64,000 nucleotides of DNA, from NCBI GenBank assembly GCA_021613535.1, contig CP075495.1, positions 15,748,001-15,812,000 on the forward strand. Reading direction: 5' to 3'. The stretch's first letter is position 1, and every line of letters starts with the position of its first letter. Below are positions 1 through 64,000 of this stretch, piece by piece. Source of the stretch: Adineta vaga (taxonomy: Eukaryota > Animalia > Rotifera). Under the pieces are notes generated by a model. It was not told the DNA's origin, ran no database searches, and saw only the letters and a list, made by a program, of their open reading frames with translations. Both the position numbers and the translations under genes were made by a program.

Positions 1-516
1 TTCAATTGCATTTATAGTTGAAAGATTTAATGAAGAAAGATTTGGTAAGAAAATTAATTGTTCAATTATATCTTTTATTTCTATTGATCTAATAGTTTCA
101 ATAATAAGTGTTTGAAGTGATGTCATTTGTGAAAAGATAAATGTATTTTTATCGAACATAAAATAATTTGAAATTCGAAAAATATCAATTCGTTGTTTAT
201 TTGGTTGAATTATATCTTCATTATAACAATTGAATGTTGTTTCAGACATTAAAAATAAATTGATTGTTAATGGAAAAGTTGATTTGATAAGAAAAGAACG
301 AAATCGATAATTAAGATTGAAGAAACGTTCATAAATATGATAAAAATTAAGATAATCAAATATTTCATAGATAAGTTCATTGGCAAGATGTTCGAATTGT
401 GTAATACTAAAAGATTTTATTAGCTCATTTGTTGTTAATGTTAAGAATCGTTTTCGATCATTTGTTTCATGAAAATTATCAAAACTTTTACTTCGTTGAC
501 GTTTCTTTTGTTCCAT
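1..516 (-). CDS. F-box/LRR-like protein of the rotifer-expanded type, 5' part; runs off the window
   Basis: Manually translated open frame from ATG 516 to the window edge: MEQKKRQRSK...TQFEHLANELIYEIFDYLNFYHIYERFFNLNYRFRSFL (F-box-like motif), followed by LxxLxL repeats. Missing from the ORF track because no stop lies in the window. Confidence 0.75.
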   Translation of the reverse strand, partial: MEQKKRQRSKSFDNFHETNDRKRFLTLTTNELIKSFSITQFEHLANELIYEIFDYLNFYHIYERFFNLNYRFRSFLIKSTFPLTINLFLMSETTFNCYNEDIIQPNKQRIDIFRISNYFMFDKNTFIFSQMTSLQTLIIETIRSIEIKDIIEQLIFLPNLSSLNLSTINAIE

Positions 517-1137
517 TGAAAATGATCGAAAATATTTGAATGAAAATTAAGATTTAGAAAAGAAAAGAAAAGAAAAGAAATCATCCACGTTTTATCTGTT
601 CACGTCTGTGATAGTTTTAGAGAGAGTGAAAAGAAAATATTTTATATTCTTCGTCGATGAATCATTTACAGTTCATAAAAATCATTAGTTATTTCTAATA
701 AGACCAATCGAATTAAAATAAATCGACATTTGAAATCATCAAGATAATCAATATGGAACAATTTTGTTCATTCAATATAAAACTTTGTATTCTTTTTATT
801 TCTCCTTTCTAAAAATTTGTCTTGATTTTATTTGAACGAGAGACAATGTATATTCATTAATTATAAGAAGATTTAATCATATGAAAACATAGTTTTCTAA
901 TCCACCGGTAAAATTTCAGTTAGTTGTTACAATAAGCTTTATGAACGTTGTTTTCTATATGTATACATTGTATTACAGTCTTAGACGCACCTATGAAATC
1001 TGATAGGAATCAACATCGAACTGCTGATCGACTTCGAAATGAATCAAGTGAATCTATTTGAAGTGATGTTAATTGACGAATGTTTTGATACTTTTTTAAA
1101 GTTAAGTTTAATATCAATATTGAACAAAAAAAAGAAT

Positions 1138-1550
1138 AGGAAGAGAATCGTTTAATGTTTAATAAAAATACTCTTTACAGATCTTTTTTTCTCATCACTT
1201 TTGATCGAGATTCTTCTTTGTTACTATGTTGATTTTTGTTTTGCTTTTCTATCTTCATAAAGATCTTCATGTCCAAGCTTCTGTTACTACTACTTTAATT
1301 CGTTGTGGTGTTTCAAATCCAGTGTTTTTACAAGTTGTTTGAACTTCTTTAAGAACTAAATCTATAAATGCATCATCATCAACTAGTTTTTGCCAATCTC
1401 TTTCTCCAAAATGATTTTCAGTAAAATTCTAAAAAGAAGAAAAAAAACGAAGAAATTAAACCTTTTCAATACTTATATCGACTTAGTTTTGCAGTTGGAT
1501 AAATCAATGCAACTGTGTATTCTGATGAAGCTGACGTACATAAACAATAT
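1138..1550 (-). pseudogene. Decayed partial duplicate of the 3' end of the neighbouring acyl-CoA synthetase gene
   Basis: Aligns with ~1960-2500 (e.g. TGTCCAAGCTTCTGT, GAACTTCTTTAAGAACTAAATC, TTTGCCAATCTCTTTCTCCAAAA). Includes the last intron and 3'UTR, with internal deletions. Confidence 0.85.
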
Positions 1551-1995
1551 AAAATTGATTTCAATCTCATTGTTATTTGTAACATTATACAGATAAACAT
1601 ATTTCGTTTTTCATTTACTTATTTATCTTACAAATGAGTCGTTTAACTTCATTTCAACAGCACACGTTTTATATTGCTGAACGGTTTTTTTTCCCCTTAG
1701 CTATTCACTTTGATATGTATAGGAATAAATTGAAATTGTTTTCAAATTGACGAATAAAAAGATCGAGGAAATGTTGATTGTCGAGTGAAAGTGTGAATGA
1801 AATTTGGATCAAGTTTCATAAAAACTGAAGAAAAAAGTTTTATTGAGAAGAAGATCCTTAATAGTATAAAAAGAAAAAGAAAACATATATAGTTATAATA
1901 AAATACAGTTTAAAAGTGGAAGCAGGATACATGATTTTATTTGAAGAAAACAAAAGGAAAAGAAGAGAATTGTTCATGTTTAATAAAAATACTTT

Positions 1996-4856
1996 TTAAA
2001 GATCTTTTTTCTTTTCATTATTATCATTTGAAATAACATCTTTTGCCACATCGGTTGGATTTTCATTAGAACTATTTTTCTTTGTTGATGATTTTTGTTT
2101 TGGTTTTCTATCTTCATAAAGACCTTCAATATCATCTTTATAATTTTGTTCAATAGCTTTTCGTTTTAATTTTAATGCATCAGTAACAAGACCAGTTTCA
2201 GGTGTCCAAGCTTCTGTGACTACTTTAACACGCTGTGGTGTTTCAAATCTTTCAATTCCACCATTTTTACACGCTGTTTGAACTTCTTTAAGAACTAAAT
2301 CAATAAATGCATCATCATCAACTAATTTTTGCCAATCTCTTTCTCCAAAATTATTTTCAGTAAAATTCTAAAAAGAAGAAACAAACGAATAAGTAAAATG
2401 AAGAAAATAAATTTATCGATACTTACTCCCATTAGTTTAGTATTTGGACAAATCAATGCAACTGTATATTCTGATGATCCTGATGCACATAAACAACAAT
2501 TTTCAATAAAACGTATTTTACTCATTGCCATTTCAACTTTTGTTAATGAAACATATTCTCCACCACGTAATTTAACCAAATCTTTCTTTCGATCTAAACA
2601 AAGAAAAAAGATTTTTAGATAGATGAAAAAAAAGGAAGGTTCAAAATACAAACCAATAATTTTTAAAGTTCCATCAGGAAATATTTCACCAATATCTCCT
2701 GTACAAAAATATTTTGTTCCATTAATATCTATAAAATTTTCATTTTCTTTTTTCCCAGCTTCACCAAAATATCCATTAGCAACAACTTTTCCACCAATAA
2801 GAATTTCTCCACGTGGATTTGGTTTATCGGTATTTTTATATCGACCTTCTTCCCAATCAACTAAACGTATTTCACATGAAACAAGTGGATATCCTGTACG
2901 ACCAACAGTTACATCATATTCTTCAAAAAAAACAAAAAGAAGAAATAAAAATCTTTCATAAACGAAATATTTATAACATACGATCAGCAATTGTTCCTCC
3001 AGCACATGTTTCAGTTAAACCATAACCTTGAAAGAGTGTGACACAAAGTGCAGCTTGAACAAAACGTTGTGTCTCTTCACCTAAAAGAGCTCCACCAGAT
3101 AACATTGTTTTAACTCGTCCACCAAGAACTAATTGATTAAAACGTGAAAAAATCAATCTAAATTGACGAAAAAAATCAATTTGATTTTCTTTTAAAAAGT
3201 AGTTCGTACTTATCAAGATGTGGACTTTCAAGACCAAGTTCCAAACGTTTAACTTTTATTTTATATGATAAACGAAATAATTGTCGTGTAACAAAATTTG
3301 ATAGACCAATTTTTTCATTAACAGCTTTATGAATACGATCAAGAATTGTCTGAAATTAAAGAGAATTCATTTATTTCAAATAAAAAAGAAAACAATTATG
3401 ACATACAGGTACACAAGTCATTAAATGTGGACGAAGAACTTGTAAATCACCTTTTTGACCACGTTTTATAGCTGTTGATTGATCAGTTAAGGTTTGTGGT
3501 GATGAATAACCACATTTAACACCCAAAAAAAAGACAAGAATTTCTATTTAAAAAGAAAAAGAACGAAAAATAAAGAATTCTTTTGAGAAAATTCAAATCA
3601 ACAAACCACAACAGAGTTCAAGAATATGTGCTAATGGTAAATAAGCAATATAAATATCATTATCAGGATCAACCATTGGAAAAACACGTTCTTTTTGACC
3701 TGTCATTGCAGCAATTACATTTTCATGTTTAATTAAAACACCTAAAAAAACAAATTTTCTTTTCTTTTAAAATTCATGTAAATAAACCTCATCATCAGAA
3801 GTAAAAGTTTTATTTTTACCTTTTGGTGTTCCAGTACTTCCACTTGTATACATAATAACTGCAATATCTGTCTTTATTGGTCGTTTATTTAAAGTTTGTT
3901 CATCTAAGAAAAAGAGATTTGTTTTTTTGTTTCAAATAGAAATAAAAATACCAATTTGTGCATTTTTTCCTTGTTCTTCTAATTGACTTAATGAAAGAAA
4001 AGTAATTGTTTTCTTATCTTGTGGAACTTTAGCAGATGCTGGTTTAGCTACAGCAGGAAAATAAATAACATGACGAACTTTTTCCATTTCATCCAATGTT
4101 TTCTAAATTATTAAAGATAAAAAAAATTGAATAAGAAAATTTTCGTAAAAGAATAATTATTACTTCAAGTTTTGAAGTAAGTTCTTGTGATGTTATGATA
4201 ATTTTAACTTCGGATTCATTAATTGCATATTTAACAGCTTCATCTCCCAATGTTGAATAAAGTGTAACAAGTGTTAAACCATGACGAAATGCCGCAAATG
4301 CAGTTAGTAACCATTCAGGACGTGTTTCCGAATAAATCAATATTCGATCACCTTTTTTCGCACCAATTGATAATAAACCACGACCAATTGCATCAATTCT
4401 TGCGCATGCTTCTCGATATGTTGTAAACTTATATTCACCCAAATCATATTTTTTAAAAACTTTTCCATTTGGTTGTGTTTCATCTTCAACACCAATAATT
4501 TCTCTTACACCTAATGTTTCTTTATCAGCATGACGTTCAAGACAAAGATCAGGTATAACAGCTAATGTTTCAACATCATCTTCAGGTTGTGTTCGAAGTT
4601 CATCAATAACTTCAACTGCTCGATAAGGTGATGATGGATCATTATCATCAATTAATTTTGCTCGAATTCGTCGTTGTTCATTTCGTTTTTGATCATCTTT
4701 TCCCAATGTTGTTATATAATTCCAAAATGTTGGTAAATGAACAAACAAAAATGCTATTATATAGATTAATGTTGCTCGAATTAATGCTAAGAAAAATCGA
4801 CGAAAAACAGTATTTACTGTTGTACTGAATAAACGACTAAATACAGTTGGAGACAT
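1996..4856 (-). CDS. ACSL3/ACSL4: Long-chain fatty acyl-CoA synthetase (ACSL3/4 family), multi-exon
   Basis: Motifs [70 protein letters not shown]-terminal hydrophobic anchor. Start MSPTVF at 4856; TAA at 1996-1998; short GT-AG introns. Confidence 0.95.
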
Positions 4857-5079
4857 TCTAAAGAGAAAGAGAGAACATTGATTTGAATAATTATTCAATA
4901 AACTTACTTTTTATTGTTTATTCAAAATGAATAATAAAAATCATTGAAATTAAAAAAAAAGTTCAGATCTTAAAAAAAGAAAAAAAAACAAATTTCTTTC
5001 GGAAAAGAAATTCTCCAAAAGAATAACACATGTCTGTCTTTTTTTTATTCTAATCAACAAAAACAAAACAAAAAGATTA

Positions 5080-8064
5080 TCAAGAATTTTCTTCTTCTGA
5101 ATCAACAGACATTGTTGATAAACGATCAAATGACATTTGATCAGTTGAATCATTTTCTCTATAAAAAAAATATTTTCTTTTCAAATTTCTTTTAAAAAAA
5201 CTAAAACAAACTTTGTTATTTGATTTTCAATTGGTAATAACATTCGTTTTAATGAATCAATACAATAATGATCAATTGATGGTAATAAATAAGCTGGTGT
5301 TGATAAAAACTATATTGAGAAAAAGGGTTTTTGTTGTATTCTGAGAGAAAAGAAAAGAAACAAACTTGTTGATTAAGATGATTTATTCGTTGATTTAATT
5401 TTGTTAAATCATCAAATGATTTTGGTTTATTGATTTCAAAATCATTTTGTGATTGACGAATTAAATTAACTAAAAGATTTTTTTCAACATTTTCCATTTC
5501 TAATTTCCCATTAATTGGTATTAAATCATTTTCTTCTTCATTATCATCAATAAATGTTTTTAAACCCTAAAAAGAAAGATAAAATTCTTTGAATTTCATT
5601 TCATTCTTCTTACTTCTTGTGGAATATAAAATATTAATCTTGAATGTTGAAGTGGAACAAATGATGAGGATTTTTCATTTGGTATATAAGAAGCTGATGT
5701 TACACGACGAAATAATGAACTTTTACGTGAATGACATTTTCCATCGGAGAATGAATAAAAATGAACTAAATTTTAAAAAGAAAAAAATTTCTTTTTTTTT
5801 AAGAAAAGAAGAAAAACTTACGAAAACTTTTATCAAAAAGAGCAATAAATGATGATCTTGGATCTTTCGCTAAAGCATGAACATGCCATGAAAATGATTT
5901 AATAAATTGTCCATTTAAACAATTCCAAAGATTAACTAAACTTTTATGACAAACAAGAATTTGATCTGATGATGAATGAATATATTCAACTGAATTTTTT
6001 CGATCATAATGAGCAAAACAACGTGAATATTCATAATGTGATTCTTCATCTGTTATTTTATCATTTATTGTATCAATCCAAACAGTTACCAAATGTTCAA
6101 ATGAACAACATAAATTGATTTGATTTGTTGTTGATAATTTATAATAACATAAAGCATTACTTGAATATGAACGATGTGTATATGCTGATAAACAACGCCA
6201 ATGTGATACTCGTTTAGTTATTGGATTTTCTTGAATAAAAGTCCAAACTTTTAGAAAACCATCATTTCCTGTTGTTGCTAATTCAAGTTTTGATGGATGA
6301 AATAACATTTGATTTAATGTTTCTTGTCCATGTGGATATGTTATACTTGTATTTAATTCAAATTGATTTGTATTTAAATTAAATTTCCAAAAACGAAGTT
6401 TTCTTTCATTTTGATGATCATCATTAATTGAATTTGTTGATCGTTCTTCAAATGTAACTAACCATGTATCTAAAAAAGAACATTTTCTTATTAACTAAAA
6501 TTCTAATTGAATTGAAAATGAAAAATAAACCTGTTGAATCAATAATTAAACGTTTAATATCAGTAAAAACACATTGATCTGTTAATTCATTTGGTGAAAC
6601 ATAATTTTCTCCAACAATATCCAACTAAAAACAAAGAAAACTGATTATTTTCAATGATTTATATTCTTTCGTCTTACATTATAAAGTAATTTTCCATTTT
6701 CAATTGACATAAATTGAAGATAACCAGGTTTTCCACTATTCATTACAAGGGATTGTTGACGAGCAAAAACATGAATACCAGCTGGTAAACTCGCTTGTTG
6801 TGGAAGAAACATTTGATTAATTCCTCCAATTGTTTGTTGAATTGATAAATTACTTCCAATTAAATGAAATGCTAAATAAAATTATTTGAAATATTTATTA
6901 AATTGAAAAAAAAACGTTGTCCTTACTATTATCTGAATGAGTTGTTGCACAAAATGTTTGATCATTTGATGAATTAATATGAAGAATTGGTGCACCGAGA
7001 CGTGGACGAAATGTTGGTTCATTTTTTCTATAAAGCCATTTAACAAGAACACATTCATGACCACCAGAAAATAAATATGAACCATCAAATGAAAATGTTA
7101 AACAAAGAACAGGTAATGAATGCCAATGTAAATATGATATTGTTGGTTCTTTATTATTATTTGTTGAATTTAAATAATTATACCAAAGAACAATTCTTCC
7201 TGATTGTGTTCCTAATGCTAAACATTCTTCATTAGGATGAATTTGTGCACATATTATTTTTTCATGATAAGATAAATTTTGTTTTGTTATTGCAAAGTTT
7301 TTTATTTGTAAATTTATTAAATTTAACAAATAAATTATTGTTCCATCAGAATTTAGAAATATTCCATATTCACCCTTAAATTAAAGATTTTTATTTCGAT
7401 TTTTAAGAAGAAAAAAAGAAAATTACTTTTTGATCAAATGAAATACATGTTGGAAGACATGGAAGTTTATCAAATAAAACAATTGGTGAACAATTATGAC
7501 GAACTGATTCAATTCGATGAAGTGAATAGACTAAGAAACAATATTATTGATATCAAATTGATTTTTTCTTAAAGAAATCTTTTACTATTTTTTGTATTTT
7601 TACCAAAAACATATAAACCATGATTTGATATTGAACTTAAATGAATCAATTCCATTTCAAGTTTAATTGTCTAAATAAACTTTGTATTTATTATTATGAG
7701 AAGAAAAATAAAGATTCTTTACATGAATAAGAATACCATCTTCATAATCCCAAACATTGATAAGACCATTCTGTTCTCCAATACATAACTAAATGAAAAG
7801 AAATATTTGAAATTTCATATAAAAAATAGAAAATGATCGAACTTGTAAACGATTATTTGGATTAATAGCTATGCCAATAATTGCTTGTTGATCGTTTGAA
7901 TTTGAAGTTTGATTAATTAATCTTAAACATTCACCTGTTTTAACAATCCAAATATAAACACAACCATCACCAATTGTAAACACATATTTTGAATCTAATG
8001 ATATTAATGGAGGATATTTCATTAATGTTCCAATACCAAATTGACGAATATTTAATTTTTTCAT
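5080..8064 (-). CDS. WDR75: WD40-repeat SSU processome protein WDR75 (Utp17/Nan1), multi-exon
   Basis: LHWHSLPVLCLTFSFDGSYLFSGGHECVLVKW, FRPRLGAPI, SGKPGYLQF, WLVTFEER, KLRFWKF, ATTGNDGFLKVW. C-terminal LPPISKSSSFV-like segment and acidic tail. Confidence 0.9.
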
Positions 8065-8518
8065 TCTTTTAAATTTATCTAAAATTCAAATGAATTGATT
8101 TCAGTAGTTAGATGAATTCTTTTTTTCAATTAATTGATAAAGAGATAACTAATTCTTATTCTTACAATATTCACGTCCAATTCTAATGATTTTATTCTAC
8201 GAAATAAATACAAATAACAATCAAGTTTAGCGACATCTTTATTTCTTCTATGTATTATTAAAAACAATAATATTATTTAAAAAATGTTTTCTTTTAAATA
8301 TTTTCAGTTAATAATTCTTATAAAATAATTTCATTTTTAATAAATCTAAATGATTGATTTATACACCAATGTTAAAATGAGATGATTCATTCTCCATCAT
8401 CATCGTGTTCGTGTATGTCAGCAGAATACGTTACCAACATATGTATACACATTACCTATATATAATAATTTCATATACAAAATGAATTCATGTATTCTCT
8501 TTTTAAGAATAAATGGTG

Positions 8519-8584
8519 TACTGTCAGAAAAATAAAAAATCGTTTCTTTCGTCCAATTAATATGAGATGCAGTTCTGATTAGTG
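8519..8584. mobile_element. Tiny MITE-like element (copy 1; copy 2 at 22779-22848)
   Basis: TA|CTGTCAGAA...TTCTGA degenerate inverted ends. Internal sequence AAAAAxCGTTT.T.TCGT.CAATTAA is shared with copy 2. Confidence 0.5.
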
Positions 8585-8859
8585 ATACCTATATTTCTGT
8601 GGATGGAAAAAGAAATTTCTAATACTCTTTTCTTAAAAAGGATTATCTGGTTGGTGAAGAATTCGTTATTTAATTAATATTACATCATGAAAGAGACTAT
8701 TGCGAACGCCTTTTACAATTAAATTGATGTTGAAAGAAAAACATATGATCAATATCACAGTACATGTTAAACAAAATGAGAAAAACTCCTATAATGTGTA
8801 AGAAATGAAAGACAGAATGATTTTTTTTAGTTTTTATTAATGAAATCAATGAATCTTTC

Positions 8860-9709
8860 TTTTTTTGAACAATTCAAAAATATTTATGAGATATGAAACT
8901 TTTTAATCCATTTATTCAAATAAAAATTTCAATATTTCTTTTGATTTCTAAACTTTTTATTATTGGACACATTCGAAATAAATATGTCAGCTGGTCTCAA
9001 TTATTAGATTCTTCAATGTAAATTGATATAATAAAACAATTCTTTTCTCAAGTAATAAAACATGATATTATCCCATTTTCTAATTGACTTTATAATATTT
9101 TCATCTAATTGAAATGAATGAATTTTTAATATTATTAAATGAGATAAACAATGTAGATTTTGAATTCATTTTTTAAATGATATTTGTTTTATTGAAATCT
9201 CTACATGATATACCACATAACTCAAATTATTGTCTATCGAAAAATTCAATGAATTATAAGAGTTCATTAAACGTAAATAATTTGATGATGAAGAAACAAT
9301 ATTTTCATGTTCGAAAATCTCATTCGATGTTTTTCTAAAACAAGATTATTTAATTACTTTACCTGTATGGATAAATGATATAATTGACATTTTTCTTATC
9401 AATAATTATTTTAAACAACCATTTTCGTTCAATCCAAAATGATGAAGAAAATAGATTTAATTCAAACTAGCTGGACATGTTGAGAATATGTCATATGAAA
9501 TTGTTCCCATCGATTTGCATCAAGCAATTTTTCGATCATTTGAATGAGAAATCGATAAGATTTTTTACTTGATTTTGAAAATAATTTAGTTGAAGATATT
9601 TTATTAATATTGACGATGAATTAAGTAATTGTTGAAATCGACAATTAAGATTTGAAAATATTTGAACTATTTCATAATCATTGAAATATTCAAATAAATC
9701 ATAAAATAT
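8860..9709 (-). pseudogene. Degraded F-box/LRR gene
   Basis: FYDLFEYFNDYEIVQIFSNLNCRFQQLLNSS resembles the intact F-box genes in this window. Followed by stops and frameshifts; 5' end truncated. Confidence 0.6.
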
Positions 9710-9790
9710 TTATCGGTGTGAAGCTATAGCACGACGGAACTAACATGATGAATCAAAGATTTAGCTAAAAAGTTTTTTGTAAACTATAAG

Positions 9791-9894
9791 GGTTCAACTG
9801 CACTTCTATGACACCATTACATTCAATTAATATATTACACACACAATCAGAGTAAGGGTGACGGGGAAGGGTGTTACTAAAGTGCAGTTGTACC
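9791..9894. mobile_element. ~104-bp MITE with 25-bp imperfect TIRs
   Basis: Left end GGTTCAACTGCACTTCTATGACACC; reverse complement of right end GGTACAACTGCACTTTAGTAACACC. Confidence 0.65.
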
Positions 9895-10777
9895 GAATGT
9901 ATCATATATTGAGAAAAGTTTATTGAAAAAAAAAATCAAATAATATAAACTTTCATCAAGTCTAATTAAAAAAAGAAAAAAATTTGACAACTACAGGAAA
10001 ATAACAATGCAAAGAAAATGTTTCTTTATGATTATTAATAAATTGATTTGAGATGAAACATTTTTTGATCATCTTTGCCATGATCGATTTTTTTTCGCAT
10101 TCTAAAAGACAAGTAAAACAATATAATAAAATTGATATGTTGAATAGATATATATATGATTACAGTATTAGATATATTAAACAAGATATTGAAAATAGAA
10201 CTTTCGTTATGTCATTATTTCAATATATTCACATCGAAATTCAAAATGAGTAAAAAGTTTTTTGACATGTTATTCGAATTAATCAATGTATGTTATAATT
10301 AACCGCTTAAAGATTGCTTCTTCGTCGTCTATTACATTAATGTTAATTAAACTCATTTTTTAAAGTTTTATCTGATGAAAAAAAGGTTATTGTTTGTAAA
10401 ATAGAATCTATTATTACAAATCTTTGACTCTTTATATTATTTTCTAAAAGATATTTAGAAGAATTTGAAGAAAAAAAGATCTAAGAATGAAAAATGTCAT
10501 TATTCGAATAGAGAAACAAATTGATATTATTATTGTTCAAAAGATAATTATTGACAAAAATCTTCTACAAATTTATTTATGATTAACACTTACATCCGTT
10601 TATTTTTCAAATAAATGTCCAAGTTAAATGATCACAAAATTCTATGATGTATTTATTATACTAATTATCTCAAATCTTTCTAAATAGAACTATTCTAATA
10701 TAAATTTTCAATTTGATAAAAATATCTTACTCGAAAGTAGACTTATTAATCAATTCAAAACTTGTTCCCTTGTAAAT

Positions 10778-11065
10778 TCAATCATGAGCTGTGTCCATTT
10801 CATGTTTATCATGACATTCAACAAGGTCAAAGTGAACTGAATTCTTGACATTATTAATATCAAATGGCATATTATCAATAGCTTTCGTAGCTAGTTCCAA
10901 TAATTTATATGCTTCATTAACTAATTCATCAATTGAATCACCAGCAACACCACCCATCAAATCGACAATTGGTTCATAATAACCATCTCCATAGGAGCCA
11001 TCATCTTCAACAAGATATATCAATATAATATGATATTTGTCATCTATCGATGAGATTTTCTTCAT
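10778..11065 (-). CDS. Small HicB-like (UPF0150-type) protein, 95 aa; candidate horizontally acquired gene
   Basis: MKKISSIDDKYHIILIYLVEDDGSYGDGYYEPIVDLMGGVAGDSIDELVNEAYKLLELA resembles the HicB N-domain pattern Y-h-h-..EDG.y....DL.G....G(D/E)(T/S).(D/E)E....A...L.L. Probable 5' intron ending TTTCTTTAG at ~11098. Confidence 0.55.
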   Translation of the reverse strand: MKKISSIDDKYHIILIYLVEDDGSYGDGYYEPIVDLMGGVAGDSIDELVNEAYKLLELATKAIDNMPFDINNVKNSVHFDLVECHDKHEMDTAHD

Positions 11066-11450
11066 ATTAAGATCAGACACGATGAATATGACAAGAACTA
11101 AAGAAAAAAAAATAAAGTAATTGATTTATTTATTTCAACCAATGAAAAATTCATATTCTATCTTAATTAAAAAGTTTTAAATAAACAAATGTGAATATTT
11201 TCGAAAATCTCTACAAATGGCGCGAAATATCAATATGCTTTTCTAACATCTTCAAACTGATGAAATCCAACTCATAACAATAGACGCGGCGCAAGTCGGA
11301 TATGAGAAAGAATCTCACTCCTGTATTTCAAGCTCAATGGTAGATTTCTTCTATTTCAATAATATTTCTAATCAGTTTTCTTTGGGTTGAAAAAAATTAC
11401 GCATTATCATTCTGTTTTCTTACTTTTAAAATTGACGTTTCTAAATATTA

Positions 11451-12733
11451 TTCCCTGGACGGAAAGAAGGGTCATATGAAAAAAAAGGTTGTGTGTGTGT
11501 ATTTGTCTGTCTGTGTCAGGGTCAAAGGTCAGCATCCAAAATAGGAAGACTCAACGTGAGAAGTATATGATCAAAAGGTCAAAGGTTACGAGTCAAAAAA
11601 TATTTCTTCGAAATTGTCCATAAAGTCAAAAGAATTCGATACGCGATGGATTCTAACGTCAAACAAACAAGTTTCTAAAATTCTAGGGTTATTCAATGAC
11701 ACAACCGTTTTTGATAATGAGACTTGTACCGATGAGAGTTTTTCATGGTCTAGTATCACTCACATTTGTTTCTGTGACCTTAGATTTTGGATCGATCATG
11801 TTTCTTCGTTCAAGAAATCCAGCCAATTACGGATTTTTCGATACTCGCCTATGGGCCGATATAAGGTTTTATCAGGCTAGATATTGAGTCAGTCGAAAAT
11901 TCTATAATGGTTTGTTCATTCGACTGTGGTGAGGATCATACGAAAAAAACGTTTTGCATCTGTATTTGGGAATGCCGATGTGGGTCAAGAGAATATCGTT
12001 TAGGACTTGATATAGCTTAAAAACGCATGGTTATGGTACAGTCAAGAGATTCTGAAGGGCTACATTATGAAGGTATTCATAGCTTCTGAAAAGAGCAATT
12101 TTAATAAGCTTATATGGCTATAAAATCTGTAGAAAAGATAAGACTACACGACAGAAGACTACAGAAGCTATAAAAATATTTGAGACGTTAAAGTGTGAAG
12201 TCGTAGTTTATTTACAGACATATATATATTAATGTCTAATGTATGTATGTGCCTATTGGATTTTAGTTCAACGTTTTAAAGTGTGAACCCTTAATAAGAA
12301 AGAAATGCCACGCAGTATATACGTGTTTACGCTGACGCCATCAAAATGCCATGGTAAATGCATGAAGTCTATTAACGTGCTTCTTTCGTTCAGTATGAAA
12401 TAAATTAGCAGTAAGCATGTGAATATATATGGTATTTTCATCAGTTTCTTCGACACTTCAAACACATCTTCATTTAAAGAACAGAAAGTAATTCCGGAAT
12501 TCACTCCATCATTTGAAACAATAGCGAGCAGTGATTTGTCATATAAGATTCCAAAGGGATGTTGAAGTTTTTACAGTTTGTATGAAATTACACCTCACTG
12601 ACAATGTAACACATCTTTTCATGAGACTGCACACAACGGAAGCTTTTGAAGCGCATTTACAGAGGACATAATTTAGGCTGATTAATGAGCATTCAGTCGA
12701 GGGTCGAGCAGCCTCGACGAGCGTTATTTCTAG
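11451..12733 (+). mobile_element. Non-autonomous Helitron/Helentron-type element (DINE/HINE-like), long copy
   Basis: 5' TTCCCTGGACGGAAAGAAGGGTCATATGAAAA, then a GT/GTCT microsatellite and TGTCAGGGTCAAAGGTCA. 3' subterminal inverted repeat AGTCGAGGG (12695-12703), hairpin GTCGAG-CAGC-CTCGAC, terminus CTAG (12730-12733). Both ends shared with 17803-18208. Confidence 0.7.
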
Positions 12734-13583
12734 CGTTGTCACATAAAATCATAAGAAAAAATGGTAGTAAATATTAGCAATAGAGGTGAAGGTGAGGGTA
12801 CAGCAACTGCTTCACTTTTATGTTCACTACTTGTTAGAACCATTTTTTTCTATTTATTCTTTTACTATCCTACTGAACAAAGATCAACCAATATGTTAAT
12901 AAAATTAATTTTAAAAAGTTTCTTTTTACAAGGAATGATCCTTGTTTTTTTTCTGTAAAACATTAATAAATTGATCGATATCTGCACATTTTTATTTCAT
13001 TAAATGAAGAAAGAGAAAGTTTCGATTTTATTGCATTTGCTTTTGTTTAAAATATTTATTAATTACCGTGAGAGTCTCGCCATGGATGGTTGTGGATTAA
13101 AAGAAAACACCTACACCCTCATCCTCACACTCTCAAATACAAGTTCAAACATAATATTTGCAAGCAAATATTTTTTTTATATAGATAAATGAAGAGACAA
13201 GACAAACATACGGAATGAAACATATTATTACAGGAAAATAACAGAAAAGAAACACGTGTTGTAAATCATTATTCTGTTTTGTTATGTTTTTGGTTAATAG
13301 AATTTGGAAATTGATTAGGAATTTTTCGATTTTTCAATTAATTATATCAGTTGTTATTCCATTTCGTTATGGATCAATAAATCGTCAATATCTTCGTGTT
13401 CGTTGTATACATTCCTTATTGTCATTAACATATACTTTTATTAGAGATGAATTATCATGCATCTGAAACATTATTTCGTTTAAAACCATTAGTTGAATTA
13501 GATCCATTAGTCGATTCAATATCTGTTCTTAAAGTAATTTGTTCTGCATTTACATTTGATGTTACTATTTCTAAGAGTGAACG

Positions 13584-15025
13584 TACGATAGCCAAAGCAT
13601 TTTTTTGCGACCCCTGCTTAATTAATATCTCAGATTTCAACGAAATTTTGTCAGCATATAGTCCCAAGTGATATAGGGAAAGGCTGAAAATTTCAACTTC
13701 TAAAATCTTTCCGCTCTTGAGATATTGAACCCACACCCTCAAGCACCCTCAGGTCAAAAATGACTATCATTGATGTGGAACATCTAGTGTGTTTCATCAT
13801 TCTTCAACGATAATGTTTTCAGAACTGAGATTTTGCAAATGTATACTACCGTAGGTGTACCACATACTGACACACTCAAAACGAATATTGGTCGTATCAG
13901 CCAATATAGAAAGGTCCTATGAATCTTACATACCCTGCCTACGTTGTGGTTAGACTCATTTTCACTTATGAGTGAATTAAGAGCTCTCGCTTGGGAATTA
14001 AGTAGTGGTATCCTGATTGTTGATATTCATCGCATAGAAATTTATTCGATGCTGAGACACATAATATGCATGGAAAATATCTAAACTATGAAGCGGTTAC
14101 TATGATATTAGCTGTTTACTACCTCTCATTTTACATACCTACAGACTCTTTACCATATTTCACTGTAAAAAGAAGCGTCGAATTACAAACCCTCGAAAAG
14201 GATTGATGGTCGCGACATGAACCCTTTTTAGGTTAATGAACGTAAAGTACCCTCTCATAAACCCTTGTTTTCATAAACGTTGGTGAGGGTTTCTTATACG
14301 TTGCACTTTCATAAACCCTTTAAGGTAGATGAGCATTCATGTACCCTTAAAAAGTTTGTTCGTGTACCCTTTAGAAGAACCGTAGAAAAGAAAAGCTGTT
14401 TTCGAGGGTTTATGAAGTTAATGAACCCTTTAAGGGTATACGAAAGTGCAACGTATAAAATACCCTTCCTAGAACTTATGAGGTTAATAAACCCCTAAAA
14501 AGGGTTTATTATTCTTCGCTTTTTTTTACAGTGTTGTATACATAAAAGTCGAAAGGCCAGATTTTTGAAAACTGTTATCAATAGATTTAGAGTGCTACTA
14601 CTTAATTCCCAAGCGGGAGCTTTTAACTCACTCATAAGCGAAAATGAGCCTGACTACAAGATAGACAGGTCATCTATGACCTATGATATTTGGCTATATT
14701 CTCTAATACGGCCAATCATGATTTCGGGTATGTCAGTATGTTGGGTACCTATAATAGTGTATACCCACAAAGTTTCATGACTTTAAACCTTATTGTTAAG
14801 AAATGGCAGAATGCACAATGTATATGACTTACATCCATTATAATCAATTTTGACTTTAGGTGGTACTATTGTGGATTCAATTTCTCGAGAAAGGAAGAGT
14901 TTTAAGAGCTAAAATTTTCAGCATTCTCATATTTCACTGAGCGCTACATACCGGCAAAATTTCATCGAAATCTGAGATATCGATTGAGCAGAAGGTGTCG
15001 TGATTTTCGTGCATTGACTCCTGTG
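13584..15025. mobile_element. Old DNA transposon relic bounded by ~180-bp diverged inverted repeats
   Basis: 13584-13765 is the approximate reverse complement of 14845-15025 (ATATCTCAGATTTCAACGAAATTTTG vs CAAAATTTCATCGAAATCTGAGATAT; GCTGAAAATTT vs AAATTTTCAGC). No clear TSD. Confidence 0.55.
14161..14533. mobile_element. 373-bp foldback MITE with CACTG termini (CMC/CACTA-like), nested in the element above
   Basis: TIR CACTGTAAAAAGAAGCG / CGCTTTTTTTTACAGTG. Internal inverted block TATACGTTGCACTTTC / GAAAGTGCAACGTATA; repeated AAACCCT/AGGGTTT units; possible TT TSD. Confidence 0.8.
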
Positions 15026-15596
15026 CATAATCATCGAGTCTGGTGATGTTTCTCTTTTCGCATCGATTGCTGACATCTGTGAATGACATTTTAATATTTG
15101 AACTCAAAATGTATTTCTATTTTATTTCTTTGTGACGAAAGTATTACTTACTTTTTGAATATTCTGAAAGTGGAACTATGTCAGAGTGCGCTTAAAGGTG
15201 TTTTCAAGTAGGACGAATTTGTTTACATCTAAAGAAAGAGAAATTCGTTATGAGGGTGTAATGAATCGCTGTGACAATGTATCAATGGATCATATCTGAA
15301 ACAAGAACTTCATTGTGTTTAGGAATAAATGATACATGATGACGTTATATCTATTGATTCGTTTTCTTAATACTTACGCAACTAATCTAATGAGAAAATT
15401 TTGTTTTCTGATGAACTAAGTGTCTTACTCGTTGCGAATGAAGAAACAAGAAAAACTAATCAGCCACCCTTTTCTTTCGAGAAAGAAAGAACAATAACAA
15501 AAGAATAGAATTAGTTGGTGTATATAAAATAAGTGAAAATGATCGATCAATCACACTATTTCTGGAGATCTCACACATATCCAGTGAAATCGAATT

Positions 15597-16493
15597 ATGT
15601 CTGTTCGCTACCCAAATTCGTCTCAAGTAAATCGCTTTCCTAATCATTTGATTTTGATTTACTAAGATTTACGCATTTAGACACCATCGACAAATGTTAA
15701 TACCAATAGAAACAATCTTTCATCGGAACTGAGTACCTACGCGTAAGTCAGGATTCGAAATATTCTAACTAATAATGTCATTATATGATAGAGTCGTCAG
15801 AACAACATCCACGGCAAAGATTATTTCAGCTGTTGTATTCACAATTATTGTTGTAACTTTACTTATAGCTGCCGTCGCAGTGCCATTAGCACTTGCATTA
15901 ACTAATACAGGGCCTTTTTCAACAACTACATCAAGTAGTACGACCACCACCACTGTAGCTACCACCACTATAGCGACCACCACTGCAGCGACCACCACCG
16001 TAGCCACCACCACCGTAGCCACCACTACTGTAGCGACGACTGGTGAGATAATTTTCTTGTCTTAACATTCAACTATAATGTTAATGTTTTCTAAACGATT
16101 GCTTTAGCTGTGTCTACAACTAGTTCATTTTCTGAATGTTCATCTTATACTACTATTTCCGATGCAACACGATTAACTACAGCTGCTAGTGGTAGTACAT
16201 GTGATACGTCAACATTTTTTTCAAATGTCACATGGGTTCGATTCACCGGAGCAGGTGGAACGCAACTTGCAACAACTGCTCCATCTGCAAATCAATGTGG
16301 CTCAGCTTCTACTGGTTGGTATTCAACTTCATTACCATCGTCAGGTACAACAGTGAATGGAACAGTATGTTATGTATGGAGTGGTAACAACTGCAATTGG
16401 TCAAATACAATAAGAGTAACTAACTGTGGTTCATTCTATGTATTTGGTCTCATTGCTCCTCCCGCATGCAATCTTCGTTATTGCACTGTATGA
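15597..16493 (+). CDS. Type II membrane protein with Thr-rich mucin stalk and C-terminal UMOD/GP2/OIT3-like D10C (D8C) domain
   Basis: Exons 15597-15626, 15681-15742, 15792-16042, 16108-16493 splice in frame (MSVRYPNSSQ|TPST...). TM segment IISAVVFTIIVVTLLIAAVAVPLALAL; (TTTVA)n; WVRFTGAGGTQL..CG....GW..VCY..C.W...I.V.NCGSFYVF.L..P.C.LRYCT. Confidence 0.85.
15943..16040 (+). repeat. Coding 15-bp tandem repeat (ACCACCACTGTAGCN)x~6 encoding TTTVA
   Basis: Directly visible in the sequence. Confidence 0.9.
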
Positions 16494-17429
16494 ACAAGAA
16501 AAACTAAACTTTTATCGATTTTGTATGATCTATTGGTTCCTTTCTAATTTTTTTCGAAATAAAACGTTTGAACTCCATTTTTACAGAAATTTTTAATTTG
16601 AATTCTTTCTCAAATTATGCAAATGTGAATAGAGATGAGATTGTTACGAGTATATTTTCTAAAACATGACTTCTCATTTGTGTTTTTTCACTTGAGACGA
16701 TTTTCTCCAAAGAATGCAATCCGTTTGATTTATAATTTTTTTTAGTTAATGACGTCACTATAGATATTCTTTCAACACTTTGATTGCCCGAGAAAGCGAA
16801 TAAAAGAAAGGTGATGAATCTTTCACTGCTTACAACACATTTTTTCAACTATAAGACTTGTCATCATACATAGCAAGGAATATGTTTCTTCTATTAACGT
16901 CTGCCGAAATGAAATGCTATTGATAAATTACACGACGAAGAATAAATACTAGGACAAACGTTCTTCACTTTTCTTATAATAAAACCGTTTAAACAAACTA
17001 TGAAAAGAATCACAATGATAAGTTAAATATAAACTATTGTATACCAAAGTTACAAATATCAGTTCCTTCACTTGGTATACTTGATTAACTTTCGTTGCTA
17101 ATACAATCAAGACTATTCGTTCATATTTATGGACTTTGTGAAGGTTATTTCGTATCGAAGTATTTGTTCATACATAAAGTCTGATAAGTCCTGCGATGTA
17201 GAAAACGTATTATTAAATATCAATAGATATCTTTTATCAATTTTCATATATTCTGAAAATGATTTATTTACGAATCACAACGATGGATTACGAATAGAGC
17301 GTGTTAACAACATGTAAATAGAATAATATGAACACTGATATTGAATGTAGTGTTGTATATCGCGTTGTGAAGTAATTCAAGGACAGTAACTTGGAAAAAC
17401 CTTTGTATTTGGTCTGTTCTAGTATCATC

Positions 17430-17802
17430 GTCTTTTACAAATTCGAAAAAACGATTCTTTGAAAGTTTCTCTATAAAAATTCGATGGAAGAACAAATAAA
17501 ACAAAGACAAGTATCGATGGTGTGAATGAAATAAAATTACCACAAATATGACTATAAATGACGAGAGACATCTGTGCATCCCGATAATAAAGATATGGGC
17601 AGGCGTGGGATTGATAAGAGAAGTAGAATTATAGAACTCATGAAAAGTTGTTTATGTGCATTCCATTGTTCATGGATATACTGTTTATACGTTTGCCTCT
17701 TTTTAGCTTCTGCTTGTTGTCGTGCACTTCGAATAATGATGAATAATGAACAGAAAAGATTTGCAATGAATGGACAAAAAAGATGAATAAATAAAATAGT
17801 TG
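17430..17802 (-). pseudogene. C-terminal 7TM (TM5-TM7) fragment of a GPCR-like receptor, truncated by the adjacent element
   Basis: TILFIHLFCPFIANLFCSLFIII..HKQLFMSSIILLLLSIPRLPISLLSGC. After a frameshift: YFISFTPSILVFVLFVLPSNFYRETF. Confidence 0.6.
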
Positions 17803-18208
17803 TTCCCTCGACTATAAGGAGGGTCATATGAAAAAGAAATAGTTTGTTTGTTTGTAAATTTGTGTCAGGGTCAAAGGTCAAAAAAACATTTTTTTCTAAA
17901 ATCATCTCAAACATCAAAAACTGATAGTAGGAGGGGGTTAGGTCTAGTGGGAGTGAGTTGTGAAGGGGGTGTGGGTGTTGGGTGATACTATGGGTGGGTG
18001 TATGGACCTGGGTGTTGGGTGATATCGGTTTTACAAAAAAAGTTATTATTTTGTTCGCGAAGGTTACTACACATTTCAGCAGTAACATTTGAGCGGTTTT
18101 CTCGTATGGTAAGTTGGCGGATCAATTCGTCCCACTATTTAGTCTAAATAAAAATACCTGTTCTCCACAGTCGAGGGTTGAGTGAGTCGGCACAACGAGC
18201 GTTACTAA
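17803..18208 (+). mobile_element. Non-autonomous Helitron/Helentron-type element, short copy
   Basis: 5' TTCCCTCGACTATAAGGAGGGTCATATGAAAA, (GTTT)n and TGTCAGGGTCAAAGGTCA; G-rich core. 3' AGTCGAGGG (18169-18177) is a perfect inverse of 5' CCCTCGACT, followed by an imperfect hairpin and GAGCGTTACTAA. Confidence 0.75.
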
Positions 18209-18259
18209 TATATATCATCATTTATTGAAGACATCTCTTATTTCAATATTTTTTCTTAG

Positions 18260-19060
18260 ATATTGGTTTGCTCATAGTTAGTAGACAATTTCGATGAACG
18301 AGTAAAATATACTTCGTTGATTTTGTTCACAATGTTACATGAATTAGGTCATTGGGCTTTCTTTAAATATGGTTGTAATCTTATAATGATAAAATATATA
18401 CTCCTATTGGTAAGTTGAAGAAAGAGTTCGAGATTAGATTTATTCTGTGTTTTTTTCATTTTACTAGGAATTTTAATGGAAGAGTCAGGCAATGCAATTG
18501 AGAATTTACTTTTCGGATTTCACATGCAGCATTATGGTTCTGCTGATCCGAAGTTTCATGTATGTAATCATAATAAACCAGTTTTGTTTTACAATAAATG
18601 TGTAATACTCAGAGTAATCAATTCCGTTTGAAGTTCTTTTTAGGAATAATTAGCGCTGATGAGAAATAGTTTTTATCCATAGTTCAACTGTATAAATCAC
18701 ATTAGAATTTTGCACAACAAAAGATACATAATTTAGAGTGTTTATCATACGTTTTGTTTTTGCTTTTAGGTGGATGATATCATTACGAAAACCAACATTA
18801 TGACACAATATCGTATTGTTCCTAATCAATATTTACAGAATCTCTTCCAACTTCAAACATATCAAAGTAATAAATTAAAATAATCCAGCGTAGATTTCGT
18901 TTATTGTCTATTGGAAATGTTTAGATGTAACTCAATTATCATCACTTCAAATCTCTAAACAATTATTTTTATCTTCTCTTGTATTAGATGAAGAACTAAT
19001 GAAACTCCAAGGCAAACGTGTATTTGATCCAACTGACGACCCGAAATTAATGTTATTATC
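18260..19060 (+). pseudogene. Intron-containing pseudogene of an HExxH zincin-like protein
   Basis: Exons read KYTSLILFTMLHELGHWAFFKYG | EESGNAIENLLFGFHMQHYGSADPKFH | VDDIITKTNIMTQYRIVPNQYLQNLF. In-frame TAG and a frameshift; 5' end abuts the Helitron-type element. Confidence 0.5.
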
Positions 19061-20070
19061 GAAAAATTTCATAAATAACGTTAATAAACGAATAGTCAAT
19101 CTATTTCATGTTTTATCTCTTTCGTTTTCTAACTTTGTTACTTTATCTAATTCTTGTTTTTTTCTTATCAATTATTACTATTGCCGAAAAAATGATCAAT
19201 CTTTTCTACTAAAACGATGTGAACAAATGTAAAGAGAGTATTCATATTTACGAATGAGTTTTTCTCAGGATCAGTTTTACATATTGATGAAAATGTAGGG
19301 ACGTTTGATACTATTGTTCGAAAAATATTAGACACCGTTTCTTCCGTATTTCAAGGTTAAAACTCATTTGTTTTTTTAAACGTGAGAAAAAAAAACAATC
19401 GAAAATAGGAAACGACAAAAGTATATGAAAAACCTTTTCTTTTATTGAATTCGATGTTTGATAAAGAATTTCTTTGGATCTATATCGAAGGATTTGTTTT
19501 CATTGAATAAATAATCAAATGTCCAATAATGTAAACGAAGTTGAGCAGGAATTGAAAGTGCTTGAATTCGTTGAATAGTTTACGTGTAATATCAATATGA
19601 TGATCACCCATTCGATAAACAGATAAACGAAGCATATGTGGAATTTATGCAACTTTAAATCGATCCTATGTTAACACTTCTTCAGTAATTGATTATGCTA
19701 TATCTAATCATTCAAATCAAAGATCATCTTGAATTGATTTTCAATCTCCTATTTGAAATAAAGAAAAAGAAAAAATTTCAATCTATAATCCCTTATAAGC
19801 AGTTTATGTCAATGTTACATGTAATCAATTGTTTTTATTATCAAAAATTACAAATAGAAAGTTCAGAATTATCTTTCTGTTTGTACATTTATTATAAAGA
19901 CTTCTATTTTATCTGATAATAAACGTGATTCAAATTATTATCCTTGAAAAGTATTTACACTAAGTTTAAAATGTTTGAAAGAAATAACATCACGTACATT
20001 GTTATAATGATAAACTATACGTACAGTCGTTTGTTCTGTTCTTTTTTATTTGAAAAGAAAGTTAAAAGAA

Positions 20071-20899
20071 ATGAATAGACATAAGTCAAACAAATATGTT
20101 GAGAATATTTTATTAGAAATTCTTGATCGGTTTGTTTGTTAAATGATTTTATTTCTTTTTTTATATGAAAATTTTCTTTAGACCTGATCATTGGCTTAAG
20201 AAAAGTAAATCAGAAAAAATTAATATTGAAAAATTTGATGCATATGAAATTGCATTTGCTTTCCTTCAACAATGTCAAGATTTGGTTCTTATTAAAGCAC
20301 AAAAAGTTTATAAAAATATTCTTTATTTCTTTTTTTATTTAAAGTAAAAATTAATTTTTAATATAGATCATTGTTTTATATAAAAATCGAAAATTACATT
20401 TCGTTGTTCGTAATTTAAAATGTAAATAATTATTTTCTTATTTCTTTATAATTATATTATTAATATAAATTTATAATTAGATGCAAATTTAAATATGAAT
20501 TTAACTTCTATTCCAAATACTACAGTTCAATTTATCTATCGTCAAATTCTCTTCAGGTTTGTTTAGTTTTTTATTTTATTTCTTATCAACAAATAATAAT
20601 CTTCTTGTTTTAGTCAAATAAAATGGCCTAAAATTATTCTTAAGAATTCAAAAGAAAATTCACCAAATATATCTCGATTATTTTCAATTAATAATACATT
20701 AATTAATCAAGAATATCAATCAATTGATAATTTAGATGAAACAATTCAAAGTAAAATTTAATTAATTTTTATTTTTCTATGATTATTATATAAATTCTTC
20801 TCTTTAGATGATAATTCAACATCAGAAAATCAACATGTTGAAGAAAATCATGTTCGAAGTACTATTTTCATTCATTTCAATCATAATGATCAAGAATAA
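20071..20899 (+). CDS. Multi-exon hypothetical protein
   Basis: Short exons separated by ~55-bp GT-AG introns (MNRHKSNKYVENILLEILDR|PDHWLKK...AFAFLQQCQDLVLIKAQK|...NHNDQE*). No recognised domain. Confidence 0.55.
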
Positions 20900-21465
20900 T
20901 ATTTGAATTATGTTTATTCATTCATTTTACTTGATATTTCTGTAGACTGAATCGTTCTATAACGAGTAGAATTTATTCTTAACAATCTGTATCAATTTTT
21001 TTGAAAAGATCAGAAGAAAAAGCTCGAATAAACGATATGATTTTCAATAGATTTCATGATAAAAATATAGAATTATTAAAAAATTATTTTGAATAATCAT
21101 ATCTGTTAATAAACTGTAATATTTTCATCAAAACTAAGAGATAGAAATGTTCTGAACAAAGGTGAGTGAGAATGAATATCAAAGACATCTTATTCACATC
21201 CTATGCACATACTTTGCTCTTCTTCTTCAATGAAGTTAATCAAAGCAAGTTTAATGTTATATGGTAAAAATCACATGTGCTGCCTAATTCTAGTTCGAAT
21301 ATAAATGCACATTCAGCTATTTGATATCATTTCGAAAATAAATCATTATCCATCAAAAATAATGACTAGGAGCGCTTTTTAGAAGTCGAATTAGACAGCT
21401 ATTCATTATACAATAGATATGTTGTATTCGAAGATATCAAGTAAAATAACGACTCAACTTTATTT

Positions 21466-22700
21466 TCAATAAATTATTACTAAATTAGATGAATTATTAG
21501 TTAGAAAAGAAGATGAATTGAAATGTTTTGAATGTCTTTGAAGAATAATTTGCCATGTTGAATCAAAATCTGAATAAATTTCTTTTCCTCGATGTAATGG
21601 TGTTGAACAAACAAGTAAACGAGATTCTTCGCGAAAAAGTAATGAACAAGAACGTTGTGATTGTATTGTCATTAGTGACCATTTCGAACAACGAACTGAT
21701 GCTGCACCAGCTAATAAACCAGACATAAAAACATCTCCGACTAATGGAACATATTGATTTTCTAAAAATGAAAATGAAAATTATATTTATATTTATATTT
21801 ATATTCAATTGAAAAACTAAATATTAACCATAACAAAGTGATGCTCGATAAAGACGATTACGAATATATGATGAATAAACAAATCCAAATCCACTAAAAT
21901 TAAATTTTAAGAATTTAAATTAAAAAAAAAGAGAAAATAAATAAATCTTACCTACAATAATGTGGTAATCGTTGAGAATTCCAAGCTAATTGATGAATTT
22001 TATATTTTCCATTTCTAAAAGTTAAAATTCCTGACATATCAGTTCCACGAAATAAAGTCATTTTATTATAAGATAATGTTTCATTAAGAAAATCTTTAAT
22101 TAATTTATCTTTTTGAAAATATAAACTTTGTTTTGTTTGATTTGAAATAAAATATTGAATAATATCATTTAATAAAAATGTATCAACAATAAGATCATCA
22201 TCTGTTTTAAATAAATATGGAATATATGATGAATATAAATAAGACCATTTTAATGCACCTATTTCTTTATAAATAACATTTGCATAAGTATCTTCAATAT
22301 TTATTTGAATTAAATCATTATTTAATAAAGCTTCATTTTTTATTTCATTATTTATTGTTTGATTTAATGAAAGACCAATGAGAAAGATAAAACATATGGA
22401 ATTCAATTCTTTATAAATTCGTTTATTTGCCCATGTACGACGAATTGATTCTCGTCTTTGAATATTTTTTGATGTTGAAAAAATATAAACAAGTAAATGA
22501 TCATTATTTTTACATATTAATGAATAATTTAATGGAAAACTTTTAGTAAAATCAACATGAATATATTCTTTTGATGGTTTCGATATTTCAGGACATTTTT
22601 CAATATTAATCAAAGGAATTTCATTCGAAAGATTTTTTATTAAATAAATATTTAGTAAAATTATGAAAAAAACTATCAAAAATAAACGATTATATAACAT
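21466..22700 (-). CDS. Beta-1,3-galactosyltransferase-like (GT31) type II Golgi protein, 3 exons
   Basis: N-terminal TM; RRESIRRTW, FLIG, E...NNDLIQINIEDTYAN...K, FKTDDD (DxD), PHYCSGFGFVYS, GDVFMSGLLA. Confidence 0.9.
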
Positions 22701-22778
22701 GAATAAGAGGAAAAAGAACGATGAATTTGATATGTTGTCAAAAAGAGACCGTAGATTTTTAAAACTTTATGCATGATG

Positions 22779-22848
22779 TACTGTCAGAAGGGTAAAAAGT
22801 CGTTTTTGTCGTGCAATTAACGCGTAGTTTGGTTCACTTCTGACGATC
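22779..22848. mobile_element. Tiny MITE-like element (copy 2)
   Basis: TA|CTGTCAGAAG...CTTCTGAC inverted ends; homologous to 8519-8584. Confidence 0.5.
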
Positions 22849-23699
22849 ACGCACCACCAATATAATGAAAACTATATAGATGGCTGCACAAGCTAAATGT
22901 ATTCAAGGTGAAAACCATATTTAGACAAACTTTCTCACAATAAAAAATACATCATTCGAATCTATATTACATTTCGAATTTTTTTAATACCTGAATTTCA
23001 TGAAAAGACTTAATCTAGGTAAAATGTATCACTGGAACTAAAATCTGTCAATAAAAGTATAAGTCATGGGACGCGCTTTGACATCTAACCAGTATAGATT
23101 CTCACTTCATTAATGCGCTTTCACTACAGAAAAAGATTTTAGAATAATTTTTATACGAAAAAATGTATAATTTAATTTCAGACAAATAAGTATGTCTTAA
23201 TACGAATAAGTACATAACAATGCGCCATTGTATACAGAATTCAAAAAGCATAAAGATATATTGTACTCTTTAAGATATTGACATAACTTTAACTATTTAC
23301 CAAAAAATTATTCGTTGCGATTACATCTCAATAACCGCATACAATAATTAATGATCATTTTCTTCGATTAAATGCAATAAGATTATAATCCGTGTCAAGT
23401 TGTTATAATAATCGATGTTCTGATCTGATTGATGCAAATTTAATTCTGAGGAAAAAAAGCAAAGGCAATATACGAACGAAAAAGCTAAATAAATGTTCTG
23501 TAAACATAAATACATGTTGTAGATCATATAAGATTTCAATTGATTGAAATATGAAGTTGCACAAACTATTTGATTCAAAATAGAAGAGATAACAAAAAAT
23601 ATAAGTATTTCATCGTTACAAATCCTGATATTTTTCGATCAATAACGCTTTTTACAGTATACTCATATTGAAGTATATGTCGTTTCTCGTCTTTGTTTT

Positions 23700-25130
23700 A
23701 TGCATAATAATGACAAAAATCATTTATTTAATACGTCTAGATTAGTTTAATTTGATCAAAATAACGAAAATATATTATTATAATTGATATCAATGAATTG
23801 ATAAACGATGTGCAACGCTAACCGATGCGTATTTAACACCAAGAAAGAAAGCAAAACCTATACAGACAAAAAAACCAAAAAAATGTACGAAGAATATACA
23901 TATATGTAGAAGATCATAGAGAATTTCGATTGGTCGACAAGTAGTAATAGAAGCCATTTGATTAAGAAAAGACGAACTAATAACAAATATAAATATTTGT
24001 CGATACCAACAGAACCATTGATAAGGATTTTGAAGATAAGTAAGAGGAACATTGTTAAAATGTAATTGAGTCAAACAGATGAGAAAAAGAGAAACAACAG
24101 ATAGAATGATGTTGATATTGTTCATATGGATATAGAACTATTAATATTATCGATAGGAATCGTCGCTGATAATGCACATTGTGCTACAAACAGATAACAG
24201 AATAAAATTCATTAAATTAGATAAATCATTTGTTGAATAGCTGGAATAGTAGAAGATGTCAAATAATCGAATCTATTTTAGTTTCCATATACAAATATTT
24301 ACATGAAATCACGTGATGATGAGCAACTAATGGAATTAAACATTATTTTAATTGAAAATTCTCTCATTTAACTTACTAAAATCAGTCTAGAACTAGTTTC
24401 AATTTTCCACCTAAACTACTCAATGTCACAGCTTGTTCTTCTTCAAAAGATTCCTCTCACAAGGATATATAAATCAATAAGAATTTCTTAATATGAGTTT
24501 ATAGTCATAGAACATAATTGCTCTCGAAAAAAGATCAAATTATTCATATTAAATACTGACTACAAAAAACCATAAGTAGCTCGACTTGACATGTCGCAAG
24601 AAAAATTCGAAACGCTTCGCTATAATTAAACAACTAAGTTCATCTTCATTAGAATTGAAACCTCGTACTCTTGCTTATGTCATTGAAACTGATATATATA
24701 TATATATATTTCTTACTAGCAAAAGCCAATTGATAAGGTGTATATATTATTGATGATTGGTTCATTTTAGATAATGATAATTTAGCAATGTTCTCTAATC
24801 TTGTGTTTAGTAATTGTGAACAGATGCGAAAAGTAATGCATAAGAAAAATATAACAAAATACACAAATTGCACTCGAAGATACCAAATGAAAAAACGGAT
24901 AATCCTTGTTTTCAATCCAATAAATAATTATTATTAATCAAAATATACAACATAGCGATTGATGTTGTATACTCATTGTAACAATCTAGAGCGATCATTC
25001 CATACCCATTCTGCACTTTGATATTTGTCCTCTTATCGATCATATCTTCACCCACGCAGTTCTCTTTATCTGATATCATCCTCCAGATTTAGAATGCACT
25101 TGCTCTTTTATCGAATGTTCTTGTTTTAGT
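23700..25130 (-). pseudogene. Decayed multi-pass membrane protein gene, copy A
   Basis: Hydrophobic segments KTRIIRFFIWYLRVQFVYF... and MNNINIILS...YLQNPYQWFCW...FFLGVKYASV, with stops. Paralogous to 27090-28060. Confidence 0.5.
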
Positions 25131-25166
25131 GATAAGAACATTTTTCTGTCACGTATGATATTTTTC

Positions 25167-25304
25167 TGTAACGCGATACTGAATATTCCGAGTACTATGT
25201 ATAGGACGAGGAATATGCAGTAGAGCATGTCTTTTCTGGAATGAAATAAAGATATATTCACCATCATATTCCATCGTACGGATCCTAGTCCAGAAATTGT
25301 CACA
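25167..25304 (+). repeat. LTR (138 bp, TG...CA), followed by PBS TGGCGATCCTGGCAGGAG (25307-25324)
   Basis: TGTAAC...GTCACA with an internal AATAAA; near-identical inverted copy at 25914-26055. Confidence 0.85.
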
Positions 25305-25317
25305 ATTGGCGATCCTG

Positions 25318-25833
25318 GCAGGAGAGTATTAGTAGACCACTTGTTGACAGCTCGAGTATATTCGGCCACACGTAGTAAAAATTGTCGTGGTCGATCAGTT
25401 GGTTTACCCGAAAATGTTGGAAAAGATGAGATAGGTGGCACAATAATTGTGGTAGAGGCAGATGGTGTCAATTGGATGAGATTGTCGTCAGAACTGTCTT
25501 GATAAAATGACTGTCGTTCTGGTCGCGGTGGCGTGTTATTATTGAGTGTTGTAGTAGAGAGTGATGTACCCTTTTGTTCAAGAATCAAGTTTTTGAGTTG
25601 AACGAGTTCTTGTCGTAATGAACGTACTTCATCTGTAATACGTGGTTCAATAACTTGTAACTTTTGTTCCTGTTGGTTTCGGAGTGTATCGAGTTCGGTT
25701 TGGAGTTCAGGCTGAAGCTGAACCAAAGCTTGTTGTAGAGAACTTATATCATTTGCTTGATGAACTAATGAGTCCGAGGCAAGCCGTACAGCTTCATCAA
25801 GTTTCACCTTTTTTTTTCATCTGGACGGGACAT
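25318..25833 (-). mobile_element. Truncated Ty3/Gypsy-like gag
   Basis: Coiled coil, then PTFSGKPTDRPRQFL..V.EY...VNKWS (retrotransposon gag motif). Likely native ATG at 25833 with a frameshift in an A9 run; lies downstream of the minus-strand PBS/LTR. Confidence 0.8.
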
Positions 25834-25913
25834 GATACTTGGTTATGAAAGTGATTTAGTACTAAGTGGTAATTGAGAACGGGAGAAAGATTCGAATAGA
25901 CAGGGTCGCCAAT

Positions 25914-26055
25914 TGTGACAATTTCTGGACTAGGATCCGTACGATGGAATATGATGGTGAATATATCTTTATTTCATTCCAGAAAAGACATGCTCTACTG
26001 CATATTCCTCGTCCTATATATAATTAGTACTCGGAATATTCAGTATCGCGTTACA
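25914..26055 (-). repeat. LTR (142 bp) in inverted orientation, with PBS TGGCGACCCTG
   Basis: Reverse complement of 25167-25304 apart from a small indel region. Confidence 0.85.
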
Positions 26056-27089
26056 GAAAAATATTAACTTTCAATTTAAACATTATTCATTCTAGAAAAA
26101 TAAATGAATGAATATTGTTTAATAAAGATATTGAAAGAATAGTGAAAAGAAATAATTATATATTGACACGTTTGGAATATATAAATCATTTATATTATAT
26201 TCATAACTGGAACTTTTCATTTATTTCTTTAACCTCTTCAATAATTAAAGTTTATTGTATTTTTTCTATAACGAATATCTTTGATAAGTTTTTTTGACTG
26301 ATTTTTAAGAAAGGGAACCGTTTTTAATAAAATTTTTCGTAATCGATTTATCATATTCTATTCAATCGCTTTTATTAATAATTTTTTCGTTACGAATAAG
26401 TTTTTCTTTATAATGATAAAATAAATCAATCAACCGTTTCGTTTCTTTCTTCTTTATGAAAGTGACGTATACTAATCGAAACTTTCCTTACAAAGGTGAT
26501 AGAATGAAGAGAATATATAAAACGAAAATGTTCTATCGTTGTACATCATTGTATTGAACAGAAAACATTCAATTTCTTGTATGGCAGTTTTTTATGATCA
26601 CTTGTTGTGTGTCATTACCAACTTTTACATTTCTCGCGCAAGTACCACGGTTATGGATCGAAAACGAAAATGTCTTATATGTAAAAGTAACTCAAAATAT
26701 TCAGGTCATAATAGCTGCTATCATGGTAATCGTTACAGCATACATAGAGGATGTCGGTTATATAAAATTCATAACTTTTCTGTAATGAACATGTTAAACA
26801 TATTCACAGCTGGTGTTACTGCTCTTTTGGCTTCAACATTTCTAAAAGATTATTTTAATGCATACGTGTATATATGTTTCGAAGTTTTATTTTCATTTTT
26901 ATGTGTTTCTTATATACAGAATAATGAAAATCAGAGATGATTCACTATTTGAAAGGAATCTTTTTTCTTTCAATGTATATCATAATCTCTTCAAAACAAA
27001 TGATTCATTGTCATAAAATCATTGAATCTATTATAGATTTCTAATCCATCAGTATTAAAAAATGAAAAATGTTTTCATAAATAAATAAA

Positions 27090-28060
27090 TGTTATTACGA
27101 TGAACTTAGCTAATTTATAAAATCGATGTACAAACCTGACTGATGCAAAATTGATACCAAGGAAAAATGTAAAAAAGACACATGTAATAACATCAAATAA
27201 TTGTACTATAATCATTGATATATATTGAAAATTAAAGAGAACTTTGATTGATCGACAAGCAGTACTACTGATGATTTGATTGAAGAAATTGCAAATAATA
27301 AAAATGATTAGAATTTGTCAACCCCAACAGAACCATTGATAAGAATTTTGAAGATATTTCGAAGGAATATGATTAAGATCGAATTGAATCCAATAAATTG
27401 TCGATAAAGAGATATAACATAGAATGAAGTTGATAACATTCATCTTCATGTAATTATTAATATTAACAGGAACTGTTAATGATAATAAACATCGTCCTAA
27501 ACAAAAAAAATCACACGTAAATGTTGATCGACAGAAATAAATAAATTATTACATAAAACAATTCGTAAGAACTATCTTTCATATTATTTGTTTATTTTTC
27601 ATAGACCTGATCTCTTTTCTTTTCTGAATCGAATGAATAATTAAATACTTACTTGCAACAGCCGATTCATGAGATGTATATACTATTGATGAATCATTAA
27701 TTGTAAATGTTAATGATGATTCATAATCCAATACTGTCACACGTATTATTTGTGGTCAAAAACCAAAAAAATAGATATTAATAACAATAAAAAGTATAGA
27801 AACTGTAATCGAAGAAATGAAGTAAATAAACGACTTATTCTTGTTTTCAATCTAAAAGAATATATATTACAAATGAATATTCAAATGGTAAGTATACCCA
27901 AAATGATTAAAATAAAAGAGTACAGAAGTATTTGTCATACATAAATTCGTTTGATGAATTGGAAACGAATGAATTGTTGCCATTTGATTTGATTTTTTAC
28001 TAAAACAATTTCTTGATTTCTTTAACAGTGTAGAGAGGATTCCTTGAATCGACATGTTCT
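27090..28060 (-). pseudogene. Decayed multi-pass membrane protein gene, copy B
   Basis: LKTRISRLFTSFLRLQFLYF..; MNVINFIL..YLQNSYQWFCWG*..FFLGINFASV. Shares the DNA ACAGAACCATTGATAAG.ATTTTGAAGATA with copy A. Confidence 0.5.
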
Positions 28061-29540
28061 TCTTAATTAATATCGAATTTTGATCTCGAAATAAAACACA
28101 TCTATCGATACTCTCAAATATTTTATTATTTGATAATTAATGTACAAACTTCAAATACTGGAAAGTCCAACAAATATATCTCAATTCTCACTTTGCTCTT
28201 ATTAACAAATTATGTTTATACCTCTAAATCAATTCTTATACTCAGAAAGTTAACATCAGATTTTAAACATTTTTATTCATTTCAAAAAATAAATAGCGAA
28301 TTCTATTTTATGTATTATTTTTTTTCTTTTCATTATAGAATTGATTATCAATAATCAAAATAATATCGATTATTTTTTTAAATTGTACTTACATATATTT
28401 TCAATATCTAGAAACGAAATTTAACAAGTATATATGAACTTTTCAATTTATTCCATATAATAGTCATTCCAGCCTGACTGAACGACAGAAAATAATACAA
28501 AAATTCATTGCCTTTCTATGTTGATCTGTTTGATTGGAAGAAGAAAAGAGAGAAAAAAAGTCATCTTCTCATCTTTTTTTGGTACATTATATTCATTAAT
28601 TAATTAATTAATTTTTCTCGAGAAACTTCTTTCGATATGTGTGATAGTTGTTGATCAATGTCAAAAGTAGTTTTTCACGAATTATCTGTTTTCTATCTTT
28701 GCTTATAGTATAGAAAACTTTTTTCTGCAAAATATCTTTTTACAATTTCGTATAAAAGATTAATATCAAATATTTGCGAAGAAATAAAACATTAATTTCA
28801 TATTTATTAGATGTTCCTTCATTTTGTAAAGAGAGATATTTTAGAAGAAAACTATCAATCGTACTTCGATGGTTTACAATGAGACCATAAATTAGATATT
28901 TTAATATGTATTAGTTCATATAGATCTTTTTATCAAACTCATCAAATAAGAGAAGACGACATGGTTTATATTAAACGATATGTGTACCTTCTATTTAATA
29001 TATTCTACAGAACAAAAACAGATTCTGTATTTCTTCGTGAAAAAGTACATCAAGTCATACATAGATTTCTTTGTTAGAAAAAGTTTTTCTTTATTTATTT
29101 AATTATTTTGTAAAAGAAAAAATTCTTCTCTCTCAAACATCACATTTCATTTCATTGGTTCATTTAAGATTTGTTCACACGATATGTAATAAACTTAAGA
29201 ATCTTTTCCTAGTTTTTCATATCATTTAAAATGAATGTTTATGGTTTTATGAGATGATGTCGCCAGTATCTATTAAAATTTTATTTTCGAAAAAGGATTA
29301 TTTTCTTTGCTTGTTATTGTTTAATATGAAAAGAATAAAAGTTTTTCGAATGAATTTGGAATAAAGCCAAAACAAAAAAAAGAAGAAGAAAGACATTGGA
29401 TTAATTCTATTGGTTAAGAAATTGATCAAGGAGGACGAGGTCAAGGTTAAAGAATGGCTGTCGAATATAATTTGTCTTGTTCTATTTCTTCATTTGTTCA
29501 TTTCCTTCTTTTTCTTTCTATAACTTTATAAATCAAACGT

Positions 29541-32500
29541 ATGTCAGACATTGTTGACATTCTTGATTCCACAACTAACAATGGTAAATTCATTTTATCT
29601 TTCTTTCTTTCTTTCTTCAAATCTTTTCCTTTTAAATAGATTCAATTAATTTAAATCTTGATGATGATTCCGATGAAAGTGGTGAAACACCATTTCAACG
29701 TCTTGTTCGTCTTCATTCTTCAAATTCAAATTATAATGATAGGTTTGATCTTTTCTTTTCTTTTCTCTTACGAATTATTTCTTTCTTTCTTTTAGAAAAA
29801 ATGCAGTGAAATATATCTTAGATGCACTTCGTCTTGTTAATGATGTTGATAGTTTATATGAAATCTTATCTTGTACGAAAAAATTAGCTGATGATATTGG
29901 TAAAGATAAACGAAAGAGAGAGAGAGAGAGAAGAATTTCATTTGAATTTTATTTAGTTACACAAGTTCAAATTGATACATTAGAAAAATTTATTTTAATT
30001 ATTGAATATTTAATATCTAATGTTGATAATGGTGATTTATTAATAAAAGAATATTTATTTCAATCAATTATACAAACAATTGGACATGGAAATAATCGAA
30101 TACGTAAAGCAAGTCAACAAGCATTAACACGTTTATTTGAATTAGAACAAATAAAATTAGATGATATTCAAAATGATATTATACCTGCTTTATGTCAATT
30201 AGATAAAGCTTGTGATGATTTTAAAAATGAATCTATTCTTGTATGTTCAATTGATTTATATAAAACTAAGAAAAGATCTTCTATGAAAGACATGGGTAGT
30301 GAGATGTTTTTTTATTTCGATTTCATCTTACTAGTCTGTCTTTCCAAAGAATGTCTTTATTACAAAGTTTCTTTTTTCTTTTCTTTTTCTTTTCATTTTG
30401 TCAATAAGATTTATTCCTCAAAAATGATTGTGTTTATGTTGAATTATTGAAAATATCATATCACAGTCAGCTTTGATGGAATAAATTAGACATTTTAACG
30501 ACGAAAACAATCTCTTTTGAAGATGAATTATTAAGAAAAATTTTCTTTTTTTAGTTAATGACACGTTTAACTCAATATGTATCAAATGATTTAATATTAA
30601 AATATTTTGTACCAACAATAGTTCAACAATCTTCATCAATTGCATTTCAAACACGAAAGGTTTTTCTTTTTCTTCTTTGAAAAAAAAAAAGAAAACTTTA
30701 TTTTTAAATTTTTAAAAATTAGACATGTGCAACAGCTATTGGTGATTTAGCAACAATTATTCCACCTACAGCAGTCGATCAATATCTTGTAATAATTTAT
30801 TTATTTCAAAATAAATTTTATTTAACAAAGAAAAGTTTTCTTTTTTTTCCTGTTTATTCTAAAGAATAAGAAGAAATAAAAATATGATTTTTATTAATAG
30901 GTTCCCTGTATATCAAATTTATGTAGTGATCCATTTTGGGGTGTTCGAAAAAGTTGTGCAGAAGTAATTCATCCACTTGCTCAAGTTTGTTCGAAAGAAT
31001 CACGTTGGAATATTTTATCTCCATGTTTAATCCAATTATTACAAGATCAATCACGTTGGGTTAAAACAGCTGCACTTCGTGTTCTTGGTTATTTTATTTC
31101 AACATTTGCTCGAATAAATGATGAAAAAGATGAAACAATTTCTAATGAAAAACAAAATTCGAATGAACAAATTGATAAATTATGTTTAAATATTGAAAAT
31201 AATATTCAAATAAATGAAAATGAAAAATTTAATGATTTCAATTTTTGGAGAAAACCACTTTTAACAAATATTGATTTTGATCAAGATATTCAATGTAAAT
31301 TTTAAAAAAGAATTGAATTTTATTTTAAAATAAAAATTTTCTTTATTTAGTTTCATCAATACGTAAACAATCTTTACTTGAAATATCCAAAACATATGAT
31401 CATGATGATGTTAATGTAAATCATTTTCCTTTTTTTTTTATTAAAAAAAGAAATTCAATTGTTTTATTTCAATAGAGTATTCTTCCAATTGAATTATTAG
31501 ATAATTATATAAATTTAGTTGAACAATCTTATTCAAGTGGTGTTGAAACAGATATTATTCATCAAGGTGCACATACATTTCCTGCTGTTGTTTTAACATT
31601 AACAAATAAAAATTGGAATCTTATTCGTAATGTTCATAGAAAATTTGCAGAAGATTTACAAGTAAAAAATTTTGATTGAAATCGTTTTTTCATTCTTTTA
31701 ATAATGTTTGTTTTTAGTGGAAAGTTCGTCGAACTTTAGCTTATTCATTACATGCTATTGCTGAATTATTAACTGTTGAACAAGTAGAAGAAGATTTATG
31801 TCCGATATTTGAATCATTTGTTCGAGATGTTGATGAAGTTAAAATTGGAATTCTTTCACATTTATCTCAATTTTTGAAAGTACTTCCATTAGCAACAAGA
31901 AAAACTTATTTAGATAAATTAACTTATTTAACTTCAGTTGATAATCAAAGAAATTGGAGATTTAGATTAGAAATTGTCAAGTAAGTTTTTCCTTTTTTTT
32001 CTTTCTAATAAAACAAAAAAGGAAATCTTCAAAATTTTCACTGAACATAGAAAATAGCACGAAGAATATGACTATTCAACGAGTGATTTTGTTTATGATC
32101 TTTACAGAAAATATTTCTTACATGAATAGATCTAATCAAAAAGAAAAATTCATTCCTGGTTTCTGCGAATTCTATAAAGAACTGCTTTCTCTCCTTGGGT
32201 TCAGTTGTTCAGCGTTCCCTTACAGGTTTTTGGTCATCATTGTTACTCCTTTCGGCAAATCGCCACTCTCATTGATTTTCTGAATTTGCTCCTGATTTCT
32301 GTTTTGGGTATTTTTATCTACGAAATAATGAAAAGCAAAGATTTTTTTCAATTGATAAAACTCAATGTATTTATTATCTATTTTAGTCAATTATATGAAT
32401 TAACATCATTATTTTCTTCATCTGATATTGGTGATTATATAAGTCCATTAGTCTTTGGAATGTCAGTTGATAGAGTAGCTGAAGTTCGACATAATGCGAT

Positions 32501-33128
32501 AAAAGCAGTAAGATATATTTGGAAAATTAAAATTCGATTTGAAAAAAAAAGAAAATCTTTCTTTTAAGTTATCTGGTTGTTATTGGAAATTTAATATTGA
32601 AAATGCTGAAAGTCAATTAGAAATCTTTCTTGATGATTGTCATCGTCTACTTAGTTCATCAAGCGATTGGAAATTACGTCAATCTTATATAAATTTATGT
32701 GAATCAATATATAAATTACATGATGATACATCAGATCAATATTCATTAAGATTTCTTGGAACACTTTTATCATTAAAAGAAGATCCTGTTGTTAATGTTC
32801 GTCTTTCACTTGGAACATTTATTTATCAAAATTTAGTTCATAATGGTAAAAAGAAAAAAAGAAATATTTTGATTATTTAATAAATTAAATAACTTGTATT
32901 TTTTTTTCAAAAGACTTTTATAATGGTTTATCAGATGATTGGAGAAGTCAATTAGATGAATGTCTTCAAATGTTATTAGTTGATCGTGATCGTGATGTTC
33001 GTGCATCTGTTGGTGGTGTTTATGAAGCACGTGGGACTCCACTTCCATTAGATGATGATAATAATAATAATGAAGATTCAGATAGTTCAATACAAAATAA
33101 TACAATTACACTCGGTGATCAATCTTAA
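29541..33128 (+). CDS. PPP4R1: Ser/Thr protein phosphatase 4 regulatory subunit 1 (HEAT repeats), multi-exon
   Basis: DPFWGVRKSCAEV, DQSRWVKTAALRVLGYFISTF, FNDFNFWRKPL, AHTFPAVVLTL...NW, QWKVRRTLAYSLH, DVDEVKIGILSHL, NWRFR, DRVAEVR, DPVVNVR, DRDRDVR. Confidence 0.9.
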
Positions 33129-33500
33129 CTAAATTGGTATTTGAAAAAATTCTTTTTTTTTTTAATTTCTCTTATTAAAAATCTTTGTTTTTATTTATTT
33201 AGTTATTTATTATTTTTGTTTATTTCTATCTAATGACATATCATGGAATTTTCTTTGGAAAAACAAAAGAAAAGAAACAAATTCTTTCGAACAATTCGAC
33301 AGATTTTCTTTTGTTTCATATTGAATGTTAAAGATACTTCGATTAGTTTATTTCCTTGTTTGTTTTTCTTTCTCTTTCTTTATTTTATTGTTATTAACAT
33401 CAATAAACATCATTACATTTATTTTTTTATTTATTTCAAATCATTTCATATTCAATTAAAATACATTTCGATAAATTTAGGTAACTTTGACATTTCTTTA

Positions 33501-33547
33501 ATATCGATAACAGAAATATGTTAAGATCTCCAAGGGTCTACTTGTTA
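33501..33547 (+). repeat. 47-bp direct repeat, copy 1 (copy 2 at 36336-36382)
   Basis: ATATCGATAACAGAAATATGTTAAGATC(T/C)CCAAGGGTCTACTTGTTA; one mismatch between copies. Confidence 0.9.
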
Positions 33548-33750
33548 GGGTGGGGCGTGGGTGAAAGGGGTAGGTGTGGGTGTAGGTGCTCGAAAAACGA
33601 GATCTTTTTCAAACAGCTCAAAACCTTACGAAACGTTATCGTTACTCGAAAAGATAATGAACCAAATCCACTCATATCCCTCAACTTTCAGGATATAGTT
33701 GGTAATGGGTGTCCTGACGGCCGATTGTCAATACCCGGCGTAATGATATT

Positions 33751-34070
33751 ATGACACCACTCAGCGTTTTACTTAATTTTGTTAATGGAACATATAAAAC
33801 TCAGAAAACATATTCAACTGATACTAATTCAAATTCAGTATCAGTATCTAATGTTAATAATGATAATAAACCTGATATTGTTACTGCAAATCAAGGTGAT
33901 AATACAATTAGTATTCTTTTAAATCTTGGTAATAGAATATTTCAAAATCAAATTATTTGTACAGTTGGTTCTGCTCCTTAGTTAGTTGAAATAAACGATG
34001 TTAATAGTGACAATAAATTTGATATTATTGTTTCTAACAAAGGTGCAAATAATGTTGGTGTTCTTATTCA
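33751..34070 (+). pseudogene. FG-GAP/VCBS repeat fragment (bacterial-type beta-propeller repeats)
   Basis: SVSVSNVNNDNKPDIVTANQGDNTISILLNLGN..F.NQ...VGSAP*..NDVNSDNKFDIIVSNKGANNVGVL; contains an in-frame stop. Confidence 0.8.
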
Positions 34071-34161
34071 TAAACAAAATTTTCTCTTTTTCTTTTCTTT
34101 TCTTCATCTGAAAGATTGAAACTTATGAAGGAGGTTTGTTGGTTAATATCAAATTGAATCA

Positions 34162-34545
34162 ATGGTTGATCAATCATCTGATGAAATTTTATCTCGTTTA
34201 CGAGGAATATCTTCGGATGAAAAAAGTGGAATTGGAAAATTAAAATGTCGTATTGATGATCAAGCACGTTCAATAATGATGTTAAAAAAAACGAAATGAT
34301 GAATATATTTTAACAAATATGACTTTGGATAAACATATTATTAATTTAGAATATCAATTAGATGAATTAAAACAACAACAAATGAATAATGAGAATCAAA
34401 ATGAACAAATTCAAAATCAAATTCAAAGTATTTTTTTTTTCATTTTTAAAATTTAAAGAAAAACAAATTTGTCTTTAGATAATGAAGAAAAACTAAAAGA
34501 AAAAGATAAATTTATTGAAGAAATTGAAACTTTTTTTCTAATATT
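34162..34545 (+). pseudogene. Truncated CCDC89-like coiled-coil gene fragment
   Basis: LSRLRGISSDEKSGIGKLKCRIDDQARSIMMLKK/RNDE resembles the CCDC89 N-terminus as I recall it. +1 frameshift in an A8 run; one intron, then truncation. Confidence 0.5.
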
Positions 34546-34854
34546 TTCAACTTTTGGACGATTCGCTATAGAATGAATTGATGAGGATTAGTTTTGTCGA
34601 GTGTGACATCGATAATATCGTCTATGGATTCATTCATTTCTCTTACCAATAAATATAAGAATGAAAAATGGTTTCTTTGCCTTTTCTTTTATAATTGATT
34701 GAGATAATTATTTCGAATTTCAATTTCAATATGGATAATCGTTGTAAATAATACAAATATTTTTCAAATCATACTTTGCATCTTTCAAACTGTTTAGGTT
34801 TACATCAAAATGACTGATTCAACAGAACCAGTTTTGAAATGAAAAACGAAATAC

Positions 34855-35529
34855 ATGACTTCATTTTCAAATGTCTCTCAAGAAGAAGCAGAAGTTATAT
34901 TTGGATTTCGATTCGATGACTTCTACAACTCTCAAATACCACTCAATGAATTTATTAAGAAAAAAGCATCAGAAGAATTGAAGAAGAAAGTTTTTGATCG
35001 ATTAATTGATTGGATTTTATCAGAAGGATTTCCAGAAGCAACAATTGCTCCAATGAATGAATCAGTTGTCACAGATTTTATTGGAATTATTTTGGCAACT
35101 ACAGTAGCTGACATTGATCGTACGAAGAATCGTCGTGATTTTATAGTATTACGAGAGAAGCAAATCATCAGCAAAGATGAAGAATTTGGTGGAAATATGG
35201 AATTTATGATAATTCAAAGTATCTGTACTGGAAACGTTCGTCATATAATTGTCATTGAAGCAAAACGTAATGCACTTGGAAAAGGACTTACTCAACTGTT
35301 ATTAGCATTAAAATCTATGTTCGAAGTAAATAATGATCAAAAATTAGTATATGGATTTGTTACAACAGCAATCAATTGGCAATTAGTGACATATGATGGT
35401 CAAACATGGAAATTATCACGACCATCTGTTCTTTTACTTGGAAATATGGAGAAATACGAAACTGAATGGTTAAAAGATAATACACAAATATTAGATGTCA
35501 TTTACAGTATCTTGTCATTATTTTATTGA
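34855..35529 (+). CDS. Intronless PD-(D/E)xK restriction-endonuclease-fold protein
   Basis: NES..T, LREKQI, GGNMEF, IIVIEAKR...G..Q, VYGFVTTAINWQL. Upstream in-frame ATG at 34810 is interrupted by TGA at 34840. Confidence 0.65.
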   Translation: MTSFSNVSQEEAEVIFGFRFDDFYNSQIPLNEFIKKKASEELKKKVFDRLIDWILSEGFPEATIAPMNESVVTDFIGIILATTVADIDRTKNRRDFIVLREKQIISKDEEFGGNMEFMIIQSICTGNVRHIIVIEAKRNALGKGLTQLLLALKSMFEVNNDQKLVYGFVTTAINWQLVTYDGQTWKLSRPSVLLLGNMEKYETEWLKDNTQILDVIYSILSLFY

Positions 35530-35720
35530 AAAAATATTAAAGAACTTGTATAAATATTAAGTAATTGTGTTTTGTTTAGTAGTTGATGTAGAAAGAATGA
35601 ATAACTTAATCAAAGATGATCACATAAAAAAGTATTCGATTAGCTTTACATATGTAACGTGTTTTACAGTTTGAAGTCCTCTTTATAAGAAAGTTAATAA
35701 GAGCATCAATTACTCTATAT

Positions 35721-36070
35721 CCACGACGGAAAACTATCGGAACCGACATCGGATAGTGTCGGAATTAGAAAGAAACCTATAAAAATCCGATCGGTTATTG
35801 TCGGATCTGGTGGTCAGAAAATACCGTAACTTATAGCATCTGATCACAGAAAGACATCAGAGAGTCAGTCGATCCGACCGTCTTATTTCATTTCCTGTCG
35901 GACGCCATAATATATTACACGGACTTTCCAGAGATTACTGAAAACTACAACAAAAATCAGTCGAGGATACTAAGGATAACATCAACATTAAACCGGATTC
36001 CAGCTCGAACACATTGAATTCCGTTCCGAGTACACTGAAATCCACCTGAATTACGATGGATCACACTGAA
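35721..36070. mobile_element. Degenerate MITE-like repeat rich in TCGGA/TCCGA units
   Basis: Begins CCACGACGGA; many ATCGGA/GTCGGA/TCCGA subrepeats; GC content above the flanks. Confidence 0.4.
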
Positions 36071-36335
36071 TCATATAGATAATTCTTTATTGTTGCTATA
36101 AAATTGTCTATACATATTCTTTGTATAAGTGACAAGTAGATTTGTCTAGTGAAAGATATATTAGATATATATCTTATCTTATAAACTCTTCATTTTCAAT
36201 TCTCAATCAATTAGAACAACTTCGATCAATCTACTAGAAACAAAAATGACTTTGTTTAGTTTTCAGCTAAAATAAAAACATTTGCTTGTTTTTCTTTTTA
36301 GAACGTGTTCCAGTATGAAAATAACTTTTATCAGC

Positions 36336-36382
36336 ATATCGATAACAGAAATATGTTAAGATCCCCAAGGGTCTACTTGTTA
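36336..36382 (+). repeat. 47-bp direct repeat, copy 2
   Basis: Matches 33501-33547. Confidence 0.9.
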
Positions 36383-36620
36383 TACTTCTTGAGAAATATT
36401 CGTTTCTCTAAGAAGTATTTTATTATCTCATTGAAAATATTCTTTACTACTCATTGACATTTATTTTGATATATTTTTCAAATATCTTTTTCTACAAGTC
36501 AATTCGATAAAGAAAGACACTCAACAGAAATTATCAAATAGGAATTTTTGTTAAAAAAGAACATCAAAAGATTCTTTGTTTTTTGTGTCAAATAAATATC
36601 TTTATTTAATAAAAAGAAAA

Positions 36621-37163
36621 TTAAAGATAAAGAATAAAAGAAACACGTAAAAAATATTGAAGAATTAAAATCATAACGAAAAATTTTGTTGAAACAATTT
36701 GTTTTAAAGATGAATTACATAAATGATTTGTACATCGACATAATGACATTCCATTTCCATATGTTCCTAATTTATGACATTGATCATTCGATGATCCACT
36801 TGTTAAACTATTTTCATTGGATGATTTTCGATTATCTTTATTACCAAAATTTAATAATTTTATTAAATCATCAAGACATCCACGTTCTTCTGTTACTTTA
36901 TTTATTACTAAATAAATGAAAAATTCGATTTTAGAAAAAAAGAAAAAGATTTTTACCTAATTTAAAACAAATATTTGAAGGACAATCAACAGGTTTTGAT
37001 GTACATGTATTATCATCACCTGTACAACATTGGATTGAATAAACAGCCAATGTTTTATATGCTAAATAAATAGAAATTATTATTATTGTTTTATTTTTCA
37101 ATTAAACTTACATAGAAAAATAAGAAAAAAATAAAAACAAAAATGATAATGAATTAATATCAT
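36621..37163 (-). CDS. Ly6/three-finger-like GPI-anchored small protein, 3 coding exons (missed by the ORF track)
   Basis: Spliced MILIHYHFCFYFFLIFLSYKTLAVYSIQCCTGDDNTCTSKPVDCPSNICFKLVINKVTEERGC...QCHK...LCRCTNHLCNSS, then a hydrophobic tail. Signal peptide, ERGC and CxC...CN motifs. Confidence 0.8.
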
Positions 37164-40100
37164 CGTTTAATCAAAATCATTGTTTAACCTAAAAGAAAGA
37201 AAGGAAAGAATTTTTTCTTGTTCTTTTCATATAAATTCTTATCGAAGTAAAAAAATGATTACAAATATTCATTGATTGAAAAACAAAAGTTGTTAAACAG
37301 CATATAATAATGAATGAAAACAATTCTCCTTGAAAAGACGAACTAATTTTGTATTTGATAAAAGAAAATATTTTTATATTCAGAAGAAAAAAAAAAGTAA
37401 ATGTAGAAGAAAAATGTGATTTTGATTTCTAAATTGAAATGACATGTCATTTTCTCTTTTGATGAATCTTCTCTTTCGTTGTCTTTCAGAAATCAATATG
37501 AAAAAGTCAACTCATTTTCTCCTTTGATTCGTTAAACATAAAAGAAAAGGATTTTTTTGACAAATCATTGCTTCAAGCTTAGTTTCTGTCACATTTCATT
37601 GAATTGATTTGAAATCTTATTTTAAAATAATTTAATAAAAGAAAAAAAGAACTTCATTTTCTTCTCTTAATAATTAGTTAATATTTTTCCTGAAGAAATT
37701 TCAATAGAAGTCATTTTATTTAATATTTAATGGAGAAAAAAAAAGTGAACAAGATAAGCCGATCTACTTATATTATTTGAGACTATTCTCATGAGAATAT
37801 CTTGTTTATCGTCTTTTTTTTTTGTAGAAAAGCAAGTAAAAAAAAATGTAATTTTCTTTAGATGTTTAAAATATTCTCATAATACTTTTTCTTTTCTATT
37901 TAAAATAAAAAAAATAACTTATTTTAATTATATAACAAACAATACAATTTCTTTTACTTTTTTAACATATCTTATTCTTTCTTTTGTGTTTCAAATAGAA
38001 ATTAAAATAATTTGGTAAAAAAAGAAAATATGTCAATAAATGATCTAATAAAGAAAATCTTATTATCTCATTTATTTGATTTCTATTCTATAGAAAGAAT
38101 TTATTTATTCTCTTTTGGAATTTCATACGAACAAAGAATCTTTCAAGTTTTTTGTTTTACTTAATGAGTATGTTTATTCAACAATTTTTGACAATTGAAT
38201 TGTAAAAAATTGTTCAAATAGAGATATTTTATTAATTAGACAAAATTCTTACTTTGAAAACTAATTGATAAAATTCTTCTGTCTTTTTTTATTGTAAAAA
38301 GAAAAAAGAATCAACAATGAATGTTAACAATGATAAACATCAACTAATATTGTTCTCTAAAGAAAAACTCTTTCTTTTTCTTCTTCTTCTTCTTCTCTTT
38401 TCCTCTTAAGAGAAAAGAAGGATGAAAAACATAGCTTTATTCCCGTATTTGACGTATGCTAATATAAGAATGTCTCAATAAAGAATTCTTCTAAGCTTTC
38501 GTCAATAACGGAAAATGAATAAAATACGGAAGTTCTACTCACGCGTTTTCTCTTCTACTTTACAACAATTTCGTATCAGAATTATTGCAGTTTTTTTTTT
38601 TCTTTTAGTAAAACTTTTTCTTGAAAGATTAATTATATTCTTTGTTTACAAATAGCAACTAAAGACCTTTGAAAAATAAATGTCATTAATAATGATATTT
38701 TTCCATTAGATTATTAGAAATAGAATAAGACATTTCATTAATATTTAGATAAATATGTCATAACTACAAACTTCCTGCTATTAGAAATCTATCTATAGAA
38801 TATCATAGAATAAAACTTTTTCTTCTAATTCTTTCTAAATTATAATCTTTAATGTCTTTTTCAAGGAAAATATTCTTATTAATTAGTAAAATCTCTTTAT
38901 AGATTTTGATAATAATAAGATTAATACTTTAAGAATTTCTTTCAAACTAATCTATGATTTAATCTTTCGACATGAATTCATTTCATTTATCAATATTTTA
39001 TCTGATACAAAGATTTTGTTTATTACACATCAAAAGCATATTCTATTAAATATGCACGAAAAAACAATATCACTAAGATTATTTTTCTTCTTATGAAATT
39101 TCTTTTATTACATTTTCAAATTATTTCTGAGATTTATTTTTTTTTATAAAAGTCTGATCATGATGATAATAAACTTTTATATTAATCAGATAAAAATATT
39201 AATAATCGTTATATATGAAAGATATTTTTTCCGTTATAGGAAAAAACCCGATTTTACAAGCATAATTTCATTACCGACGGATTACAACTACAGACAATAT
39301 CATATTAGAAACATAGACTATCGTCGTAAACAGATGATAAAATAACCATTCTGATGGAAGATTTAATTGAATTATTTAAGAGAAACGTTTGCTGAATTTG
39401 ATCTAAGGACATAATGGACTATTGATGATTGTTAATGATAATAAATGATGAAATTTAACTAAACAATTTCTATTCTAATGTTCATTATGAAAAAGAGAAT
39501 TGTTCGAATTGAAATGATCAATTTTATTTTCTTTATCCTTCACTAATCTTGAATGGATATTCAATAGATCTAAATAGAGAAGCAATTAATAATTACTGAG
39601 ACAAAAGAAATCTTTTTTTATCTAACGGTTCATTTTAATCACGTATAGAAAATATAAACAAAAAGGATATTTCAATCAACTTTTGAAGTACATTGTTTTG
39701 AATTTTATCTACTAAACAACGTTACTAAATTAACATACTTCAATGTCTAAGCCCTCTTTATTATAAATATTTTCTTTTTACTGTACTAAATGAAAATAGT
39801 TCATTCATGTTCTACATTGTAGTATCAACATTAAGTATAGATAGATAAAAACTGAATAACTAACTATTAAATACAAATTTATCATCATCTTTTTATCACT
39901 ATAATATCGTTAAATCGCCATAGATATCTTAATACCAATACTCTGAGTATCGAAATCCAAACGTCACGATACTCTACGGGGTAATCAACCAAAGTCACGG
40001 TGTACTCTTTTGATAAATGTCATTATCCAATAGTTAAAACATTGAATATAAGTTCATTTGATAGAATATGTTTTTGACGAGGCGTATTCAATATGATATC

Positions 40101-40504
40101 TCATTCTTTATTCGCTGTATTTAGATTATGTCTAGGGGTAAGGGTATTATGACATCTCTCTGTACTTGACATATCTATTTTGATTAAAAGAAAAGAATTA
40201 TGATTAGAATTAAAATATTCAAATACATCGAGTTGATTGAAGGAAAATTAACTTTTCGCTATTGAATTAAAATTTGATATAATTCATACAATATAAAAGA
40301 CAATGTTCAATATCAATAAATGATAAATATTATAAGCATGAATTACCGTCCTCATTACGATTTAATCTCTTCTCCATTGATTTATCTTTGATTCAATAAT
40401 ATATTCTAACTGAGTATTAATATGAATATTCTACAGATAAATTAGAAATTCTTTTATTTTTGATATTAATAATCAATTTAGATTAAAAACAAAACAAACA
40501 TTTC

Positions 40505-42330
40505 TTATTTCTTTTGAGATTTTCTTGATGAACACCATGAAAAACATCCAATCGTTTTTCTTTGTTTAGTTTTCGATTGTTGAGATAAAATCTAAAATGA
40601 AATTAATTTAATTATGAAAAACAAAGAATATTCTCATTGAATGAAAACAAACTTCATTTGTTCCAATCCAAAGATGAATTGAATTTGAATCAATTGTAAA
40701 TGTAAAATTGGAATGATGTAAAATATTTTCAATAAAATTCTGATTAATTGTTATAATTGATGTATCACAATAAAATAAAACAATTGATAAAGTTGAAGAA
40801 AATAATTTTAAAATATTTTCAAAATCTTCATTCGATTTAATTTTAATTTGTAAACGTTGAATTTGTGGGAAAATTTCATTTAAAATTTCAATTGATGAAA
40901 ATGATTTAATTTCACGTGATAATTCAATTGAATGAATTTGTTTTAAAGAAATATTTTTTTTATATTTATTAAATAAAAATGGAATATCATAAAATTGTAT
41001 TGATTTTAAATTCATCATTTTAGAAATTAAATTAACAAAATTTTCTAATGAAATTTCAATTTTTGATGAAACAAAAACTAAACGTTGTATTTGATTAAAA
41101 TTAATAATCATTTCTAAATTCATTGTTAATTGATCATCAACAAGCCAAAGTTCTTTAACATTTGGAAAACGATGAGTTGTTTCTCCCCATACAGCAAGAG
41201 AATTAATATGATTATAAAAAATGAAATTATTCTTTGTTGTACAATTTAATGGAGGACGAAAATTAGAATCAGCTGATTCACATGAATATCTTGGAATTGT
41301 ATAAATTAATCGTTGATTCCATTCAATTGCAATAAACCATTGTTTTTCATTTAACCAATATGAAGTTGAATAGGAACGAAGAATATTTTGAATACCATTT
41401 GTATTTATCATCATTGTTGAACGAAATTGAAATTTAAAATTAAATCTTTTTAAATTTATTAAATTTTCTTTAAGAAAATTTTCCCATTGATAACCATCAC
41501 ATAAATCAAAATCACTTCGACATTCAATTTCCAAAAAAATTAAATTTGGAAAACAATTTAAAAAATCTTTCATATGTTCCATATTCATTGCAAATTCTAT
41601 TGATAAATCTTAATTTAAAAAGTTCTTTTAAGATTAATAAAAAGAACTTACGTGTCATATTAACAATTAATCGAGTTAATTTTGATCTCGAATTTTGAAT
41701 AATTCCTCCATTTTCTCGTTCTAAACAAATATTTAATGAAAGTAAATTTGGTGAATGATTTAAAAGATTTTCTAATTGATTAAATGTACATGAATTTGTT
41801 ATTATTAAAGATTTTAATTTACTAAATAATGTTAAATTATGAAAAAAATATTCAGATGAAACATTTAAATGATTTAATTGAGAAAATATTGTTTTTAATA
41901 TTACAGAAGATATAAATGGAATATTAATTAAATTTAATGATGATAAATTAATAAAATAATTTAAATGATTAATCATTTTTTCCATTGATTGAATATTTAT
42001 ATCATAAAGTATTAAAGATTGTAATGAAAAATAAAATTCTTCGAATTTAAATAAAGATAAAAATATATTTGATTGTTTAGGTGTATCGAATTTATCGGAT
42101 AATATTAAAGATTTCATTTGATTTGGACGAATTATTTTACAAATTAAATCAAAATCTGATTTTAATATCGAATGAAAATTGATTTGATTAAAATTATAAT
42201 TTGAAATAATTGAATCAATATACAAATTTTGTTTATAAAATCCATAAAGAATATCACAAATTGAAAGATAATCAAAGATCATTTCAATGATTTCAACGGG
42301 AAATAAATTAAAGAGAAAATCTTGCATCAT
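40505..42330 (-). CDS. F-box/LRR-like protein, 3 exons
   Basis: FNLFPVEIIEMIFDYL; DGYQWENF; F/Y.T.YWL.EKQWF; YTIP; LWIG. Last exon ends IGCFSWCSSRKSQKK*. Confidence 0.85.
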
Positions 42331-42493
42331 TCGACTTTTAAGTTGATTATTTTGTTGTTTGCATTAATAAAAAATGACAATTAGGATTTTCTTTACTTAT
42401 GTTCCAATGAAATATCATTGATTTATAGATGTCGTCATATTATTTATTATACAAAAATAAAGAAAGAACAATTATAAAAATCTGATTAATAAC

Positions 42494-44260
42494 TTATTGA
42501 AGACAACAGAATAACCATGATGAATTATCTTCATTTGACTATAAACAAAAGAAAAAAAGAAATAGATCTTTTTAAAGTAAAAGAAAAGAAAATACTTTTT
42601 TATCACCAATCCATAAATGTATATCTTGATGATAGAATAAATTTGTAAAGTTATGATTAGAATTTAAACGTACACTATGTTTTATAAACCATTCTTGTGT
42701 TAATTGTTTTGGCCATTTTGGAAAAATATCAAAATATGAAATTGGATGACATTTTTCAAATTTTGCAATAGATAAATATTTCAGTCCATCGATTAGATCA
42801 AGCATTTCATTGGAATTATGAATTGATATACATAAACGTTCAAGTCGAGGATAAACACGACATAATTGTTTAAGAGGAAAGAATAATTTATTATTACATT
42901 CATCAAAAGTATGACGTGCTGTTAAACTACGAATTTGTTCGAAAATAATATTGTCTGGAATATAATAAGTTGACCATCGACCTTGAAATGAAAGTGAATG
43001 AATATGAGGTAATTGATTTAAGAGATTAGCAAAAGATAATGTTGATAAATTATTATCAAAATCAGATTTTCCTTTCAAATTAAGTGTTGTTAATTTAGTG
43101 AAACGATTTATGTCCAGAAGAATTCGTGAGATATTTATGCTTCGAACATATTGATCAAAAGGAAAATTTGATAATGTACATAATAATTGATAGTTAGAAT
43201 AAAAATTGATATCAATCGGTGCAAAACGTGGTACTGTAAATATCGAATACGATGAGATTTGATTATCATAAGCAACAAACCAACGTTTTTGTTCAAGCCA
43301 AAACGATGAACGAAATGATTGAAATTGTTTTTCATATATATTTGTTGCTTTCTCATATATAGTAAATCGAAAGTCAAATATAAACAAATGTGAAACAAGT
43401 ACTTCCCATTGTTGACCATTCGGAACATGACTTGCATTTTGAACATCAATTTCAAAATGTTTTAGATTAATTAATTTAGGTAGAAATTGAGATATTGATG
43501 ATAAAATCTCATGATCTAGAATATATCAAATAATATATTGTATGAATTATATAATTTCTATAAAGATTATATATTTACCTGTTGTTTTCAGAAATAAACG
43601 TTTCAATTGAAACCAAAATAATTCAGAATTAGACCAATCTATAGAAAGAATCAATGATAATGAAAGTGTTAAATCTAATGAACGAAGATTAGGCATTGTA
43701 TTAATAGAAAGATATGATAATGGTGATCGTTCATATTTCGTTAATTTAAGATAACGTAATTGAGCCATTTTAATATTAATAATATCTGATGTATCTGTTA
43801 CGAATCGACGTAGTTGAGGATATAATTTTTGTATATCATCAATTGAAGTTATTCGATATGTTATTGGTAAAATCATTGATAATAAACGCTTGAGTTTATA
43901 AAGATTTGTCAATTGTTTATTTGTTTTATCACTATTTGAAACGATTTCGATGGATTGAAGATTAACAAATTGTTCAATATTAAAATAAGAGAAAAAAAGA
44001 TCACATTGATCAGGTGTTTCATCATCATCTACTAATGTTAGAGAGATAACTTGATTTGGTCGAATCAATTCACATACAAGATCAAATTGAAATTTAAGTA
44101 CATGCCGAAAATTTAATATATAACGATCATAATTATTTACAATATTATTTAGATATTCATTAACATCTCGAAATGATTGTAATATTTCATATGCTTGGAG
44201 ATATTCAAAGATATTGTGAATTAATTCAACAGGAAGATTATTTAAAAGACATGAAGACAT
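42494..44260 (-). CDS. F-box/LRR-like protein, 3 exons, tandem paralog ending in CCLQ
   Basis: LNNLPVELIHNIFEYL; NGQQWE; FRSSFWLEQKRWFV; FTVP; LWIG. Last exon SNEDNSSWLFCCLQ*. Confidence 0.85.
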
Positions 44261-44856
44261 ATTGAAATCAACTTGAATTTGTTCGTCTTAAAATACGTAA
44301 GTTATCATTGATAAAAACTTTATTCTTAAATGAAAACACATTTTCTTTTCACTATAATATCTTTTATCAACATTAAGATAAGTTATCTTTCAGACTAAAT
44401 ATTATACAAAATCAATTTTTGTATATACTTAAAAAGATTGATTAATCATTGTTTGACGTTCATTATTACTATGTTTATTCATCTTTCTTATGAATAATTT
44501 AAACTTAAAGATATTCAATAAAATAATACTCGAGAAAAACTGAGATTTTCTTTAACAATTTGTTGTAAAATTATACACTGAACTTTATATATTCAGATCC
44601 AAATTTTAATAGGAATTTGTCTATAATGAAGTATTTAACAATTGATCAACTGAATTTAAAAAAGAATGCTCTTTGAAATGAAATAGATTTTTTATTGCAA
44701 CTACAAGTATGAATGAACAAAGAACAAGAAACAGAAAAGTTCACTATAAAGTTTTATAGTATGAGATGCTGTAAATTAACAGATCATTCCATATTTCATT
44801 ATGTCAACGCCCGTGGTCGTTGATAGTTCACATGGAATAGCTCCATCATTTTTGTG

Positions 44857-44978
44857 ACCCAGGTCGAACCGTACACGCCCGGAATACTGCTTCCATGTTC
44901 CAGCGATTTCCGGCGATCTTCCCGCATCTTTCCAGCCAAATCCCATGGAATGCGATGGTCGGTATTATCGTTCTTGGT
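44857..44978. mobile_element. Short GC-rich MITE remnant
   Basis: Degenerate inverted ends ACCCAGGTCGAA / ATCGTTCTTGGT; GC-rich island in AT-rich flanks. Confidence 0.45.
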
Positions 44979-46002
44979 ATTTGGAAATAAAATTCGAGAT
45001 TTTTCGTCATAATTATTAGAAAAATTCATAATAACAACTGCTTGAAGTTTTCCAAAGTATTATTAAGCAAACAATATATAGATAACACAACATTTTAATG
45101 GAGAATACATACTGAACAGCTTCTTCTGGTTTAGTGCATTTTAATGGGCGTGGTCTAAAATGTTTTAGATTCTCAACTAGATCAGACAAATCGACCAAAT
45201 CATCATTTCGATGTGATGAAGAAAATTCATTAAAAGAATTGGTTATACCAGCCATCTGGAAATAGAGAATAGTAATTAATGATCATAAGTAAATTATAAA
45301 TACATAAAATAAAATATCAATTCGAAAAATATAGAGAAATAATACAAAGAACATTCGATATTTTTTATTCATATCTCGTCATTAATTTCTATCTAATTAA
45401 TGTTTCTTACTTCGATTTCGAATATGAATGATGGGAAAATGACAAACATATTCCGAATCGGTCAATCAGAAACAAAATACGATAGATAGCGTTGTATATT
45501 CCACTTTTCCATATGATTTAACGATGAATTTCTGATTCACATCTGGGACTAATTTTAGTAGATAGACGATCTAATTTCCATGTTTAATAAATCATTGTTA
45601 AAAGGCATGTATTAATATACAATCCGACCGTCTTTCCAGGTTATGTTAGAATGAGTATCAATATCGAACGAAATATGATTGAAAAAAATTGTTCAATAAA
45701 TTACGGTTCCCATTACTTACGTCAATTGAAAGGATGAAGATAACATATTTCTTAAATTTCTCTTGCTTTTCTTTTACGATCTACTGTAATCAATACTTGA
45801 AAAATATGTTTGCAAAAGCCTTCTGAATACTATAGATATTTTCAGATTGTTGAAATTCGCAAAAATCATTTGATTATTTCAATAGTTTGAGAGTAAAATA
45901 ACTGTTTATTGACCAAACATTTCTTTTATTATTTTGAAATAAGAATAAAACTGATTAATATAAAAATTCTCTCCTTTTTCTTTCAATTTAAAAGAATTAA
46001 AT

Positions 46003-46969
46003 TCAAACAAGTGTAATTAATTGTTCATCATTTGAACTAATTCCCGTATCTGATTCTTCATTATTTATTAGTTTACAATGATAATTCAATGGAATCAGAT
46101 GATTTGAAGGTTGATTTATTAAATTAGGTTCAACAATAGCTGTTGGACGAGTTGGAACTATTATTATTATAAAATTTTATTTTTAAAAAAACGTCGAAAA
46201 TAAATATTTAAAACTAACCTGTTAATGTTTTAATTGAAATAATTGGAGATAGTTGTTGTTGATCATGAAGATTATCTAAATGAATATTTTCTTGTAAAGC
46301 AAAATCTAATTCTAATTCATCTAATAAAATTAATTTTTGATCAATTTCATAATTAATTTGATGAATTTGTTGATCAAATTGATCAGATAATAAAGTTAAT
46401 TTTCTACTAATAATTAATGTTTGATTAATATTAATAAAAAGTTGATTAAAATCATTTGAATTTTCATTTTTAATATTAGATATTAAAGATAAAATAACAT
46501 TTTCAATATTTTTAATTTCATTATTTAAATGAATAATTGAACGTGAAAGATTTAAATAAATCAAAATATTTTTTTCATTTTCATTTTCATTTAAATCTTT
46601 TATTTGTTTATCTGTTTTATTTAATTGATTTTTTAATTTATTTAATTTTTTTTCTTGTTCTCGAATTAAAATATGTGTTGGAATGATTTCTTCATCACTT
46701 GATCGAAGTGTTAATATAACATTTTCACATTCTCCAGCCCATGAATTCCATAATTTTAAAAGACGACAACGATTTTTTAATGGACGTTCAATACCACGCC
46801 AACATTCATAAATAACAAAATTATGATTAATATCATTTGAATGAGAATCTATTGATAAAGATAATAATATTGCTTGAATTATATCAAAACATGTTGAACG
46901 TTTTGTTAAATTAGAAATCCATTTCACTTTTCCTTTATACCATATTGGAATTTCAATTTCTAATTCCAT
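46003..46969 (-). CDS. RASSF9/RASSF10: N-terminal Ras-association domain protein (RASSF9/10-like), 2 exons
   Basis: IPIW..G..KWIS.LTKRSTC.DII.A, YECWRGIERPL, LLKLW.SW; coiled coil; C-terminal SDTGISS...ITLV*. Confidence 0.85.
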
Positions 46970-48039
46970 TTCTTTTTTATCTAAAAAGAAACCTTGGAAA
47001 GAATATTAAAAGTCCATTTATATTTCGTTGTTAAGCAACAAAAATATGATCAAGAGAAGAATGAAAAGAAATTTATTCTTTTTTTCTTTCTCTTTTGAAC
47101 ATCTCAAATAATGACAACAAATAAGAAGATTTGATTTCACACAAAAATTGAACATTTAGAATGAGTTCAGTTCAGTTCTATTTTGAAAAGAAAAAGACAA
47201 ACCTATAGAAATGTATGTGAAGAACTTGAAATGTGTCTTGAAATAATCTTAGAAAAAACAAAAGAAGACTTATTTTCATTTCTTCAATGATTAAAGAAAA
47301 TCTTCTTCTTCTTCTATTTTCTAAATGACCAATTTTCTAAAGAGAGAAAAAAAAAGAATTTTATCAATGAACACGAACGGAAAAATTCGATTCTTTTTAA
47401 GAAGATTAAAAAAAACACGATATGCACTTATCTTTATTCTTTTACTCTTTCAACTGTTACATCATATTCTTTACATATTAATACTCTTAATGTTCGTTTT
47501 TCGACAAAATATAACTCATAATAAATCTCTTCTGTTTATTCTTACAATAGAAACCTTATCATTTCTCTTTCATATATATATATATATAGGTCAATCTCTA
47601 TATGAAATATAAACAAAGACGATACAATAGAAATCAATCGTAGTTATATTCACTTTCTATTTGAAAGATCATTTCTATCCCAAGGATATATTATTAATTA
47701 ACCTAAACGATTCAATATTATACATCTTGATTGAATTAATCGGATTATTCATACACATCAAGCTTGAAATTTATATTCAATTGAGAATATTTAGCAAGTG
47801 GTGGCGTCAATATGTCGTGATCGGAAAAGACGTCTTTCTAGTGGAGTCGCGGCGTTGGAGACACAAGGTGCCCCCGAAAATTGAAGATTTTAATTGAATT
47901 CAAGTTTCAAGTTTGACACTATACTGGAATCATTGAAATATTTTTCAAAAGCTTTTTCTTTATTTTAATTAAATTCTATTTTCTAAATGTTATTTTACAA
48001 AAATAATTCATTTTTATTATTTGTCAAAGAAATCAAATT

Positions 48040-49544
48040 TTAAAGTATTGGACTATCTTCATCGTCATTAGGATTTTGTAATTGACCAAATGTTTGATCT
48101 ATTTCTGTATTTTCACATTGCCTTTTTCGATTCATAATCATTTGATTTGTTGATGAAGATGAATTAACTTTTTTACAACGGAGTAAACGAAGAAAATATG
48201 GCCAAATAATATTAATTGGCCATAATTTAATTAATTGTTGACGAAATACTTCACCAGTTAATGTATAAATATAAAAATGTATCTAAAATTGGAATTAAAA
48301 TAAGAAAAAAAAAGAAAAAGAAAAAAACTTACAGCATAATTTAAATGTGCAAGTGAAAGAAGAATTGCTGATAATAAATATTTTTTTTCATTAACAAGTT
48401 TTTCTCCTGAATTTGATCGAATAATATCATTAATTTCAGTTGGAAGTGTTAAAACAAGAAATGCTATTGCTGAACCAAGTAACATTAATGTTAATTGACG
48501 ATCTTTTTCATATTTTCTTTTTGATTTTGTTGTACGACAATTATTTCTTCCATTTGATAAATTAATTGATGAATTTGATCGACAAACACGAAAAATAATA
48601 ATTAAATTACAAATACTCATAATTATAAATGGAATAACATTTGTTTTAATAACATCAAAATATGAATCATAAGCAGCAAATAATTGTTGATATGTTAATG
48701 AATCATCACGATGATAACAATATTCAATTGTTTTATTTAATGTTGAATTTGCAGATATAATTACAAATCCATAAAGAAAATGACTATTTAATACAGTTAA
48801 AATAAAAACTAAAATAAATGTTATTGTATATGCTATTTGACGACGACAAAATTGTCGACTACCAACTGGAAATAATACACTTACTGCACGATCAATTGAA
48901 CTAAACAGAAATATTAAGTTCAATTCAAATTATTTTTTTTTATCAAAATTACTTCGTTTTTTCTTCTTCTTATGAAATAAGAAGAAAAAGAACGAAGATA
49001 TGTTTTTCTTTTTTGATAAGATAAAAATAAGAAACAGAATTTTGTTTGATTCTTTGATGGTTTCTTATTGAAAAGAAAATGAGATGATGGATTTTGTCGT
49101 ATCTTATAGAAATCATTTTCCCATCAGTGTCGTATTCAATTTACAATTGAAATCATTATTTTTTCTTTTTTTGAAGAAAGAAAAACCCCTAACTTACCAT
49201 GCTGTTAAAACATAATTAGCCAAATCGAATGCAAAATACATAGCAAAGACAAATATTTTACAAGAAAAATTTGATAAAATAAGTATTTGAATATTATATG
49301 TTGGTAAAACAAAATGAATTAACCAACAAATCATACATAAAAGATCAGCTAAAGCCAAAAATAAAAAATAAATTGAACAAGATTTTTTTCTTAATGCTTT
49401 TCGACGAAAAACAAGACATGATAATGTTCCACCGACAATACCCAAACAAGCTATAAATGGACCAAAACCACGATAAACTATTGCATCAGCATACCAACGA
49501 TAAACATCATTATCAAATTTTGGTATATCCATTGTTTTATTCAT
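48040..49544 (-). CDS. Class A peptide GPCR, 3 coding exons
   Basis: GIVGG, YFLFLALADL, C..F.F, SIDR, IPF..M..CN, FLVLTLP, NYAIHFYIYTLTGEVFR. Confidence 0.9.
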
Positions 49545-49661
49545 TAAATTTCATCTAAACAATTGATTTCTAAAATAAAAGAAAATTTTATAAAATAAAT
49601 AAACAAAAGAAAAATGCGAATGTATATTTATTGAACATCATTGTGTCTCTTGATCTTACCT

Positions 49662-49696
49662 ATTCATTCATTCATTCATTCATTCATTCATTCATT
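49662..49696. repeat. (ATTC)n microsatellite, ~8 units
   Basis: Directly visible upstream of the GPCR coding region. Confidence 0.9.
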
Positions 49697-51439
49697 TGAC
49701 ATTGTCTATAAAGATATTTTTCTTCTCTATGTTTCTGACAACTACATCTTTGGTTTTCTTTTTTCTTTTCTCTTTCTCTCTTAAAGATAGTTGTTAATCT
49801 CCAAGTAGACCGAAAAAAGAAAAAAGAGAGAAACAGTAAAAGTGATCATTAGATGTTATGTTCCAATTAAATAAGAAACAAAACATACCGATTGGAAAAC
49901 AAGACTAGAAGTAAAGGATGTCCTACTATTTCTCTTCTCAAAAGATAATTGGACACAATGGAGCAAAAGAATACTCAACAACAATGCAAATAAACAGGAA
50001 GTCAAATTCTTTTTTCTACCTTTTCATTAGAATATATGAACTAAACATCATTATTAATACCATGTCACTAACATTTCTTTTTTACACAACTTCAACTTTT
50101 ATTCATCCGTTTTTTTTTCAACTAACAATTCTTATATGATTCTTTTTCTCTCTGCTTTTTCTTTTTCTTCTTCTTCAACTTCTTCTACTTATAGATCGTA
50201 TTAATTCAACATGAACAATAAGAATTCATGTAACGTCAAATATAAATCTACTTAAATAAAGCTTCAAATGATTAATAATCACTCGAATTCAATTAATTGA
50301 CAATTGTTAAATATCATTAATTATTTTCTTTCGAAAAAAAAAGAATCAATATATTTCAATATAATAAGAAGTATCGTTACAGTTTTCTCTAATAGAAAAA
50401 ACAAACAAATAAGAAAATAATCATAATATCTTCTTAAAATCAAGTCACGAAATCTAAAGAAAAAATAAATAAACATTGAATCTTTTCTTAATTAATTCAT
50501 CGAACTAAAAATATTGAACCAATCATTTGTTTCTTCTTGATTTTCTTCTTCGTTGAACAAATTTTCTTTTCTGTTTCTCATGTTTAGACTTATTGAACCA
50601 ATCGATAATTGAATTATTAGAACAAAGCAAAAAGGAACGAAAGAATTTTCTCGTTTTCTATTCGAATGAAAATTCCTTTTATTCGATCGATTTGAGAAAA
50701 AGAATACTTCGTCTTTTCTTTATAATTATTTGATAAAAATAGAAAACAAAGAAACTCATTTCATTTGTCAAATTCAAAATAATTTCATTAATAATTCATA
50801 TAACATCAGATGACTTTACACTATTTTTGTCTTTTTCTTATCTTAACCATTTCATTATCCTTGAAATATAAAAATTTATATCGAAATTGATCGATTCTAA
50901 ACATATAATATTTATCAAACTAAATGTGAGATTTACAAATGAAAAAAAAATTCTTTCAAAAATTCAATTATTAACAAAACGAATCAATAATTCAATCAAA
51001 GGGAATAATATTGTTCAATTGTTTGACGAGAAAAAAATTCTTATAGAAAATAATTTAATAAATAAATCGAACGAGAAAATCATTACGATTAATATTATTT
51101 TTCGTTTTGATAAACTAAAAAAAAACAAAAAATTGTTGCCAGCAAACTACTTCTAAACCGTTAATCAAACGCACTTATTCTATCATATACTTTTTTTTTC
51201 ATTTCTAATAGAACAAAGATTCTATAAATAGATTTCTCATTTTGTAACTGCGATAAAGACAATGGTATTAATGACATTGCTTAGTTTTCGTGTTTGAATA
51301 TAATTAAAGATGGCGCTATAGAAAATAATCATGTTTAAAACGACAAATTTAGATTTCTTCAACATTCATCTTCATGACATATATAGTAAAAAAAAATAAT
51401 TGTCGAATAAATATTTTTGCTTCTTTATACTTATATTTC

Positions 51440-51815
51440 GATGTTTTATTGTAATATCAGATCAGAATGAAGAAATTTATTAAGTGCAAAACCTCGAAAT
51501 CAATTCATAGAAAATCTTTTATCATCAATATATGTTTTTGAAATGAAAATTGATTATGAATGCCTTCGCTCAACAATTAATATTAACGAATCTATCGAAT
51601 TAAATTCTAGTTGTTAGATATAAATGATACAGATGACAAAAACAGATACATGACACATACAATCCATCGAGTATAGTTAATCATCGTGATCCATTATCTT
51701 ATCCACGTCTTGAAAATGAAGAAATATTTATTGGTCGTGTAGGAAAACAAAAAATTCCATTTCAAGCAGGAGAATCCCATATTTCTCAACGTGATGAACC
51801 ATGGAATTGATTATA
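51440..51815 (+). pseudogene. Truncated duplicate of the CFAP276 upstream region and first exon
   Basis: Matches ~54435-54970; CGA->TGA at 51808-51810; deletions upstream; homology ends at ~51815. Confidence 0.85.
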
Positions 51816-51959
51816 TTATCGATGTGAAGCTAACAACAATCGATTGATAATAATAATAATAATAAGATTATTAATTAAACTCAATCTTATCCAATATTTG
51901 AGTAAGTCCATTGAAATCTAATCAACAATCTGTTAACATATTCATAGTTTTGTTGATGT

Positions 51960-52180
51960 TTTACGTTTGCCGCTAAAATGAATAAATTTTGTCATCGAAT
52001 TGATTAAGATTGATACTAATAATTGCCATTAAACAACAACAACAACAATTAATTTCAATCCATTCAACTTTTATCTTAAGCATTTTAGAATAACAATTGA
52101 AGGAAATTGCAATTCCTGGAGGATCAATATATATATAACATGATAAATAGTTTCGTTTGCTTTTTCATTTTCATGACTTA
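51960..52180 (-). pseudogene. Possible decayed LITAF-domain gene fragment
   Basis: IDPPGIAISFNCYSKMLKIKVEWIEINCCCCLMAIISINLNQFDDKIYSF* has LITAF-like spacing, but several key Cys residues are missing. Confidence 0.3.
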
Positions 52181-52779
52181 TAATTATAAAAGAAAAGAAA
52201 ATATTCTTCGAAATGATGAGAATAATAAAGAGAGAACGTGAAAATCTCTTCTATAATTATAATACACATTTATCCGATCATTTTATTCAATTTAATATAA
52301 ACAACAACTCACATTTACTTGTGTATAGATGCTGATAAACATATTCATCTTAATGCATGTAAAAAAACATGCATATAATATAATTTTGATCGATTATTTC
52401 TGATTAAAAATTCGATTAAAGAATAATTATAATAATAACATTTGAATTGATTATAAACGATTCTTTTTATTTATAAATCAGTCGGAATTCTACTCTTTCA
52501 TTTATTTATCAGAAATTGAATCAATTTTCTATGATTCTCTATGAGAAAAATCGATTAGCAATGTTCAAAATCAATTTGTTGCATGATTATAATCATCAAT
52601 TAAAATGACACTCATGAATGATATACTAAGATATAATGATGATAAAACTTTGATATTATTTCTTAATGCACTGTGTACATATAATGAACATGTTGGAATC
52701 ATTCAGAAGCACAAAAGCTTGTCGAATAAGATCTTCATTATTAGCAGCAGCAGCACCACCGAATCTATATAAAAAGACA

Positions 52780-52960
52780 TTTTGTCTAGTACCATCATCA
52801 TCATGTCCCATAGTCTTAGCTTTCTCCTCTTTCGATATCCTTTTCCTCTGATATCTTCGTTTCTGACCATGTCCTGCCAATTAATTCTTAGAATCCGTCG
52901 GTAACATTTCATTTCAAAAGCCGATAGGTTTTTTTCTGTCTGCTCCTTTTAGATTTATCG
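52780..52960 (-). mobile_element. Non-LTR retrotransposon (RTE-like) RT C-terminal fragment
   Basis: FEMKCYRRILRINWQDMVRNEDIR matches the FEM.CYRR.LRI.W.D...NE motif downstream of the RT in RTE-type LINEs. Confidence 0.75.
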
Positions 52961-54805
52961 AGTATATCTATCAGAATATCTGATGCACATAACGGATATT
53001 CATATGTTCTTGACGAATGTGTCAAAAACGCCAAAGTTTGATCGAAAAATTTTTCATAAATTAGAATCAACGTACAACTGCAGGCACTTTCTGTAGTATA
53101 ACATCGGAAAGGGAAATGTCGTATGCATCCATATTTACTTCTTTTGTTGTTGGTCAAAATTTGAACTTTCATTTTCGTCTGACATTTCTAAAACAAAAAT
53201 AAATACAAAAATATTAAATTCTATTTTCTAATTAATAGGAAATGTATTTCATGTTCAAACTTAGACAATTTTTCTTATATTTTACATTTCATTATTAATA
53301 TGATTATTATCATGTTACTCGAACACTTTTATATAGCTTTTCCTCTGTCCGTCGTGATGAGGATATAGAAGAACGAATGAAGAGAGAATGCTAGACCCCG
53401 AATGCATATCTCCAGGTCGCTTACAGGTGTGAATCAAGTTTTTGGATTTCGATTATAATACATTCTTTTGTTATGGAAGATATTATGATAAGGAATTATC
53501 CACTGGTCATACATATATATATATATATGGACTAGGTTTCTTATCTTCAGGGTTTGTACGTTTAAATAAACTTATAAAACAACAACAAATACGGATCTAA
53601 CATCTTTCTTTTGCTGTTCATAACACAATCCAAAAAAGAAATTAAGATTGTATATTAGAAGATGTTTCGTTCTTTTTACTAATAGTGAAGAGAAAAGAAA
53701 AGATATATAGACACGCTTATTTATTTATATATTTAGAACGAGAAGAAATATTCACGAAGAAACACATACTAATCGTTTATCGATGATAAAAATGGATGAA
53801 TTCACTATAGTCTCATTTTTATTCTATCAATGGTGCATCTTGTATTTATTGAAAAGAATTCGTATATGGATGCAATAGAACCTTAAAGAAAACAACTGTA
53901 CAGAATTTCTATCGTATAATATGAACCTACATCAGTGACAGAACGAAAAAGTGATTAGTTAGTGAGTGTTATTTTGTCGATTCTAAATGAATATACTGAT
54001 TGAAACAAAATAGTATCTCAACAAAGTCGAGATTATAATTTAAGGTGCGAAACTGTTTGTTGAAATAATTTCAGTTGATTTGAACAGATGTGAATTGTTT
54101 ATTTGAATGGAATCAGTTTGTTTCGAACTATTGGTTGCAACTTTAGAAAGTAAAAGAAATATTCATAGATTTTGTTATATTCTCGACTGAAGGAAAAATC
54201 ATACGACATAAAACAAGTCTCCTTGTAAACTGATTAAAGGTAAAAATAACATGTCACTGAACAAGATCAGTAAAGCAATAGTTAAACTTAACCTCGAAAA
54301 CTTCTAGCCTATGCACTTCTGTCATCGTCAAGGCTTGCAGATACAAATTTGATCCAAAGGTTTCTGAGACTCGACGAATCTCAATCTATTATTAAATTTT
54401 TGGCAACTCTTGTCTGCTCGAGTACTTAATTTGATGTTTCATTGTAATATCAGATTATAATTAAGACATTTATCAACTGTATAAGACTTAAAATCAATTC
54501 AATTCATATAGAAAATCTTTTTATCATCAACATATGTTTTTGAAATGAAAATTGATTATTAGCGCCCTCTATTAACAATTAGTAGAAAAGAATATTTCAA
54601 AATAAATATTTGTTTATTTGAAAAGAATTTTAATCAGAGAAAATGATTATTATTTTTCATTAAAAATGAAAATATCGAATTAAATTCTAGTTGTTAAGCA
54701 ACGTAACTAAGTTGTTAGATGTAAATGATACATAAACATAACAAAAACAGATGAATATTCATTTTTCGAACAAAGAAAAAGAAAGTCGACCATTGAAAAA
54801 TAGAA

Positions 54806-55435
54806 ATGACACATACAATTCATCGAGCAGTTAATCATCGTGATCCATTATCTTATCCACGTCTTGAAAATGAAGAAACATTTACTGGTCGTGTAGGAAA
54901 ACAAAAAATTCCATTTCAAGCAGGAGAATCCCATATAGCTCAACGCGATGAACCATGGAATCGATTATATTCAACAGCAACACTTTCATCTGGTCGACAT
55001 GAAATTTATACACATGATCCAAAAGCTCCTTTAGATTCATTAGATTTTCTTCTTAAAACTCAATATGATCAACATGGAGAAACATTTGCAGGAAAAGCTC
55101 GAACACGTGTTCAATTAGAAACTATTTCAGATGATCATGGGTATAACTATATTAAGACGTAGATTAATTTAGTTTTATATATGATTTCTTTTAGTCGTAT
55201 ATTAAAAAATCGAGTTGTTTATAAAGCTCCAGTTCAAAATGAATTAAATCATCCATTACGTATTGCTGAAAGTGGACGAAAAGAACATATATCAGAACCA
55301 AAACAAGCTATACGTAAATATCTTCATTTTATAATAAAACTAATGATAGATTTCTTTCTTTTAGAGAGTAATCATACAATGTTAACTAATCGTGGTTATG
55401 CTCGAAATCATCTTGGATCATATTTTGTTGCCTAA
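54806..55435 (+). CDS. CFAP276: Cilia-associated microtubule inner protein CFAP276 (C1orf194-like), 3 exons
   Basis: RDP..YPRLEN, PWNRLYSTATLSS, DPKAPLDSLDF.L...YD.H...F, C-terminal H...TNRGYARN.LG.YF. Confidence 0.8.
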
Positions 55436-55569
55436 TAATTATTCCTTCCATTTTATATTTTCAAATGATTGATAAAGACTTTTATTCGATTTTTTTCTAT
55501 TTAACCAAAGAAAAATTTATTTACAGAATTTATTTTTATCTTCTTCAATAAATTATTCTGATTATTTAT

Positions 55570-56330
55570 AAATTTCTCTGACATTGAATTTCCAAACTAG
55601 AGATAAAAGGATCAATCTACTATCACCGCAGAAGAGAAAAGATGAATTTTAAAAAGATATATAAAAAATGATATTAGTTTGCTTTTAATAAGGCAAAAAT
55701 ATTTGTATTCGAATAATTTTTTTTATCGAATATAATTAACATAAAAAACAAAAGAAATGAAATATTTTTTTGTTTTACTTATATCGATAGACTATAGATA
55801 GTTTCTCACTTCTAAACTTCGAATTTTTCGTCTCTTTTACGTTTAAATCAATACACTTTCTCATGGAACAAAGAACTACTGCACCAAATGCCATCGACGA
55901 ATATTCTGAAACCGTAAATATCCATGTAAATTCTAATTTTTTAATTGAATTGAATTTTTTTATTTAATAAAACAAATTGTACGGCTCGTTGTGGATATAC
56001 GGGAGCAAGAAGGTATTATTGAAAGTATTAAAAGCAAAAGGAAGAACTTAAAGACGAAATGGATCTCGATCTGCATGAATTGGAACTTGAATGGCGTAAA
56101 TCGGAAATTCAATCCATGCGTACAAAAGTCGAATACTTAAGATATCTTTCACGAAAAGTGGACGAACTTCGTAAGCTGATTAAATTTTCTAAATAATATA
56201 TTGTGCAATTCTTTTCTTTTGAAAGTGCTCAACAAGAAATCGTGAAAATGAACAACAATATCAACTGAATTGAGACAATTTATTTTTGTTGAAAAGAAGA
56301 ATAAAAAATTAAACAAAAACAAAAATTCAT
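55570..56330 (+). pseudogene. Small coiled-coil gene copy 1 within a duplicated ~0.8-kb segment
   Basis: IVRLVVD..EQE../LHELELEWRK....V.YLRYLSRKVDELR; damaged splice acceptor and frameshift. Paralogous to 57790-58680. Confidence 0.5.
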
Positions 56331-57433
56331 TTTCATTTTTATAATCATACGAATTTTTGATAAAAATCAATATTACTTTTCAATTCAATCTTAACGAGAC
56401 AGACTGCTAAACTTCTTATGAAACAAACCATTACAAAAAAAAAACTCTTGTATTAGTTCTACAGCTAGTAGAACATGTAGTATGACATATGGATATTTTC
56501 TTAAGAATCAAATCAATAATATAACTTAAACGAATGACTATGCTTGTTATATTTAATCTCTTTACTTATTTATTTTCCTATAAATTCATATTTCTTTTGC
56601 TTCACCTTTTTCTTTCCTGAAAGAAAAATATATATTTGTCTTATTTTTTGAAAATGGGTGATCTTGTTTGATCTTCAAATTGGCTTTCTAAATATATTTC
56701 AGGTAAGACATCTGAGAACGAGAAAATATTTTATAATTTTCAACGATTCAGATATAAAGGTTAGAGTTTATTAGTTCTTTTTTATTGATAGAAAATTGAA
56801 TATATATATAATCATAAGTAATTGATAAATATTTTGTTAGTAATATAAATTACGAAAGAGAACGTGTGTCATACTTGAATGAGCGACATGAATTGATGTA
56901 CAACTGAAATAGATTGTTGACCATAACTGACATTGATTTTGCTTACAGTTAGATTATCTGATACGAAAAAAACCAACTGTCAATTAAGTTCTATTAATAT
57001 GTACTGAGTGGAACGTCAAAGGAATTGGATGGTTTGTTGATATAGAGGTAAACAGATTTTTCTTGTATATCTTTGTGCGAGTACTACTTGTTGTTCACAT
57101 TTAGAATTGGTTTTTCAGTCATCGAGCTGTTGAACGGGAAATTCAAGAGCGACTTAGTGTGGCACGAAAAGCTGCTGCTTAATCAAATAAAATATGTCGT
57201 TTTTTGTTAATGAAGAAATCTTTTGTATTCTCAATAAAATCGATATGAAAATGTCAACTAATTGAATAAAACATTTGTTTTCGAAGCACTTGTGAGAAAT
57301 TTCGATCGATTTTTCATGATATCTTTTATTATATCAAAAAAGAATCGTAGCGTGATGTTTTTATAAATAAATAAGAGGGTGCGAGTATTATACTCACTTC
57401 TTACATTTTTATTCAAACTTTTATGGGATACTA

Positions 57434-57739
57434 TTATTTAGTTGTGATCTTTTTCAATTGAAAACCTTCATAATTATTTGCTGCAACATGATCACATTTT
57501 TGTCTATAAGGAACAATACCACCAGCATATGGCATAAAAATTCGTGGTTTTCTTGGAACATTTGCACCTAGATACCACGAATTAGCTGTATTAACTAATG
57601 TCTCATTGGCGATAGCATTCACTTGATTTATCCAAGCATCTTCAGCTTCATTTGTAGCTTCAATAGTATCAATTTGATGTTTTCGTAGATAATTAAGACA
57701 TTCTGTAATCCAATCAAGATGTTGTTCAATAGAAGAACT
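57434..57739 (-). pseudogene. Orphan C-terminal fragment of a Baeyer-Villiger (cyclohexanone/phenylacetone) monooxygenase
   Basis: SIEQHLDWITECL.YL......IEAT.EAEDAW...VN..A..TL...ANSWYLGANVP.KPRIFMPY.GG...YRQKCD.VAA..YEGF. Upstream part replaced by the duplicated segment. Confidence 0.85.
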
Positions 57740-57789
57740 TTTTATCAATATGAATATTGCGTTTTGGTTTGAATATATGATCTTCCATT

Positions 57790-58680
57790 TAGTTGAGGAA
57801 ATATTTCGGTTACATGTAGTTTCTAAAGTAGAGATAAAAGGATCAAATACTATCATCAAAAGAAAAAAGATGAATTTCAAAATATTTATGAAACATGAAA
57901 GTAGTTACGGTTTAATAAGGAAAAAAAATATTTGTATTAGAATAATTTTTTCATCTAGTATAATTAACGTATAAAACTTATAATTTTATTGTTTATATCG
58001 ATACATCTTTCGACTCTCGCCATCGAATGATAGAAAGAAAATAACCGATACAATTCTGTTGGATAACACAAATATTTACTTTTCGTTCAAAATCGTAGTT
58101 GAATAATTTATCGATACGAATATAAAAAATACTTTACAGATAAGAAGAATTAATCGATAGATTAGATACGTTTTGCACTCTTACAATCTTTCAATAATTC
58201 TTCATAAAATTGTTTCATTCTTTACTAAATAGACTTTTTTCTTTCAGATATTAAAAATCATCGCAGAAAACTCGGGTGACTTTTCTGATTTATTAAATTG
58301 AATTTGATGTTTTTTTGTTATTGAATAGATTGTTCGATTGGTGGTCGATCGTCTTGAACAAGAGGATATTCTAAAAGTTATTACACAAAAAAAAACAAGA
58401 AATGATGAACGAAATCGATTTAACACTTCATGAGCTTGAGGTTGATTGGAGAAAACTCAAAGTTGATGCACTGAACGCGGAGATCAATTATCTCCGTTAT
58501 TTATCACAAAAAATAGATGCACTTCGTAAGTTAGTCGAATTTCTTGAGAAATAAAACGTGAAAGTTGTTTTTTGTTTAGGGTCGGAACATGAAATAATTA
58601 AACCGCAACAACAAAATATTAACTGAACATTTTGAAATGTTTCAATAATAAAGAAGAAGAAAAATAAAATTTTATTTCTA
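57790..58680 (+). pseudogene. Small coiled-coil gene copy 2 in the duplicated segment
   Basis: IVRLVVDRLEQEDILKVITQKK/QEMMNEIDLTLHELEVDWRKLK..INYLRYLSQKIDALR; frameshift in an A9 run. Upstream DNA TAGAGATAAAAGGATCAA.TACTATCA is shared with ~55600. Confidence 0.5.
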
Positions 58681-59281
58681 TTTTGATCACACAATAAAAC
58701 CTCTCTAATATTAACACTGTTGGAATCTAGAGAAAGCGTTGAGTATAACGAAGTGATCATAATAGAGGACGTCAATATGGAAAATTACGTAAAATGATTA
58801 TTTGATTTGATTTGTCTGGTCTTTCTTTCAATATTCTGACACTCTAAGAACTTCTAATTAAATTCAAGTTAAATATCATATTTAAATCGCTTTTTACATA
58901 GGTTTTTAAAAACCATGAATAGGCTTTTGCTTCAAAAGATTTCGATTTAAATATACATCAACAAGTTTGGAATGAAATTGTATAAAAGATGGATTTAAAT
59001 CATTTTTCGCTTTAGTTTCTTTTATTGTGGTTACATTCATAATCATTAACATATTCGCGTTTTCGTTTAAAAATATTTGATAAAGAGTCACGCGAAACAT
59101 GAAATTTTTCTCTCAGCTCTCTGTACGACAAACTACGTTCATTCTCTTTAATTAAATTCACAATTTGCACTAACGCAATATCATCTCATGATGCCATCTT
59201 GAGGGTGTGTGGAAGGTGCGGCGGGGTAGCAGCAATTTCAGGGCGTGCGAAGGGGTAGAAGTATTTTGAATGTATACGTAG

Positions 59282-60181
59282 CAGAGATGAGCACGGTTGG
59301 GTTGGGTTATGTTTTTACCTAAATTAAACCTATTGAATATGCGCTATAGTCGGATAAATAAGAAATTGAGCATTGCGCAAATTTTACAAATAGCAATCTT
59401 AATTTATGTTTAATTGTTTTGCTTCTTTGTGTTACTAGAATGCGAAATAAATAAGTTGCCGATGCACTTAATGTAGAACAATCACTTAATAAGTTGTCGT
59501 AAGTTTTCTGTGGTGGTATATCATGAAAAATTTACAAGGATTTCGGCCGTGTTTTTCCGGTTTCGACGTTTTAGAATCAAAAGACGTTTTTGGGAAAAGA
59601 TTTGATTTAAAAGCAGAAGAATGATGCAATCGTCTTGTCTATCGAGTCGAAAAAAGAAGTATTTAGCCACACAGATATTTTATCATGCATGTAGTAATAA
59701 AAACCCTAATTTTTGAAATTGTTAAATAATCAGAATGATACTTTTGATACGTTCTTCAAACATTTTCCTCCGGCCGATCTTGGCATGTATCGACCCTTCT
59801 GATGCCGGGGTCTTTCAATGTGAGAATGGATTGGTTCCAAGTTCTTCAATCAAAACTATGTCGTTCTTATTAATGTTTATCTCTGTAAAATATTCTTTAG
59901 AACTGGAAATCTTATTGAAAAAGCATTGGATAGTAGTTAATATAAAACATGAAAAAAATGATATTTGCTAATCTTTTTGTGTTCTCTCTAAAAAAACCTA
60001 CCATAGTGTAGATTGATGTAAATTTAGTTTAAATATAAATGAAACAGATAAAAATCATTTAAAAAAAGATGAGCGAACTCAGAGACTGATTGCATAGCTA
60101 TAGCAATCCGAAACGAAATCGATTAACTATCTTTTTCGGTTCGGTTTAAATTTAAAAAAACTCAAATCATGCCCATCTCTC
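59282..60181. mobile_element. Degenerate hAT DNA transposon (~900 bp)
   Basis: TIR CAGAGATGAGCA / TGCCCATCTCT; subterminal GGTT/CGGTT repeats; decayed 8-bp TSD ATACGTAG vs ATGCGGAT. Confidence 0.65.
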
Positions 60182-60211
60182 ATGCGGATGGAGCGGCCGG
60201 GTATCCGCTAG
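60182..60211 (+). mobile_element. Probable Helitron 3' terminus (GC hairpin + CTAG|T)
   Basis: GCGGAT-GGAGCGGCCGGGT-ATCCGC then TAG|T. The G-rich sequence at 59199-59281 may be the part displaced by the hAT insertion. Confidence 0.4.
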
Positions 60212-60459
60212 TTAAAGGGTGTGCAAATGGTGCGCCGAGAGTTCGCAGAACCGTCAGGGTACGGAGATGTGGTAGTATCTTGACAGTGTGAGCAGATAGC
60301 AGCTAATTGACATTGTGTAGAGGGTACGGGTGTGACTATGTTTCTGTAAAAGCTCTCCGCATTGAGGCGCCTAATAACTGAATAATTCAATAGTTGCGTA
60401 ACTGAATAGTTGAATATTTGAATTCAACTTTCAAGTATGACACTACTGAAATTATATAA

Positions 60460-60870
60460 ATCCAATGATGTTTCTTCTTTTGCTTTTGTACTTGATTCTC
60501 TTGTACTAAAAAAAAGAACACCTTTATTGATATTCATTTCTATACAAACTAACCGTTGTTGTTGTTGTTGTTGTTCTGATTGTTGTTGTCGATATGATTG
60601 ATATTGTTGTTGAAAAGGTGTTGTAAAATCATAAGTAAATTGTGAAGCATTTGAAGTATAATTTTGCCATTGTTGTTGATTAACTCTTTATCGATAATTT
60701 TTAGCATAAAGACCAACAAGTGGTGCAACAATACACGCAATTAGAATTGATACTTTAAATGAAAGAAGTGAAGTAAGTGCAAGAGCAATTGATGGATTAA
60801 CCATTGATCCTACAATAACAATTGCTGTTAATGCTAATAGATAAAATCCAACTAAAGTTGCAAAAGACTC
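60460..60870 (-). pseudogene. Fragment of a TM protein with Gln-rich tail; in-frame stop
   Basis: SFATLVGFYLLALTAIVIVGSMVNPSIALALTSLL...YR*RVNQQQWQ...QQQQQR; (CAA)n tract. Confidence 0.4.
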
Positions 60871-61964
60871 ATAGAAATAAATAATAAAAAAACAAATTTA
60901 TTTTCGTTTGATAAACATCATTGAAGGGAGATGAAAGTGTGTTTTAACGTTATGTATAGTACGTAGATATCCATGTTTAAATTTTTTGGAAAATAAATAT
61001 AAAATATATGTCACATATGAAATCAATATTCTTCAATTCTTTCTCTTAATAAATAAAAACTATGAAATAGACAAAGATTCATATAAAAAATTTATTCTTC
61101 CTAATCTTACATTATAATTATATTGAAAAATTTAATCAGCAATGCGAATATTCACTATATATATAGTTGGATTTAGTCAATTGTTCGACATTTTTTTTTA
61201 AGTTCTTGGAATCGCTTCTATAAATTTAATATTTTTGTTTTATTATTCATCATAATATAAAATGCTTAATTTAACTTCATTATTCTTATTTCAATTCTAA
61301 ATTCATATATGCTACAAATGAAATGAAAAATGGACTATAAAATCAGATAGATTTAAAAAGAATTCAACTGCAGAATTGTCTTTGCCATACTTACTTCCTT
61401 CAATTTAAACTAATCTATTTTTTATTCCCGGTTTGCAAACAATGCTTGATAGTTTTTATTTTTTCTACTTATCTTCTTTTCGTATATGAAATATATATTT
61501 TCTGTTTTAGTTAATTCGTTTATCAAATATGAATGATCGATATTTAATTTAAAAACTAAATAATTTCTTATAAATTACTTATTGTTATTTCAAATATTTT
61601 TTTATCAATTTCCATTTATAATTTATTCGATAAAATACTTTTTATTAGGTTAAATCGATAAATTATGAATAGTTTATTTATGTTTTGTTTTCATTGTCTT
61701 TATGGAATAAAATTTAATTTAAATGAATCCAGAAGATCAATCGATAACATCAGAAAATGTTTTGAAAATTGTATTTAATTATTTTGAAAAAAAAGAATTT
61801 TTATTTCTTTTTTTTTCTGTGTTAGATAGATTAAATATGAATGTTCAAAACAAAATTTATTTCAAATAGAAAAAGTTTAATTTAATTCCATTTTATTAAT
61901 ATGTCTTATCGAAACATTTCTCTTTTTATCTTCGTTTTTTTAATAAATGAAATCGTATCAAAGT

Positions 61965-64000
61965 TTAATGAATAGAAGGTTTTGTAATTACTTCCATATT
62001 GTTATTTTGTGTTTTTTTATTATAACATTGACGAAGAGTACGAATTAACGGCAAAATAACGAGTCTAAATAGAAGAAAACTCATACCGAATAATTCGATA
62101 ATAAGTGTACAAAATAATAATGTATGAAAAGCAAGTTCTGCTCGACGAACAATTGGTTGTTGAGTATTTTGAAGATAAAAAGGTTGTTCACTTAAAGTAA
62201 TTGATATTATAGTACGTTTAGATATATATCGTAGATAATACCCATCTTGTTCATAAATTGATTTGTCTGAAAAAAAATTTTCAGCAAATGTTGGTGCCCA
62301 TCGTCCATTGTAATATGTTTTACTCCCTATTTTCAATGGTTTAGTCTCATTAATAACTTTAATTAATACCATATGTAATGTTGTCATACGTGCTAATGTT
62401 TCATTTGGTGTAAAGAACAATTTACACATATCGAGTGTTTCTAATCTATGTACACCCTCAATAAAACCTGGACTACGTAGACATAATCGCATTCCACCAA
62501 TGAAATAAGATCCAGTAATATTGAGTTGCACATTTGTACGATGTTCTAGTAATGAAAAGGTGACAGATAGTGTAGCATTATCTAATTGACGTATACAGGA
62601 TGTGACTGGCAATAGTAGATAGTTGATTCCAGGTCTATTTTGTTGAACAGTAATATCCGAACAATTAGCTGCTGTATTTAATAAATCTACAGTTATTATA
62701 AAAGGTTGATTATCTAGCATGTTAAAAATGGCCCATTGATTACCATCAGGATTAGGTAATGGTAATTGTAATGCACTTTCAAATACTGCATTACGTATTG
62801 TACTATCACATGAAATATGGGATACATCAGATATTTCAATTGGATAAAGTTTTAAAAAATTAGTTGCGAACCAAATAGTAAAAGCAAAAACAACAGCAAT
62901 AGCAAATGAAAATAAACCACCAACCCATCGTTCACCTTCGTTTACTATGTCTATTCTTTTTAAAAATTGTTTTGCTTTAGTTCGACGAGAATGTGCCTTA
63001 GGACTAGTGCACACTTGTAATAATGCCATAAGCAACCAAATTATACCACATAAAATAATAACAATTGTTGTCCAAAATATCGGTGAAATAACAAGACAAC
63101 GCTTTGTATAATTCATATTGAAAATGTTCTGAACGAGAAGATCATCATAATTATTCATATCAGGTGAATTAGGATACGAAAATGTTTGTGTATATGATGG
63201 ATAATTATCGAATGACACGTCACCCACGGATCCGAGAGGACAGAAAGAGTTATTATTACACGGTTCACACACAGTATATGTTTGATTTCCTGTGTTTTTC
63301 GTTTGTGGAGGACATATAGTACATGATCCAAAACCAGATACATTCTTAAATGTACCTGGAGTACACATAACTGATTCCAAAACAAAAAGTAGTCCCTTTT
63401 CTTCAGTATTATGTGTAGAAACATAACCAGCTGGTTGTGAAGGAACTACTAATACAGATATGTCATCCGTAACTATGACCAAATTTCCAGAAAAAAATAA
63501 TATCTGCAGAAATAGAGGTGATGGAATATATTTAAAATTTTGTTGATTATTAGGAAAAATAAATAGAGGTATTTGAAACGATTTGTCAACATCGAATATC
63601 CATACTTCTGATTGAGACCATGGTCGGTTAGGAACTATCAGAACTACAACAGCAACCGTTGTATCGTTGATCCAAACTACAGATCGACCAAAACCGGTAC
63701 AGTGCATTGGACCGACTTCATTACGTACTATATTGAGATTCCAGTCGTCTGGATTCGGAAGAGTAGCATTTATTTTCAGCAGAACGACCGTATTGGCGAC
63801 TGGTAAACCGATAATCGCCAGATGACGTCTATGATTTACAGCCACTGATATATCATTATTACGGTTATAAAAAAATGCTTGAGCGGTAACGAATAGTGTA
63901 CTATGAAGAGTTATTCCATTTAAAAAATCCATCGACCCCAACAACAGGAGTTTTGCTGCATAAGTTGAATAATATGGCATTTTGGGTGCAATGTAAAGTC
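61965..64000 (-). CDS. Large membrane protein with Cys-rich ephrin-receptor-like (GCC2/GCC3) module and 3 TM helices; 5' end probably outside the window
   Basis: Single open frame of 671 aa or more that stays open to the window edge. GFGRSVVW, CTPGTFKN.SG..SC..CP..T......C..C....FCPLGS; three hydrophobic segments. Confidence 0.8.
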   Translation of the reverse strand, partial: LYIAPKMPYYSTYAAKLLLLGSMDFLNGITLHSTLFVTAQAFFYNRNNDISVAVNHRRHLAIIGLPVANTVVLLKINATLPNPDDWNLNIVRNEVGPMHCTGFGRSVVWINDTTVAVVVLIVPNRPWSQSEVWIFDVDKSFQIPLFIFPNNQQNFKYIPSPLFLQILFFSGNLVIVTDDISVLVVPSQPAGYVSTHNTEEKGLLFVLESVMCTPGTFKNVSGFGSCTICPPQTKNTGNQTYTVCEPCNNNSFCPLGSVGDVSFDNYPSYTQTFSYPNSPDMNNYDDLLVQNIFNMNYTKRCLVISPIFWTTIVIILCGIIWLLMALLQVCTSPKAHSRRTKAKQFLKRIDIVNEGERWVGGLFSFAIAVVFAFTIWFATNFLKLYPIEISDVSHISCDSTIRNAVFESALQLPLPNPDGNQWAIFNMLDNQPFIITVDLLNTAANCSDITVQQNRPGINYLLLPVTSCIRQLDNATLSVTFSLLEHRTNVQLNITGSYFIGGMRLCLRSPGFIEGVHRLETLDMCKLFFTPNETLARMTTLHMVLIKVINETKPLKIGSKTYYNGRWAPTFAENFFSDKSIYEQDGYYLRYISKRTIISITLSEQPFYLQNTQQPIVRRAELAFHTLLFCTLIIELFGMSFLLFRLVILPLIRTLRQCYNKKTQNNNMEVITKPSIH

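What the first reader, a model, noticed from the sequence alone, without database searches (positions are those of the whole stretch)
25158..26064. LTR retrotransposon relic with INVERTED LTRs and an apparently tRNA-copied 18-nt PBS
Seen: LTR(+)-PBS, then gag on the minus strand, then PBS-LTR(-). The two near-identical LTRs face each other instead of being direct repeats. The two PBSs differ: the right one reads TGGCGACCCTGTC and the left reads TGGCGATCCTGGCAGGAG. The complement of the left PBS (CT-CCTGC-CAGGATC-G-CCA) parses exactly as tRNA positions 59-76 (T-stem, Arg-like acceptor strand, discriminator, CCA). The next base does not match an A58. Established: retroviral plus-strand strong-stop DNA copies 18 nt of primer tRNA and stops at m1A58. 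Inference: a strong-stop DNA mis-annealed through CTCCTG microhomology to sense gag (codons TLL) and copied back to the 5' LTR, giving a self-complementary element. Unresolved: there is no direct TSD, and the flanks are themselves inverted (ATATTTTTC | GAAAAATAT), which also fits a DNA-level foldback duplication. Transcripts would form ~150-bp dsRNA arms, a possible small-RNA source.
Basis: partly seen in the sequence, partly recalled or inferred. Interest (0 to 1): 0.75.

Follow-up and report, generated by a model that had tools for sequence, protein, structure and literature searches.

The report
Misprimed retrotransposon copy with facing ends
A 1.1-kb insertion, likely on only one chromosome copy of what is likely a bdelloid rotifer, joins a complete retrotransposon end repeat and a tRNA-like primer site to a reversed piece of the same element, likely because a dead-end reverse-transcription product primed on the wrong strand; it is a broken copy that cannot spread, but it likely preserves a copying intermediate that is normally discarded.

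Summary
Short-read contigs from 4 of 4 runs hold the inverted core unchanged and show an empty allele. The insertion runs 24977 to 26058/26064: a complete 328-bp LTR, an 18-nt tRNA-Arg-like primer site, reversed Ty3/gypsy gag, the family's own primer site, and only the last 145-151 bp of a second LTR. The 'inverted flanks' are LTR interior. There is no target duplication; 22 host bases are missing and the right end sits in a 6-nt microhomology. Related contigs carry the right-hand primer site, none seen carries the left. Eukaryote-type tRNA-Arg(ACG) genes from unidentified organisms match the left site at 17 of 18 positions; this organism's own tRNA was not examined. Best reading (about 0.8): a dead-end plus-strand strong-stop DNA annealed its tRNA-copied tail to sense gag, was extended backwards and was inserted. 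An m1A58 stop fits but is not shown; small RNAs are untested. The scan noted similar joins in other genomes (unreviewed notes). New variant of a known copying error; interest 0.45.

The parts
24977..25304 (+). Complete LTR, 328 bp, TG...CA, 8 of 9 terminal letters inverted; outer end abuts host DNA exactly where the empty allele departs
   Evidence: (joint at 24976, related contigs start at 24977)
25196..25203 (+). TATA-like motif (TATATA in the right copy at 26017-26022); function inferred
   Evidence: two related contigs per run stop matching at 25198 and go on as a TATA box (table 7)
25245..25250 (+). AATAAA, likely polyadenylation signal (mirror copy starts at 25973 on the minus strand)
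25307..25324 (+). 18-nt tRNA-Arg-like primer site after a 2-nt spacer; 25307 = tRNA position 76, 25324 = position 59; likely copied from the primer tRNA
   Evidence: (17 of 18 to eukaryote-type tRNA-Arg(ACG)), 44, 53
25313..25324 (-). Junction zone that reads both as tRNA positions 59-70 and as in-frame gag codons L-L-P-G, where 10 of 10 homologues have L-L-(Q/K/R/L)-G; likely the mis-annealing site
25325..25833 (-). 5' part of a Ty3/gypsy gag (about 170 of 360-410 codons); start codon at 25833, frame broken in the A-run at 25809-25817, cut off at the junction; no pol, no polypurine tract
   Evidence: the break is in the 653-nt contig of 4 of 4 runs
25834..25900 (-). 5' untranslated leader
25901..25911 (-). 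Family-type primer site (11-nt core, one mismatch to the left site), shared with related contigs
   Evidence: (contigs matching from 25892 and from 25882)
25914..26064 (-). Partial LTR: the last 145-151 bp (mirror of 25158/25164-25304); the outer 177-183 bp are missing
26059..26064 (.). 6-nt microhomology (AAATAT) shared by LTR interior and host DNA at the right junction; 22 host letters of the empty allele are absent
   Evidence: tables 5, 5c; chance at a given place 0.0016

Best explanation
The insertion is a dead Ty3/gypsy fragment in which a complete LTR and a tRNA-Arg-like primer site are joined to a reversed 5' piece of the same element, and it likely arose inside a virus-like particle when a plus-strand strong-stop DNA annealed its likely tRNA-copied tail to sense-strand gag and was extended backwards. 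Steps: (1) shown: the family primer site differs from the left one at 7 of 18 positions; inferred: the primer is tRNA-Arg(ACG), pairing over about 11 nt with one mismatch. (2) Inferred from yeast Ty1/Ty3 and retroviruses: the first plus strand copies the LTR and then the tRNA up to about position 59-60 (an m1A58 stop would fit); its tail cannot pair with the family primer site, so it is displaced as a dead-end single strand. (3) Inferred: the tail found up to 11 of 12 complementary letters in sense gag (RNA or a growing plus strand; not resolved) and primed synthesis back through gag, the family primer site and the LTR, giving a duplex with a U3 end on both sides. (4) Shown: the left end is the exact LTR terminus; inferred: integrase joined it. 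(5) Shown: the right end lacks 177-183 bp of LTR, 22 host letters and any duplication, and sits in a 6-nt microhomology; inferred: host microhomology repair made it, most likely as a deletion after a two-ended insertion (about 55%), otherwise at a one-ended insertion (about 45%). It encodes no working protein and cannot transpose. If transcribed through, it is predicted to form a hairpin with a stem of about 95 pairs and to give antisense gag RNA; this is untested.
For: Real in 4 of 4 runs from 4 studies; inner depth 0.51-0.71 of flank depth and an empty allele. In 3 of 4 runs the depth of bin 25310-25370 is explained to the decimal by three listed contigs, in the fourth to within 2.3 (the LTR contig's depth was not listed), so no further contig carrying the left-type site was laid; at least three related contigs per run match the right-type site (two loose ends before 25892, one joint to 25882). 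Of 23 metagenome matches to the pattern, 12 lie in an ARAGORN tRNA call and all 12 are Arg; 4 are eukaryote-type ACG genes (no encoded CCA, T-run behind) identical to the left site over positions 60-73, 17 of 18 with CCA. The six letters at positions 60-65 have a composition chance of 1.7e-4 and do not recur in the retained sense strand. A one-step DNA switch between gag and the family site needs one more substitution that happens to give the tRNA letter: either at position 70, or in the codon that is Pro here and Q/K/R/L in 10 of 10 homologues. The outer left end is the exact LTR terminus, which a reverse-transcription product predicts and a DNA foldback does not. Precedent: dead-end tRNA-copying plus strands are displaced and accumulate in yeast Ty particles (PMC5371799 section 2.2); 18-nt stop before m1A58 in retroviruses (PMC8599865 passages); host joining of the second end with deletions (PMC7912079 passage); microhomology-mediated deletions in bdelloid LTR elements (PMC5408684 passage).
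Against: This organism's own tRNA genes were not examined, and the four matching genes come from unidentified organisms (three from one assembly; flanks uninformative). Position 59 differs in 4 of 4 of them; only 2 of the 12 tRNA calls, both prokaryote-type, give 18 of 18. I searched for this pattern on purpose, and another eukaryote-type Arg(ACG) array differs at positions 59 and 65 (L008), so more than one T-stem would have counted and the true chance is a few times 1.7e-4. Only about two letters (positions 66 and 70) tell a tRNA copy from a gag/primer-site chimera. The parent's gag DNA beyond the junction was not seen: no identical parent is in these contigs and no DNA relatives were found. 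No target duplication proves integrase action. The element-to-host right junction is not shown in the printed tables; extra depth at 26042-26102 fits it in 2 of 4 runs and is absent in the other 2. One search's tables were cut (19, 47 and 124 rows not shown). One occurrence only.
Confidence: 0.8

Rival explanations
1. Two ordinary copies of the family inserted at or near one site in opposite orientation (one nested in the other), and later microhomology deletions joined the first copy's primer site to the second copy's gag and trimmed the right end.
For: Explains the exact left terminus and the private differences between the arms; bdelloid LTR elements often suffer microhomology deletions (PMC5408684 passage).
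Against: Needs two insertions and two deletions; needs the first copy to carry a primer site that no related contig shows, or one substitution plus a 1.7e-4 coincidence at positions 60-65; no near-identical copy is seen elsewhere in these contigs.
Confidence: 0.09
2. A DNA-level foldback (replication or repair template switch) within one inserted element copied its LTR and primer site in reverse and lost the rest.
For: Gag and the complement of the family primer site share a few letters at the junction; a microhomology junction at the right end shows that DNA repair acted here.
Against: The inverted 'flanks' that suggested it are LTR interior. The reversed copy would have to end by chance exactly at the LTR terminus and at the host breakpoint, and needs the same extra substitution and T-stem coincidence.
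Confidence: 0.07
3. The strong-stop DNA primed on genomic RNA and simply ran off the RNA's 5' end, so that 26058-26064 marks the transcription start (a sub-case of the best explanation with another right end).
For: The right arm holds only the 3' part of the LTR, as an RNA template would.
Against: The arm runs about 40 nt beyond the TATA-like motif, i.e. likely into U3; no transcription start was mapped.
Confidence: 0.15
4. Assembly artefact.
For: No single listed contig spans the whole stretch, and the right junction is not visible in 2 of 4 runs.
Against: The 653-nt core with both inward-facing LTR ends is identical in 4 of 4 independently assembled runs.
Confidence: 0.02

Closest known systems
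Dead-end plus-strand strong-stop DNA of yeast Ty1/Ty3 (PPT recycling; PMC5371799 section 2.2, read whole)
   Same: Short primer site that is not corrected to the tRNA sequence; a first plus strand that copies the tRNA end and is displaced as a free single strand.
   Different: Yeast copies 12 nt of initiator tRNA-Met and the product is discarded; here the likely copy is 17-18 nt of an elongator tRNA-Arg and was extended on the wrong strand and fixed in an animal genome.
Retroviral plus-strand strong stop before m1A58 (HIV-1, M-MLV; PMC8599865, passages)
   Same: The match to tRNA ends at position 59-60, just before 58.
   Different: Retroviruses have a full 18-nt primer site, so the copy transfers correctly; here the family site matches at 11 of 18.
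Aberrant and asymmetric proviruses: one end joined by integrase, the other by host enzymes (PMC7912079, passage); HIV-1 proviruses with unequal LTRs or inversions (PMC9278108, passages)
   Same: One exact end, one trimmed end with host loss; unequal LTRs ascribed to reverse-transcription misalignment.
   Different: Those LTRs stay direct repeats with an inner deletion; here they face each other and the outer part is missing.
Bdelloid Ty3/gypsy-like LTR retrotransposons Juno, Vesta, TelKA, Mag (PMC5408684, parts 1-2 of 5 and passages)
   Same: TG...CA ends, LTR length within the 159-551 bp range, gag homologues named from Adineta ricciae and Rotaria magnacalcarata at 36-47% identity with Retrotrans_gag and a zinc knuckle.
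   Different: No pol is left, so the clade was not assigned; the parts read describe no inverted copy.
Maize Mu killer
   Same: An inverted duplication of a transposon's 5' end that could give hairpin RNA against its own family.
   Different: Mu killer comes from a DNA transposon and its silencing is proven; here transcription and silencing are untested.

Membership tests
Ty3/gypsy LTR retrotransposon (origin of the parts) | Gag of the Retrotrans_gag / Ty3 capsid type | tested here: met
   10 homologues at E 1e-15 or better; 7 of 7 homologues in A1 hit PF03732, 4 of 7 PF19259; the window fragment alone hits neither at E 0.01
Ty3/gypsy LTR retrotransposon (origin of the parts) | LTR with TG...CA ends followed by a tRNA primer site | tested here: met
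Ty3/gypsy LTR retrotransposon (origin of the parts) | pol in the order PR-RT-RH-IN | tested here: inconclusive
   no pol in the insertion; no DNA relatives found
Intact LTR element or TRIM | Two direct LTRs, polypurine tract, 4-6 nt target duplication | tested here: not met
   LTRs inverted and unequal, two primer sites, no duplication
Aberrant strong-stop transfer product | Complete LTR ending exactly at U3, followed by primer-tRNA sequence that differs from the family primer site | tested here: met
Aberrant strong-stop transfer product | The copied letters match the host's own primer tRNA | tested here: inconclusive
   17 of 18 to eukaryote-type tRNA-Arg(ACG) of unidentified organisms; none in the window; no genome held; this organism's tRNA set not examined
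Aberrant strong-stop transfer product | Landing site complementary to the 3' tail in the parent element | tested here: inconclusive
   L-L-x-G codons are in frame and conserved in 10 of 10 homologues; the parent's DNA past the junction was not seen
Aberrant strong-stop transfer product | Stop caused by m1A58 | not testable with these tools
   positions 59-65 are also gag codons, so the copied length is not readable
DIRS (tyrosine-recombinase retrotransposons with inverted repeats; features recalled) | Tyrosine recombinase, no tRNA primer site, inverted repeats at both termini | tested here: not met
   Ty3-type gag, two tRNA primer sites, termini not mirror images
MITE / foldback DNA transposon (features recalled) | Terminal inverted repeats, target duplication, many copies | tested here: not met
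   left end 24977 has no mirror at the right end, no duplication, single-haplotype depth
Hairpin or small-RNA silencing locus | Transcription and small RNAs from the arms | not tested
   fold predicted only

The most novel reading that the evidence does not exclude
This is a germline fossil showing that an animal Ty3/gypsy element replicates by yeast-type PPT recycling, with a dead-end plus strand stopped at m1A58 of tRNA-Arg(ACG), and the mis-primed product became a heritable hairpin/antisense silencer of its own family in an asexual animal, which would fit the absence of any identical parent copy from these contigs.
Probability: 0.12. Interest if true: 0.75.

Novelty: new variant of a known kind. 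Interest (0 to 1): 0.45.

Why it matters
Reverse-transcription intermediates of animal LTR retrotransposons are rarely seen; the yeast model for elements with short or mismatched primer sites rests on Ty1 and Ty3. A fixed copy of the discarded strand would name the primer tRNA, bound the stop site and show that such strands can mis-prime and be inserted. With the empty allele present, the insertion's ends can be read directly. The same accident builds an inverted repeat with inward-facing promoters, a possible route by which an element makes its own silencing trigger in animals that cannot purge transposons by sex. As it stands it is one broken copy with no function shown.

Tried and rejected
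No whole genome is held. No tRNA gene in the window; no Rfam family over 24500-26600 except one chance match at E 0.89. DNA relatives of gag: none in viral contigs (27 and 37 pattern stretches, 0 confirmed) or genome contigs (38 stretches, 0 confirmed); metagenome contigs were not searched with gag. tRNA pattern in viral contigs: 5 loci, no eukaryote-type gene; in genome contigs: 13 loci, one eukaryote-type Arg(ACG) array differing at two positions. Flank ORFs of two tRNA loci did not identify their organisms. No RNA holder listed among 24 runs; this is no evidence on expression. The bacterial promoter scan does not apply to an animal. The last line printed parses the wrong strand and is not used. 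My first reading that the right arm ends at the transcription start (note) was lowered after the TATA-like motif was found inside it. Integrase use of the internal TGTAAC motif at 26050-26055 was rejected: the element runs at least 3 letters beyond it. Paper searches for an inverted LTR element seeded by a tRNA-copied strong stop found none; the library lacks most older subscription papers, and I recall early retroviral vector work on strand-transfer errors that I could not read. PMC13524379 (passages) and PMC7943196 (passages) gave nothing on rotifer primer sites; the one supplement of PMC5408684 was listed, not opened; PMC7192593 was seen only in a search listing.

Full report
What was checked. 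The window is AT-rich intron-bearing DNA. Gag homologues that carry names are from Adineta ricciae and Rotaria magnacalcarata, so the host is likely a bdelloid rotifer; that is an inference. The inverted arms are there as reported: 25158-25317 against 25901-26064, 96% over 164 columns, with a gag fragment on the minus strand between them and two primer sites that agree at 10 of the first 11 and 11 of 18 letters.

It is real. Twenty of 24 listed runs hold part of the stretch, 8 of them half its words or more. I laid 4 of the 24, one from each of four studies (assembled contigs, not raw reads; they may all be one clonal line, and one may be the window's own source). Each has the same 653-nt contig, 25283-25935, with no difference and no gap. 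It starts in the left LTR end, crosses the junction, and ends in the right LTR end, so the facing orientation is not a long-read artefact. Its depth is 0.51-0.71 of the flank's, and the shared LTR contig is 1.7-1.9 times deeper than it in the 3 runs where that depth is listed: one haplotype carries the element, with two LTR copies.

All 4 runs show a joint 24976->26059 that skips 1082 letters and holds 22 others (tables 5, 5c; short side 30 letters, one below the tool's bridging threshold). Related contigs begin matching at 24977 and run through 25167 without a break. Position 24977 starts TG and is the only place in 24000-25290 with 8 of 9 letters inverted to the LTR end at 25304. The left LTR is therefore 328 bp, inside the 159-551 bp range given for bdelloid LTRs (PMC5408684, part 2). 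The right arm is only its last 145-151 bp. The 9-nt 'inverted flanks' are LTR interior. The right junction lies in six letters shared by LTR and host (chance 0.0016 at a given place); there is no direct duplication, and 22 host letters are gone. The element-to-host right junction is not printed; extra depth fits it in 2 of 4 runs and is absent in 2.

Which primer site is normal. In each run two contigs match from 25892 into the first 11-14 letters of the right LTR and then diverge, and a 756-nt relative (about 85% alike in gag over 25333-25450) joins to 25882. So at least three relatives carry the right-hand site; the exact letter at the diagnostic position is not printed, and 19 rows of that table are hidden. 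Over 25310-25370 the depth is fully explained by three listed contigs in 3 of 4 runs and to within 2.3 in the fourth, so no other contig with the left-hand site was laid. The unbroken 653-nt contig also implies that no identical parent gag is in these assemblies, since it would have split the contig at the junction (inference; contigs show presence better than absence).

Is the left site a tRNA copy. A pattern made of a tRNA loop motif and positions 60-73 of the left site found 23 metagenome loci. ARAGORN calls a tRNA over the match in 12 of 23, all Arg. Four are eukaryote-type Arg(ACG) genes; with CCA added they match 17 of 18 positions, differing at 59. Two prokaryote-type genes match 18 of 18. 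Another eukaryote-type array differs at 59 and 65. The organisms are unidentified and this organism's own tRNA set was not examined, which leaves the decisive test open. The junction zone 25313-25324 also reads in frame as gag L-L-P-G, where 10 of 10 homologues have L-L-(Q 4, K 4, L 1, R 1)-G. Two things follow. First, the copied length cannot be read off: positions 59-65 could come from gag or from tRNA. Second, a plain DNA switch between gag and the family site needs one further substitution that happens to give the tRNA letter, and leaves the match at positions 60-65 (composition chance 1.7e-4, a few times more if other T-stems are allowed) as coincidence, whereas a tRNA-copied tail explains it as the reason for landing there.

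Mechanism. In Ty1 and Ty3 the first plus strand copies 12 nt of the primer tRNA, is displaced by later rounds from the same polypurine primer, and accumulates as a dead end, so the tRNA sequence is not inherited (PMC5371799 section 2.2). A family primer site that keeps a mismatch to its likely primer fits such a cycle. Retroviral enzymes stop one base before m1A58, after 18 nt (PMC8599865 passages). I infer that such a strand annealed by its tail to sense gag and was extended back through gag, the family primer site and the LTR. Whether the template was RNA or a growing plus strand is open. The right arm passes a TATA-like motif by about 40 nt, so it likely holds some U3 and need not end at the RNA start. 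The exact left end suggests integrase. The right end was likely made by microhomology repair, either as a later deletion (described for bdelloid LTR elements, PMC5408684 passage) or at a one-ended insertion (described for retroviruses, PMC7912079 passage); I put these at about 55:45. Overall confidence in the strong-stop origin is 0.8, which includes the RNA run-off sub-case (0.15); nested insertions 0.09, DNA foldback 0.07, artefact 0.02.

Consequence. Gag is frame-broken near its start and cut after about 170 codons; no pol is present; the copy cannot move. It lies between two diverged tandem host repeats (71% alike). A read-through RNA from about 25225 to 25995 is predicted to form 97 long-range pairs (164 for 25158-26064); with near-perfect arms that is expected and shows no function. 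No expression or small-RNA data were available.

Known and new. It works like the dead-end strong-stop and aberrant-transfer products known from yeast and retroviruses; it is not an intact LTR element, TRIM, DIRS or MITE. HIV-1 proviruses with unequal LTRs or inversions are reported (PMC9278108 passages), with direct LTRs. Seven searches of the paper library found no description of this inverted, tRNA-seeded form; older subscription literature is not covered. This scan's unreviewed notes report similar joins in other genomes and none for this sequence or genome; I did not test them and do not count them as evidence. Verdict: new variant of a known kind, interest 0.45.

Noticed in passing
window 25888-25911 (minus strand): The family primer site is shared with relatives for about 20 letters, well past its 11-nt core, and the extra part holds an 8-nt palindrome that also resembles the complement of a tRNA T-loop; it could be a second tRNA contact or a dimerisation signal (table 7).
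   Followed up: no
   Followed up: partly
window 24977-25306, related contigs: LTR relatives about 87-92% alike exist elsewhere in the genome, one followed directly by AT-rich host-like sequence (a likely solo or 3' LTR), but no identical parent.
   Followed up: partly
window 23400-24950 and 27100-27900: Diverged tandem duplication (67-80% alike) on both sides of the insertion, likely two paralogous host genes on the minus strand.
   Followed up: no
window 13614-14991: Inverted pair 13614-14006 / 14597-14991 at 71% with a degenerate palindrome 14286-14466 in the middle, in a GC-raised stretch: an old foldback or non-autonomous DNA element.
   Followed up: no
window 26401: A 16-letter insertion polymorphism in 3 of 4 runs; also 24760 differs from the window in 4 of 4 runs.
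   Followed up: no
L008 26-631: A 695-nt contig of a bacterial MAG holds four tandem eukaryote-type tRNA-Arg(ACG) genes, likely contamination.
   Followed up: no
literature lead (PMC5408684, part 2): Some bdelloid LTR families encode a DEDDy 3'-5' exonuclease of unknown role; trimming unpaired tRNA-copied tails of plus strands would be a possible job for it. Speculation.
   Followed up: no
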